Position numbers and translations under genes: made by a program. A stretch of 64,000 nucleotides of DNA, from the NCBI RefSeq assembly GCF_016026235.1, contig NZ_CP065613.1. One strand, written 5' to 3'. Below the pieces are notes generated by a model that did no database searches, was not told the DNA's origin, and saw nothing but the letters and a program-made list of their open reading frames with translations. This DNA comes from Escherichia coli (lineage in GTDB: Bacteria; Pseudomonadota; Gammaproteobacteria; Enterobacterales; Enterobacteriaceae). Of the stretch, positions 1-64,000 are shown piece by piece. Every line of letters starts with the position of its first letter. Positions within the stretch are counted from its first letter, which is position 1.

Positions 1-1
1 C

Positions 2-916
2 ATGAATCAAACTGTCGCGGTGACGGGCGCTACCGGTTTTATCGGTAAATATATTATCGATAACCTGCTCGCCCGCGGCTTTCACGTTCGCGCATTGACG
101 CGTACTGCCCGCGCTCACGTCAATGACAATCTCACCTGGGTGCGCGGTTCGCTGGAAGATACTCATTCACTTAGCGAACTGGTTGCCGGAGCCAGTGCGG
201 TGGTCCATTGCGCTGGGCAAGTGCGCGGACACAAAGAAGAGATTTTTACCCACTGTAACGTTGACGGCAGCCTGCACCTGATGCAAGCGGCAAAAGAGAG
301 CGGCTTTTGCCAACGTTTTCTGTTTATCTCTTCGCTGGCGGCGCGCCATCCCGAGCTCTCCTGGTACGCAAATTCCAAACACGTCGCCGAACAACGGCTG
401 ACTGCAATGGCTGACGAAATTACGCTGGGCGTTTTTCGCCCGACAGCCGTGTATGGTCCCGGCGATAAAGAGTTAAAACCGCTGTTTGACTGGATGCTGC
501 GCGGCCTGCTGCCACGACTTGGTGCACCAGATACACAGCTCTCTTTCCTGCACGTCACCGATTTTGCGCAAGCAGTGGGTCAGTGGTTAAGCGCCGAAAC
601 TGTACAGACGCAAACCTATGAATTATGCGATGGCGTCGCTGGCGGCTATGACTGGCAACGCATACAGCAACTTGCCGCCAACGTCCGTTGCGGTTCCGTG
701 CGAATGGTTGGTATTCCTCTGCCGGTACTCACCTGCCTTGCGGATATCAGTACCGCGTTGAGTCGCCTGGCAGGTAAAGAACCTATGCTGACCCGCTCGA
801 AAATTCGTGAATTAACCCACGCCGACTGGTCGGCAAGTAATAACCGTATTTCTGAAGATATTAATTGGTTTCCCGGGATTAGCCTGGAACACGCATTACG
901 CAACGGGCTATTTTGA
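2..916 (+). CDS. NAD(P)-dependent epimerase/dehydratase-family (extended SDR) reductase
   Basis: 304-aa ORF; N-terminal Rossmann motif VTGATGFIGK; YANSK (YxxxK) catalytic motif; start codon at 2-4. Confidence 0.8.
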   Translation: MNQTVAVTGATGFIGKYIIDNLLARGFHVRALTRTARAHVNDNLTWVRGSLEDTHSLSELVAGASAVVHCAGQVRGHKEEIFTHCNVDGSLHLMQAAKESGFCQRFLFISSLAARHPELSWYANSKHVAEQRLTAMADEITLGVFRPTAVYGPGDKELKPLFDWMLRGLLPRLGAPDTQLSFLHVTDFAQAVGQWLSAETVQTQTYELCDGVAGGYDWQRIQQLAANVRCGSVRMVGIPLPVLTCLADISTALSRLAGKEPMLTRSKIRELTHADWSASNNRISEDINWFPGISLEHALRNGLF

Positions 917-947
917 TTGTCTTGTTTAAAGGTGTGTTAACGTTTCT

Positions 948-1196
948 ATGGTAAATCGTGAAATAGTAATGGATTACATCCTTTCCTGTTTACAGGATTT
1001 GGTCGAAAACGGTGTGGAAATTAAGCCCGACAGCGATCTCGTCAACGATCTTGGCCTGGAGTCGATCAAAGTGATGGATCTCTTAATGATGCTGGAAGAC
1101 AGATTCGATATTTCCATTCCTATTAATATTCTGCTGGATGTCAAAACCCCTGCGCAATTAATGGAAACTCTACTTCCATGGCTGGAGAATAAATAA
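948..1196 (+). CDS. acyl carrier protein-like small acidic protein
   Basis: 82-aa ORF; DLGLESI motif resembling the ACP phosphopantetheine attachment site (DSL); stop overlaps start of next gene. Confidence 0.65.
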   Translation: MVNREIVMDYILSCLQDLVENGVEIKPDSDLVNDLGLESIKVMDLLMMLEDRFDISIPINILLDVKTPAQLMETLLPWLENK

Positions 1197-2368
1197 TGGG
1201 GCTATACGATAAATATGCGCGCCTTGCTGGCGAGCGACTGCAATTTAGTGACAACGGGTTAACACCGTTTGGCACCTGTATTGATGAAGTGTATTCCGCC
1301 ACCGAAGGCCGGATCGGCAATAAAAAAGTGATTCTGGCCGGGACCAATAATTATCTCGGTTTAACCTTTAATCATGATGCCATCAGCGAAGGTCAGGCAG
1401 CGTTAGCGGCCCAAGGCACCGGCACCACCGGTTCTCGTATGGCAAACGGCAGTTATGCGCCGCACCTGGCGTTAGAGAAAGAGATTGCCGAGTTTTTCAA
1501 TCGCCCTACCGCTATCGTTTTTTCAACCGGTTATACCGCTAATTTAGGCGTCATCAGCGCACTTGCCGACCATAACGCCGTGGTGTTACTGGATGCCGAC
1601 AGCCACGCCAGTATTTATGACGCCTGTTCTCTCGGTGGCGCGGAAATTATTCGTTTCCGCCATAACGATGCTAAAGATCTGGAACGGCGCATGGTTCGCC
1701 TCGGTGAACGGGCGAAAGAGGCGATTATCATCGTTGAGGGCATCTACAGCATGCTCGGTGACGTTGCGCCGCTGGCGGAAATTGTTGATATCAAACGTCG
1801 TCTCGGTGGTTATTTGATTGTCGATGAAGCGCATTCGTTTGGCGTGTTAGGCGCAACAGGGCGCGGACTGGCTGAAGCTGTCGGCGTTGAAGATGATGTG
1901 GATATTATCGTTGGTACTTTCAGTAAAAGTCTGGCCTCGATTGGCGGTTTTGCTGTCGGTTCGGAAGCGATGGAAGTGCTGCGCTACGGCAGCCGCCCGT
2001 ATATTTTTACCGCCTCTCCTTCTCCGTCCTGCATTGCGACCGTGCGCTCGTCGTTAAGAACTATTGCCACACAACCAGAGCTGCGGCAAAAGCTGATGGA
2101 TAACGCCAACCATCTGTATGACGGTCTGCAAAAACTGGGTTATGAGTTAAGTTCACATATTAGCCCGGTAGTGCCAGTAATAATCGGTTCGAAAGAGGAA
2201 GGTTTACGCATCTGGCGCGAGCTTATCTCGCTGGGCGTGTATGTGAATCTTATCCTGCCGCCTGCCGCGCCTGCAGGCATCACGCTGCTGCGCTGTAGCG
2301 TAAATGCTGCCCACAGTCGTGAGCAAATCGATGCCATCATTCAGGCATTTGCTACTCTGAAGCAGTAA
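1196..2368 (+). CDS. PLP-dependent alpha-oxoamine synthase family acyltransferase (BioF/Kbl/serine-palmitoyltransferase-like)
   Basis: 390-aa ORF; conserved VDEAHSFG and GTFSKSL (PLP-binding Lys) motifs typical of class-II aminotransferase alpha-oxoamine synthases. Confidence 0.85.
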   Translation: MGLYDKYARLAGERLQFSDNGLTPFGTCIDEVYSATEGRIGNKKVILAGTNNYLGLTFNHDAISEGQAALAAQGTGTTGSRMANGSYAPHLALEKEIAEFFNRPTAIVFSTGYTANLGVISALADHNAVVLLDADSHASIYDACSLGGAEIIRFRHNDAKDLERRMVRLGERAKEAIIIVEGIYSMLGDVAPLAEIVDIKRRLGGYLIVDEAHSFGVLGATGRGLAEAVGVEDDVDIIVGTFSKSLASIGGFAVGSEAMEVLRYGSRPYIFTASPSPSCIATVRSSLRTIATQPELRQKLMDNANHLYDGLQKLGYELSSHISPVVPVIIGSKEEGLRIWRELISLGVYVNLILPPAAPAGITLLRCSVNAAHSREQIDAIIQAFATLKQ

Positions 2369-2373
2369 TGTGA

Positions 2374-2401
2374 GCCCGCCGTGGTGTTTGCGCCACGGCG
2401 G
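2374..2401. terminator. bidirectional stem-loop between convergent operons
   Basis: inverted repeat cccgccgtgg / ccacggcggg with 8-nt loop, followed by ttt. Confidence 0.5.
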
Positions 2402-2403
2402 GT

Positions 2404-3483
2404 TTAATGTTGTCTGTCATACCAATACACCAGGCTCAACGCCACCAACACAAACGCTACCGGTAAACCGAGCGCGGTAACAGGTGCGCTTAACGCAAAT
2501 AGCAATCCCAGATTAACCATGATTTGATAGCTGATCCAGGTGAGTAAGCCCACGATGACGCCTACAGCGAGACGGCTACCCATCCCAGGCGAACGCGGGG
2601 CAGTAAAGGTAAACGGCACAGCCAGCAAAATCATCGCCAGGGTCAGGATGGGTTGCCCCAGTTTTTCCCACAGTGCAAGGCGGTATTCGCTGCTGGGTTG
2701 CCCGGTTTCCTGCAAATAATGGATGTAATGATTAAGCTGACGGACAGAAAAAGTATTCCCCGGCATTGATAACTCTTCAAGATTCATACTGGTGAAGGCC
2801 GATTGCCAGGCAAGATTATCTAATGTTTCCAGCGTTTCTTTGCCATTCAGCCATTTTTTATGATTCACACCATGCAGGACCCACGTTTTGTCGTCTTTAA
2901 TGGTGGCACTGCGTGCATAAATGTAGGATTCAAGCGAGAGATCGTCGGGATAATGAAATATCTCCACGCCCACCGGCTGGCCCTGCTCGTTCAGCGATTT
3001 CACCGTCACAAATTCATTACCACGCCTGGCCCACAGCATATTGCCGGTAATGTCATCGTCCTCCCCCAACGCGGTGGCGGTCGATTTGATTTGCAGCGCC
3101 TGTTGCTGCAATGGCGACGCCACCCACTCATCTATCGCGCCTAACGAAACAGTCCACAATATCCCGGCAACCAGCGCCACCAGTGCAATACGGAAGATAG
3201 AAAACCCCGTGCTGCGAATGGCGGTAAGCTCACTGTTTTTCGATAACTGCCCCAGGCCAACAATCCCTCCCAATAAGGCGATAAACGGCGAAAGTTCGAC
3301 CAGTGTGCGCGGTAAGGTCATTAGCACCACCAGCACCGCCTGAGTCCAGCGATAACCGCCCGGGCTGACATCATCCAGTTCGTTAATCAGGTTGAAGGTG
3401 GTAAAAAGCGGCAGCAATAGCCCTGCGGCGGCGGCAAAACCGAGAAAGAGATGACGGATTAAATAGCGACTGAAAACATTCAT
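2404..3483 (-). CDS. LptG-like (YjgP/YjgQ family) permease paralog
   Basis: ORF 2404-3564; likely start at internal Met (MNVFSRYLIRHLF) giving a 4-bp overlap with the upstream gene; multi-TM protein with C-terminal similarity to LptG. Confidence 0.7.
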   Translation of the reverse strand: MNVFSRYLIRHLFLGFAAAAGLLLPLFTTFNLINELDDVSPGGYRWTQAVLVVLMTLPRTLVELSPFIALLGGIVGLGQLSKNSELTAIRSTGFSIFRIALVALVAGILWTVSLGAIDEWVASPLQQQALQIKSTATALGEDDDITGNMLWARRGNEFVTVKSLNEQGQPVGVEIFHYPDDLSLESYIYARSATIKDDKTWVLHGVNHKKWLNGKETLETLDNLAWQSAFTSMNLEELSMPGNTFSVRQLNHYIHYLQETGQPSSEYRLALWEKLGQPILTLAMILLAVPFTFTAPRSPGMGSRLAVGVIVGLLTWISYQIMVNLGLLFALSAPVTALGLPVAFVLVALSLVYWYDRQH

Positions 3484-4550
3484 CGGGAAAATTTCTGCAG
3501 CAAAGAGAAGTCGCGTGCGACCAGCATCAGCAGGCCCATTAGCATGAGTCCGGGTACTAACCACAAACCAGGAATGAGGGGAATCGCGCCGTTAGCCACC
3601 AGCGTACGGCAGACGTCGCCGCCATAAAAAATGGCAATAAACAGCAACGTCAGTGGCAATAATGTTGAAAATCGCCCTTGCCGCGGTTTTACCCGACTTA
3701 ATGAAATGGCCAGCAGCGCCATCAACAATGCTGTCAGGCCACGGCTTTGCCGCCATTGCAGTTCGGCATGATCGGCAGGAAATACAGAGCGTGCCAGCTC
3801 CGTGACCGATTTTGCTTTGCGTTTGACGTTAGGGCTTTGATCCAGCGGATTCAGATGTAATTGCAGATTACGGTAGATCTGTTCATTGTCGTCACGCCCC
3901 TGATGATCGAGAAGATAGGCAGTGCCGTTGTGCAACATAACGGTCGGTTTCTCGGGTGATGGGTCAACCACATCAACCGAACGGGCGCGGAAAATGCGGG
4001 TTCGATTGGCAGTAGAAGTATAAATCAGCGCGTCAGTCAGGCGATTATTATCCTGATCAACCGTCTGCGAAAGGATCATTCGTCCGTTATCGTTAGTGTT
4101 AAATTTCTTTGCCCGCAACTGGCGAACATCCAGCTCCGACTGCGACTGCTGCTCCAGTTGATAAATCTGCGCATAAGCCCACGGACGACCATACATCGAC
4201 AGAAGGGTGACAAAAATACTTAGCGGTATCGCCAGATAAAGAACGGCTTTGTACAAGCGTCCCGGACTGCCCCCCGCCGCAGAGATAGCGGTAATTTCCG
4301 AGTCGGTATACATCTGCCCTAGCGTCACGCCAACTGACACATACAGACCAACAGGTAACAACATCTCCAGTGCAATCAGCACTTTGTAGAAAACGATATC
4401 CAGCACAACATCAAGAGCTAATGTCCCATTTGCCGCTTCGGTCAGATAACGCTGTGCGGAGTAGCTGGCGAAAATAAAGATCAGAAAACCGACGATAATC
4501 AGCACCAGACGGCGCGTACCACGCATGATGTAGTGTTCAACCAGCTTCAT
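3480..4550 (-). CDS. LptF-like (YjgP/YjgQ family) permease paralog
   Basis: 356-aa ORF; motif LGQMYTDSEITAISAAG resembling the conserved LptF/LptG segment; multi-TM. Confidence 0.7.
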   Translation of the reverse strand: MKLVEHYIMRGTRRLVLIIVGFLIFIFASYSAQRYLTEAANGTLALDVVLDIVFYKVLIALEMLLPVGLYVSVGVTLGQMYTDSEITAISAAGGSPGRLYKAVLYLAIPLSIFVTLLSMYGRPWAYAQIYQLEQQSQSELDVRQLRAKKFNTNDNGRMILSQTVDQDNNRLTDALIYTSTANRTRIFRARSVDVVDPSPEKPTVMLHNGTAYLLDHQGRDDNEQIYRNLQLHLNPLDQSPNVKRKAKSVTELARSVFPADHAELQWRQSRGLTALLMALLAISLSRVKPRQGRFSTLLPLTLLFIAIFYGGDVCRTLVANGAIPLIPGLWLVPGLMLMGLLMLVARDFSLLQKFSR

Positions 4551-4580
4551 CTCACTAACGCCCTCAATCCTTTGAATTTT

Positions 4581-5144
4581 TTATTCATTGATCAGTTTCT
4601 GCGCCAGCGCAATGACATGATCTACCTCTTCCGGCGTCAGGCTGCCGTCCTTTGCCCACTGAATTTGCCCGGTTTTATTCAGCACCAGAATGGTTGAACT
4701 CTGCTCCGGCAAGCGCCAGGCAACGCGTCCCTGTCCATTGCCGTCAATAACGAATTGCGCCCACGGATAGCGGCGTTTATTTTTTTCGATTTTGCCAACG
4801 ACAAAATAGCCAGTACCAAAGATGGCATCATCAGTGTTCACAATGGTGGTGGGCTGAAAACGATCCTGTGGAAAGTTTGCCGCTTCAACCGCTTTAATTA
4901 ACAGTGAGTTCTTCTTCTTCGCTGACTTACGCCCGGCGATATACTGGATAATGCGGACTTTTCCCGCCAATTGTGTGCTGTTCCACTTTTGGTAGTGAAT
5001 TTCGTCGTCGCTATTCAGAAGCAGCTCGCCGCCTTCCTGAATATAAACAGGGGTAACCGTTTTGCCAGTGACGAAATTGTGTGCCTGCACACCCGGGGCT
5101 AAGAGCATGATAATCAGCGCAATAATCAAACGAGATGACATCAT
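4581..5144 (-). CDS. secreted/periplasmic protein of unknown function
   Basis: 187-aa ORF with an N-terminal signal-peptide-like segment (LIIALIIMLLAPGVQA). Confidence 0.5.
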   Translation of the reverse strand: MMSSRLIIALIIMLLAPGVQAHNFVTGKTVTPVYIQEGGELLLNSDDEIHYQKWNSTQLAGKVRIIQYIAGRKSAKKKNSLLIKAVEAANFPQDRFQPTTIVNTDDAIFGTGYFVVGKIEKNKRRYPWAQFVIDGNGQGRVAWRLPEQSSTILVLNKTGQIQWAKDGSLTPEEVDHVIALAQKLINE

Positions 5145-5152
5145 TGCTCCGG

Positions 5153-5977
5153 TTATAGCGGAAAACGCGAAATCAGCAGCTCTAAGCGCTGGCGAATATC
5201 GCTATCCAGCGCCACCGGTGCATCATACGACTGGCGGTTTTCCATATCATCCGCCACCATGTCGTCGTGTTTATCCCCCATCAGGCCATTAATGGCGGCG
5301 AGGAAACGGGAAATCTGTAACGCCTCTTTATTTTCAGGATCAAGCGATCTTAAGGTGTCGTAATAAGAAACCTGCTGGCTGATGATTTTTCGCACATCAT
5401 GAAATTCCCTGCCGGTTAGTCGCGGTTTGGCAATTATCTCTTTCAGGGCATGCATTTGCTTTTGCCGATAGGCAATAAAACCGCTTACGCTTTCTAACTG
5501 GCTATGGCGTAATGAATAGTTCACCAACGACCAGACCGGAGAGCTTAAATAAATTCGTAACAGGTTGCCGTAATACGACACAATATTTTTCTTACCGTTA
5601 CGAAATCCGTCCTGAAAACGTCCCAGAAAAACGGTCGTTTTGCCGAATAAAAATCTGGCCTGATGCTTTTTTAAATACAGCCGTTGTGCAAAACGTAGAT
5701 GCTTGTAGCGCGCTCGCATGTATTTAAACTGTTTACGCTCGTCTGTCGTCAGCTCATCGCCTTTGGCTTGTTTGCGAATTAAACGAAGTAATTCCTGACG
5801 ATCAACGCCATTGAGCCAGAATTGCAGGCATAACGCGTAATTATCATGGATGATTTCGGTGGTACAACATAGTGCGATAGTCGGCGGCAAACTGACCTGG
5901 GCATCAACAACATCATCTTCCTCAATCGCAACAAATAGATGCTCGCTCGCCTCAAGCGGGAAATATTTTCTCATCAT
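5153..5977 (-). CDS. hypothetical protein (possible counterpart of the K-12 yghO pseudogene)
   Basis: 274-aa ORF, in operon orientation with flanking genes; no motif recognised. Confidence 0.45.
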   Translation of the reverse strand: MMRKYFPLEASEHLFVAIEEDDVVDAQVSLPPTIALCCTTEIIHDNYALCLQFWLNGVDRQELLRLIRKQAKGDELTTDERKQFKYMRARYKHLRFAQRLYLKKHQARFLFGKTTVFLGRFQDGFRNGKKNIVSYYGNLLRIYLSSPVWSLVNYSLRHSQLESVSGFIAYRQKQMHALKEIIAKPRLTGREFHDVRKIISQQVSYYDTLRSLDPENKEALQISRFLAAINGLMGDKHDDMVADDMENRQSYDAPVALDSDIRQRLELLISRFPL

Positions 5978-7326
5978 CAGGATTTCTCTCCGGCTGCGTT
6001 ATAAAGCAAGGAATGGCGCTGAAAAAAAGCCTTTAAGATCGGAATTAGCGAAAGCACCACATCCAGACATTGACCGCCGAAATAAGCAAACGCTGCTCCC
6101 AGCACGCCAAACAGATGACAGAACATGAACAGCAATACGATGTAGCCGATTGAGGCGATGGTTTGCGCCACGAGAAAAGCGCGCTGTTTTCCCGCCATCA
6201 ATAGCAATGACTCCTGAGGGAAGCCCAGCATCGAGATCACAATTGCGCCCAGCATCACCTGAATCAGGTCATACGCTTCGAGATACTTAACGCCAAACAC
6301 CAGCGAAATGAGCGGCTTGCCGACGATCAACACCGCGAGCGCCACCAGAATACCGATTCCGCCCGCCAGTAAACCGGACTTCACACCTAACAACCACGGT
6401 CTGGTGGTGCGCGGATCTAAACGCATCACCTCTGGGTAAAAACTTTTACCCAGCAAACCCGCTGGCGTTCCGGCGGCGTCGAAGAATGTCATGGCGATTT
6501 TAAATAACCCGGCGACAGCGGGTCCTAACACGATCCCCACCAACACTGTGCTGCACGAGTTACGCGCCGACCAGATGGAGTGGGCAATGTTGGTTGACCA
6601 GACAAAACTCCACGCGCCTTTAATGTGTCGGGCAGACTCAAACAGATTCAATTTGAAGGCGTTATGGATATTTCTGCGGCGTAATTCGCGCGCGGCAAAC
6701 CACCAGTACATGGTGCCGCCAACCAGATTCGACACGTACCAGGCAATAACAAAACCCGCAAAACCAAAGTCAAAATACCAGGCTGCGACGCTCCCCGCTG
6801 CGCGCAGAAAAGGTTTCGTCGCCTGCTGTACAGCAATCAAATCAAAGCGATCTACCGCACGCAGAATGCCGGTCGGCGTGGAGGAAGCCATTGAAGGAAT
6901 GAGCGTGCAATACAGCGCTGCCAGCCAAAAGCTTTGGTCATCCAGACCTAATGAATGGGAAAGAAAAGGGAGTAAGGCAATGCCGCCGACAATCGCCACC
7001 GCGCCGCTGACGATATCCAGCGAGAAGGAAAATGAGACGACATTGCGAAATTGCTGCGGATTATTGTTGGTTAATGCTGGTGTTCCGTACTGAACCACCA
7101 GCTGCCATGTCTGAAACTTAATAAAATCGCTGATCGACTTGGCGTACGATTGCACAATCACCAGTACGCCAAACATGGCGGGCGTCATCCCTTTACCGGC
7201 ACACGAGAGCGCCAACAGACCCAGCAAGGCGCTCACGACATTACTGGAGCCTAACCAGGCGCTATTGCGAATAATGGTGCGAAACGCGCCATCTGCAAAC
7301 CAATGTTTGATGTTAAAACCCGCCAA
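5977..7326 (-). CDS. yghQ: polytopic inner-membrane protein, flippase-like (polysaccharide-biosynthesis/MOP type)
   Basis: 449-aa highly hydrophobic ORF; position immediately before yghR as in K-12. Confidence 0.6.
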   Translation of the reverse strand: MAGFNIKHWFADGAFRTIIRNSAWLGSSNVVSALLGLLALSCAGKGMTPAMFGVLVIVQSYAKSISDFIKFQTWQLVVQYGTPALTNNNPQQFRNVVSFSFSLDIVSGAVAIVGGIALLPFLSHSLGLDDQSFWLAALYCTLIPSMASSTPTGILRAVDRFDLIAVQQATKPFLRAAGSVAAWYFDFGFAGFVIAWYVSNLVGGTMYWWFAARELRRRNIHNAFKLNLFESARHIKGAWSFVWSTNIAHSIWSARNSCSTVLVGIVLGPAVAGLFKIAMTFFDAAGTPAGLLGKSFYPEVMRLDPRTTRPWLLGVKSGLLAGGIGILVALAVLIVGKPLISLVFGVKYLEAYDLIQVMLGAIVISMLGFPQESLLLMAGKQRAFLVAQTIASIGYIVLLFMFCHLFGVLGAAFAYFGGQCLDVVLSLIPILKAFFQRHSLLYNAAGEKS

Positions 7327-7371
7327 TTCAGCCTGACCTTATCGTTGATAGTAAAAAGTATCCCGCCAGCC

Positions 7372-8130
7372 TTAAGTTAAACTTCGGCGGTCAGAAACGA
7401 TGGCAACCAGAGAAACCGCCTTCTGTGCCTGTTCCAGCACTTCGCTGTAGGGCGCTCTGGAATCAATCTCAAGAATTTTTGTGCCGTTATAGCCAATCGT
7501 CGACATAACACTGATTTTGTCCTGCAGCTCGGCATAGTCATGGTCAGGCTTGCGGGAGATGGCAGTCTCAATATCAATGCCCAGGCGAATAATTAATTCC
7601 GGGCGATATTGCGCCATTTGTTGGTATAAACGCCGTTCGCGCTGCGCCAGAAACATGCTGATTTTCCCGGTCGCACGTTCGACGCCAATCCCCGGTCCGT
7701 CATAATAAAAGCCCGAAATTTCAGCCTGCGGGAAGCGATCGCTGACCACCAGAACGCCACTTTGCGCCAGTCGCTGAACCTTGCGTAGATTCGCCATTCT
7801 TCGCAGCGAGAAGCAGTACATAATCACCGCCGCCCATAGCGCCGGAGATTTGGTTTTCATGCTTTGGGTTTTCGAGGATTTGGCCGCCAGTCGCCGTTCC
7901 AGCCAGACGCCAACCAACGGCAATCGTTTGATTTTGTCGCCGTCTTCGCCGGAGAGCAGCCCCAAATAGCGGCGCTCGGTTTGCCAGTGTTGTTGCAGCG
8001 ATTTCACCAGGTCGGTGGTCAGTGTGGATTTACCGGTGCCATCACACCCGACCACCGCAATCAGCCCCGGAATGTAGTTGGGCTGCGGCGCGGTTGTACT
8101 AATAACAGTTTGTGTTTGTAGTGCATCCAT
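7372..8130 (-). CDS. yghR: P-loop ATP-binding protein
   Basis: 252-aa ORF; Walker A VVGCDGTGKST; paralog of the next two genes. Confidence 0.7.
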   Translation of the reverse strand: MDALQTQTVISTTAPQPNYIPGLIAVVGCDGTGKSTLTTDLVKSLQQHWQTERRYLGLLSGEDGDKIKRLPLVGVWLERRLAAKSSKTQSMKTKSPALWAAVIMYCFSLRRMANLRKVQRLAQSGVLVVSDRFPQAEISGFYYDGPGIGVERATGKISMFLAQRERRLYQQMAQYRPELIIRLGIDIETAISRKPDHDYAELQDKISVMSTIGYNGTKILEIDSRAPYSEVLEQAQKAVSLVAIVSDRRSLT

Positions 8131-8161
8131 TCGTTAAATCATCCCCTATCCATTTTGGTGA

Positions 8162-8875
8162 TCAAGAAAGCGCGGCGTGAATTGCGCGTAGTGACGCTTG
8201 CAGAATTTCATCGGCTGGTTGCCGACCATCCAGTTCAAGGATCTTTGCGCCATTGAATGTCAATTGCGGCGTAACGGCGATTTTTTCCTGTAACGCTGCC
8301 AGTTGGTGGTCAGGTTTACGCGCAAACGCGGTTTGTTCATCAATGCCAAGACGAATCAACAATACGGGTAAATAAGACGCCATCCATTGGTACAGCTTCA
8401 ACTCGCGCTGCCTTAACATTTTTATCCAACCGTTACCGCCCGTGGTTTTTGCCAATTGCGGGCCATCAAAGCGAAAACCCGGCACTTCAACCTGCGGGTA
8501 GCGGTCGGTGATGAGCAGATGGCCTTGCTGGCTTCTACACAACATTTTGCGAAACTTGTACGCCCGCCAGCAGGAAAGCAGATAGATAACCAGCGCAGTA
8601 ATATTGCCAGGCGGTGTTGAGGGCTTTTCGTGCACATGTGCCGCTTTACTTCGCAGATAACGCCCAAAAGGTGCGCCAATAACAGGGAGCTGTGAAATCC
8701 ATTCGCCAATTCGCCCGGACGATTGCCCGAGATAAATGCGTTCTGTTGGCATTCTTGCTGCCAGTTCATTTACCAGGCTTGCCGTGAGGGTCGATTTACC
8801 TGAACCATCACATCCTACAATGGCAATAACACGCACTGGCGTGGAATTAATTATTGACATATTACGTTGATTCAC
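8162..8875 (-). CDS. yghS: P-loop ATP-binding protein
   Basis: 237-aa ORF; Walker A IVGCDGSGKST; shared DRYPQ and RKPDH motifs with yghR/yghT. Confidence 0.7.
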   Translation of the reverse strand: MNQRNMSIINSTPVRVIAIVGCDGSGKSTLTASLVNELAARMPTERIYLGQSSGRIGEWISQLPVIGAPFGRYLRSKAAHVHEKPSTPPGNITALVIYLLSCWRAYKFRKMLCRSQQGHLLITDRYPQVEVPGFRFDGPQLAKTTGGNGWIKMLRQRELKLYQWMASYLPVLLIRLGIDEQTAFARKPDHQLAALQEKIAVTPQLTFNGAKILELDGRQPADEILQASLRAIHAALS

Positions 8876-9048
8876 GAAAAACCCGGCAGTAAATAATGTA
8901 TTGAATATTACGTGGTCCGTGCTCAGAATATCCGTTCAACCTTATTGTGACAATGGTTAATTGTGACATTGACCTGAATTACGCTTTCATAAAAACATAT
9001 TAACCAAATAAATATTTTGGATGGATATTTAAATTTAAGGATATATTC

Positions 9049-9741
9049 ATGCAGTCAATAACACCTCCATTAATTGCCGTTATTGGTAGCGATGGTTCAG
9101 GCAAGTCAACGGTGTGTGAACATCTCATTACCGTTGTCGAAAAATATGGTGCTGCCGAAAGAGTTCATTTAGGAAAACAAGCCGGAAATGTCGGTCGTGC
9201 AGTGACAAAATTACCGTTGATGGGAAAATCCTTACATAAAACAATTGAACGAAATCAGGTGAAAACAGCAAAAAAATTGCCAGGACCAGTTCCGGCGCTG
9301 GTAATTACAGCGTTTGTCGCCCGTCGCTTACTGCGCTTTCGTCATATGCTTGCCTGTCGTCGTCGCGGGTTAATTGTTCTAACCGACCGTTATCCTCAGG
9401 ACCAAATTCCTGGCGCTTACGATGGTACGGTGTTCCCACCTAACGTTGAAGGTGGTCGTTTTGTCTCATGGCTGGCAAGCCAGGAACGTAAAGCGTTTCA
9501 CTGGATGGCGAGCCATAAGCCTGATCTGGTCATCAAACTCAATGTCGATCTAGACGTGGCCTGCGCGCGTAAGCCTGACCACAAAAGGGAATCGCTGGCA
9601 AGAAAGATAGCCATAACGCCACAGTTAACCTTTGGTGGTGCACAACTGGTTGATATCGACGCCAATCAGCCACTGGAACAGGTGTTAGTTGATGCAGAAA
9701 AAGCGATTACGGATTTTATGACCGCGCGTGGTTATCACTAG
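9049..9741 (+). CDS. yghT: P-loop ATP-binding protein
   Basis: 230-aa ORF; Walker [12 protein letters not shown]; divergent from yghS. Confidence 0.7.
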
Positions 9742-9789
9742 CCAAAAATGGAAATGCCCGATCGCCAGGACCGGGCATTTTCAGGAAGG

Positions 9790-11301
9790 TTAAATCAACT
9801 GCAATGCTATCCAGTACAGCCCACCAGAAAGAAAAATCGCCGCCGGTAAAGTAAATACCCACGCCATCAGGATGCTGGTTACCGTTTTACGCTGTAACCC
9901 ACCGCCGTCCACCACCATCGTCCCTGCAACTGCAGACGAGAGGACGTGTGTTGTGGAGACGGGCATCCCAATATAACTGGCAAGACCGATAGACACTGCC
10001 GCCGTCATTTGTGCCGCCATGCCTTGCGCATACGTCATGCCGCGCTTACCAATCTTCTCACCGATGGTCATCGCTACACGACGCCAGCCAATCATGGTGC
10101 CAATGCCGAGCGCCAGTGCTACCGCCATGATGATCCACACCGGAGCGTACTCAATGGTGCTTAACATATCGCTGCGAAGTTTTTTCAGCAGGTTCTGGTC
10201 TTCTTTACTGACGCCTGGCGGTTTCGCCAGCTTCGCGGAGGTATCAGAGATGCACAGCATAATGCACAGCATAATGCGGCGCAGCTGGCTGCGCTGACTC
10301 ACGCTTAACGGCTCGTAACTTTCCATATTGCCTGGCAGCATCGTTTTAACGCGCGCAATCGCATCAAAGGTATTTGCCGGATGACAGTGAAACTCCGTCA
10401 CTTGCGCGCCATCAGTAGATGCCGCAGGCAATGGAGGTTCCATCGTAATCAACTTCTGCGGCAGTTCAGGATGCTGTTGCAGGTAGTGTTCGAAGTTGGT
10501 GACGGCATCGCGGGTACGGGTAATTTCATAGCCGGACGCGTTCATATTGACGACGAAGCCAGCAGGGGCAATCCCCACCAATACCAGCATCACCAGGCCG
10601 ATCCCTTTCTGCCCGTCGTTAGCGCCGTGCGAAAACGCCACGCCCGCAGCGGAAACAATCAGCGCAATACGCGTCCAGAATGGCGGCTTACGTTTGCCTT
10701 TTTTCTTTTTGCGATCTTCCGGAATGCGGTGAATACGGTCACGCTTTTTCGTTCCGCTCCAGTAGCGTCGCAGCAGGAATATCAGGCCTCCCGCAATGAC
10801 CAGGCCGACGATAGGGGAAACAATCAGCGAGGAGAAAATTTTGGTCACTTCACGCAGGTTTAACGCATCCATCACCGATGAGCCGGTTAACAGCGCGTTG
10901 GTTAAACCGATGCCGATAATCGCACCAATCAAGGTGTGCGAACTGGAGGCCGGTAAACCAAAGAACCACGTTCCCAGGTTCCAGATAATCGCCGCCAGCA
11001 GCATGGAAAAGACCATCGCCAGACCGTGAGTTGACCCCATATTCAGCAGCAAATCGGTTGGTAACATATGGACAATGGCATAGGCAACGCTAAGTCCGCC
11101 CAATAACACGCCAAAAAAGTTAAAAAATGCCGCCATCACCACAGCAAGTTGTGGTTGCATGGCACGAGTATAAATAACGGTTGCCACCGCATTCGCCGTA
11201 TCATGAAAACCATTGATTGCTTCGTAGAACAACACAAATGCCAGAGCAAGTAATAACAAAAGCCCTGTGTATATATCAAGGCCAACAAATAAATTTAGCA
11301 T
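9790..11301 (-). CDS. pitB: low-affinity inorganic phosphate transporter
   Basis: 503-aa ORF with PiT-family sequence; adjacent to gss as in K-12; contains a 12-bp in-frame tandem duplication. Confidence 0.85.
10251..10274. repeat. 12-bp perfect tandem duplication (tgcacagcataa x2) inside pitB
   Basis: direct reading of sequence; encodes IMLCIMLC on the minus strand. Confidence 0.9.
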
Positions 11302-11544
11302 ATATTAGATTACGCCATTTTGAATTTACGAACGGACGCATTATCAGTGACTTTAACGGTGTGGGCAAAGTGAAATATCATTTTTTAACGATAAAAAGAG
11401 TGTTATTTCTTGTGTATCAGACAATAAGCATTCATTAAAAATCTTTAGAAATAATTAGAACACAGGCATTCTGCTGGTTAATGTATTCACATATGAAATG
11501 AATAAATATTTGAATATATAAATATTGAATATTTTGATTAATCC

Positions 11545-11580
11545 CCGTACTGACTATTCTTCATAATCAGTACGGGATTG
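11545..11580 (-). terminator. stem-loop downstream of gss
   Basis: inverted repeat ccccgtactga / tcagtacggg, followed by AT-rich tract. Confidence 0.4.
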
Positions 11581-11592
11581 CTACAACATGTA

Positions 11593-13452
11593 TTACTCTT
11601 TCACCACAATTAACGGTTCAATATCACTCTCTTTTTTAATAACCAGTGATTCATCACCGCGCAAACACGTCCCACCGTAGTTGCCGCCAACGGTGAAGGT
11701 ACATACCTGAATGTATTTACCGTCCACTTTCGGCAAACACCACAGTTGCTGATAGATGTTTTTCTGCTCGGCAAATTTACCGCTGGTTTTGTCCAGCACC
11801 TCTTCATGATGGCTGACCAGGTCGATATTGCTACCACAGCGACCGGCAATCGGTTTCACTGCGTAACCTGTTTTCACCAATTCATCATTAACAGTGAAAT
11901 CGGTATCCAGCAGGTAACGATGGTGCGGGAACAGCGACCAGAGGATCGGCAGAATCGCTTTGTTGCCGGGGATCACCGTCCACAGCGGCTCAAAGACCAG
12001 CACTTCCGGGCGCAGCAATACGTCGATAAGACGCACTTCGTTTTGCGGATGACCGGTACGGATTGGCACCGCAGCAAACTCACGGTCGCTAACTTCACGA
12101 ATCTGATCAAACGCGGTTTCCCACGCCCAGGTTTTCCACACGCAGTTAACCAGCCGTCCTTCCCCATCAATCAGTTGCCCGGCAGCATCCCAGCCCAGTT
12201 CATCCAGCCCGCGCAAGATACGCGTTTCAAAGCCCGCCAGGTGCAGCGCCTGCTCCATAAACTGCGCGTGATAGTTTTCCTCGATATCTTTGTCCTGCAT
12301 GATATGGACAAACGGACGTGCACGACTGTGTTTCCAGGCACCAGCCAGTTCGTTAATCAGCCCTTCCGCCGGATTGAAGCCGTTGCCTTTATAGCCCTGC
12401 TCCGCCCAACGTTCGAGGATCAAGCCCGCTTCGGTATGACAGGAGGCGGAGTCGGCGTTGTATTCGTAAACCTTCAGGCCACGCTCATCCATGCAGAAAT
12501 CCATACGACCAGTGATCATATGGTGACGGCGACGCTGCCAGGAGAGACGCAAACGTGGCCAGAGGATTTTCGGAATGTCGAACAGCGCCAGCAGGTTGTC
12601 ATCTTTCAGCACCTTGTCGGTTGCGTGAAGATACATCAGGTGCAGCTCGTTGGTGGCTTTAATCAGCTCCTGCTCGGCGCTCTCGGTAATGGTGTAGTAA
12701 TGATACGGATCCTGATTGATCACCTGACCGTTGGCCTGCACATAGGCGTTTTGCAGCGGATCTTTTTCATCCAGCCATTTACCGTCAAACTGGCCTTTGT
12801 TTTCCAGACGCGCTCCGCTGATTTTCAGCAGCTCGCCTGCAATTTCCGGCTGCGGTAAGCTGTATTCAGTATCTTCCGTCTGGATCATCCAGCCCAGAAT
12901 GGTGGTGTCATCAAAAGTGTCTTTAAGGGTATAGCAGCCGTTTTCGACCACCATTTCCAGTTCGCGCGTCCACTGTTGCCCTTGCGGCAACGGGGAATGA
13001 ATCACGTTCTGTTCCGCAATACGGACTTTGTTGCCATGCAATTGGGTAATGATGGCGACATGGCCAGTGTCTTTAAATTCACCGCCTTTATCCCAGATAA
13101 GAAGCGCACCCGCGACCGGCGCACGCGGCGAGCCGTTAGGAAATGCCTGCAATGGCAGTATGTTGTCATTAACCACTTCACGCAGGAAGCGCAGCGAGAA
13201 AATCTCCCACGCCATACCCACGTCAGTGAAGACCACACCGTAATTCAGAAAGAGAAAACGGCGAGCAAATTCAACGCATTGCCATTTGTGGCCCATATAT
13301 TCGTCGTCGATATAGCTACGGAATACGGCGTCATCTTCGTATTCCTGCGGATCGAGAGAACTGTAATCTGAAGAGTAGATTGCTACCCCACCTGGGGCGT
13401 AGCCCAATAATGTCCCGAACGGGGCATCCTGGCTGGTCGTTCCTTTGCTCAT
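11593..13452 (-). CDS. gss: bifunctional glutathionylspermidine synthetase/amidase
   Basis: 619-aa protein starting MSKGTTSQDAPFGTLLGYAPGG. Confidence 0.9.
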   Translation of the reverse strand: MSKGTTSQDAPFGTLLGYAPGGVAIYSSDYSSLDPQEYEDDAVFRSYIDDEYMGHKWQCVEFARRFLFLNYGVVFTDVGMAWEIFSLRFLREVVNDNILPLQAFPNGSPRAPVAGALLIWDKGGEFKDTGHVAIITQLHGNKVRIAEQNVIHSPLPQGQQWTRELEMVVENGCYTLKDTFDDTTILGWMIQTEDTEYSLPQPEIAGELLKISGARLENKGQFDGKWLDEKDPLQNAYVQANGQVINQDPYHYYTITESAEQELIKATNELHLMYLHATDKVLKDDNLLALFDIPKILWPRLRLSWQRRRHHMITGRMDFCMDERGLKVYEYNADSASCHTEAGLILERWAEQGYKGNGFNPAEGLINELAGAWKHSRARPFVHIMQDKDIEENYHAQFMEQALHLAGFETRILRGLDELGWDAAGQLIDGEGRLVNCVWKTWAWETAFDQIREVSDREFAAVPIRTGHPQNEVRLIDVLLRPEVLVFEPLWTVIPGNKAILPILWSLFPHHRYLLDTDFTVNDELVKTGYAVKPIAGRCGSNIDLVSHHEEVLDKTSGKFAEQKNIYQQLWCLPKVDGKYIQVCTFTVGGNYGGTCLRGDESLVIKKESDIEPLIVVKE

Positions 13453-13656
13453 CACTTTACCTTTAACAATACAACCTAAGCAGTTGGCGTAATTGTTGTG
13501 CTCTGATTACCTGCTCAGCGACATTAACCGGACAGAGGTCAGACTAATCATACACCTCATCGCAGCGGCTGGCGCAAAGGGTTAAAAAATTCACATTCTG
13601 TACAGCAAGTGACCTGCTACACTGCTTCAACACTACCACTCAGAAGGCAACTCACT

Positions 13657-14523
13657 ATGACAGACAATACTTATCAGCCCGCGAAAGTCTGGACGTGGGA
13701 TAAATCCGCTGGCGGCGCGTTCGCCAATATCAATCGCCCGGTTTCTGGTCCGACGCATGAAAAAACGCTGCCCGTTGGCAAACATCCATTGCAACTTTAT
13801 TCGCTGGGAACGCCGAACGGTCAGAAAGTAACGATTATGCTTGAGGAGCTGCTGGCGCTGGGCGTTACTGGTGCAGAGTACGACGCCTGGCTGATACGCA
13901 TAGGCGATGGCGATCAATTCTCCAGCGGCTTTGTCGAAGTGAACCCAAACTCGAAGATCCCGGCGCTGCGCGATCATACGCATAATCCGCCGATCCGCGT
14001 GTTTGAGTCTGGTTCGATCCTGCTTTATCTGGCAGAAAAATTTGGCTACTTCTTGCCGCAGGATCTGGCTAAACGTACTGAAGCAATGAACTGGCTGTTC
14101 TGGCTACAGGGTGCCGCGCCGTTCCTCGGCGGTGGTTTTGGTCACTTTTACCATTACGCGCCGGTGAAAATTGAGTACGCCATCAATCGCTTTACCATGG
14201 AAGCCAAACGTCTGCTCGACGTGCTGGATAAGCAACTGGCGCAGCATAAGTTTGTTGCGGGCGATGAGTACACCATTGCGGATATGGCGATTTGGCCGTG
14301 GTTTGGCAATGTGGTATTAGGCGGCGTATATGATGCCGCAGAGTTTCTTGATGCGGGCAGTTATAAGCATGTGCAACGCTGGGCAAAAGAAGTGGGCGAA
14401 CGTCCGGCGGTGAAACGTGGGCGTATTGTTAACCGCAGCAACGGGCCGCTGAACGAGCAGTTGCATGAGCGCCATGACGCCAGTGATTTTGAGACGAATA
14501 CGGAAGATAAGCGTCAGGGGTAA
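13657..14523 (+). CDS. yghU: GST-like disulfide-bond reductase
   Basis: 288 aa from MTDNTYQPAKVWTWD; ORF extends upstream to 13609. Confidence 0.85.
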   Translation: MTDNTYQPAKVWTWDKSAGGAFANINRPVSGPTHEKTLPVGKHPLQLYSLGTPNGQKVTIMLEELLALGVTGAEYDAWLIRIGDGDQFSSGFVEVNPNSKIPALRDHTHNPPIRVFESGSILLYLAEKFGYFLPQDLAKRTEAMNWLFWLQGAAPFLGGGFGHFYHYAPVKIEYAINRFTMEAKRLLDVLDKQLAQHKFVAGDEYTIADMAIWPWFGNVVLGGVYDAAEFLDAGSYKHVQRWAKEVGERPAVKRGRIVNRSNGPLNEQLHERHDASDFETNTEDKRQG

Positions 14524-14549
14524 GGGTTAGCGTTCGTCGCAGCAAGCCA

Positions 14550-14635
14550 TCCAGGCCGGATAAGGCGTTCACGCCGCATCCGGCAATCGAGCACAATGCC
14601 TGATGCGACGCTGCCGCGTCTTATCAGACCTACGA
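14550..14635. repeat. REP (repetitive extragenic palindromic) elements
   Basis: gccggataaggcgttcacgccgcatccggc and gcctgatgcgacgctgccgcgtcttatcag palindromic units. Confidence 0.6.
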
Positions 14636-14645
14636 AAGCTAATCA

Positions 14646-14894
14646 TCACGCGCTGGTAATGTCGTAATCCATTTGGCGCAGTGCGTCTAATGTGGCTTTG
14701 GCTTCATCTTCGTCGATGATGCTCATGGCAAATCCGACGTGTACCAGCACCCACTGGCCCAGTAGATCGGCAGGGTTACCTTCACAAATCAGGGCGATAT
14801 TCACGTCGCGCTTGATACCACATACTTCAACCTGCGCAAGCTGGTGAATATCTTCACCGACAGCCAGCACCTGGCCTGGAACGCCAATACACAT
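14646..14894 (-). CDS. hybG: hydrogenase maturation chaperone (HypC family)
   Basis: 82 aa, [10 protein letters not shown]-terminus. Confidence 0.9.
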
Positions 14895-14906
14895 TGTTAA
14901 CTCCGG

Positions 14907-15248
14907 TTATTCAACTTCAATACTTTTGACGATCAGCGAATCGCCGGTATCGACACGCAACCGCTCGCCATGACAGAGCGGACACTGCGCATCGTGCTGA
15001 TGAATCTCCACCACCTGGCTGCAATCCCAGCACCAGGCCTGGGCGGGTTTATAGATGATATGTAAATCGCACCCTTGCGCCACCGTTCCGTGGCAGACAA
15101 TTTCAAAACTAAAACGGACGGCGCTCTCCTCAACGCAGGAGAGCGCGCCAATTTCCAGCCACACGGCGGTGACGCGCTTAACATCGTGCTGCTCCGCCTG
15201 CCGCTGGATAATTTCAACGGCGCTCTGGCAAAGCGACAACTCATGCAT
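14907..15248 (-). CDS. hybF: hydrogenase nickel-insertion protein (HypA family)
   Basis: 113 aa from MHELSLCQS; CxxC pairs. Confidence 0.9.
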   Translation of the reverse strand: MHELSLCQSAVEIIQRQAEQHDVKRVTAVWLEIGALSCVEESAVRFSFEIVCHGTVAQGCDLHIIYKPAQAWCWDCSQVVEIHQHDAQCPLCHGERLRVDTGDSLIVKSIEVE

Positions 15249-15729
15249 TTTCGCCACTCCTGCGACCAAACAGCAGGGCGCGACGCCCTGCGTGTGGTAC
15301 ATCCGGATTGGTGACCGGCAGCGAAAGGATCATTCGTGCGCAGTCATCCGTCAGGCGTTGGCCCTCTTCAATCGACATACTGTGCGAAAGCGGTGACATC
15401 AGCGAACAGGAGAGGTATTGCGAAACACCGTCCAGTTCGCCAACGGTAAAGGTCATGGTGCCATACGGCAGTTGCAGACCGATTTTTTCACTCACTTTGC
15501 GCAGCGGCCATAGTTGCTCCGGGCCGGGGAAGATAACTGCACTCAGCATCCACGGGGTGATCACACACCCCGTCCACTGACCTTCGAACAGCGTAAAATC
15601 AGAAACATACACCGGCATTGAAGGATGCAGAAAAGAGAGATCGTGCATCGAACGCCGGGCAATTTCTTCAAACGCTGCCTGTACTTGCGCCTTCGGGGAG
15701 GTCTGGAAACCTGCTATCTCTTCAGTCAT
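15241..15729 (-). CDS. hybE: hydrogenase-2 operon protein
   Basis: 162 aa from MTEEIAGFQTSP; overlaps hybF start and hybD stop. Confidence 0.85.
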   Translation of the reverse strand: MTEEIAGFQTSPKAQVQAAFEEIARRSMHDLSFLHPSMPVYVSDFTLFEGQWTGCVITPWMLSAVIFPGPEQLWPLRKVSEKIGLQLPYGTMTFTVGELDGVSQYLSCSLMSPLSHSMSIEEGQRLTDDCARMILSLPVTNPDVPHAGRRALLFGRRSGENA

Positions 15730-16216
15730 GAATCGCCTCCCGTGGGATGGCTTCCACGCCAGATTCACGCAGCGCAGCCAGAACCTGCTCAAGCGCAGGT
15801 TCAATCATTGCTTCAACCGTCGGCGTTAAGCCGATGTGTGGCTCCAGCGATTCCGGAATTACGCCGACCAGGGTCAGCTTTTTCGGAAACTCGCCGGTGA
15901 AGCGCAGGGCCGACAAGACGTCGGCCAGGCCAAGCTGATGCGGAGAGATTTTGTTGGTAAACAACGCCGGAACTTCTTCATCCCGCAGGATCATCATCGT
16001 TCCCGGCGCGCTCTTCTTCGACACAATGGCATCCGCAATAATCAGATGATCGCGATTTGCCATGTCGCCAAGCAGCTCCATTCCCGCCGTGCCGCCATCG
16101 AGGATCTCAACATAATCCGGCAGAATGTATCGTTGCTCTAACGCTTCGACAATCCGCACACCGATGGCTTCATCGGTCAGCAAAATATTGCCGACCCCTA
16201 AGACTAAAATACGCAT
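15722..16216 (-). CDS. hybD: hydrogenase-2 maturation endopeptidase
   Basis: 164 aa, MRILVLGVGN start. Confidence 0.9.
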   Translation of the reverse strand: MRILVLGVGNILLTDEAIGVRIVEALEQRYILPDYVEILDGGTAGMELLGDMANRDHLIIADAIVSKKSAPGTMMILRDEEVPALFTNKISPHQLGLADVLSALRFTGEFPKKLTLVGVIPESLEPHIGLTPTVEAMIEPALEQVLAALRESGVEAIPREAIHD

Positions 16217-17919
16217 TACAGAACCTTCACTGAAACCACTTCGTTGCCGTCAGCATCCACTACGTGTACCGCACAGGCCATGCACGGGTCGAAGGAGTGA
16301 ATGGTACGCACCACTTCCAGCGGTTTATTCGGATCGGCAACCGGTGTACCCACCAGCGACTGCTCGTAAGGACCGACGTCATCATTGAAGTTACGCGGGC
16401 CAGAGTTCCAGGTTGATGGAACAACTGCCTGGTAGTTGCTGATGATACCGTCTTTGATCACCATCCAGTGAGAGAGCATACCGCGCGGCGCTTCGAGGAA
16501 GCCAACACCTTTGAACTCACCCGTTGCCGGAATGTTCGGCTTCACAAAGGTGGTGTGATCGCCTTTGCCGATATTGGTGATCAGTGCACTGTATTGGTTT
16601 TGCAGGATATCCTGCAATTCACAGCAGTGAACGGTACGACCAATAATACGGCCCAGCGTGGAGTGCAGCTGTGCCACTTCCAGCGTGTTGCCAGTCAGTT
16701 TCTGATAAATCGCAACGATTTCATTCAGTTTGTTCTGGGTAGATTCGCGACCTGCCGCCAGTTTCACCAGCATATTAGCCAGCGGACCCACTTCTACCGT
16801 TTTGCCGTAGAAAGTCGGCGATTTCACCCAGGAATATTTACCGTCGTCAGACCAACCGTCGTAAGCCGGAATGGTGGTACCTTCCCACGGTGCCTGCGGC
16901 GCTTCGTCTTTATACCAGGAGTGCTTCGCGCTTTCCTGAATGCCTTTGATCAGGTATTCATCGGAATGAGAAGTGATCGGACGATACGAGGACAGATCCG
17001 CATTCTCAATGTAGCCGCCCGGGAACAGGAAGCTGCCGTTTTTACTGTCGGTCGGGAATTCCGGCACGCTCAGGTAGTTCACCGCACCTTTACCGCGCGT
17101 CAGCCATTCCGGGTAGAACGCGGCAATAACTGCGGTATCAACCTTATAAACCTGTTCAACAAAGTCGCTCAGCTTGTCGATGAAAGACTTGATGTACATC
17201 AGGCGCTCAAGGTTCAGCACGCCCAAACCGTCGAGGTTGATCGGGTTCGCGACACCACCTACCGCCAGGTTCTGAATGTGCGGCGTTTTACCGCCCAGCA
17301 GCGCCACGACGCGGTTAGCGTCACGCTGGCACTCCAGCGCCTGCAGGTAGTGCGCTACCGCAATCAGGTTCACTTCCGGCGGCAGTTTCATCGCCGGGTG
17401 ACCCCAGTAGCCATTGGCGAAAATACCCAACTGACCGCTGGCAACCAGATCTTTGATCTTGTTCTGAACTTTAGTGAACTCTTCCGGACTGTTCAGATGC
17501 CAGGTCGAAACGCCTTTCAGCATTTCGGAGGCTTTGGTTGGGTCAGCTTGCAGTGCAGAAGTGATGTCCACCCAGTCCAGCGCCGAAAGCTGATAGAAAT
17601 GAACGATATGGTCATGCGTGGTGTGCGCAGCCAGAATGATGTTACGGATGTATTGCGCGTTAACCGGAACGTCGATATTCAGCGCACTTTCTGCCGCACG
17701 AACGGAAGACAGCGCGTGAGTGGTAGTACATACGCCACAGATACGTTGCACAATCATCCATGCATCGCGCGGATCGCGGTTTTTCACGATCTCTTCCATG
17801 CCGCGCCACATGGTACCGGAAGCCCATGCTTTCGAAACGACGCCATTTTCGATTTCGCAATCGATGCGTAAATGCCCCTCAATACGGGTTACCGGATCAA
17901 TAGTAATTCTCTGGCTCAT
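16216..17919 (-). CDS. hybC: [NiFe] hydrogenase-2 large subunit
   Basis: 567 aa; N-terminal RIEGH and C-terminal DPCMACAVH nickel-binding motifs. Confidence 0.95.
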   Translation of the reverse strand: MSQRITIDPVTRIEGHLRIDCEIENGVVSKAWASGTMWRGMEEIVKNRDPRDAWMIVQRICGVCTTTHALSSVRAAESALNIDVPVNAQYIRNIILAAHTTHDHIVHFYQLSALDWVDITSALQADPTKASEMLKGVSTWHLNSPEEFTKVQNKIKDLVASGQLGIFANGYWGHPAMKLPPEVNLIAVAHYLQALECQRDANRVVALLGGKTPHIQNLAVGGVANPINLDGLGVLNLERLMYIKSFIDKLSDFVEQVYKVDTAVIAAFYPEWLTRGKGAVNYLSVPEFPTDSKNGSFLFPGGYIENADLSSYRPITSHSDEYLIKGIQESAKHSWYKDEAPQAPWEGTTIPAYDGWSDDGKYSWVKSPTFYGKTVEVGPLANMLVKLAAGRESTQNKLNEIVAIYQKLTGNTLEVAQLHSTLGRIIGRTVHCCELQDILQNQYSALITNIGKGDHTTFVKPNIPATGEFKGVGFLEAPRGMLSHWMVIKDGIISNYQAVVPSTWNSGPRNFNDDVGPYEQSLVGTPVADPNKPLEVVRTIHSFDPCMACAVHVVDADGNEVVSVKVL

Positions 17920-19094
17920 GCTTTGCTCGCCTCATGACGATTATGATCGTTTTGTTTTAAAGGAGGAAGTATCGGCAGTAGACGAATGAGTACGATGTAA
18001 GCGCAAATCTCAATAGCCACAAAACCAATAGAAATCAACAGTTCTTCCCAGGTCGGGAAGTAGGCGTAACCGCCGCCCGGGTTGAATGCCACCAGCGAAT
18101 AGGTCAGACGCCAGGTTGCACAACCTAACAGTGCGCTCAGTGCTGACAGGAACAGCATGCGGGAATCATTACGCAGCTTCGCCACACGCAGAACGACCAG
18201 CGGGAAGAGCATCAGCAGGACTTCAATCCAGAACATCACGGAGTAGAAGTCACCGGCAAACGCTAACGACAGCTTGTCGCGATAGATAAGCTCGCCAAAG
18301 CGCAGCACGATGAAAATCGCCAGCAACACACTGATGGTGTTGGTCAGCTTGACGAACAGGCTCTTTTCATCCGGACCGTTGCCACGCAGACCCGCCTGCA
18401 CCAGTGAACCTTCAAAGATGACAATCGAGAAGCCCATGATGAACGCCGTCAGCAGCGAGAACAGCGGCAACATTTCATAGCTCTGCCACAGCGGATGCAC
18501 CTTGTAGCCCGCCGAGATCATCAGCGACCCCATTGAAGACTGGTGCATGGTCGGCAGCAGCGCACCGAGCGCGATGATGAAGAACATCACCTTGTTCAGA
18601 CGCTGTAGCGACACCTTCCAGCCCAGACGTTCAAACAGTGCCGGAGCAAACTCCAGAGCCATCACGCCGATGTAGATGGTCATACAGACCGCCGTCTCGA
18701 ACAGTACCGAGTTCACGTTGAAGTGACCCGGAATGTAGAAGTACGGCAGGTTCCAGTAGCGACCCACGTCGATAGTGATCGACAAGCCACCCAGTGAGTA
18801 ACCAAACAGACTCGCCAACAGCGCCGGACGCACCAGCGGATGGTATTGCCCACGGTTAAAGACGTATACCGCCCACGCCAGCGCCCAGCCGCCACAGGCA
18901 AAGCCGGTGCCGATCAGCAGGTCAAACGCGATCCACACGCCCCACGGAAAGCCGCCGTTCAGGTCGGAGACAGAGCCCAGACCGAACACCAGACGCTTCA
19001 CAATCAGGAGCATACAGATGACGATTAACGGTCCAAAAATCATGACCGGTTTACTGATGATTTTGCCGCCCAGCGGTTGTGGATCATGACTCAT
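17916..19094 (-). CDS. hybB: hydrogenase-2 integral membrane subunit
   Basis: 392-aa polytopic membrane protein in the hyb operon. Confidence 0.9.
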
Positions 19095-20070
19095 GATCGT
19101 CTCCTCCGTCGTGATGGTCGTTTTTGGTGTTGCGACGAACCAGCACGGTTAAGCCCGCCAGCACAGCCAGTGGTAGCATCATGCCTTTATACAGGGTGTG
19201 TTGAATATTTTCGGAACGCGCACCGGTAGAAAGATCGTCCAGTTTCGGCAGGTCGAGATTTTCATAAGGCACACCCGTCAGTACCAGAACCTGAGTACCG
19301 CCGCCCTCTTTCTCGCCGTACAGATGCGGATAATATTTCGGCACCGTATGCAGGTAAGTGTCGCCAGATTTCAGCGTCTGACGCGGATAGTGGTATTCGC
19401 TGCCAGGCTTCAGCGCCAGACGTTTTTTCGCCTCCGCCATCAGCTCTTCACGCGTACCAAAAATCACCGCGCCCGCCGGGCACACTTCTACGCAGCCAGG
19501 CAGACCGCCTTTATCGAGACGTTCCACACCTTTCTGGTTGCACAGCTCGCACTTATGTAGCGCACCAAACGGGTTGTTGTAGTCGTACTTCGGCACGTTG
19601 TACGGACAGGCGACCATGCAGTAACGGCAACCGGTGCACACGTCTTTGTCGTAATGGACAATGCCGGTTTTCGGATCTTTTTTCAGCGCAGAGACTGGGC
19701 ACACAGAGACACAGTTCGGATCGACGCAGTGCATACACTGTTTCTTAATGTACGCGTAGCCATTCTCCTCCTGGTCTTTGTTGACCCCTGTGCCGCTGGT
19801 CCACACCTGAATGATGTTATTGGTATACGGCGACAGTTTGTCGTTGTTCGACCAGGTCTGTTCCCCTTGCGGGTTACGTTCAGGGAAGTTGATATCCTGA
19901 CACTTGGTGACGCAAGCCTGGCAGCCTACGCACAAGGTCGAGTCGTACAACATCCCCAGCGATCCCGGAATTGGCGGGCGGTTTTCAGCAGCCGCATGAC
20001 TGACAGACGGCAGCGCGCCCGTCAGCAATGCCCCGCAGGAGGCTGCTTTAATAAAATTACGTCTGTTCAC
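19084..20070 (-). CDS. hybA: hydrogenase-2 Fe-S ferredoxin-type subunit
   Basis: 328 aa; Tat-type signal (RRNFIK); multiple CxxCxxCxxxCP clusters. Confidence 0.9.
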
Positions 20071-20072
20071 GG

Positions 20073-21191
20073 TTATTCTCCCCGTGAGTCAGCTTTATCT
20101 TTCTTTTGCTGACGACCCAGTTCACGCACCGCCATCACGCTGACACCGGCAACCAGCCCAACCACACCGCCGAGCAAACCAATAGCGCCTGCAGAGACGT
20201 TGCCGCCCTCTTTAGCGTTAACATCCGGTTTCTGTGAACGCGGAGTCTGATTTTCGACGTTGGCAAGCTGATGGATGCCTTTATGGAAGCCGATACCTTC
20301 TTCGTTACAGCCATAGCACGGGTGACCAATTGCCACCGGCCACACGCCGCCAACGTCGCAGAATTGCAGCGTTGAGCAGTTGCCGTAAGTTTCTGGCCCT
20401 TTACAGCCGAGGTGGTACAAGCACCAGCCTTCGCGGTGGCCTTCATCACCGAACTCTTTGGCAAAACGACCAGCATCGAAGTGCGGGCGACGTTCGCAGT
20501 GTTCGTGAATCAGACGGCCATAGGCGAAGGTCGGACGGTTTTTGTCATCCAGTTTCGGCGGTTTGCCGTAAGTGATGATGTGCGCAACGGTCGCGAGGAA
20601 GTTGTGCGGGTTCGGCGGGCAGCCCGGAATGTTGATAACGGTTTTGCCTGGCAGAACTTCTTGCAGGCTGACTGCGCCAGTTGGGTTAACTCCAGCTGCG
20701 GCAACACCGCCCCACGCAGAGCAGGAACCGATAGCGATAATGGCTGCTGCGCCTTCCGCCGCTTTGCGGATGTGATCCACAATCGGCTCACCGGCAACCA
20801 TGCAATAAATACCGTTATCTTTTAATGGGATGGAACCATCCACCACTAACACATACTGCCCTTTGTACTTCTCGAGAGCGTTATGTTTGTTCTCTTCGAC
20901 CTGATGACCGAAGGCGGCGGAAAGCACTTCGTGATACTCCAGAGAGATAGTCTCCAGCACGAGGTTTTCTACCGTTGGATGCGTTGCACGAAGCAGAGAT
21001 TCCGTACAACCGGTGCACTCCTGCGCGCCAATCCAGATAACTGGCGGACGCTGCGGGTTAGTAACCGATTCGGCCATCTCAGCAGCGGCTTTGCTACTTA
21101 ACCCCATGGTGGCGGCTAATGCTGCACAAAGCTTCATGAAATCACGACGGTTAATGCCGTGAGAATGGATGAGGGTGTTATCTCCAGTCAT
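20073..21191 (-). CDS. hybO: [NiFe] hydrogenase-2 small subunit
   Basis: 372 aa; Tat signal (RRDFMK); Fe-S cysteine pattern. Confidence 0.9.
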
Positions 21192-21379
21192 TTATAGTTA
21201 TTCCGTTGCGAAGACCTGGCATATATTTTGCCTCAATCGCAAAATCAATAATGCGATCGATGCGCCATTTACCACACATTTATTATGGTTATCGATATCA
21301 TGATACTGCGGCGGGGCGCTAAAACGAAGGGAAGAAGCATTAGTGTAATTAATTAAAGCAAGATAATACGTATGTTTGA

Positions 21380-21667
21380 TCAATTTTCGAGGCGATAACC
21401 GGCCATAAAAAAGCGCAACGTAGAACAGGAATTATTCTCACGAAAGAAATCCATTACCATCTCTTTATCCAGTCCATAGCGGCGCGTCAGAATACCCGCT
21501 TCCCAGGCGCTAAGCTGGCGATCTCCGGTCTTTTCGTACATCCGGTGTGAGTAGCCTAATACAAAACCGCGTTTATAATCGGCACAGAATTTTGTCACAT
21601 TAACCGCACTGTCGGCATGCGTTGCTTTTAATCCCGCCATTAAGCCTTTACCAAAATGGTTATTCAT
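21380..21667 (-). CDS. yghW: small protein of unknown function
   Basis: 95-aa ORF upstream of the hyb operon. Confidence 0.7.
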
Positions 21668-21785
21668 CGTTCACCTCATTCGCTATATATCGTCATATAT
21701 AGCGATATTTTAGGCAAAGAACGACTTTTGCGCACGCTATTTTTTCATGCTTGTTTAAGACGTAATCCCGTAAGAGATAAACCTA

Positions 21786-22673
21786 TCAGGAGAGATATTT
21801 ATCGAACCATTTCAGTGTCCTTTGCCAGGCAAGATCGGCGGCAGATTTGTCATAACGGGGCGTGGAATCATTATGGAATCCGTGATTAACCCCCGGATAG
21901 ATATACGCCTCATAAACCTTATTATTGGCTTTCAACGCCGCCTCGTAAGCAGGCCAGCCCTCGTTGATTCGGGTGTCCAGTTCCGCGAAGTGGAGTAGTA
22001 AAGGCGCTTCAATCTTCGCCACATCGGCAGTGGGTGCCTGGCGACCATAAAACGGCACCGCGCAGGCCAGTTCCGGATACGCGACAGCCGCCGCGTTCGA
22101 TACGCCACCGCCATAGCAAAATCCGGTAATACCCACTTTGCCTGTCGCTTGCGGATAGCGTTGCATAAACTCAATTGCGGCAAAGAAATCATTCATCAGT
22201 TTGGTTGGATCAACCTGCTGTTGCAGCTCACGACCTTTATCATCATTTCCCGGATAACCTCCAACGGAACTTAAGCCGTCAGGTGCCAGGGCGATATACC
22301 CCGCCTTCGCCACTCGCCGTGCCACATCTTCGATATACGGATTCAGTCCACGATTCTCATGCACCACCACCACGGCTGGCGTTTTGCCGCTCATTTTTGC
22401 GGGTTTCACCAGATAACCCCGTACCTCGCCGTGACCATTTGGCGAAGGATACGTGATGTACTCAGCAACAATCTCCGGGTCGGTAAACTCTACCTGAGTC
22501 GCCAGCGCATAATTTGGCTTGAGCAAATCAAACAACGCTAATGCCGTCATCCCGCCCACCGCATACTTCGCCGCAAGGTTGAGGAACTCACGTTTCGAGA
22601 TTTTCCCGTGAGCGTAATAGTCGTAGTAATCCAACAACTCTTGTGGGAAATCTTTGGCGGTTAAACGCGGCAT
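21786..22673 (-). CDS. yghX: dienelactone-hydrolase-family protein (apparently intact)
   Basis: uninterrupted ORF 21786-22718; probable start at MPRLTAKDF. Confidence 0.65.
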   Translation of the reverse strand: MPRLTAKDFPQELLDYYDYYAHGKISKREFLNLAAKYAVGGMTALALFDLLKPNYALATQVEFTDPEIVAEYITYPSPNGHGEVRGYLVKPAKMSGKTPAVVVVHENRGLNPYIEDVARRVAKAGYIALAPDGLSSVGGYPGNDDKGRELQQQVDPTKLMNDFFAAIEFMQRYPQATGKVGITGFCYGGGVSNAAAVAYPELACAVPFYGRQAPTADVAKIEAPLLLHFAELDTRINEGWPAYEAALKANNKVYEAYIYPGVNHGFHNDSTPRYDKSAADLAWQRTLKWFDKYLS

Positions 22674-22829
22674 CGTTGCACTCCTCAACTGGTGTTTTTT
22701 TAAGCAAAGCATAAGCACGTGTTTTCGCCCAGTTTTTCGTCACTCTGTGAGCCAGACTACGGGATACGCGCTGGCGAATCGCTAAACTAGAAACATTGTT
22801 TCGAAATTGAACGGTGGAAAGGAGAGGTC

Positions 22830-23870
22830 ATGGTCTGGTTAGCGAATCCCGAACGTTACGGGCAGATGCAATACCGCTATTGCGGAAAAAGCGGTTTACG
22901 CCTGCCCGCGTTATCGCTCGGTTTATGGCACAATTTCGGTCACATTAACGCGCTGAAATCACAGCGTGCGATCCTGCGTAAAGCGTTTGATTTGGGCATT
23001 ACGCACTTTGATTTAGCCAACAATTACGGGCCGCCTCCAGGAAGCGCAGAAGAGAACTTTGGTCGCCTGCTGCGGGAGGATTTTGCCGCTTATCGCGATG
23101 AACTGATTATCTCTACCAAGGCTGGCTACGATATGTGGCCCGGCCCTTACGGCTCTGGCGGTTCACGTAAATACCTGCTTGCCAGCCTCGACCAAAGCCT
23201 GAAGCGTATGGGGCTTGAGTATGTCGATATCTTTTACTCTCATCGCGTCGATGAAAATACGCCGATGGAAGAAACCGCCTCTGCGCTGGCTCATGCGGTA
23301 CAAAGCGGTAAGGCGCTGTATGTCGGGATCTCCTCTTACTCGCCAGAGCGGACGCAAAAAATGGTCGAGTTGCTGCACGAGTGGAAAATTCCGCTGTTAA
23401 TTCATCAACCTTCGTACAATTTACTAAACCGCTGGGTGGATAAAAGCGGCCTGCTGGATACCCTGCAAAATAACGGCGTGGGCTGCATTGCCTTTACTCC
23501 TCTGGCTCAGGGATTGCTGACCGGAAAATATCTCAACGGCATTCCTGAAGATTCACGGATGCATCGTGAAGGGAATAAAGTTCGTGGCCTGACGCCGAAA
23601 ATGCTCACCGAAGCCAACCTCAACAGCCTGCGCTTATTGAATAAAATGGCACAGCAGCGTGGACAATCAATGGCGCAAATGGCGTTAAGCTGGTTGCTGA
23701 AAGATGATCGCGTGACGTCGGTATTGATTGGTGCCAGCCGCGCGGAGCAACTTGAGGAGAACGTGCAGGCGCTGAATAATCTGACATTTAGCACCGAGGA
23801 GCTGGCGCAGATTGATCAGCATATCGCCGATGGCGAGCTGAATCTGTGGCAGGCGTCTTCCGATAAATGA
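22830..23870 (+). CDS. yghZ: aldo-keto reductase
   Basis: 346-aa AKR family protein. Confidence 0.85.
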   Translation: MVWLANPERYGQMQYRYCGKSGLRLPALSLGLWHNFGHINALKSQRAILRKAFDLGITHFDLANNYGPPPGSAEENFGRLLREDFAAYRDELIISTKAGYDMWPGPYGSGGSRKYLLASLDQSLKRMGLEYVDIFYSHRVDENTPMEETASALAHAVQSGKALYVGISSYSPERTQKMVELLHEWKIPLLIHQPSYNLLNRWVDKSGLLDTLQNNGVGCIAFTPLAQGLLTGKYLNGIPEDSRMHREGNKVRGLTPKMLTEANLNSLRLLNKMAQQRGQSMAQMALSWLLKDDRVTSVLIGASRAEQLEENVQALNNLTFSTEELAQIDQHIADGELNLWQASSDK

Positions 23871-23909
23871 CCTGTTAATTACGGGCGCGAGAACCGCGCC
23901 CGAATCAGA

Positions 23910-24473
<564 letters not shown>

Positions 24474-24594
24474 TCAACATATCCGTTAAACCTTTGTCGC
24501 ATAATTCTGAGGTTTAGGGATCTTCCTGGTTCCCTTATCAACGCATCGAGAGCGTCTACCCTTAAAGGACGTTGAACCTGAAGGGAGAAAAACG

Positions 24595-25479
24595 ATGTCT
24601 CATTTAAAAGACCCGACCACGCAGTATTACACTGGTGAATATCCCAAACAGAAACAACCGACGCCAGGCATCCAGGCGAAGATGACACCGGTACCGGATT
24701 GCGGCGAGAAAACCTATGTTGGTAGCGGTCGCCTGAAAGATCGTAAAGCACTGGTGACAGGGGGCGATTCCGGAATAGGTCGCGCTGCCGCCATCGCTTA
24801 CGCGCGTGAAGGGGCTGACGTGGCGATCAGTTATCTTCCCGTGGAAGAAGAAGACGCTCAGGATGTGAAAAAGATCATTGAAGAATGCGGTCGCAAAGCC
24901 GTTCTGCTGCCAGGCGATTTAAGCGATGAGAAGTTTGCCCGTTCGTTGGTTCACGAAGCGCATAAGGCGTTAGGCGGGCTGGATATTATGGCGCTGGTCG
25001 CCGGGAAACAGGTTGCCATTCCTGATATTGCAGACCTCACCAGCGAACAGTTTCAAAAGACCTTTGCCATTAACGTTTTCGCGCTGTTCTGGCTAACCCA
25101 GGAAGCGATCCCCCTGCTACCGAAAGGTGCAAGTATCATCACCACTTCGTCAATCCAGGCATACCAGCCAAGTCCGCATTTACTGGACTATGCGGCTACG
25201 AAGGCGGCGATTCTGAACTACAGCCGTGGCCTGGCAAAACAGGTCGCGGAGAAAGGTATTCGGGTGAATATTGTCGCGCCAGGCCCTATCTGGACGGCAC
25301 TACAAATTTCCGGCGGACAAACGCAGGATAAGATCCCGCAGTTTGGTCAGAAAACGCCGATGAAGCGTGCGGGGCAACCGGCGGAACTGGCCCCAGTATA
25401 TGTTTATCTGGCAAGTCAGGAGTCGAGCTACGTCACCGCAGAAGTGCACGGTGTGTGCGGCGGCGAGCATTTAGGTTAA
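24595..25479 (+). CDS. yghA: short-chain dehydrogenase/reductase
   Basis: 294 aa; GGDSGIGRA Rossmann motif. Confidence 0.85.
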
Positions 25480-25483
25480 AAAA

Positions 25484-25510
25484 TGCCCGGTTGTGAAAAG
25501 CAACCGGGCA
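25484..25510 (+). terminator. stem-loop downstream of yghA
   Basis: tgcccggttg / caaccgggca inverted repeat. Confidence 0.5.
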
Positions 25511-25529
25511 TCATTGTGAATTCACTCTT

Positions 25530-25750
25530 ACCTGATGTGGCGAAAACGCCTTATCCGCCTACAAACGCATGAAGATTCAACATGTTGCAATAGATTTTGT
25601 AGGCCTGATAAGCGTAGCGCATCAGGCATTGAGCACCTAATGCCGGATGCGGCGTGAACGCCTTATCCGGCCTACAAACGCACGAAGATTCAACATGTTG
25701 CAATAGATTTTGTAGGCCTGATGAGCGTAACGCATCAGGCAATTCTACTT
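25530..25750. repeat. BIME-type cluster: tandemly duplicated unit of about 105 bp containing REP palindromes
   Basis: two near-identical copies of gccttatccg...caaacgca.gaagattcaacatgttgcaatagattttgtaggcctgat.agcgta.cgcatcaggca. Confidence 0.7.
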
Positions 25751-26175
25751 TACTTCGCTTTGGCGGTTTCTTCGCCGACCAGACCTATCTTCAGGTAACC
25801 CGCCTGATGCAGCGTATCCATTACCTTCATCAACGTCTCGTAATCGACGGTTTTGTCCGCTCGGAAGAAGATGGTGGTGTCTTTCTTACCTTCGGTTAAC
25901 GCATTCAACGCCGTAATCATTGTTTCATCGGTGACCGGATCGTTACCGATAAACATCGAGTTGTCTGCCTTCACCGACAGATAAACCGGTTTTTCCGGGC
26001 GCGGCTGCGGCGTGCTGGTAGAAGCAGGTAAGTTCACCTTCACATCTACCGTCGCTAACGGTGCCGCCACCATAAAGATAATCAGCAGAACCAACATCAC
26101 GTCGATAAACGGCGTCACGTTGATATCATGCATTTCGCCGTTATCATCGAGGTTTTCGTTAAGATGCATTGCCAT
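25750..26175 (-). CDS. exbD: TonB-system biopolymer transport protein
   Basis: 141 aa. Confidence 0.9.
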   Translation of the reverse strand: MAMHLNENLDDNGEMHDINVTPFIDVMLVLLIIFMVAAPLATVDVKVNLPASTSTPQPRPEKPVYLSVKADNSMFIGNDPVTDETMITALNALTEGKKDTTIFFRADKTVDYETLMKVMDTLHQAGYLKIGLVGEETAKAK

Positions 26176-26181
26176 CGGACA

Positions 26182-26916
26182 TTATCCTGCACGTAATTTT
26201 TGTGCGACACGAACCGGATGCGCAGCGGCGCTGGCTTCCAGATCCAGGTCACGGCTTTGCAGCAACAATACCTGCGCTGCGACATCACCCAGCATCGCTT
26301 TAAAGCCGCCAATCTGACGCGCGAATACGTTATAGATAACGACCGCCGGAATCGCTGCCACCAGACCGATTGCCGTTGCTAACAGAGCTTCTGCGATACC
26401 CGGCGCAACGACTGCCAGGTTAGTGGTCTGCGTTTGCGCGATACCAATAAAGCTGTTCATGATGCCCCAGACCGTACCAAACAGACCAACGAACGGCGAA
26501 ATCGCGCCGATGGTTGCCAGATAGCCGTTACCGCGGCCCATTTGACGACCTACTGCGGCGACCCGACGCTCCAGACGGAAGCTGGTACGTTCTTTAATAC
26601 CTTCGTTATCGTCGCTGCCTTCTGACAGTTCCAGCTCATTCTGCGCTTCATTGAGCAAATGCAGGCTTAAGCTTTTGCTACCAAAATCAGCGGCGATATC
26701 GTTGGCCTGGTTTAAGGAACGCGCTTCAGCCAGCAGTTGCTGCTCGCGCTTAAGGCGACGCTTCTGATTGAAGAACTCTACGCTCTTACTGAAGAAGATT
26801 GCCCAGGTGACTACGGAGGCCAAAATAAGCCCAATCATCACGCACTTAACGACAATATCGGCGTGCTGATACATACCCCAGACGGAAAGGTCCGTCTGCA
26901 TTAAATTATTACCCAC
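26182..26916 (-). CDS. exbB: TonB-system biopolymer transport protein
   Basis: 244 aa. Confidence 0.9.
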   Translation of the reverse strand: MGNNLMQTDLSVWGMYQHADIVVKCVMIGLILASVVTWAIFFSKSVEFFNQKRRLKREQQLLAEARSLNQANDIAADFGSKSLSLHLLNEAQNELELSEGSDDNEGIKERTSFRLERRVAAVGRQMGRGNGYLATIGAISPFVGLFGTVWGIMNSFIGIAQTQTTNLAVVAPGIAEALLATAIGLVAAIPAVVIYNVFARQIGGFKAMLGDVAAQVLLLQSRDLDLEASAAAHPVRVAQKLRAG

Positions 26917-26949
26917 TGTGTATCTCCAGGACGCAAGTCACAAAATCTG

Positions 26950-27000
26950 CGCATAATAATATCAAAACGACGTCGAATTGATAGTCGTTCTCATTACTAT
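26950..27000 (-). promoter_or_regulatory. candidate Fur box(es) in the exbB promoter region
   Basis: gcataataatatc and gaattgatagtcgttctcattactatt resemble the GATAATGATAATCATTATC consensus, 35-85 bp upstream of exbB. Confidence 0.4.
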
Positions 27001-27167
27001 TTGCATACTGCCGTACCTTTGCTTTCTTTTCCTTGCGTTTACGCAGTAAAAAAGTCACCAGCACGCCATTTGCGAAAATTTTCTGCTTTATGCCAATTCT
27101 TCAGGATGCGCCCGCGAATATTCATGCTAGTTTAGACATCCAGACGTATAAAAACAGGAATCCCGAC

Positions 27168-28355
27168 ATGGCGGACAAAAAGCTTGATACTCAACTGGTG
27201 AATGCAGGACGCAGCAAAAAATACACTCTCGGCGCGGTAAATAGCGTGATTCAGCGCGCTTCTTCGCTGGTATTTGAGAGTATGGAAGCCAAAAAGCACG
27301 CGACGCGCAATCGCGCCAATGGCGAGTTGTTCTATGGACGGCGCGGAACGTTAACCCATTTTTCCTTACAACAAGCGATGTGTGAACTGGAAGGTGGCGC
27401 AGGCTGCGCGCTATTTCCCTGCGGGGCGGCAGCGGTTGCTAATTCGATTCTTGCTTTTGTCGAACAGGGCGATCATGTGTTGATGACCAACACCGCCTAT
27501 GAACCGAGTCAGGATTTCTGTAGCAAAATCCTCAGCAAACTGGGCGTAACGACATCGTGGTTTGATCCGCTGATTGGTGCCGATATCGTTAAGCATCTGC
27601 AGCCAAACACTAAAATCGTGTTTCTGGAATCGCCGGGTTCCATCACTATGGAAGTCCACGACGTTCCGGCGATTGTTGCCGCCGTGCGCAGTGTGGTGCC
27701 GGATGCCATCATTATGATCGACAACACCTGGGCAGCCGGTGTGCTGTTTAAGGCGCTGGATTTTGGCATCGATGTTTCTATTCAAGCCGCCACCAAATAT
27801 CTGGTTGGGCATTCAGATGCGATGATTGGCACTGCCGTGTGCAATGCCCGTTGCTGGGAGCAGCTACGGGAAAATGCCTATCTGATGGGCCAGATGGTCG
27901 ATGCCGATACCGCCTATATAACCAGCCGTGGCCTGCGCACATTAGGTGTGCGTTTGCGTCAACATCATGAAAGCAGTCTGAAAGTGGCTGAATGGCTGGC
28001 AGAACATCCGCAAGTTGCGCGAGTTAACCACCCTGCTCTGCCTGGCAGTAAAGGACACGAATTCTGGAAACGAGACTTTACAGGCAGCAGCGGGCTATTT
28101 TCCTTTGTGCTTAAGAAAAAACTCAATGATGAAGAGCTGGCGAACTATCTGGATAACTTCAGTTTATTCAGCATGGCCTACTCGTGGGGCGGGTATGAAT
28201 CGTTGATCCTGGCAAATCAACCAGAACATATCGCCGCCATTCGCCCACAAGGCGAGATCGATTTTAGCGGGACCTTGATTCGCCTGCATATTGGTCTGGA
28301 AGATGTCGACGATCTGATTGCCGATCTGGACGCCGGTTTTGCGCGGATTGTATAA
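27168..28355 (+). CDS. metC: cystathionine beta-lyase
   Basis: 395 aa from [15 protein letters not shown]; ORF extends upstream to 27033. Confidence 0.9.
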
Positions 28356-28494
28356 CATTGCCACTTTTGGACAATTTTGCAGACATTTTATTGTGAAAAG
28401 TCTTAAATTGTTGCGTCCGGGATCAAGGCGTCCCGGACGATTCAGGAGTACAATAGGCAGATAAAGGCTTAAACGCTGTTCCACAGGAAAGTCC

Positions 28495-29154
28495 ATGGCT
28501 GTTATTCAAGATATCATCGCTGCGCTCTGGCAACACGACTTTGCCGCGCTGGCGGATCCTCATATTGTTAGCGTTGTTTACTTTGTCATGTTTGCCACGC
28601 TGTTTTTAGAAAACGGCCTGCTGCCCGCCTCATTTTTGCCAGGCGACAGCTTGTTGATACTGGCAGGCGCATTGATTGCCCAGGGGGTTATGGATTTTCT
28701 GCCTACGATTGCGATTCTGACCGCCGCAGCAAGTCTGGGCTGCTGGCTAAGTTATATTCAGGGGCGCTGGTTAGGGAATACCAAAACGGTGAAAGGCTGG
28801 CTGGCACAGCTTCCTGCTAAATATCATCAGCGCGCCACCTGCATGTTTGACCGCCACGGTCTGCTGGCGCTGCTGGCTGGACGTTTTCTTGCATTTGTCC
28901 GTACGCTGCTGCCAACCATGGCGGGAATTTCCGGTCTGCCAAACCGCCGTTTCCAGTTTTTCAACTGGTTAAGCGGATTGCTGTGGGTCAGCGTGGTAAC
29001 CAGTTTCGGCTATGCCTTAAGTATGATTCCGTTCGTTAAACGCCATGAAGATCAGGTAATGACGTTCCTGATGATCCTGCCAATTGCCTTGTTAACCGCT
29101 GGCTTGTTAGGCACGCTGTTTGTGGTGATTAAAAAAAAATACTGTAACGCCTGA
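28495..29154 (+). CDS. yghB: DedA-family inner-membrane protein
   Basis: 219 aa. Confidence 0.85.
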
Positions 29155-29193
29155 CGATTTTCCCCGTTCCCGGCTGCTGTACCGGGAACGTAT

Positions 29194-30150
29194 TTAATTC
29201 CCCTGCATCGCCCGCATTCTTGCCGCATCTTCCCCCGGCGTCACACCGAAGTAACGTTTAAACTCACGGCTAAATTGCGATGCGCTTTCATAGCCGACGC
29301 GCATCGCTGCTGCGCTGGCCTTCATGCCGTCATGGATGATCATCATCCGCGCCTTATGCAGACGGTAATTCTTCAAATACTGCAACGGCGAGGTGCTGGT
29401 GACAGACTTAAAATTATGGTGGAACGCCGATACGCTCATATTGGCTTCTGCCGCCAGTTGCTCGACGCTCAGGTTTTCGGTGTATTTATTCTCAATCCGT
29501 TTCAGCACGCGGCTAATCAGACTGAAGTGAGTCTGGCGACTGACCAGCGCCAGTAACGCGCCGCCGCAAGGTCCGGTCAGCACGTAGTACAGAATTTCGC
29601 GGATGATCTGTTTGCCGAGAATACGCGCATCCAGTGGTCGCTCCATCACGTCGAGTAACCGCTCCGCCGCGCATAAAATCTCTTCTGATAACGTGGCGGA
29701 GTTAATCCCGCTGGCTGCCATCGACGGCTGGAAATGCTCATCTTCGCCAATGTCCATCAACAGTTCCTGTAACTGCAAAATATCGACATTGAGACGCAAC
29801 CCTGCCAGCGGCACCTCTGACGTGGCATAGGTTTCGCACTCAAACGGCAACGGCACCGTCAGCAGCAGGTATTCATTGGCATCATAACGAAACACGCGTT
29901 CATTGATATAACCGATTTTATGTCCGGAAAAGAGAATTATGATGCCAGGCTCGTACATCACCGGTGTACGTGCGAAAGGCGTCTCGCCATACAACAAACG
30001 CACATCGGGCAACAGTTCTGACAAACTATTTTCTTTATTTTTCAGTTTATTAACTTTATCCGCCAGCAAGCGGCAAATCTCTTCACGTTTCATATCGCGT
30101 AATTTCTTAGGAATAATGCGGCAATTTGATTGTGCGCAATTTTGTAGCAT
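29194..30150 (-). CDS. yqhC: AraC-family transcriptional activator
   Basis: 318 aa from [10 protein letters not shown]; C-terminal AraC-type HTH; divergent from yqhD. Confidence 0.75.
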
Positions 30151-30170
30151 TTCTCCAGCACTCTGGAGAA
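30151..30170. promoter_or_regulatory. 8-4-8 inverted repeat ttctccag-cact-ctggagaa in the yqhC/yqhD divergent region
   Basis: perfect palindrome read directly from sequence. Confidence 0.35.
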
Positions 30171-30286
30171 ATAGGCAAGACATTGGCAGAAATGAGCATT
30201 GAGAGCCAGGGCGCTGGCGATCACAATGAAAAACATCAGGCGGATCGTTCTCTGCCCTCATATTGGCCCAGCAAAGGGAGCAAGTA

Positions 30287-31450
30287 ATGAACAACTTTAA
30301 TCTGCACACCCCAACCCGCATTCTGTTTGGTAAAGGCGCAATCGCTGGTTTACGCGAACAAATTCCTCACGATGCTCGCGTATTGATTACCTACGGCGGC
30401 GGCAGCGTGAAAAAAACCGGCGTTCTCGATCAAGTTCTGGATGCCCTGAAAGGCATGGACGTGCTGGAATTTGGCGGTATTGAGCCAAACCCGGCTTATG
30501 AAACGCTGATGAACGCCGTGAAACTGGTTCGCGAACAGAAAGTGACTTTCCTGCTGGCGGTTGGCGGCGGTTCTGTACTGGACGGCACCAAATTTATCGC
30601 CGCAGCGGCTAACTATCCGGAAAATATCGATCCGTGGCACATTCTGCAAACGGGCGGTAAAGAGATTAAAAGCGCCATCCCGATGGGCTGTGTGCTGACG
30701 CTGCCAGCAACCGGTTCAGAATCCAACGCCGGTGCGGTGATCTCCCGTAAAACCACAGGCGATAAGCAGGCGTTCCATTCTGCCCATGTTCAGCCGGTAT
30801 TTGCCGTGCTCGATCCGGTTTATACCTACACCCTGCCGCCGCGTCAGGTGGCTAACGGCGTAGTGGACGCCTTTGTACACACCGTGGAACAGTATGTTAC
30901 CAAACCGGTTGATGCCAAAATTCAGGACCGTTTCGCAGAAGGCATTTTGCTGACGCTGATCGAAGATGGTCCGAAAGCCCTGAAAGAGCCAGAAAACTAC
31001 GATGTGCGCGCCAACGTCATGTGGGCGGCGACTCAGGCGCTGAACGGTTTGATTGGCGCAGGCGTACCGCAGGACTGGGCAACGCATATGCTGGGCCACG
31101 AACTGACTGCGATGCACGGTCTGGATCACGCGCAAACACTGGCTATCGTCCTGCCTGCACTGTGGAATGAAAAACGCGATACCAAGCGCGCTAAGCTGCT
31201 GCAATATGCTGAACGCGTCTGGAACATCACTGAAGGTTCCGACGATGAGCGTATTGACGCCGCGATTGCCGCAACCCGCAATTTCTTTGAGCAATTAGGC
31301 GTGCCTACCCACCTCTCCGACTACGGTCTGGACGGCAGCTCCATCCCGGCTTTGCTGAAAAAACTGGAAGAGCACGGCATGACCCAACTGGGCGAAAATC
31401 ATGACATTACGCTGGATGTCAGCCGCCGTATATACGAAGCCGCCCGCTAA
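30287..31450 (+). CDS. yqhD: NADPH-dependent aldehyde reductase (iron-containing alcohol dehydrogenase family)
   Basis: 387 aa from [17 protein letters not shown]. Confidence 0.9.
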
Positions 31451-31554
31451 GCTTTTTACGCCTCAAACTTTCGTTTTCGGGCATTTCGTCCAGACTTAAG
31501 TTCACAACACCTCACCGGAGCCTGCTCCGGTGAGTTCATATAAAGGAGGAACGT

Positions 31555-32382
31555 ATGGCTAATCCAACCGTTATTAAGCTACAGGATGGCAATGTCATGC
31601 CCCAGTTGGGACTGGGCGTCTGGCAAGCAAGTAATGAGGAAGTAATCACCGCCATTCAAAAAGCGTTAGAAGTGGGTTATCGCTCGATTGATACCGCCGC
31701 GGCCTATAAGAACGAAGAAGGTGTCGGCAAAGCCCTGAAAAATGCCTCAGTCAACAGAGAAGAACTGTTCATCACCACTAAGCTGTGGAACGACGACCAC
31801 AAGCGCCCCCGCGAAGCCCTGCTCGACAGCCTGAAAAAACTACAGCTTGATTATATCGACCTCTACTTAATGCACTGGCCCGTTCCCGCTATCGACCATT
31901 ATGTCGAAGCATGGAAAGGCATGATCGAATTGCAAAAAGAGGGATTAATCAAAAGCATCGGCGTGTGCAACTTCCAGATCCATCACCTGCAACGCCTGAT
32001 TGATGAAACTGGCGTGACGCCTGTGATAAACCAGATCGAACTTCATCCGCTGATGCAACAACGCCAGCTACACGCCTGGAACGCGACACACAAAATCCAG
32101 ACCGAATCCTGGAGCCCATTAGCGCAAGGAGGGAAAGGCGTTTTCGATCAGAAAGTCATTCGCGATCTGGCAGATAAATACGGCAAAACCCCGGCGCAGA
32201 TTGTTATCCGCTGGCATCTGGATAGCGGCCTGGTGGTGATCCCGAAATCGGTCACACCTTCACGTATTGCCGAAAACTTTGATGTCTGGGATTTCCGTCT
32301 CGACAAAGACGAACTCGGCGAAATTGCAAAACTCGATCAGGGCAAGCGTCTCGGTCCCGATCCTGACCAGTTCGGCGGCTAA
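31555..32382 (+). CDS. dkgA: 2,5-diketo-D-gluconate reductase A (aldo-keto reductase)
   Basis: 275 aa. Confidence 0.9.
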   Translation: MANPTVIKLQDGNVMPQLGLGVWQASNEEVITAIQKALEVGYRSIDTAAAYKNEEGVGKALKNASVNREELFITTKLWNDDHKRPREALLDSLKKLQLDYIDLYLMHWPVPAIDHYVEAWKGMIELQKEGLIKSIGVCNFQIHHLQRLIDETGVTPVINQIELHPLMQQRQLHAWNATHKIQTESWSPLAQGGKGVFDQKVIRDLADKYGKTPAQIVIRWHLDSGLVVIPKSVTPSRIAENFDVWDFRLDKDELGEIAKLDQGKRLGPDPDQFGG

Positions 32383-32581
32383 CATGCAAATTCTCCCGGT
32401 GGCGGTAATGTTCCGCTACCGGACTTTTCAGAAATCATTTATTCCCCTCGCGTCCCGCCCGTTGTTACTCTTCCTTGTTCAGGAATGCCAAATATAAGGA
32501 CATCATCATGCAGAGCCGGAAGCTCTTAAAAGAACAACTCATCTATATCCGGGATAAACGCAACGGAGAGGTGAAAAACAG

Positions 32582-33508
32582 ATGAAAATAATACTTCTGT
32601 TTTTAGCAGCCCTGGCAAGTTTTACCGTACACGCGCAGCCTCCTTCACAGACCGTAGAACAAACAGTCCGGCAGATTTATCAGAACTATAAATCAGATGC
32701 CAGTACGCCTTATTTCGGTGAAACCGGAGAGCGGGCGACAACTTCAGCGCGTATTCAACAGGCGCTTACCCTGAACGACAATCTTACGCTGCCGGGCAAT
32801 ATTGGCTGGCTGGATTATGATCCGGTTTGTGATTGTCAGGATTTTGGCGATCTGGTGCTAGAAAGCGTTGCGATAACCCAAACTGACGCCGATCATGCCG
32901 ATGCCGTTGTGCGCTTTCGTATCTTTAAAGATGATAAAGAAAAGACCACGCAGACACTGAAAATGGTGGCGGAAAATGGTCGTTGGGTCATTGACGATAT
33001 TGTCAGCAATCATGGCAGCGTCTTACAAGCAGTTAATAGCGAGAATGAAAAAACGCTGGCCGCTTTAGCTTCGTTGCAAAAAGAACAGCCGGAAGCCTTT
33101 GTTGCCGAACTCTTTGAACATATTGCTGATTATAGCTGGCCGTGGACGTGGGTGGTTTCCGACTCTTACCGCCAGGCGGTTAATGCCTTCTATAAAACCA
33201 CCTTCAAGACGGCCAATAATCCCGATGAAGATATGCAAATAGAACGGCAATTTATTTACGACAATCCGATCTGTTTTGGCGAAGAGTCGCTATTTTCACG
33301 CGTTGATGAAATTCGAGTCCTGGAGAAAACCGCCGATTCCGCCCGCATTCATGTTCGTTTTACGCTGACCAATGGCAACAACGAAGAGCAAGAGCTGGTT
33401 TTACAGCGGCGCGAAGGTAAGTGGGAAATCGCTGATTTTATCCGCCCGAACAGCGGCAGCCTACTTAAGCAGATTGAGGCAAAAACCGCCGCCAGATTAA
33501 AGCAATGA
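32582..33508 (+). CDS. yqhG: DUF3828-type periplasmic protein
   Basis: 308 aa with signal peptide. Confidence 0.75.
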   Translation: MKIILLFLAALASFTVHAQPPSQTVEQTVRQIYQNYKSDASTPYFGETGERATTSARIQQALTLNDNLTLPGNIGWLDYDPVCDCQDFGDLVLESVAITQTDADHADAVVRFRIFKDDKEKTTQTLKMVAENGRWVIDDIVSNHGSVLQAVNSENEKTLAALASLQKEQPEAFVAELFEHIADYSWPWTWVVSDSYRQAVNAFYKTTFKTANNPDEDMQIERQFIYDNPICFGEESLFSRVDEIRVLEKTADSARIHVRFTLTNGNNEEQELVLQRREGKWEIADFIRPNSGSLLKQIEAKTAARLKQ

Positions 33509-33556
33509 GCTGAATTAAATAACAATTAGCCGGAACAATAAAAAAGGGAACACTAT

Positions 33557-33814
33557 ATGAAAACGATTTTCACCGTGGGAGCTGTTGTTCTGGCAACCTG
33601 CTTGCTCAGTGGCTGCGTCAATGAGCAAAAGGTCAATCAACTGGCGAGCAATGTACAAACATTAAATGTCAAAATCGCCCGGCTTGAGCAGGATATGAAA
33701 GCACTACGCCCACAAATCTATGCTGCCAAATCCGAAGCTAACAGAGCCAATACGCGTCTTGATGCACAGGACTATTTTGATTGCCTGCGCTGCTTGCGTA
33801 TGTACGCAGAATGA
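33557..33814 (+). CDS. yqhH: Lpp-like outer-membrane lipoprotein
   Basis: 85 aa; lipobox LSGC; coiled-coil. Confidence 0.7.
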
Positions 33815-33821
33815 TAAAAAA

Positions 33822-33862
33822 ATCCCCGGCAGCATGTCAGTTGCCGGGGATTTTTTTTAACG
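33822..33862. terminator. bidirectional rho-independent terminator
   Basis: ccccggcagcatgtcagttgccgggg hairpin followed by attttttttt. Confidence 0.65.
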
Positions 33863-36076
33863 TCCAACCGCCGCTTTAGGGCGTTTCTTCGCACCAGCAT
33901 TCACCGGACGAGATTGCGTAGACGACGCTTTTTTTGCCGTAGCAGGCGTCTGACGCTGGGTCGCCATCGGCGTATGTTTCGTCAACGCCGGACGGGTATT
34001 GCGGTTCTGGCGACGAGCCTCACGCATCTCTTCAATGGTTGGCGCAGGCACTAAGCAATCGCGACGGCTGCCAATCAGATGCTTTTTGCCCATCGCTTCC
34101 AGCGCCTGGCGGATTAACGGCCAGTTTGCCGGATCGTGGTAACGCAACAACGCTTTATGCAAACGACGCTGTTTGTCGCCCTTCGGTACGAAGACGTCTT
34201 CACTCTTATAACCAATCTTCGCCAGCGGGTTTTTCCCGGTGTAATACATGGTGGTCGAGTTAGCCAGTGGCGATGGGTAGAAGTTCTGTACCTGGTCGAG
34301 ACGGAAACGATGCTTTTTCAGCCACAGCGCCAGATTCACCATATCTTCATCACGCGTACCGGGGTGCGCAGAGATGAAATACGGGATCAGATACTGCTCT
34401 TTACCTGCCTGTTTCGAGTAAGTATCGAACAGCTCTTTAAAGCGGTCATAGCTGCCCATGCCCGGCTTCATCATCTTCGATAACGGCCCTTCTTCGGTAT
34501 GTTCCGGGGCAATCTTCAGATAACCGCCGACGTGATGGGTCGCCAGTTCTTTGATATAGCGCGGATCTTCCACGGCGATGTCATAACGCACACCAGAGGC
34601 AATCAGGATCTTTTTAATGCCTTTCAGATCACGCGCACGGCGATAGAGGTTGATCGTTGGTTCGTGGTTCGTGTCCATGTGCGGACAAATATCCGGATAA
34701 ACGCACGACAAACGACGGCAGGTTTGTTCAGCGCGTGGCGATTTGCAGCGCAACATATACATGTTGGCAGTTGGCCCACCGAGATCGGAAATTACGCCCG
34801 TAAAACCTGGAACGGTGTCGCGGATCGCTTCGATCTCATTAATGATCGAATCTTCGGAACGGCTCTGAATAATGCGCCCTTCGTGCTCGGTGATAGAACA
34901 GAAAGAGCAGCCGCCAAAGCAGCCGCGCATAATGTTGACCGAAAAACGGATCATTTCGTAAGCCGGAATACGGGCATTGCCATAGGCCGGATGTGGCACG
35001 CGCTTGTATGGCAGCGCAAAAACGCTGTCCATCTCTTCGGTAGAAAGCGGAATAGCAGGCGGGTTGATCCACACATAGCGGTCGCCGTGTTTTTGCATCA
35101 ATGCGCGGGCACAGCCTGGGTTAGTTTCGTGGTGCAGAATACGCGAAGCATGGGCGTACAGCACTTTATCGCCCTTCACTTTCTCGAAAGAAGGCAGCAA
35201 CACGTAGGTTTTTTCCCACGGTTTCGGGCGCGGTGGCTGCACGGTTACGGCTTTGGCTTCCTGCTTTTTCGGTGCCACCGGTTTGTTATCCGCGCACGGC
35301 AAATCTTCACCATACGGATGCGGGATTGGGTCGATTTTTCCAGGGGTATCAAGACGGGTGGAATCCACGCCGCTCCAGCCTGGCAACGCCTCTTTTACGA
35401 TAATCGCAGTATTACGCACATCGCGGATTTCGCTAATTGGCTCGCCCATCGCCAGACGATGCGCCACCTCCACCAGCGGACGCTCACCGTTACCGAACAT
35501 CAGCATGTCGGCTTTCGAATCCACCAGCACGGAACGGCGCACGGTATCGGACCAGTAATCATAATGCGCGGTACGGCGCAGACTAGCCTCAATACCACCG
35601 AGGATCACCGGTACATCTTTCCACGCCTCTTTACAACGCTGGGTATAAACCAGTGTGGCGCGATCCGGGCGCTTACCCGCGACGTTATCCGGCGTGTAGG
35701 CATCGTCATGACGTAAACGGCGATCGGCGGTATAACGGTTGATCATCGAATCCATGTTGCCAGCAGTAACACCGAAAAACAGATTCGGTTTACCCAGACG
35801 CATGAAATCGTCTTTGCTGCTCCAGTCTGGCTGAGCGATGATCCCAACGCGAAAGCCCTGCGCTTCCAGCATACGACCGCAAATCGCCATCCCGAAGCTT
35901 GGGTGATCGACATACGCGTCGCCAGTAACCAAAATGATGTCGCAGCTATCCCAGCCAAGTTGATCCATCTCTTCACGAGACATCGGCAAAAACGGTGCCG
36001 GTCCAAAACAGGCGGCCCAGTACTGCGGCCATGAGAACAGGTCGCGATCCGGTTGGATCAGGGAGATAGAGCTCAT
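33857..36076 (-). CDS. ygiQ: radical SAM superfamily protein (UPF0313)
   Basis: 739 aa; CxxxCxxC radical-SAM motif; basic C-terminal tail. Confidence 0.85.
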
Positions 36077-36186
36077 TTTGCTTCCAGAAATGATAAAAAA
36101 ATAATCAAAGGCCGGGGATTATAAGCCGGAACGAAAGAGAAATCGAAAAGTATTCCATACTCGCCCTCCTCGGGCGAGTATGAAGA

Positions 36187-37599
36187 TTACGGTACCGGAT
36201 TGACTAACAGTTGCCCAATCGAGCCACGGTCCGCCATTTCCAGCGTCTGACTGTTGAAGTAGAACGGGAAGTGCGCCCAGGAAGGCTGACCGAAATAAAC
36301 AAGCAGCTCCACTTGTCCGTCAACCCAAACGGTATCTTTCCAGCCTCTGTCTTCCGGGAACGGCATCGCACCATTCACGTTACGGATCTGGAACATCACG
36401 CCTTCAATATGGAACGCTTGCGGCTCGTCCGCGCGTACCGTCCAGCGTTCCCACGTTCCTTGCTGCGCGGTGACATCAATACGGTTGACGTCCCACAGTT
36501 GTCCATTAATACCCGGGTCATCACCCAGACTGATATCGCGACTGCGAATCGGCGAACCGGCCATGATTTCAGTTGGCAGCAAGCGCATCGGAAGACTGTC
36601 TGTGACCAGCGGCAGAAGGCCGGTTGGGCGCAGCGTTAGCACCAGGGTAGAAACCAGAATGCTGGATGGCTCAAAGAAGCCACGAATACGATCAACAATG
36701 CTCGCCGCTTCGCCACAGGTGATCGACACTTCATCACCGTTGCTCATATCCACCAGAATCTCGCGGCGCTCGCCCGGTGCCAGCGAAAGTTGCTTCACCG
36801 ATACAGGAGCAGGCAGGAATCCCTGATCGCCAGAAATCACATGTAACGGGCGACCATCGCTCATCTGTAGTTGATAGCGACGAGAGTTCGACGCGTTCAG
36901 CAGTCGCAAGCGCACCCAGCCACGCGAGACTTCAACGTACGGGCTTTGTACACCGTTAACCAGCAGCGTATCACCAACAAAGCCGCCGCTTCCCGGTTCG
37001 TTGTATTCTGGCGTACCAAAGTTATCCAGCCGTTTATCCTGGATAATGACCGGAAAATCATCCACACCATAATGGTTGGGGATAGGCAGCGACTTGCTGA
37101 CTTCATCTTCCACCAGCCACATTCCGGCAAGGCCGTTATAGACCTGCTGAGCCGTGCGGTTGGGAGTATTGGCGTGATACCACAGAGTAGCTGCGTTCTG
37201 GCGAATGGGCAGTACGGGTGCCCAGTCAGCGTTTGGCGACATCATCCGTGCCGGACCGCCCATCAGCGGGCCTGGTACCTGTAGCCCGGCCACCGTCATT
37301 GAGACATTTTCTGTCAGGCGGTTGCTGTAAATAAGCTTAACATCGTCGCCCTTCCAGACGCGGATAGTCGGCCCCAGGTAACGACCATTGATTCCCCAGA
37401 CCGACGCGCGTGTCCCTGGCGTAAATGACCAGTGCGCACGTTGTACAGTCATAAACAGCGGTTGCCCACGGCGAGATTCAAGTAGCGGCGGAACGGGTAG
37501 CGGTTGCTGTTGCCCGGCTGCGCTGGCCTTCAGGGGAACAGCGCCTGCACAAAGTGCAATCCCCGATGCCTGAATGAACTGACGCCGACTGAGTGACAT
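36187..37599 (-). CDS. ftsP: cell-division protein, multicopper-oxidase-like, Tat-exported
   Basis: 470 aa; twin-arginine signal SRRQFIQAS. Confidence 0.9.
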   Translation of the reverse strand: MSLSRRQFIQASGIALCAGAVPLKASAAGQQQPLPVPPLLESRRGQPLFMTVQRAHWSFTPGTRASVWGINGRYLGPTIRVWKGDDVKLIYSNRLTENVSMTVAGLQVPGPLMGGPARMMSPNADWAPVLPIRQNAATLWYHANTPNRTAQQVYNGLAGMWLVEDEVSKSLPIPNHYGVDDFPVIIQDKRLDNFGTPEYNEPGSGGFVGDTLLVNGVQSPYVEVSRGWVRLRLLNASNSRRYQLQMSDGRPLHVISGDQGFLPAPVSVKQLSLAPGERREILVDMSNGDEVSITCGEAASIVDRIRGFFEPSSILVSTLVLTLRPTGLLPLVTDSLPMRLLPTEIMAGSPIRSRDISLGDDPGINGQLWDVNRIDVTAQQGTWERWTVRADEPQAFHIEGVMFQIRNVNGAMPFPEDRGWKDTVWVDGQVELLVYFGQPSWAHFPFYFNSQTLEMADRGSIGQLLVNPVP

Positions 37600-37673
37600 A
37601 TTTGCTCCATGTAAAACTGGCTAAAGTAATACCGTGCAGGAAAGTATTCCCCGCAAAAATACAGATTGCCGAC

Positions 37674-38411
37674 TTAAACTTTTCCGGCGGCTTCGCGTTC
37701 TGCGACTTCTTTATCGAGCTCGGCGATTTTTTGTTCCATTATCGAACGACAATGGGCAGCCAGCTCACGAACCTGATCTTTGCCATACTGACTGACGTCA
37801 ATTGGCGGCAGCATTTCGACAATCACCAGACCGTTGTGCAGTCGATTAAGATTAATCTTATTCGAAGTTGTAGAGACGCACACGGGAATAATCGGGACGC
37901 CCGCCGCAATTGCCGCGTGAAATGCTCCAGTCTTGAACGGTAGCAGGCCGCGACCACGGCTGCGGGTTCCTTCCGGGAACATCCAGATGGAAATACGGCG
38001 TTTTTTGAAATGATTCACGACTTCCGCAATGGTGCCGTGAGCTTTAGTGCGATTGTTTCTGTCGATCAATAAGTTGCCGGTTAACCAGTACAACTGCCCG
38101 AAGAAGGGGATCCACAGCAAGCTCTTTTTACCTACCGTCACCGTCGGCGGTTGCACAATGTTCGATGCTGTCACCATGTCATAGTTGTTCTGGTGGTTAG
38201 CGATATAGATAGCATTGCCGTAGCTTTCAGCATCTGCAGATTTGCGGCACTCAACTTTCAGGCCGAACAGCGGCGCAAGACGGCCAAACATATGCCCAAA
38301 GGTGGCCACATGTTTCGGGTTACGCGGGCTGAAAAGGCAGTAAATGGAGCCGAATACACAGACTAAGATGCTGTAAATCACGGTAATAATAAGACGAAAG
38401 ATATATAGCAT
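37674..38411 (-). CDS. plsC: 1-acyl-sn-glycerol-3-phosphate acyltransferase
   Basis: 245 aa; HQNNYD acyltransferase motif. Confidence 0.9.
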   Translation of the reverse strand: MLYIFRLIITVIYSILVCVFGSIYCLFSPRNPKHVATFGHMFGRLAPLFGLKVECRKSADAESYGNAIYIANHQNNYDMVTASNIVQPPTVTVGKKSLLWIPFFGQLYWLTGNLLIDRNNRTKAHGTIAEVVNHFKKRRISIWMFPEGTRSRGRGLLPFKTGAFHAAIAAGVPIIPVCVSTTSNKINLNRLHNGLVIVEMLPPIDVSQYGKDQVRELAAHCRSIMEQKIAELDKEVAEREAAGKV

Positions 38412-38643
38412 AGCACCCTCTGAAGGTCTGAGAGACTGGCATTGTACGTCACCTGAAATCAGGTTAGGGCATTGTTAAAAGCCGCTCTCTGGAAAAGCGT
38501 ATTGTTAATCGCAACGCATGAATAAACAACGGTTTCAAGGGAATTTTTATCGTTTCCGGGGGTTGAATACGCTGCCGGATGACGACTTAACGTTTCATCC
38601 GGCGTTCCTTGCAAGCGGGAGGAAACAGGCCCTCCCCGGCATA

Positions 38644-40902
38644 TTACTCTTCGCTATCACCGCTGCTGGCACGGCGAGGAGAGTCGATCTCAACACGATC
38701 GATACGCTGCAAACCGCGCATCAACGTACCGCGGCGTCCACGTTCGCCAGTGACTTTCTGTAACTCTTCCGGGCGCAGTTTAATTTTGCGTTTCCCAACA
38801 TGAATGGTCAGCGTGCTTTGCGGCGGCAGAACGTACAATTGCGCCAGACCATCTTCTCCACGCGCGGCTTCTGCCGATGGAATGTTGATAATCTTGTTGC
38901 CTTTGCCCTTCGACAGCTGCGGCAGATCACTTACCGGGAACATCAACATACGGCCTGCCTGAGTGATTGCCAGCAGCATATCGGAAGCATCTTCAATCAC
39001 CACCGGCGGCATAACATGGGCATTTTCCGGTAAGGTGATCAAAGCCTTACCTGCACGGTTACGCGCCACCAGATCGTTAAAGGTGCAGACGAAACCGTAA
39101 CCCGCATCGGAAGCCATCAGCAGTTTCTGATCGTCGCTTTCCATCAGCATATGGTCAACGGTCGCCCCAGGCGGCAACGTTAATTTGCCGGTGAGTGGTT
39201 CGCCCTGACCACGCGCCGACGGCAGCGTAATCGGGTCGATGGCATAGCTACGACCGGTGGAATCAACAAACACTACCGGTTGGTTGCTCTTACCTTTCAC
39301 CGCCGCTTTGAAGCTATCACCCGCTTTATAATTCAGGCCCGGCGCGTCGATATCATGGCCTTTAGCGCTGCGTACCCAGCCCATCTGCGACAGCACAATG
39401 GTGACAGGTTCAGACGGCAGCATGTCGTGCTCGCTCATCGCTTTCGCTTCTTCGCGTTCCTGCAACGGCGAACGACGATCGTCACCGTAGGCTTGCGCGT
39501 CTGCCTGCAGTTCTTTCTTCAGCAGGTTATTCATTTTACGCTCGGAAGCCAAAATGCCCTGCAACTGGTCGCGCTCTTTTTCCAGCTCACTCTGCTCACC
39601 GCGAATCTTCATCTCTTCCAGTTTGGCAAGATGACGCAGTTTCAGTTCGAGGATCGCTTCCGCCTGGGTTTCCGTAAGGCCAAACCGCGACATCAGCGCC
39701 GGTTTCGGTTCATCTTCGTTACGAATGATCTCAATCACTTCGTCGATGTTGAGAAACGCCACCAGCAAACCTTCCAGGATATGCAGGCGCTTGAGGACTT
39801 TCTCCAGACGATAGTTCAGTCGGCGGCGCACGGTATCGCGACGGAACACCAGCCATTCGGAGAGGATTTCCAGCAGGTTTTTCACCGCCGGACGACCATC
39901 CAGACCGATCATATTGAGGTTAATGCGATAGCTCTTTTCCAGATCGGTGGTAGCGAAGAGGTGGTTCATCACCTGATCCATATCCACGCGGTTGGAACGC
40001 GGCACAATCACCAGACGGGTCGGGTTCTCGTGGTCAGATTCATCGCGCAGATCGTCAACCATCGGCAGCTTTTTGTTGCGCATTTGCGCAGCAATTTGCT
40101 CCAGTACGCGCGCACCTGAAACCTGATGCGGTAATGCGCTAATAACCACCGCGCCATCTTCTTTCTTCCACACCGCGCGCATACGCACTGAACCACGTCC
40201 GTTCTCGTAGATTTTACGAATCTCGGCGCGCGAAGTGATAATTTCCGCTTCAGTCGGATAATCCGGCCCCTGCACGATATCCAGCAGCTGATCGAGCGTG
40301 GTTTTCGGCTGGTCGATTAATGCGATTGCCGCCTGAGCTACTTCACGCAGGTTATGCGGTGGAATATCGGTCGCCATGCCGACGGCAATACCGGTGGTGC
40401 CGTTAAGCAAAATGTTTGGCAGACGGGCAGGCAGCATTTTCGGCTCCTGCAAAGTGCCGTCGAAGTTTGGCACCCAGTCAGCCGTCCCCTGCCCCAGCTC
40501 GCTCAATAGCAGCTCGGAATATTTCGACAACCGGGATTCGGTGTAACGCATTGCCGCGAACGATTTCGGATCGTCCGGCGCGCCCCAGTTCCCCTGACCA
40601 TCAACCAGCGGATAACGGTAAGAGAACGGCTGCGCCATCAGGACCATCGCTTCATAACAGGCGCTATCGCCGTGCGGATGGTATTTACCCAGTACGTCAC
40701 CGACGGTACGGGCCGATTTTTTAAATTTGGCGCTGGCATTCAGGCCCAGTTCAGACATCGCATACACAATGCGGCGCTGAACAGGTTTCAGACCATCACC
40801 AATAAACGGCAACGCACGGTCCATGATCACGTACATGGAGTAGTTTAAGTAGGCGTTTTCCGTAAATTCATGTAGCGCAAGGCGCTCTGCCATATCGCTC
40901 AT
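38644..40902 (-). CDS. parC: DNA topoisomerase IV subunit A
   Basis: 752 aa. Confidence 0.95.
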
Positions 40903-41447
40903 TAATTCTGATTCCTCAACTTATTCGCCAGCCTTCAAAGGGGCAATATTGCCGGAGATACTACATTATCTGCCGCGTCGAGTCACAGGAGATCAGCGTG
41001 AATAGCGCCGCCGGACGTGCTCCGACGGCGATAAAGGCATCAATGTGCCTTGATATACAACTCTTTGCTGTAGACTTGATCGGCATAGAGGGCAGCACAA
41101 GGTTGCGCCCATGCCACACCACTCGGCATGGGGGTCCGCTCCGGGCGATTCGAGAAGTTGAGGTTATGCGAGTCCAGGGAAGCCTAAAGCATCAAAGTAG
41201 TCGACTGTAAGTATACGGTTCAGCCCAGTTTAGCTGTGTCTCCACCAGTGCCCCGCGCCTCCTGCCATAAGTGCGGCTTGCTCATGGATACCCCCGAGAC
41301 GGCTTACGGCGCACCGGATAATAAATTTCGCGTATACATGGTATTCCTTACCGGAGAAATTATAAGCCCAACAACAATACGCCTGTGGCATTGTTCGCTC
41401 AAACTTATCGCGAGTGATTTGGCTCACACTCCGGTAAAGATTCCCCA

Positions 41448-41930
41448 TCACGCTAACGGCACATAAACATCCGTTTCCAGTCGCTGCTCTGTCACCCCTT
41501 CGGCAAGATTGGTGTAGTGAAACAGAATCGGTGCTTTACGCATTTTCTCGCCGCTTGCAGGCAGCCAGTGGCGAATAATGCCCCATATCGTGTGTGAAAT
41601 ATCGTCCAGCTCGCCAACGTGGCGGGCCACGGCATAACGTCCACCGGTAAGTTCACCATTGCTCACACCATAACGATTATCGGGAATCGGTTCGCTAACG
41701 CTGCCGCAGATATCAAAGCGAAACGCTTCCGGTGCGGTGGTGGCAGGGTCGTCCCAGGCGACGCCAAAAGTCTGGCTTTGGTTAACAGGAGAAAGCCCCG
41801 TCTCTTTACGCCACATGATAAATTTCGCCACACTGTAGTTGAGCAACTCAGGGCTACAGCGGTGCGGCAACATCGCCACAGGGATTGATGGGAAATCGAT
41901 AATGTTTACATCCAGTGTCAGGTTTGTCAT
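41448..41930 (-). CDS. ygiV: GyrI-like domain transcriptional regulator
   Basis: 160 aa. Confidence 0.8.
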   Translation of the reverse strand: MTNLTLDVNIIDFPSIPVAMLPHRCSPELLNYSVAKFIMWRKETGLSPVNQSQTFGVAWDDPATTAPEAFRFDICGSVSEPIPDNRYGVSNGELTGGRYAVARHVGELDDISHTIWGIIRHWLPASGEKMRKAPILFHYTNLAEGVTEQRLETDVYVPLA

Positions 41931-41982
41931 TTTGCCTCCCTGCGAAATTATTCCCGGGAACGCGTCCCGGGAGCGGTAACAA

Positions 41983-42375
41983 TTACGGATTTACTTTGCG
42001 GATCTGTTTGACGTCAATTTCAACAGAATTCCAGTCTTTATCGACTTCACCCTGAATCTCAACCGTATCTTTCGGCGTCACCGTCACACCGTTCCAGCGT
42101 TTGTGGTCGATATCAACATTGATAGTACCGCTGGCATCTTTAAACACGTAGAGATCGTCAGAGATGCGTTCAACGATATTGCCGCGCAGGGTTACCCAGG
42201 TGTCGTCACGCAGGGATTTTGCGCTTTCTACGGTCGTTACGCTGCCGTTCGGCCCCTGGAATCCTCCGGCCTGACTTTGCGTTGCCGATGGGCCAGAAAA
42301 ACCGCCCTGCTCTGCTGCCATCACCGGTGCGCTGCACAGGGCCATTACTGCGATTACTGCTGCGAATTTTTTCAT
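41983..42375 (-). CDS. ygiW: BOF/YgiW-family periplasmic stress protein
   Basis: 130 aa from MKKFAAVIAV with signal peptide. Confidence 0.8.
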   Translation of the reverse strand: MKKFAAVIAVMALCSAPVMAAEQGGFSGPSATQSQAGGFQGPNGSVTTVESAKSLRDDTWVTLRGNIVERISDDLYVFKDASGTINVDIDHKRWNGVTVTPKDTVEIQGEVDKDWNSVEIDVKQIRKVNP

Positions 42376-42526
42376 GTTTATTACTCCCTTTAATGTCTGT
42401 TTCCGAGCATTTAACAAGATAGTCCTTAACAACTTCTTAAGGGAAAAAAATAAAATTTAGTGCTGTACAGAGCGCGTTACAACACGGTTTACTGGCAGCA
42501 AATACGGTTATCGCAGGGATGAAAAA

Positions 42527-43186
42527 ATGCGAATTTTACTGATAGAAGATGACATGCTGATTGGCGACGGCATCAAAACGGGCCTTAGTAAAATGGGTTT
42601 TAGCGTCGACTGGTTTACACAAGGTCGTCAGGGAAAAGAGGCGCTTTATAGCGCGCCTTATGATGCGGTGATTCTGGATTTAACCTTACCAGGCATGGAT
42701 GGTCGCGATATTTTGCGCGAATGGCGAGAAAAAGGTCAGCGTGAGCCGGTACTGATCCTGACCGCGCGCGATGCGCTGGAGGAACGTGTAGAAGGGCTGC
42801 GTCTGGGAGCTGACGATTATCTGTGTAAACCTTTTGCGTTGATAGAAGTCGCCGCCAGGCTGGAAGCTCTGATGCGCCGAACCAACGGCCAGGCCAGCAA
42901 CGAGCTGCGCCACGGTAACGTCATGCTCGACCCCGGCAAACGTATCGCCACGCTGGCTGGCGAACCCTTAACACTGAAACCAAAAGAATTTGCCCTGCTG
43001 GAATTACTGATGCGTAACGCTGGTCGGGTACTGCCGCGCAAACTGATTGAAGAGAAACTGTATACCTGGGACGAAGAGGTCACCAGTAATGCCGTTGAAG
43101 TGCATGTGCATCATCTGCGACGCAAACTCGGTAGTGATTTTATTCGTACCGTGCATGGTATTGGCTACACATTAGGTGAGAAATGA
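42527..43186 (+). CDS. qseB: two-component response regulator (OmpR family)
   Basis: 219 aa. Confidence 0.9.
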
Positions 43187-44532
43187 AATTTACCCAACGT
43201 CTTAGTCTGCGCGTCAGGCTGACGCTAATCTTTTTAATTCTGGCCTCGGTGACCTGGCTGCTTTCCAGCTTTGTCGCCTGGAAACAAACAACGGATAACG
43301 TCGATGAATTGTTCGACACCCAACTGATGCTGTTTGCCAAGCGGTTAAGTACGCTCGATCTCAACGAAATCAACGCGGCGGATCGCATGGCACAGACGCC
43401 AAATAAATTAAAACACGGTCATGTTGATGACGATGCGCTGACCTTTGCCATCTTTACCCACGACGGCAGAATGGTCCTTAACGATGGCGATAACGGAGAA
43501 GATATTCCTTATAGCTATCAACGGGAAGGTTTTGCTGACGGGCAACTGGTGGGCGATAAAGATCAATGGCGTTTTGTCTGGATGACCTCACCTGATGGCA
43601 AATATCGCATCGTTGTTGGTCAGGAATGGGAATACCGTGAAGACATGGCGCTGGCGATTGTTGCCGGGCAATTGATCCCGTGGCTGGTCGCACTGCCGAT
43701 TATGTTAATCATCATGATGGTACTATTGGGTCGTGAACTCGCTCCGCTGAACAAACTGGCGCTGGCGCTGCGTATGCGTGACCCTGACTCGGAAAAACCA
43801 CTAAACGCGACTGGCGTACCCAGCGAAGTGCGTCCGTTGGTTGAGTCGCTAAATCAACTGTTCGCCCGCACACATGCGATGATGGTTCGTGAACGACGCT
43901 TTACCTCCGACGCAGCTCACGAACTACGTAGCCCGTTAACGGCGCTGAAAGTGCAAACCGAAGTTGCGCAGCTTTCTGACGATGATCCGCAAGCGCGGAA
44001 AAAAGCGCTGCTTCAATTACATTACGGGATCGATCGCGCTACTCGTCTGGTTGATCAACTGCTCACTCTATCGCGGCTGGACTCACTGGATAACCTTCAG
44101 GACGTCGCGGAGATCCCGCTTGAAGATCTCCTGCAATCGTCGGTGATGGATATTTACCACACGGCGCAGCAGGCGAAAATTGACGTGCGACTGACACTCA
44201 ATGCCCACGGCATCAAACGCACCGGACAACCGCTATTGCTAAGTTTGTTGGTGCGAAATTTGCTGGATAACGCCGTGCGCTACAGTCCACAGGGCAGCGT
44301 GGTAGACGTCACGCTGAATGCTGATAACTTCATCGTGAGGGATAACGGCCCCGGTGTGACACCAGAGGCACTGGCGCGAATTGGCGAACGCTTCTATCGC
44401 CCACCCGGACAAACCGCTACCGGCAGCGGGCTTGGGCTATCGATTGTCCAGCGAATCGCCAAATTGCATGGCATGAATGTTGAATTTGGGAATGCGGAAC
44501 AAGGTGGATTTGAGGCGAAGGTAAGCTGGTAA
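43183..44532 (+). CDS. qseC: two-component sensor histidine kinase
   Basis: 449 aa; H-box HELRSPL; 4-bp overlap with qseB. Confidence 0.9.
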
Positions 44533-44540
44533 CTTCTCTG

Positions 44541-44573
44541 TCTATGAGAGCCGTTAAAACGACTCTCATAGAT
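44541..44573. terminator. bidirectional stem-loop between qseC and ygiZ
   Basis: ctatgagag / ctctcatag inverted repeat followed by attttact. Confidence 0.5.
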
Positions 44574-44577
44574 TTTA

Positions 44578-44910
44578 CTAATAGCAAAATATAAACCGTC
44601 CCCAAAAAAGCCACCAACCACAAACCAGACAAATACCGAGCGAGAATACATATACCCAAAACTCGAACATTTCCCGCATAAAGAGTTTTCTTAAGATAAG
44701 AATAATAAGTGGCGTAAGAAGAAAAAATGCTGCAATCATTGCTTGCAATATACGATCTTCGCCTGAAACGGAAGGTATACTGCAAATATTGCCTCCCGAG
44801 TCAAGCATCCAGTCATACTTATTGAAAGCAAAAAAAGCATCTATTAACCAATAAGTAAGCATTATGTATAATAATGCTTCAAATATTGATAGTAGTTGTT
44901 TTTTTAACAT
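44578..44910 (-). CDS. ygiZ: small three-TM inner-membrane protein; candidate immunity protein for the upstream effector
   Basis: 110 aa, AT-rich, 6 bp downstream of the effector-like gene on the same strand. Confidence 0.7.
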   Translation of the reverse strand: MLKKQLLSIFEALLYIMLTYWLIDAFFAFNKYDWMLDSGGNICSIPSVSGEDRILQAMIAAFFLLTPLIILILRKLFMREMFEFWVYVFSLGICLVCGWWLFWGRFIFCY

Positions 44911-44916
44911 GTCTGA

Positions 44917-45627
44917 TTACTCATTAATCAATTTTTTGATATGTTCTCTAATCTCTAACAACCTCATACCATAAGAGATGAATTTATAATCATCTGTATC
45001 ACGCGCAGGCAAATTATTAATTAAATAAATAAAAAACCCCAAATCTCGTTCAACACCACGATTATATCTAATACCAGCCATAATATACTGCTCATTCGTC
45101 ATATACAGTGTTGCCGAAGAGGGATAATCAAAAAGGGCAAGATCTCTTAAATGAGTAGCAGCAATTTGAAACGTAAAATCATCTTCCATTAGGCATGTCG
45201 CTAACTCTAACTGATTTCTGGTAGTTAATTCTGAAGGGTCAAGACCTAGAGTAATCGCTGCGGTTCGTATTTGTATACCCATTGAGCCAAATGATGTTTT
45301 ATTTTCAGGCATATCTAACAATCCAATCATTCTTTTTGTTTCATATATCTGAAACTTATAATTTTCAGGCATACCTCCTGACTCAATCCAGGCCACACCG
45401 CCCAGTAACTCTGGACGAATCCCAGCGGCATATGCATGTTTAATTATTTTGTCCCTATTATATTGTACATATGCATCTTTATAAGCATTTAAATAATATA
45501 CTCCCGAACGGCGACGCGAATCATTTTTTCCTAACTTCCAGAGTAAAACGTCCATTTCATCCCATTTACGGAACTTAGTTTGTGGAATTGTACAATAGCT
45601 ATTTTTTATAGTGAGATCGCTTTTCAT
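44917..45627 (-). CDS. candidate T6SS cargo effector with lysozyme-like / lytic-transglycosylase-like motifs
   Basis: ORF 44917-45654; AT-rich; motifs AWIESGG, SMGIQIRTAA and AGIRYNRG resemble the ES / GLMQ / AYNAG motifs of SLT domains (weak, by eye). Confidence 0.45.
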   Translation of the reverse strand: MKSDLTIKNSYCTIPQTKFRKWDEMDVLLWKLGKNDSRRRSGVYYLNAYKDAYVQYNRDKIIKHAYAAGIRPELLGGVAWIESGGMPENYKFQIYETKRMIGLLDMPENKTSFGSMGIQIRTAAITLGLDPSELTTRNQLELATCLMEDDFTFQIAATHLRDLALFDYPSSATLYMTNEQYIMAGIRYNRGVERDLGFFIYLINNLPARDTDDYKFISYGMRLLEIREHIKKLINE

Positions 45628-45629
45628 AT

Positions 45630-46109
45630 TTAAAAAACCCTTTCTTCCCAACAACTATATGATTCCGTACTCGCGATATGGTGCTTCCATGTTATATTTT
45701 TATAATTAAGAACAATAACCTCTTCCGGTTGATTACCCGCATGTGTAATTGAGTGTGGATAACAAGTCAGAATATTCGATAAATGTGCCCCTTGCAATTC
45801 AATTGTGTAAAACCTTTCAATACAACCGCCAGAATTAATTCTATAAAAATTAAATATAGCTGATAACTCTTCATTTTCAGAAAGAGCAGCATTTAATAAA
45901 GGGGAGGATTTATCTATTGGCTTGTAAAATTTTATGGGGTGATGCACTACATTATATTCTCGACTTAAAGAATGGTCGAACTGCAAAACAAAAATTTCAT
46001 CCACATGATTTATTTGATATTTATTACCAATAGATGCATACGAACCACAGCCCTCAGAGATCAAACCTTGTGTTTTCCCTTTAATTGATAAGTATATGAT
46101 ATTTGACAT
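45630..46109 (-). CDS. hcp: Hcp-family type VI secretion tube protein (orphan)
   Basis: 159 aa; alignable along its length to enterobacterial Hcp1, including the C-terminal NYKNITWKH...SYSCWEE block. Confidence 0.8.
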   Translation of the reverse strand: MSNIIYLSIKGKTQGLISEGCGSYASIGNKYQINHVDEIFVLQFDHSLSREYNVVHHPIKFYKPIDKSSPLLNAALSENEELSAIFNFYRINSGGCIERFYTIELQGAHLSNILTCYPHSITHAGNQPEEVIVLNYKNITWKHHIASTESYSCWEERVF

Positions 46110-46358
46110 ATATATTCTCCATGATTATTTTTTCCGAAAAGCTCCTGTATCATTTGCATAATACATCTCTCCTGTGGGAACTTATGGGAAGTTGATTTCA
46201 GTATTGTCATTTTCAGAAAATATTTATCCTGCATCGGTGAGTCAGAGCAAGATCAGACTTTTGCTAAATTCGCAAAAGACTTTGCACATTTTGCTAATTT
46301 CACCGTACCGCTCTGTGACGTACTATAGTCGGCAAACGTCTCACCTTGAGGTTAAAAA

Positions 46359-46940
46359 ATGAGCAACATCCTGATTATCAACGGCGCGAAAAAATTCGCC
46401 CACTCCAATGGTCAACTGAACGACACCCTGACCGAAGTCGCGGATGGCACACTGCGCGACCTCGGGCATGATGTCCGCATCGTTCGCGCCGACAGCGACT
46501 ACGATGTCAAAGCGGAAGTACAAAACTTTCTCTGGGCTGATGTGGTGATCTGGCAGATGCCAGGCTGGTGGATGGGCGCGCCGTGGACAGTGAAAAAATA
46601 TATTGATGATGTATTCACCGAAGGTCATGGAACGCTGTATGCCAGCGATGGCCGTACCCGCAAAGATCCGTCAAAAAAATACGGTTCCGGCGGCCTGGTA
46701 CAGGGCAAAAAATATATGCTTTCTCTGACCTGGAACGCACCAATGGAAGCCTTCACCGAAAAAGATCAATTCTTCCACGGCGTTGGCGTCGACGGTGTGT
46801 ATCTGCCGTTCCATAAAGCAAACCAATTCCTTGGCATGGAACCGCTGCCGACATTTATCGCTAATGACGTGATAAAAATGCCTGATGTTCCCCGCTATAC
46901 TGAAGAATATCGCAAGCATCTTGTGGAAATTTTTGGTTAA
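46359..46940 (+). CDS. mdaB: NADPH:quinone oxidoreductase
   Basis: 193 aa. Confidence 0.9.
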   Translation: MSNILIINGAKKFAHSNGQLNDTLTEVADGTLRDLGHDVRIVRADSDYDVKAEVQNFLWADVVIWQMPGWWMGAPWTVKKYIDDVFTEGHGTLYASDGRTRKDPSKKYGSGGLVQGKKYMLSLTWNAPMEAFTEKDQFFHGVGVDGVYLPFHKANQFLGMEPLPTFIANDVIKMPDVPRYTEEYRKHLVEIFG

Positions 46941-46970
46941 CTAGAGCTCAGGCTTTAGAAGGAGTTAACC

Positions 46971-47285
46971 ATGCTTACCGTAATCGCAGAAATCCGTACT
47001 CGTCCTGGTCAACATCACCGTCAGGCGGTATTGGATCAGTTTGCTAAAATCGTTCCAACCGTACTGAAAGAAGAAGGTTGCCACGGCTATGCGCCAATGG
47101 TGGATTGCGCTGCTGGCGTGAGTTTCCAGTCTATGGCACCGGATTCTATCGTGATGATTGAGCAGTGGGAAAGCATCGCGCATCTTGAAGCGCATCTGCA
47201 AACCCCGCACATGAAGGCGTATAGCGAAGCCGTAAAAGGTGACGTGCTGGAGATGAATATTCGTATTCTGCAGCCAGGGATTTAA
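46971..47285 (+). CDS. ygiN: quinol monooxygenase
   Basis: 104 aa. Confidence 0.85.
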   Translation: MLTVIAEIRTRPGQHHRQAVLDQFAKIVPTVLKEEGCHGYAPMVDCAAGVSFQSMAPDSIVMIEQWESIAHLEAHLQTPHMKAYSEAVKGDVLEMNIRILQPGI

Positions 47286-47332
47286 ACCTGCCTTGTTTGC
47301 CCGGCCATCCTGACCGGGCAATGTTCTTTCCT

Positions 47333-49228
<1,896 letters not shown>

Positions 49229-49253
49229 TTAAGTTAGCAATTCGAGTTGATCG

Positions 49254-49835
49254 TCAGAGATGGTGCAGACCAAGAAAATCGACGATCGGGTTGAAATAAT
49301 CTTCGAAGCCCGTGAATGCGTGGTTGCCGCCTTCTATGACAGTCTGGCGGCAGGAAGCGTAGTACGCCACCGCCTGGCGGTAATCCAGCACTTCATCTCC
49401 CGTCTGTTGCAGCAGCCAGATCAAATCCGGCGCTTCCAGCGGGTCAATCTGCATGACTTTGAGATCGTAAATATGGCGTGACTCTAGCACATATTGCTGC
49501 CCGGTGTAGGGGTTCTCGTTCTGACCGAGATAGTCCGTCAGCAGTTCAAACGGGCGCACCGCCGGGTTTACCACCACTGCGGGCAGCATAAAACATTGTG
49601 ACAACCAGGTGGCGTAATATCCCCCCAGTGACGAACCGACAATACCCAGCGAATCGCCGCCATGTTCCAGGACAATGGATTCCAGCAGCTCTGCCGCGTC
49701 GGAAGGATACGGCGGCAACTGCGGAATGATCATCTCAACGTCAGGGTGATGTTCCGCCAGCCAGTTTTTTAACAAGCTCGCTTTTGCAGAGCGCGGCGAG
49801 CTGTTGAAACCGTGTAAATAAAGAAGCGTAGACAT
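49254..49835 (-). CDS. yqiA: esterase
   Basis: 193 aa. Confidence 0.85.
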
Positions 49836-50662
49836 CAGTAGCCTTCTGAAGCGGTATCAGGTTGGAAACGTGTGTCCGCCAGGCGATGCACCTCGGTGGT
49901 CAGCGTGCCATCAGCATGTAACTCGAGAGTACGCCAGCCGGGCGCGATAGTATCCAGCGTAAAGTTGGAACAGTGCGGCTTAAACTGCACACAGGTCGAC
50001 GGCGTTGCCAGCAGGCGGCGACCGTTCCAGTCGAGATCCAGCTCCTGATGAATATGACCGCACAGCAAGTATTTGACGTGCGGAAACTTCGCCAGCACGG
50101 TATCCAGTTCGCCCGCGTTACGCAGACTGTGTTGATCGAGCCAACTACAACCCGCAGGTAGCGGATGATGATGCAGCAGCAGCAACGTATGGCGTTCTGG
50201 CGCATCGGCCAGTTTACGTTCCAGCCACTCAAGCTGAAACTCGCTCAGCTCACCGTGCGGCACGCCAAACACCTGGCTATCCAGCAACAGGATTTGCCAT
50301 TGCTCACCAATAAACACGCGCTTCGCCGGGGAGATACCCGCATCCTGTAACGCGCTGTACATCGCGGGCTGGAAATCGTGGTTGCCCGGCAGCCAGACGC
50401 AGGGCGCACGAAAACTTGCGATGCCTTCAGCGAAATGCTGATAGGCCGCAGAGGATTGATCCTGCGCTAAATCACCTGTCGCGACAATCAGGTCGAATTC
50501 GTGCTGGTGTGGACGAATCGCCTCCAGCACCGCCTGGTAGCTTTCCCAGGTGTTTACCCCTAACAGGGCTTCGTGCTTTTGTGCAAACAGGTGAGTATCG
50601 GTAATTTGTAAAATCCTGACTCTGGCCTCACCAGCCAGAGGAAGGGTTAACAGGCTTTCCAA
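49835..50662 (-). CDS. cpdA: cAMP phosphodiesterase
   Basis: 275 aa; metallophosphoesterase motifs. Confidence 0.9.
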
Positions 50663-50686
50663 ATGGTGTCCTTAGGTTTCACGACG

Positions 50687-51109
50687 CTAGTAAACCGGAA
50701 TCGCCATCGCTCCATGTGCTAAACAGTATCGCAACCAGTCCGCTAAAAACTGGTTAATTTGATGCTTTTCGTCGCGTTGATGCAACTTTTTATTAGGATA
50801 ATCATACCGCGCTTTGAAGCGAAAAATCTGCTGGCTTGAACACACTTCAGCCACCATCGCGTCATGATACAGACGCACCGTCATTGACGGAAGGCTCCAG
50901 TAACTGATCGCGGGCGCAGTCTGTTCTATTGTCACCAGGGTAGTGTATCGGGTCGATTCCACAATCGTCAGCCGATATTGTGCGTTTGCCACCTGATAGC
51001 TTACAGTTTCGCCGGGTGCGTCATTGCGCGGTAACAAACGGCGCAATTGTGAAAAGTTCATCTCGCACAGGCGCATCATTTCAGGAAAGTCAGGTGTGTA
51101 ACGCTTCAT
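50687..51109 (-). CDS. yqiB: DUF1249 protein
   Basis: 140 aa. Confidence 0.8.
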
Positions 51110-51739
51110 TTATACCCACTCATTTTTTAACGCTTGATGATGCAGCTGCAGCCATTGCAAAGCGATGACCGACGCTGCGTTGTCGATTTTCCCCTCTTCT
51201 ACCCACTGGTATGCCTGTTCCCGGCTTACCACATGAACGCGAATATCTTCGTTTTCATCAGCCAGACCGTGAATACCGCTTGCGGTTGTGGCGTCCACTT
51301 CGCCCACCATAATTGACGAACGCTCACTGGTGCCCCCCGGGCTTGCCAGGAAACTTAACACCGGTTTGGTCCGTTTGACTATCAGCCCCGCCTCTTCAAT
51401 CGCTTCGCGACGGGCAACATCTTCCACACTTTCACCCTCTTCAATCATCCCGGCAACCATCTCCAGTAGCCAGGGGGTTTCGCTGGTGTCGTACGCGGCA
51501 ATCCGAATCTGCTCAATCAGCACAACTTCATCACGCACTGGGTCAAAGGGTAGCAAGACTGCGGCGTGACCGCGCTCAAAAATTTCCCGCCGTACCTCAT
51601 GACTCATTTGCCCGTTGAATAGACGATGACGAAATCTATAAAGATCTAATGAAAAAAAGCCGCGATAAAGTGTTTCTCGTGCAATAATTTCTACATCGTT
51701 TTTGCCAAATGTAACGGGCAGGTTGTCTGGCTTAAGCAT
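51110..51739 (-). CDS. nudF: ADP-ribose pyrophosphatase (Nudix)
   Basis: 209 aa; Nudix box. Confidence 0.9.
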
Positions 51740-51943
51740 TGTTAATGTCCTGGCACTAATAGTGAATTAAATGTGAATTTCAGCGACGTTTGACTGCCGT
51801 TTGAGCAGTCATGTGTTAAATTGAGGCACATTAACGCCCTATGGCACGTAACGCCAACCTTTTGCGGTAGCGGCTTCTGCTAGAATCCGCAATAATTTTA
51901 CAGTTTGATCGCGCTAAATACTGCTTCACCACAAGGAATGCAA

Positions 51944-53425
51944 ATGAAGAAATTGCTCCCCATTCTTATCGGCCTGAGCCTTTCTGGGTTCAGTTCGTTG
52001 AGCCAGGCCGAGAACCTGATGCAAGTTTATCAGCAAGCACGCCTTAGTAACCCGGAATTGCGTAAGTCTGCCGCCGATCGTGATGCTGCCTTTGAAAAAA
52101 TTAATGAAGCGCGCAGTCCATTACTGCCACAGCTAGGTTTAGGTGCAGATTACACCTATAGCAATGGCTACCGCGACGCGAACGGCATCAACTCTAACGC
52201 GACCAGTGCGTCCCTGCAGTTAACTCAATCCATTTTTGATATGTCGAAATGGCGTGCGTTAACGCTGCAGGAAAAAGCAGCAGGGATTCAGGACGTCACA
52301 TATCAGACCGATCAGCAAACCTTGATCCTCAACACCGCGACCGCTTATTTCAACGTGTTGAATGCTATTGACGTTCTTTCCTATACACAGGCGCAAAAAG
52401 AAGCGATCTACCGTCAATTAGATCAAACCACCCAACGTTTTAACGTGGGCCTGGTAGCGATCACCGACGTGCAGAACGCCCGCGCGCAGTACGATACCGT
52501 GCTGGCGAACGAAGTGACCGCACGTAATAACCTTGATAACGCGGTAGAGCAGCTGCGCCAGATCACCGGTAACTACTATCCGGAACTGGCGGCGCTGAAT
52601 GTCGAAAACTTTAAAACCGACAAACCACAGCCGGTTAACGCGCTGCTGAAAGAAGCCGAAAAACGCAACCTGTCGCTGTTACAGGCACGCTTGAGCCAGG
52701 ACCTGGCGCGCGAGCAAATTCGCCAGGCGCAGGATGGTCACTTACCGACGCTGGATTTAACGGCTTCTACCGGGATTTCTGACACCTCTTATAGCGGTTC
52801 GAAAACCCGTGGTACCGCTGGTACCCAGTATGACGATAGCAATATGGGCCAGAACAAAGTTGGCCTGAGCTTCTCGCTGCCGATTTATCAGGGCGGAATG
52901 GTTAACTCGCAGGTGAAACAGGCACAGTACAACTTTGTTGGTGCCAGCGAGCAACTGGAAAGCGCGCATCGTAGCGTCGTGCAAACCGTACGTTCCTCCT
53001 TCAACAACATTAATGCTTCTATCAGTAGTATTAACGCCTACAAACAAGCCGTAGTTTCCGCTCAAAGCTCATTAGACGCGATGGAAGCGGGCTACTCGGT
53101 CGGTACGCGTACCATTGTTGATGTGTTGGATGCGACCACCACGCTGTACAACGCCAAGCAAGAGCTGGCGAATGCGCGTTATAACTACCTGATTAATCAG
53201 CTGAATATTAAGTCAGCCCTGGGTACGTTGAACGAGCAGGATCTGCTGGCACTGAACAATGCGCTGAGCAAACCGGTTTCCACTAATCCGGAAAACGTTG
53301 CCCCGCAAACGCCGGAACAGAATGCTATTGCTGATGGTTATGCGCCTGATAGCCCGGCACCCGTCGTTCAGCAAACATCCGCACGCACTACCACCAGTAA
53401 CGGTCATAACCCTTTCCGTAACTGA
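51944..53425 (+). CDS. tolC: outer-membrane efflux channel
   Basis: 493 aa from MKKLLPILIGLSL with signal peptide. Confidence 0.95.
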   Translation: MKKLLPILIGLSLSGFSSLSQAENLMQVYQQARLSNPELRKSAADRDAAFEKINEARSPLLPQLGLGADYTYSNGYRDANGINSNATSASLQLTQSIFDMSKWRALTLQEKAAGIQDVTYQTDQQTLILNTATAYFNVLNAIDVLSYTQAQKEAIYRQLDQTTQRFNVGLVAITDVQNARAQYDTVLANEVTARNNLDNAVEQLRQITGNYYPELAALNVENFKTDKPQPVNALLKEAEKRNLSLLQARLSQDLAREQIRQAQDGHLPTLDLTASTGISDTSYSGSKTRGTAGTQYDDSNMGQNKVGLSFSLPIYQGGMVNSQVKQAQYNFVGASEQLESAHRSVVQTVRSSFNNINASISSINAYKQAVVSAQSSLDAMEAGYSVGTRTIVDVLDATTTLYNAKQELANARYNYLINQLNIKSALGTLNEQDLLALNNALSKPVSTNPENVAPQTPEQNAIADGYAPDSPAPVVQQTSARTTTSNGHNPFRN

Positions 53426-53432
53426 TGACGAC

Positions 53433-53452
53433 GACGGGGCTTCGGCCCCGTC
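53433..53452 (+). terminator. stable hairpin just downstream of tolC (possible partial terminator)
   Basis: gacggggc-ttcg-gccccgtc; no U-tract. Confidence 0.35.
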
Positions 53453-53572
53453 TGAACGTAAGGCAACGTAAAGATACGGGTTATCTGCCGCATTCTTCCC
53501 CCTTCTCGCTTCAATTTCGACCAGCCATCCTCTATTCTGATGGGTATTTACCACTGGTCCCGGAAGACAAAA

Positions 53573-54244
53573 ATGAAACGGACAAAATCCATACGCCACG
53601 CATCGTTCCGCAAAAACTGGAGCGCACGCCATCTGACACCAGTCGCTCTCGCGGTTGCCACTGTTTTTATGCTGGCTGGCTGTGAAAAGAGTGATGAAAC
53701 AGTGTCTCTCTATCAAAATGCTGACGACTGTTCAGCTGCAAACCCAGGCAAAAGCGCCGAATGTACCACCGCGTACAACAATGCGCTGAAAGAAGCCGAA
53801 CGTACTGCGCCGAAATACGCCACCCGTGAAGACTGTGTTGCTGAATTTGGTGAAGGTCAGTGCCAGCAAGCACCAGCCCAGGCTGGCATGGCACCAGAAA
53901 ACCAGGCGCAGGCCCAGCAATCCAGCGGGAGTTTCTGGATGCCGCTGATGGCCGGTTACATGATGGGTCGTCTGATGGGCGGCGGTGCGGGATTTGCACA
54001 GCAGCCGCTGTTCTCCTCGAAAAACCCAGCCAGCCCGGCTTACGGTAAATATACCGACGCGACGGGTAAAAACTATGGCGCAGCCCAGCCAGGCCGCACC
54101 ATGACCGTACCGAAGACAGCCATGGCACCAAAACCGGCGACCACCACTACCGTTACCCGTGGCGGTTTTGGTGAATCTGTTGCCAAACAAAGCACTATGC
54201 AGCGTAGCGCAACCGGTACCTCTTCTCGTTCAATGGGTGGCTGA
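53573..54244 (+). CDS. ygiB: DUF1190 lipoprotein-like protein
   Basis: 223 aa from MKRTKSIRH. Confidence 0.8.
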
Positions 54245-54249
54245 TACCG

Positions 54250-55410
54250 ATGGAAAGAGTCAGTATTACCGAGCGCCCGGACTGGCGTGAGAAAGCCCAC
54301 GAATACGGTTTCAATTTTCACACCATGTACGGCGAGCCGTACTGGTGTGAAGATGCTTACTACAAGTTGACCCTCGCCCAGGTTGAAAAGCTGGAAGAAG
54401 TCACCGCCGAACTGCACCAGATGTGCCTGAAAGTGGTGGAAAAAGTGATCGCCAGCGATGAGCTGATGACCAAATTCCGCATTCCAAAACACACCTGGAG
54501 TTTTGTGCGCCAGTCATGGCTGACGCACCAGCCATCGCTTTATTCGCGTCTTGATCTGGCGTGGGATGGCACTGGCGAACCTAAACTTCTGGAAAATAAC
54601 GCCGATACGCCAACGTCACTATACGAGGCGGCGTTCTTTCAGTGGATCTGGCTGGAAGATCAGCTTAACGCCGGTAACTTGCCGGAGGGCAGCGACCAGT
54701 TTAACAGTCTGCAAGAAAAACTGATCGATCGCTTCGTTGAGCTGCGTGAACAGTATGGCTTCCAGTTGCTGCATCTCACCTGCTGTCGCGACACAGTGGA
54801 AGATCGCGGAACCATTCAGTATTTGCAGGACTGCGCAACGGAAGCTGAAATTGCTACTGAGTTCCTCTACATCGATGATATCGGGTTAGGTGAAAAAGGT
54901 CAGTTCACGGATTTACAGGATCAGGTAATTTCCAACCTGTTCAAGCTGTATCCGTGGGAATTTATGTTGCGTGAGATGTTTTCCACCAAGCTGGAGGATG
55001 CAGGCGTACGCTGGCTGGAACCGGCCTGGAAGAGCATTATCTCCAACAAGGCACTTCTACCGCTGTTGTGGGAGATGTTCCCGAATCACCCGAACCTGCT
55101 GCCCGCTTATTTTGCGGAAGATGATCATCCGCAAATGGAAAAATATGTGGTTAAACCGATCTTCTCCCGTGAAGGCGCAAACGTATCGATCATTGAGAAC
55201 GGCAAAACCATTGAAGCAGCGGAAGGTCCGTATGGCGAAGAAGGGATGATTGTTCAGCAATTCCACCCGTTACCGAAATTCGGCGACAGCTATATGCTGA
55301 TTGGTAGCTGGCTGGTGAACGATCAACCTGCCGGAATTGGCATTCGTGAAGACCGTGCATTGATCACCCAGGATATGTCTCGGTTTTATCCACATATTTT
55401 TGTTGAATAA
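54250..55410 (+). CDS. ygiC: glutathionylspermidine-synthase-like ATP-grasp protein
   Basis: 386 aa; paralogous to the Gss synthetase domain. Confidence 0.85.
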
Positions 55411-55447
55411 TCAATGATACCGGATGGCATTCGCCATCCGGTAATTG

Positions 55448-56236
55448 TTAACCTACCTGCACCGACAGCATACTCAGGCTGCCCATTTCTATACCCTCAA
55501 CCGGAATGGTAATTGGCTCCTGCCCATCCCACGCACCTAACACATACAACAACGGCAGATAATGCTCTGGCGTTGGGTTCGATAACGCGCCACCTTCATG
55601 GTCGAGGTAATTCACCAGAGGATGTTGTTCCACTGGCCCTTGCCACGTCAGATTCGCTTTCACATACTCATTAAACGACGTCGCCCACGGATACGGTGAA
55701 CTATCACCGTGCCACTTCACTGTGCGCAGGTTATGCACCACGTTACCGCTGGCGACCAACATTATTCCTTCATCTCGCAGCGCTGCCAGTTTGCGCCCCA
55801 TTTCGAAATGCCAAGCGGCAGGTTTGCTACTGTCGATACTCAACTGCACCATCGGGATATCCGCGTCAGGATACATCTTAATCAGCACGCCCCAGGAACC
55901 GTGGTCAAAGCCCCAGGCTTCTTTATCCAGCGTCACCGGGATCGGCGCTAACAGCTCAACCAGACGCTGTGCCAGCGCAGGCGAACCCGGAGCAGGATAA
56001 TGCGTATCGTACAGCGCCTGCGGGAAGCCACCAAAGTCATGAATCGTGGGCGGCGTCTCCATCGCGGTCACTCCTGTTCCACGGGTAAACCAGTGAGCCG
56101 AAACCACCACAATCGCTTGCGGGCGTGGCAATGTCATCCCCAACTTCTGCCAGCTGCGGGTATACAAATTATCTTCCAGCACGTTCATCGGACTACCGTG
56201 ACCTAAAAACAATGCTGGCATACGTGTTGAAGACAT
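55448..56236 (-). CDS. ygiD: 4,5-DOPA dioxygenase extradiol-like protein
   Basis: 262 aa from MSSTRMPALFLGHGSP. Confidence 0.85.
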   Translation of the reverse strand: MSSTRMPALFLGHGSPMNVLEDNLYTRSWQKLGMTLPRPQAIVVVSAHWFTRGTGVTAMETPPTIHDFGGFPQALYDTHYPAPGSPALAQRLVELLAPIPVTLDKEAWGFDHGSWGVLIKMYPDADIPMVQLSIDSSKPAAWHFEMGRKLAALRDEGIMLVASGNVVHNLRTVKWHGDSSPYPWATSFNEYVKANLTWQGPVEQHPLVNYLDHEGGALSNPTPEHYLPLLYVLGAWDGQEPITIPVEGIEMGSLSMLSVQVG

Positions 56237-56378
56237 GATGATATCCTTAACTAAAGGTGTCATTTTGATATCCTCACAATACGCTTGTTCGGCGGAGTAA
56301 GAACCCGGATAACAATGATGATGATCATCAGTTATTTTGACGATCTGCCTGAAGGTGAAGATTTATAAGGAGTTGTCG

Positions 56379-57152
56379 ATGTCAGTACCTCTCATTCTGA
56401 CCATACTGGCGGGGGCAGCCACGTTTATTGGCGCGTTTCTCGGCGTTCTCGGGCAAAAACCCTCGAACCGCTTACTGGCGTTTTCGCTAGGATTTGCGGC
56501 GGGGATCATGTTGCTCATCTCATTAATGGAAATGCTTCCTGCCGCACTAGCTGCTGAAGGAATGTCGCCTGTGTTGGGTTATGGAATGTTTATCTTCGGT
56601 CTGCTTGGCTATTTTGGCCTGGACCGCATGTTGCCGCATGCGCATCCGCAGGATTTAATGCAAAAATCGGTGCAGCCGTTGCCAAAATCGATCAAGCGCA
56701 CAGCCATACTGCTCACTCTCGGCATCAGTCTGCATAACTTCCCGGAAGGGATTGCCACCTTTGTCACGGCGAGCAGCAACCTGGAGCTAGGCTTTGGCAT
56801 CGCCCTGGCCGTAGCGTTGCACAATATTCCTGAAGGTCTGGCGGTTGCAGGCCCGGTTTACGCGGCAACGGGGTCTAAACGCACGGCAATTCTGTGGGCG
56901 GGGATTTCTGGACTAGCAGAAATTCTTGGTGGTGTGCTGGCGTGGTTAATCCTCGGTAGCATGATTTCCCCGGTGGTCATGGCGGCAATCATGGCGGCGG
57001 TTGCAGGAATTATGGTGGCGCTCTCGGTTGATGAATTAATGCCGCTCGCCAAAGAGATTGACCCTAATAATAACCCCAGCTATGGCGTACTATGTGGAAT
57101 GTCAGTGATGGGATTCAGTTTAGTGCTGCTACAAACGGCGGGAATTGGTTAA
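56379..57152 (+). CDS. zupT: ZIP-family zinc transporter
   Basis: 257 aa from MSVPLILT. Confidence 0.9.
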
Positions 57153-57209
57153 AAGCAACATCAGAAGTTGTCCAGCGCATGGACAACTTCTGCTAGCTTC
57201 ACTAAAGCC

Positions 57210-57380
57210 TTATTCTACCTTTTCGGCTGTCTCTTCTCTCGTACTGTTTAAGTATTTGTTCCGCGCTTCAAGCAGTGCGTCTCTGTCCTGGCGAAACGCC
57301 CGACAATAACGTTTCAAATGCAGGAAATAACCCACCACAACCAGAACAATCAATACAATCCAGTACCAGGCGATAAACAT
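57210..57380 (-). CDS. small single-TM membrane protein
   Basis: short ORF with hydrophobic N-terminus; start uncertain. Confidence 0.35.
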   Translation of the reverse strand: MFIAWYWIVLIVLVVVGYFLHLKRYCRAFRQDRDALLEARNKYLNSTREETAEKVE

Positions 57381-57571
57381 CCTTTTACCCTTAATATTTA
57401 ACAATACTAAACATTTAGCGCATAAATTTCACATATCCTTTTTCGGATATATTCATATGGTCGCATAATAACGGAACAATTATATGATTTTGATCATAAT
57501 GAAAAAGAATGCCTGATATTAATGAAATTTTCTCATAGAAAGAGAAGCGGAATTAACATCTTGCATAGCAG

Positions 57572-57609
57572 GGAAAAATAAAAACCGAAGCCTGCTACAA
57601 CTTCGGTTT
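57572..57609 (-). terminator. rho-independent terminator of ribB
   Basis: aaaccgaag / cttcggttt hairpin with U-run on the minus strand. Confidence 0.6.
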
Positions 57610-57641
57610 CTTGATTAAGGCAGTAAATTAAGCAGCGGTTT

Positions 57642-58295
57642 TCAGCTGGCTTTACGCTCATGTGCCTGACGGTATGCCACCAAGTCTTCAATAGTCACGA
57701 GTGCCATATTGTGTTTATTGGCAAACTCAATGCACTCTGGTGCACGCGCCATCGTGCCATCGTCATTAGTCAGCTCACACAGCACACCAGCCGGTTTAAA
57801 GCCTGCCAGCGTCATTAGATCAATAGTTGCTTCAGTATGACCGCCACGCGTCAGTACACCACCAGCCTGAGCGCGGAGTGGGAAAACGTGGCCCGGGCGA
57901 TTCAGATCAGAAGGTTTTGCGCCATCGGCAATCGCTGCGCGAACGGTCGTAATACGGTCAGCGGCAGAAACACCGGTAGTCACACCTTCAGCCGCTTCAA
58001 TGGTCACGGTAAAACCGGTGCCATAGGCGCTGGTGTTATTTTCTACCATCATTGGCAGATCGAGTTGTTTACGGCGATCTTCAGTAATGCACAGGCAAAC
58101 AATACCGCTACCGTGGCGAATGGTCAGCGCCATCTGCTCAACGGTCATGGTTTCTGCCGGGAAGATCATATCACCTTCGTTTTCACGGTCTTCATCATCA
58201 AGCACCATTACACCGCGTCCTTCACGCAGCGCAGCCAGTGCATTTTCAACACGTTCGAAAGGCGTACCAAAAGAGGAAAGTAGCGTCTGATTCAT
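57642..58295 (-). CDS. ribB: 3,4-dihydroxy-2-butanone-4-phosphate synthase
   Basis: 217 aa. Confidence 0.95.
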
Positions 58296-58319
58296 GGTAA
58301 AAAAACCTCACTAAAATTA

Positions 58320-58560
58320 TGGTTACCAGAATCAGGGCAGTCTTAGGAGTGGCGGCATATAGCCAAAATAACGTGAGCGGGTCCATGCCCGACAGAATCG
58401 TTACTCTCTCCCATCCGGACTCTAACCGTCGGCCCCGGAATTACACCGGATCTGCTGTCCTTTGAGTTCGCACCCAAAGCGCTCGCGGGCTTTCAACTGA
58501 GTTGATTTACCGCCGGTGGGGAATTTCGCCCCGCCCTGAGAATAAGCGGATTCACTATAA
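58320..58560 (-). promoter_or_regulatory. FMN riboswitch (RFN element) in the ribB leader
   Basis: long structured 5' leader; minus-strand sequence contains ggggccgacggttagagtccggatgggagag, matching conserved RFN core segments; boundaries approximate. Confidence 0.6.
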
Positions 58561-58668
58561 CGCTAATGATTAGCGGCAGCAACGCATAGCTTCACATAAT
58601 TCTGGTTTATGACTTACCCTTATCGCACTACAATGGCACTCAACACCTATCAGTACAGGGAAACTACA

Positions 58669-58968
58669 ATGATTGACCCGAAAAAAATTGAGCAAATCGC
58701 TCGCCAGGTTCACGAATCAATGCCTAAAGGAATCAGGGAGTTCGGGGAAGATGTGGAGAAAAAAATCCGCCAAACCCTACAAGCGCAGCTGACGCGTCTC
58801 GATCTGGTGAGCCGCGAAGAATTCGACGTACAGACGCAAGTCCTGTTACAGACTCGTGAAAAACTGGCGTTACTGGAGCAGCGCATCAGTGAACTGGAGG
58901 CGCGCAATAATTCGGTAGCAGATCTTCAATCTCCTCCGGCTATCCCGCCTATTGATAAAGCAGAATAA
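58669..58968 (+). CDS. ubiK: ubiquinone biosynthesis accessory factor (coiled-coil)
   Basis: 99 aa from [13 protein letters not shown]. Confidence 0.8.
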
Positions 58969-58980
58969 AGCAACACAAAA

Positions 58981-58998
58981 ACGGGCCAGACGGCCCGT
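58981..58998. terminator. bidirectional stem-loop between ubiK and glgS
   Basis: acgggcc-aga-cggcccgt. Confidence 0.45.
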
Positions 58999-59002
58999 AA
59001 TA

Positions 59003-59203
59003 TCAGTGTTCTAATTCAAGTTCTCTGGTTTGCATCATCTGTTGGCAATACCAGGCATAACGTGCGCAAAACCAGGTTCTATGTTCTTCATCCATGTTAC
59101 CAGTAACGGCCAGAATATCGACCGGGCGACCTTCTGCGTGCATTCTGGCAAAACTACGCGCCAGGAAATCGAAATTATTTAAAGAATTAAGACTATGATC
59201 CAT
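59003..59203 (-). CDS. glgS: glycogen synthesis / surface composition regulator
   Basis: 66 aa from [18 protein letters not shown]. Confidence 0.85.
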
Positions 59204-59471
59204 AAGCACATCCTCCGGTTATCGCATACCTTTTAAGGCCATATGCTTTTTCTGATTTCAGTATTCCCCAATCAGTGTAGTGCCTTTAAACATAACGTGC
59301 GTAAATATATTGTCCCCGATCACACTTTTTAGTGAAAAATAAAAAACCATATTAAAAGACTTTCTCTTCCAGAACTTCTCTAACGTGTGTTATTATTAAT
59401 AAAGATAAATGTAAGCAAGGAAACTATCCCAAAGTGAATATTGCGTCACTAAATGGACATTGGAGTGACAT

Positions 59472-60101
59472 ATGATTTTATTCGCCGACTATAATACCCC
59501 TTATCTTTTCGCTATTTCCTTTGTACTGTTGATCGGCCTTTTAGAAATTTTTGCGCTTATCTGCGGTCACATGCTCTCCGGTGCTCTTGATGCACATCTT
59601 GACCATTATGATTCCATAACCACAGGTCATATTAGCCAGGCACTTCATTATCTCAATATCGGAAGATTGCCAGCTCTCGTCGTTCTCTGCTTGCTGGCTG
59701 GTTTTTTTGGTCTTATTGGCATCCTGTTGCAGCATGCCTGCATCATGGTCTGGCAATCACCACTGTCGAACCTGTTCGTGGTTCCTGTCAGTTTACTGTT
59801 TACGATTATTGCGGTGCATTATACCGGTAAAATAGTTGCGCCCTGGATTCCACGCGACCATAGTTCAGCTATTACAGAAGAAGAATATATTGGTAGCATG
59901 GCATTAATTACCGGTCATCAAGCCACTTCAGGTAATCCCTGCGAAGGAAAACTCACCGATCAATTTGGCCAAATACATTATTTACTACTGGAGCCTGAAG
60001 AAGGAAAAATTTTCACTAAAGGAGACAAAGTGTTAATTATTTGCCGACTTTCTGCAACGCGATATTTGGCGGAAAACAATCCCTGGCCCCAAATATTGTA
60101 A
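59472..60101 (+). CDS. yqiJ: inner-membrane protein
   Basis: 209 aa. Confidence 0.8.
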
Positions 60102-60127
60102 TTTATTAATCAAAAGGAAATTTAATA

Positions 60128-61789
60128 ATGGATGATATTGTTAATTCTGTGCCCTCCTGGATGTTTACCGCGATTATTGCCGTATGCATTCTGTTTATTA
60201 TTGGAATTATTTTCGCCAGGCTCTATCGTCGCGCTTCAGCAGAGCAAGCATTTGTCCGTACCGGCTTAGGGGGGCAAAAAGTGGTAATGAGCGGTGGCGC
60301 AATCGTGATGCCGATCTTTCATGAAATAATCCCCATCAATATGAATACTCTGAAGCTGGAAGTCAGCCGCTCAACCATTGATAGCCTGATTACGAAAGAT
60401 CGTATGCGCGTCGATGTAGTAGTCGCTTTCTTTGTGCGGGTAAAACCTTCAGTAGAAGGGATTGCCACCGCTGCCCAGACGCTGGGGCAACGCACCCTGT
60501 CGCCTGAAGACTTACGTATGTTGGTTGAAGATAAATTTGTCGATGCCCTCCGTGCAACAGCTGCGCAAATGACCATGCATGAGTTACAGGATACCCGCGA
60601 GAACTTCGTGCAGGGAGTACAAAATACCGTAGCTGAAGATCTGTCGAAAAACGGCCTGGAACTGGAAAGCGTTTCACTTACCAACTTTAACCAGACCTCG
60701 AAAGAACATTTCAATCCGAACAATGCCTTTGACGCCGAAGGTTTAACCAAACTGACTCAGGAGACGGAGCGCCGTCGCCGCGAGCGTAACGAAGTTGAAC
60801 AGGATGTAGAAGTTGCGGTGCGTGAGAAAAACCGTGATGCACTTTCGCGCAAGTTGGAGATTGAACAACAAGAAGCGTTTATGACGCTTGAGCAGGAGCA
60901 GCAAGTTAAAACCCGTACCGCTGAACAAAATGCGAAAATTGCTGCTTTTGAAGCTGAACGTCGTCGTGAAGCAGAGCAGACGCGAATTCTGGCTGAACGA
61001 CAGATTCAGGAAACAGAAATCGACCGCGAACAGGCCGTCCGCTCAAGAAAAGTTGAAGCTGAACGTGAAGTTCGCATTAAAGAGATCGAACAGCAGCAGG
61101 TCACCGAAATCGCTAACCAGACGAAATCGATCGCTATTGCCGCCAAATCGGAACAACAGTCCCAGGCAGAAGCGCGTGCTAACCTTGCACTCGCAGAAGC
61201 AGTAAGCGCCCAACAAAACGTAGAAACCACTCGCCAGACAGCCGAAGCCGATCGTGCCAAGCAGGTGGCGCTGATTGCCGCAGCACAGGATGCAGAAACC
61301 AAAGCGGTTGAACTGACCGTGCGGGCGAAAGCAGAAAAAGAAGCCGCAGAGATGCAGGCGGCGGCGATCGTTGAGTTAGCCGAAGCTACGCGTAAAAAAG
61401 GCCTGGCGGAAGCAGAAGCACAACGTGCGCTGAACGATGCTATCAACGTACTTTCTGACGAACAAACCAGCCTTAAATTCAAACTGGCCTTGTTGCAGGC
61501 GCTACCTGCGGTAATAGAGAAATCCGTGGAACCAATGAAGTCCATTGACGGTATCAAGATTATTCAGGTCGATGGTCTGAATCGTGGTGGTACTGCGGGG
61601 GATGCAAACACGGGTAATGTGGGGGGCGGAAACCTGGCGGAACAAGCATTATCAGCCGCACTCTCTTACCGCACACAGGCACCACTGATTGACTCCTTGC
61701 TCAATGAAATTGGCGTTTCAGGCGGCTCACTGGCTGCATTGACTTCACCCTTAACCTCAACAACTCCCGTCGCCGAAAACGTAGAATAA
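60128..61789 (+). CDS. yqiK: SPFH/band-7 (flotillin-like) protein with long coiled-coil
   Basis: 553 aa. Confidence 0.85.
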   Translation: MDDIVNSVPSWMFTAIIAVCILFIIGIIFARLYRRASAEQAFVRTGLGGQKVVMSGGAIVMPIFHEIIPINMNTLKLEVSRSTIDSLITKDRMRVDVVVAFFVRVKPSVEGIATAAQTLGQRTLSPEDLRMLVEDKFVDALRATAAQMTMHELQDTRENFVQGVQNTVAEDLSKNGLELESVSLTNFNQTSKEHFNPNNAFDAEGLTKLTQETERRRRERNEVEQDVEVAVREKNRDALSRKLEIEQQEAFMTLEQEQQVKTRTAEQNAKIAAFEAERRREAEQTRILAERQIQETEIDREQAVRSRKVEAEREVRIKEIEQQQVTEIANQTKSIAIAAKSEQQSQAEARANLALAEAVSAQQNVETTRQTAEADRAKQVALIAAAQDAETKAVELTVRAKAEKEAAEMQAAAIVELAEATRKKGLAEAEAQRALNDAINVLSDEQTSLKFKLALLQALPAVIEKSVEPMKSIDGIKIIQVDGLNRGGTAGDANTGNVGGGNLAEQALSAALSYRTQAPLIDSLLNEIGVSGGSLAALTSPLTSTTPVAENVE

Positions 61790-61974
61790 ATTTTCAGCTA
61801 TGAACATCCCTGGCCCAAAAAGCCGAGGATTTTTTATATCTGCGTTCCGATAAAAAGTGCAAATGATCGGGCTGTTGCAGCATTTTGCGTGACCGCTCGG
61901 GGAAGGCAAAACTACCTCAGGGAAAGCGTTGCGCGGGGTCCGGCGCTCATCAACAATCGGGGAGTCAGCAAGGG

Positions 61975-62114
61975 GCTGAAACGGGAAAGCCCCTCCCGAA
62001 GAAGGGGCCTTGTATAAGGAAAGGGTTATGATGAAGCTCGTCATCATACTGATTGTGTTGTTACTCGTAAGTTTCGCAGCTTATTAACAGCCAATCAGAG
62101 GGGGGAGAAATCCT
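61975..62114 (-). ncRNA. sibD: SibD antitoxin sRNA body (antisense to ibsD), separated from its promoter by the IS insertion
   Basis: sequence homologous to the intact second copy; boundaries inferred. Confidence 0.4.
62028..62087 (+). CDS. ibsD: type I toxin peptide Ibs (19 aa, MMKLVIILIVLLLVSFAAY)
   Basis: direct translation; hydrophobic 19-mer. Confidence 0.8.
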   Translation: MMKLVIILIVLLLVSFAAY

Positions 62115-63407
62115 CTGAGGGATCCCCAGAAAATTTAGTAAACCATTATCATATTGGTATACCGTTGCTGTAGAACTTTCAGCCCTGCGTCAAATGACAG
62201 TGTGTTTAGTATGAGTGGAGAATGTCGAATCACATTCTCCGCCAGTTTTAATAACGAGATGACTCGCCTGTGCTTCACTGTATTTGCCTGATATTTATGA
62301 TGTATCCCTTTGTTTTCCAGGCTGAAACCGCTTAACCACATAATGATACTGGCTAATGTTGCGATCAGACTCAATACCGTGACCCGCCCGGATGAATGAC
62401 TGGCACCAAACCGTAGTCCAAATCCCCAGCGAGGATTTTTTTCATCCCTGAAATTTTGCTCAATTTGCATTCTACGGCTGTATAATTTCATTACCTGTTT
62501 TGGCGAGAACTCAGTACTGTTTGTGAAAATAAACCATGGTGATTTCCCGGCAGTACGAGCTTTAGCCGTCACCGATGGTCTGGTTGCTCTTTCCTTCGAG
62601 CGTTTAAATCTACGACCTTTAGGCTTACTTTTATAAAGATAAAAATGCCCTTCATGTTGTGCATTTTTATCTCGACCCAGCAGGCCTTCACCTAAATAAA
62701 TTGCTGTCGTTGATGCTTTTGTGCCTGAGTCCGACACCTTTTCCCAGCCATTACCAACATTGTAATAATGATTGCCCAGTACCCGGCAAATATAGGTCCA
62801 GCCACGGGAGCGGAGCTGTTGGAACCATCGCCCCTGAAAACCGGCATCTGTAATAACAATGACATCAGTCCCGGGGGAAAAGCACTCAGCAAGCGATTCC
62901 AGAAAACGCTCATGTACATCTGCATTCGCTGTCTGTGATGATGGAACGACACAACTCATCAACGGTAAAGAACGCCCGTCACATGCCAGGCTTGCCCGCA
63001 AAAGCTGAAAACGAGAGGCATGATAAGCACTCCAGTCAATGAGTATCACAACACGAGACATTCCCGCGTAATCTTTTGGGTAATTCGCTGAAAAATGGTG
63101 GAAACCTCATTTTGCAAATGTCGATTCCCCAACAGTCGATCCACCCGCTTTATTTTGTTTTTAACTGATGCCGTACCGGTTAAATGACGCCCGATACTGG
63201 TAAGTGTGAGGGAAGCGCCATTTATTACAGCATTAGTTGCGTCAATCAGTGATTTTTGACGGTAAAGATGCAAAGGGGCCAGTATATTGTTAAGGAAATT
63301 TTGGCATAATGAACGTGCAGGCATAGTGGTGATCTCCTTGAAATTGTTAGCACAATCAATTAGATCACATCTCACTATGCCTGTCTTGTTTTCTGGGGAT
63401 TCCTCAG
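62115..63407 (-). mobile_element. IS4-family, IS10-like insertion sequence (1293 bp)
   Basis: 19-bp imperfect terminal inverted repeats ctgagggatccccagaaaa / ctgaggaatccccagaaaa; flanked by direct repeats gagaaatcct (9-10 bp target-site duplication) that are single-copy in the second ibs/sib repeat. Confidence 0.8.
62135..63324 (-). CDS. IS10-like DDE transposase, encoded in two overlapping frames (possible frameshift near 63046-63061)
   Basis: N-terminal part (MPARSLCQ...NRHLQNE) and C-terminal part (VILIDWS...LYSRRMQIEQNFRDEK) both align by eye to IS10 transposase; reading frame changes between ITRE and SRVVIL. Confidence 0.7.
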
Positions 63408-63436
63408 GAGAAATCCTCCCTTACCCTTGTTCCTTT

Positions 63437-63465
63437 ACTTTAGGTTGAAAAAAAATCAGCGTCAA
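63437..63465 (-). promoter_or_regulatory. predicted sibD promoter (TTGACG-17 bp-TAAAGT), now directed into the IS right end
   Basis: hexamers read on the minus strand; equivalent TTGACG-17-TAGAGT at 63813-63841 in the second copy. Confidence 0.45.
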
Positions 63466-63654
63466 GAAGGTTTCATTAACACATATCCCTAGCCCAAAAA
63501 GCCGGGGATTTTTTATATCTGCGTTCCGCTAAAAGGTGCAAATGCTCAGGACGTTGCAGCGTTTTGCGTGACCGCTCGGGGAAGGCAAAACTGCTTCAGG
63601 GAAAGCGTTGCGCGGGGTCCGGCGCTCATCAACAATCGGGGAGTCAGCAAGGGG

Positions 63655-63805
63655 CTGAAACGGGAAAGCCCCTCCCGAGGAAGGGGCCTTATAGAAGGAA
63701 AGGGTTATGATGAAGCTCGTCATCATACTGGTTGTGTTGTTACTGTTAAGTTTCCCGACTTACTAACAACTGATCAGAGGGGGGAGAAATCCTCCCTTAC
63801 CCTTG
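63655..63805 (-). ncRNA. sibE: SibE antitoxin sRNA (antisense to ibsE)
   Basis: predicted promoter at 63813-63841 and a hairpin plus U-rich tract near 63655-63690 on the minus strand; boundaries approximate. Confidence 0.45.
63707..63766 (+). CDS. ibsE: type I toxin peptide Ibs (19 aa, MMKLVIILVVLLLLSFPTY)
   Basis: direct translation. Confidence 0.8.
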   Translation: MMKLVIILVVLLLLSFPTY

Positions 63806-63885
63806 TTCCTTTACTCTAGGTTGAAAAAACAACAGCGTCAATAGGCCTGCCATGTACGAAGCGAGATCTGTGAACCGCTTTCCGG

Positions 63886-64000
63886 TTAGCCTTTTTTATC
63901 CTGTTGGATCTTCTTGATAATGTTAGTGGTCGAGCAACCGTCTTCAAAGTTGAGCACCAACACTTCGCCGCCGTTGGCCCAGACTTCTTTACTCCCGGCG
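63886..64000 (-). CDS. hldE: 3' end (partial, runs off window) of bifunctional heptose kinase/adenylyltransferase
   Basis: minus-strand translation ends ...[28 protein letters not shown]-stop. Confidence 0.7.

What the first reader, a model, noticed from the sequence alone, without database searches (positions are those of the whole stretch)
63046..63061. Transposase of the IS10-like element is split across two reading frames
The N-terminal 93 codons (from 63324) end at a stop after ...ITRECLVL, while the C-terminal 308-codon frame begins MSRVVILIDWS in a different frame overlapping by about 15 nt. Both halves align to IS10 transposase, so a single-nucleotide indel, whether real pseudogenisation or a sequencing error, is the simplest explanation.
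Basis: seen in the sequence. Interest (0 to 1): 0.35.

Follow-up and report, generated by a model that had tools for sequence, protein, structure and literature searches.

The report
Frameshifted copy of insertion sequence ISEc60
One copy of a known E. coli/Shigella jumping gene (ISEc60, a distant IS10 relative) has lost a single G from a run of four, which splits its transposase gene in two; this is an ordinary dead or mis-sequenced copy, not a programmed two-frame gene.

Summary
On the minus strand, a 92-codon ORF (63324→63046, ending ...ITRECLVL*) and a 308-codon ORF (63061→62135, MSRVVILIDWS...) overlap by 16 nt, and the second lies in the −1 frame. Both sit in a 1293-bp element (62115-63407) with 19-bp terminal inverted repeats and a 10-bp target duplication.

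The element is ISEc60 (IS4 family). It is 99.8% identical to copies annotated under that name, and its protein is only 36% identical to IS10A transposase. Intact copies are 1294 bp and encode one 396-aa transposase. The window copy differs from them by loss of one G from a GGGG run (GCGGGGAATG→GCGGGAATG, now GGG at 63063-63065), one synonymous SNP and one private missense SNP (L378F).

In about 95 E. coli chromosome/plasmid places and 72 PLSDB places, no record's best match carries the G3 junction. The intact protein is on record in 512 collection blocks. The overlap has no in-phase slippery heptamer and no unusual downstream structure, so programmed frameshifting is rejected.

Real mutation versus assembly error cannot be settled without reads. 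I favour a real mutation (about 0.7), because the window has no single-base indels against a 99.93%-identical relative over about 52 kb. Novelty: already known. Interest is low.

Side observation: ISEc60 inserts very specifically into GGGG-N4-CCCC hairpin loops, and here it splits a Sib antitoxin RNA gene.

The parts
62115..63407 (-). ISEc60 copy (IS4 family), 1293 bp; intact copies are 1294 bp
   Evidence: Megablast gives 99.8% identity over 100% of its length to copies annotated 'IS4-like element ISEc60 family transposase'. The boundaries come from the IR search and from the FDAARGOS_943 empty site.
63389..63407 (-). Left (transposase-proximal) terminal inverted repeat, CTGAGGAATCCCCAGAAAA
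   Evidence: 2 matches in the window against 0.04 expected by chance
62115..62133 (+). Right terminal inverted repeat, CTGAGGGATCCCCAGAAAA (18 of 19 bases match the left IR)
62105..62114 (+). 10-bp target-site duplication, copy 1 (GAGAAATCCT on the + strand)
   Evidence: The empty site in FDAARGOS_943 (L008) matches both flanks.
63408..63417 (+). 10-bp target-site duplication, copy 2
63046..63324 (-). Transposase N-terminal fragment: 92 codons plus TGA. The last 5 residues (ECLVL) are out-of-frame read-through.
   Evidence: Matches NF033591 model positions 1-53 and is 47% identical to IS10A residues 8-79.
63063..63065 (-). The lesion: a GGG run that is GGGG in intact copies (IS positions 343-346). 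Codon 88 GGA (Gly) is lost and the frame shifts.
   Evidence: Alignment with L001-L005. No record's best place in the E. coli and plasmid collections carries G3.
62135..63061 (-). Transposase C-terminal fragment: 308 codons, corresponding to residues 89-396 of the intact protein. It carries the whole DDE domain (D97, D160, E289 in intact numbering).
   Evidence: Pfam DDE_Tnp_1 E=1.1e-20, NF033591 model 52-339, alignment to IS10A, motif positions.
62194..62194 (-). Private missense SNP (CTT→TTT, L378F) of this copy
   Evidence: No 100% match to the surrounding 111 nt in E. coli genomes or plasmids.
63286..63286 (-). Synonymous SNP (AAC→AAT, N13), shared with some other copies (L037, L038, L043)
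62013..62114 (-). 3' part of the interrupted Sib antitoxin RNA gene (the SibD position, after yqiK). It is antisense to an intact ibs toxin ORF at 62028-62087 (+).
   Evidence: Rfam SIB_RNA hit 62013-62152, ibs ORF MMKLVIILIVLLLVSFAAY, annotation of the empty site.
63408..63465 (-). 5' part of the same Sib gene, separated from the rest by the IS. Coordinates are approximate and are inferred by analogy with the intact Sib copy at 63692-63841.
   Evidence: window 63407-64000 is collinear with L008 3405-3998; inference

Best explanation
This is a defective copy of the known insertion sequence ISEc60 (IS4 family, IS10-related). A 1-bp deletion in a GGGG run at codon 88 shifts the reading frame. 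The single 396-aa DDE transposase gene is therefore read as a 92-aa N-terminal stub and a separate 308-aa ORF that holds the catalytic domain. The most likely mechanism is replication slippage at a short homopolymer in one IS copy, with no selection to keep it. The element keeps both inverted repeats, so it could move only if an intact copy elsewhere in the genome supplied transposase. Shown: the deletion, the single-ORF state of intact copies, and the lack of frameshift signals. Inferred: that the deletion is real in the organism rather than an assembly error, and that the copy is non-autonomous.
For: The window copy is 1293 bp and intact copies are 1294 bp. The only length difference is one G in GCGGGGAATG. 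Intact copies are annotated with one 1191-nt CDS of 396 aa, and that exact protein is on record in 512 blocks of the public collection. No record's best place, among about 95 places in complete E. coli genomes and 72 in plasmids, carries the G3 junction; each spans 112 nt against the query's 111. Other ISEc60 copies carry other inactivating lesions in the same N-terminal stretch: an A-deletion at 298, a T-deletion at 317, and nonsense changes at 294 and 318. Decayed copies are therefore a normal part of this IS population. Three points favour a real mutation. The window has no single-base indels over 48,280 + 3,416 + 594 bp against the 99.93%-identical FDAARGOS_943. This copy also carries a private missense substitution, L378F, found in no other record, which suggests a copy with its own history. 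Mis-mapped reads from a multi-copy family would pull a consensus toward the majority G4 allele, not away from it (inference).
Against: No reads are available, so a homopolymer deletion error cannot be excluded. The identical G-deletion occurs in a second copy on a different haplotype, locus and lineage: GCA_900449095.1, at the ampH-iprA site. That genome has another copy with a different homopolymer deletion. This pattern would fit systematic homopolymer miscalls as well as recurrent real slippage. The other ISEc60 copies in the window's own genome could not be inspected, because only 64 kb is available and the genome was not found in the collections searched.
Confidence: 0.7

Rival explanations
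1. Sequencing or assembly artefact: the organism has GGGG here and an intact 396-aa transposase, and the assembly dropped one G from the homopolymer.
For: The lesion is a single-base deletion in a homopolymer, which is the classic long-read or 454 error type. The same deletion appears in an unrelated copy in GCA_900449095.1, whose second defective copy also has a homopolymer deletion. A T5→T4 deletion is seen in GCA_000188815.2. Multi-copy IS elements are hard to polish.
Against: There are no single-base indels over about 52 kb of the window against a 99.93%-identical relative. The copy-specific substitutions were resolved, including a private L378F. Reads mis-mapped from other copies would favour G4. 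Real inactivating substitutions (nonsense codons) occur in other copies, so true decay of ISEc60 copies does happen.
Confidence: 0.25
2. Programmed -1 ribosomal frameshifting (IS1/IS3 style), or leaky slippage: the two-frame layout is functional and yields a fused transposase.
For: The downstream ORF is in the -1 frame with a 61-nt open overlap (63106-63046). A weak single-tRNA slip site, CAA_AAG, lies in the overlap at 63078-63073, and a slip there would give a near-full-length protein (ITR→DYA) (sequence; the shiftiness of A_AAG is from my general knowledge).
Against: Intact copies of the same IS, and of relatives such as IS10A, have one uninterrupted ORF, and the window differs from them by a deletion. 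There is no X_XXY_YYZ heptamer in phase in the overlap; the only such heptamer, CCCAAAA, is out of phase. The 73 nt downstream fold no better than shuffles (z=-0.93). The G3 layout is not conserved: no record's best match at this junction carries it in either collection.
Confidence: 0.02
3. Domesticated regulator: the split copy is kept because the 92-aa N-terminal peptide, which would bind the IS ends, and/or the N-terminally truncated 308-aa protein damp transposition of the other ISEc60 copies. This would resemble the Tn5 Inh protein or IS1 InsA.
For: ORF B starts at an in-frame Met (M89 of the intact protein), keeps the complete DDE domain, and overlaps the ORF A stop codon, so translational coupling is conceivable. 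Several independent defective copies leave exactly this 308-aa ORF.
Against: There is no good Shine-Dalgarno sequence at proper spacing before the ATG at 63061 (sequence). The set of '308-aa' copies was selected by my own query, so it is not evidence of selection. Those lesions are heterogeneous and rare compared with 512 blocks holding the intact gene. The copy carries a private missense change, which is compatible with drift. No expression data exist.
Confidence: 0.03

Closest known systems
ISEc60 (IS4 family; the name NCBI PGAP gives the 396-aa transposase WP_001111632.1)
   Same: 99.8% nucleotide identity over the whole element, the same inverted repeats, a 10-bp target duplication, and the same host range: E. 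coli/EIEC, Shigella dysenteriae and E. albertii chromosomes and large plasmids.
   Different: One G is missing from the G4 run at IS positions 343-346, which splits the gene. There is also a synonymous N13 change and a private L378F change.
IS10 / IS10A transposase (Tn10)
   Same: Same family and architecture: a single ORF of about 400 aa, with an N-terminal region and a DDE_Tnp_1 catalytic domain. The alignment covers residues 1-367 and has no gap across the junction. D97 aligns with IS10A residue 97 (the IS10 catalytic D97, numbering from my own knowledge), and the YREK motif (Y-x2-R-x3-E-x6-K) is present in YSRRMQIEQNFRDEK.
   Different: Only 36% amino-acid identity. The element is 1294 bp with 10-bp duplications at GGGG-N4-CCCC sites. 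From my own knowledge, IS10 is 1329 bp and makes 9-bp duplications at NGCTNAGCN. 'IS10-like' therefore holds only at family or subgroup level.
ISSfl1 (IS4 family, Shigella flexneri)
   Same: The next-closest named relative found, at 51.6% amino-acid identity over the full length.
   Different: A different element, not examined further.
IS1 / IS3-family programmed -1 frameshift transposases
   Same: A superficially similar layout: a short upstream ORF and a longer downstream ORF in the -1 frame, with an overlap.
   Different: In those families the functional copies conserve both the layout and the slippery heptamer. Here the functional copies have one ORF, and the layout results from a deletion.

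Membership tests
ISEc60 / IS4 family (IS10 group) | Near-identity to copies annotated as ISEc60 | tested here: met
   99.8% over 1293/1294 bp to many copies annotated 'IS4-like element ISEc60 family transposase'. The ISfinder reference entry itself could not be consulted.
ISEc60 / IS4 family (IS10 group) | DDE transposase of the DDE_Tnp_1 type with the catalytic D, D, E and the YREK motif | tested here: met
   Pfam PF01609 E=1.1e-20 on the C-fragment. NCBIfam NF033591 scores 360 bits on the repaired protein against a cut-off of 152. D97, D160 and E289 by alignment to IS10A. YSRRMQIEQNFRDEK is seen in the sequence.
ISEc60 / IS4 family (IS10 group) | Terminal inverted repeats flanked by a direct target duplication | tested here: met
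   19-bp IRs with 18 of 19 bases matching. 10-bp TSD AGGATTTCTC. The empty site is seen in FDAARGOS_943.
ISEc60 / IS4 family (IS10 group) | Single uninterrupted transposase ORF (a functional, autonomous element) | tested here: not met
   The window copy is split into 92 + 308 codons by a 1-bp deletion. It is a member by descent but a defective copy.
Programmed -1 frameshift transposase genes (IS1/IS3 type) | Two-frame arrangement conserved in functional copies | tested here: not met
   Intact copies have one 396-aa ORF. No record's best place in E. coli genomes or plasmids carries the G3 junction.
Programmed -1 frameshift transposase genes (IS1/IS3 type) | In-phase slippery heptamer X_XXY_YYZ in the overlap | tested here: not met
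   There is none in phase; the only heptamer, CCCAAAA, is out of phase.
Programmed -1 frameshift transposase genes (IS1/IS3 type) | Stimulatory downstream RNA structure | tested here: not met
   MFE -16.5 kcal/mol against a shuffle mean of -14.0, z=-0.93, with 33 of 200 shuffles folding as well.
Programmed -1 frameshift transposase genes (IS1/IS3 type) | Measured frameshift product | not testable with these tools
   Needs a reporter assay or proteomics.

The most novel reading that the evidence does not exclude
The frameshifted copy is not inert. It may express the 92-aa end-binding stub and/or the 308-aa N-terminally truncated catalytic protein (from M89, by coupling to the overlapping stop) as trans-acting inhibitors of the other ISEc60 copies in an IS-expanded genome, like Tn5 Inh. 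Alternatively, rare -1 slippage at CAA_AAG may regenerate a nearly full-length transposase. Recurrence of the same G-deletion on two haplotypes would then reflect a mutational switch at the G4 run rather than an accident.
Probability: 0.04. Interest if true: 0.35.

Novelty: already known. Interest (0 to 1): 0.08.

Why it matters
It matters little in itself. Frameshifted IS copies are routine in E. coli and Shigella genomes, and annotation pipelines flag them as pseudogenes. The practical value is for annotation: call this one ISEc60 transposase pseudogene, not two genes, and do not label it a programmed frameshift. It also marks one base (63063-63065) to check against reads as an assembly-quality probe. 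The side observations may be more useful. ISEc60 appears to choose GGGG-N4-CCCC hairpin loops with high specificity, and it repeatedly lands in Sib/ibs type I toxin-antitoxin loci and in the ampH-iprA spacer.

Tried and rejected
1. Programmed frameshifting was rejected. Intact copies have one ORF, the overlap has no in-phase slippery heptamer, and there is no significant downstream structure.

2. I looked for the same insertion in other genomes so that the orthologous copy could be compared. No complete E. coli genome has ISEc60 at this Sib copy. FDAARGOS_943 has the empty site. CFSAN029787 has an independent insertion in the neighbouring Sib copy, and that one is intact.

3. I tried to identify the source genome.
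- Exact-protein look-ups of the window's 308-aa and 109-aa products found nothing.
- YqiK is too common to be informative.
- A lineage-specific PitB variant is in 17 contigs, but the tool does not name them all.
- A scan of GTDB species representatives for the junction with G3 or G4 found no matches. The pattern was verified to work on the window and on fetched loci.

4. I searched for the private L378F allele to find sister copies. None exist in E. coli genomes or plasmids.

5. The literature mentions 'ISEc60' only incidentally, in two papers (not read further).

6. I did not run the metagenome scan. The exact-protein index already covers metagenome and Logan assemblies and returned a single contig for the G3 N-fragment.

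Full report
**1. The observation**

On the minus strand there is an ORF at 63375..63046. Its ATG at 63324 gives 92 sense codons ending ...QKITRECLVL, followed by TGA at 63048-63046. A second ORF at 63061..62135 has 308 codons and begins MSRVVILIDWS.

The two ORFs overlap by 16 nt. The second lies in the -1 frame relative to the first, and that frame is open upstream only as far as 63106. The description is therefore accurate. The '93 codons' count includes the stop.

**2. What the element is**

The ORFs sit inside a 1293-bp element at 62115-63407. It is bounded by 19-bp inverted repeats, CTGAGGRATCCCCAGAAAA, with 2 matches in the window against 0.04 expected. A 10-bp direct duplication, AGGATTTCTC on the minus strand, flanks it.

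Megablast finds the element at 99.8% identity and full length in E. coli (several EIEC-type strains), Shigella dysenteriae and E. albertii chromosomes and large plasmids. In those records it is annotated 'IS4-like element ISEc60 family transposase'.

Domain and family searches agree:
- The C-fragment carries Pfam DDE_Tnp_1 (E=1.1e-20).
- The two fragments hit consecutive parts of one NCBIfam IS4 transposase model, positions 1-53 and 52-339.
- Against a real IS10A transposase (WP_001206290.1), the N-fragment aligns to residues 8-79 (47% identity, E=9e-18) and the C-fragment to residues 93-370 (35% identity, E=2e-54).
- The intact ISEc60 protein aligns to IS10A at 36% identity with no gap across the junction.

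'IS10-like' is therefore right at family level, but the element is ISEc60. Its closest other named relative is ISSfl1, at 51.6% identity.

**3. The lesion**

Five intact copies from different replicons and species (L001-L005) are 1294 bp and are annotated with one 1191-nt CDS of 396 aa. Aligned to the closest of them, the window copy differs at three positions:
- C→T at 63286, which is synonymous (N13).
- C→T at 62194, which gives L378F.
- One missing G in GCGGGGAATG, leaving GGG at 63063-63065.

Restoring the G gives ...QKITRGMSRVVILIDWS..., which is the intact protein. The M that starts the 308-aa ORF is M89 of the intact protein. The catalytic residues D97, D160 and E289 (by alignment to IS10A) and the YREK motif all lie in the C-fragment. 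The last five residues of the N-fragment (ECLVL) are out-of-frame.

**4. Is the two-frame layout ever the normal state?**

No.
- A 111-nt query across the junction finds about 95 places in complete E. coli genomes and 72 in PLSDB plasmids. Every record's best place spans 112 nt at 99.1% identity or less, meaning it has the extra base.
- The intact 396-aa protein is on record in 512 blocks of the public gene-position index. Eleven further copies fetched from two genomes (loci L029-L038) are full-length with no indel: nine are identical to the consensus and two differ by one SNP.
- The overlap has no X_XXY_YYZ heptamer in phase, and the only such heptamer (CCCAAAA) is out of phase.
- The 73 nt downstream fold no better than shuffled sequence (z=-0.93).

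Programmed frameshifting is rejected.

**5. Other defective copies**

The exact 92-aa N-fragment is on record in one other contig, GCA_900449095.1, in the ampH-iprA spacer. That copy has the same G-deletion but the consensus bases at the two SNP positions. Its flanks are only about 99.0% identical to FDAARGOS_943, whereas the window is 99.93% identical. The deletion therefore occurs on two haplotypes, at two loci, in two lineages.

Looking up the consensus 308-aa fragment found further defective copies:

| Locus | Source | Lesion (IS position) |
|---|---|---|
| L040 | GCA_900449095.1, second site | A4→A3 at 298 |
| L042 | GCA_000188815.2 | T5→T4 at 317 |
| L041 | metagenome contig | CAA→TAA at 294 |
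| L043 | GCA_900449985.1 | CAG→TAG at 318 |

Decayed ISEc60 copies are therefore a small but normal fraction of the population. This sample is biased, because my query selects lesions upstream of M89.

**6. Real mutation or artefact?**

This cannot be settled without reads.

For a real mutation:
- The window has no single-base indels across 48,280 + 3,416 + 594 bp against FDAARGOS_943. The differences are 24 substitutions and one 12-nt in-frame indel in pitB.
- The copy has a private missense substitution seen in no other record, which suggests an independently evolving copy that was resolved correctly.
- Cross-mapping of reads among many copies would bias the consensus toward G4 (inference).

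For an artefact:
- This is a homopolymer deletion.
- The same deletion recurs in an unrelated copy, in a genome that has a second copy with a different homopolymer deletion.

I put real at about 0.7 and artefact at about 0.25.

**7. Consequence**

If the deletion is real, the copy cannot make transposase. The N-terminal 88 residues are separated from the DDE domain; in IS10 and Tn5 the N-terminus contacts the element ends (established knowledge of those enzymes, not tested here).

Both IRs are intact, so the copy could in principle be moved by transposase from another copy. IS10-type transposases act preferentially in cis (my knowledge), so such movement would be inefficient.

Inhibitor roles for the fragments (Tn5 Inh-like) and rare slippage at CAA_AAG are conceivable. 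Nothing I could test supports them.

**8. Context and side observations**

The window is collinear with the E. coli yghS-pitB-hyb-parC-parE-yqiK-sib-hldE region.

The IS sits 28 nt after an intact ibs toxin ORF (62028-62087, MMKLVIILIVLLLVSFAAY). It splits the overlapping antisense Sib RNA gene, and a second, intact Sib/ibs copy follows at 63692-63841.

CFSAN029787 has independent ISEc60 insertions at the homologous position of the neighbouring Sib copy and in the ibsA locus.

The ampH-iprA spacer was hit at the identical 10-bp site in three genomes, in both orientations and by different IS variants.

Nineteen independent sites give the target consensus g|GGG-WWWW-CYC|c, which typically lies at the loop of a GC-rich, terminator-like hairpin.

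**9. Verdict**

This is an ordinary frameshifted (or mis-sequenced) copy of a known IS. Novelty: already known. Interest is low.

Noticed in passing
window 62013-62114 and 63408-63465 (split Sib gene); ibs ORF 62028-62087 (+); intact second copy 63692-63841 with ibs 63707-63766: The IS has inserted into a Sib antitoxin RNA gene of the tandem ibs/Sib type I toxin-antitoxin pair between yqiK and hldE. This cuts the Sib promoter and about the first 50 nt away from the part antisense to the still-intact ibs toxin ORF. Transposase-strand read-through out of the IS runs in the Sib direction and might substitute for the lost promoter.
   Followed up: partly
L009 (CFSAN029787, 3292-4585), L002 (CFSAN029787, ibsA locus), window 62105-62114: There are independent ISEc60 insertions in other Sib/ibs loci. 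One is at the homologous position of the neighbouring Sib copy, with identical flanking sequence. Another lies between ibsA and a second ibs gene. Sib genes therefore seem to be a recurrent ISEc60 target.
   Followed up: partly
19 independent insertion sites in loci L001-L043 plus the window: ISEc60 makes 10-bp duplications with a strong palindromic target consensus, g|GGG-WWWW-CYC|c. The sites usually lie at the loop of a GC-rich hairpin, and several are followed by T-runs like intrinsic terminators. The target resembles the element's own ends (GGRATCCCC). Tandem copies separated by one 10-bp target also occur (L001, L030/L031).
   Followed up: partly
L012/L039, L023, L024 (ampH-iprA spacer in three genomes): The same 10-bp site, TGGTTATCCC, was used by ISEc60 in three genomes. 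In FDAARGOS_943 the IS is in the opposite orientation and has an IS5-family element inside it. In 2023CK-01509 the IS is a 98.6%-identity variant. This looks like an insertion hot spot.
   Followed up: partly
window 10250-10261 (pitB, minus strand 9790-11301): There is a 12-nt in-frame insertion in pitB relative to FDAARGOS_943 (503 aa against 499 aa), plus three SNPs in the same gene. It is the only indel in 48 kb. The variant protein occurs in 17 public contigs.
   Followed up: partly
window ~1-7200, by collinearity with L010 40139-49001: Next to yghS/yghT lies a cluster annotated in the close relative as fatty acyl-AMP ligase, acyl carrier protein, serine palmitoyltransferase, extra LptF/LptG copies and an LPS biosynthesis protein. 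This is a sphingolipid-like lipid synthesis island, which I believe is unusual for E. coli.
   Followed up: no
window 58399-58547 (-): An FMN riboswitch (Rfam RF00050, 120.9 bits). By comparison with the gene order in L013, it presumably lies upstream of ribB.
   Followed up: no
FDAARGOS_943 (NZ_CP065615.1): The window's closest complete relative carries about 33-38 ISEc60 copies on its chromosome. This is an IS expansion of the kind seen in Shigella and EIEC lineages, yet that strain has an empty site where the window has its copy.
   Followed up: no
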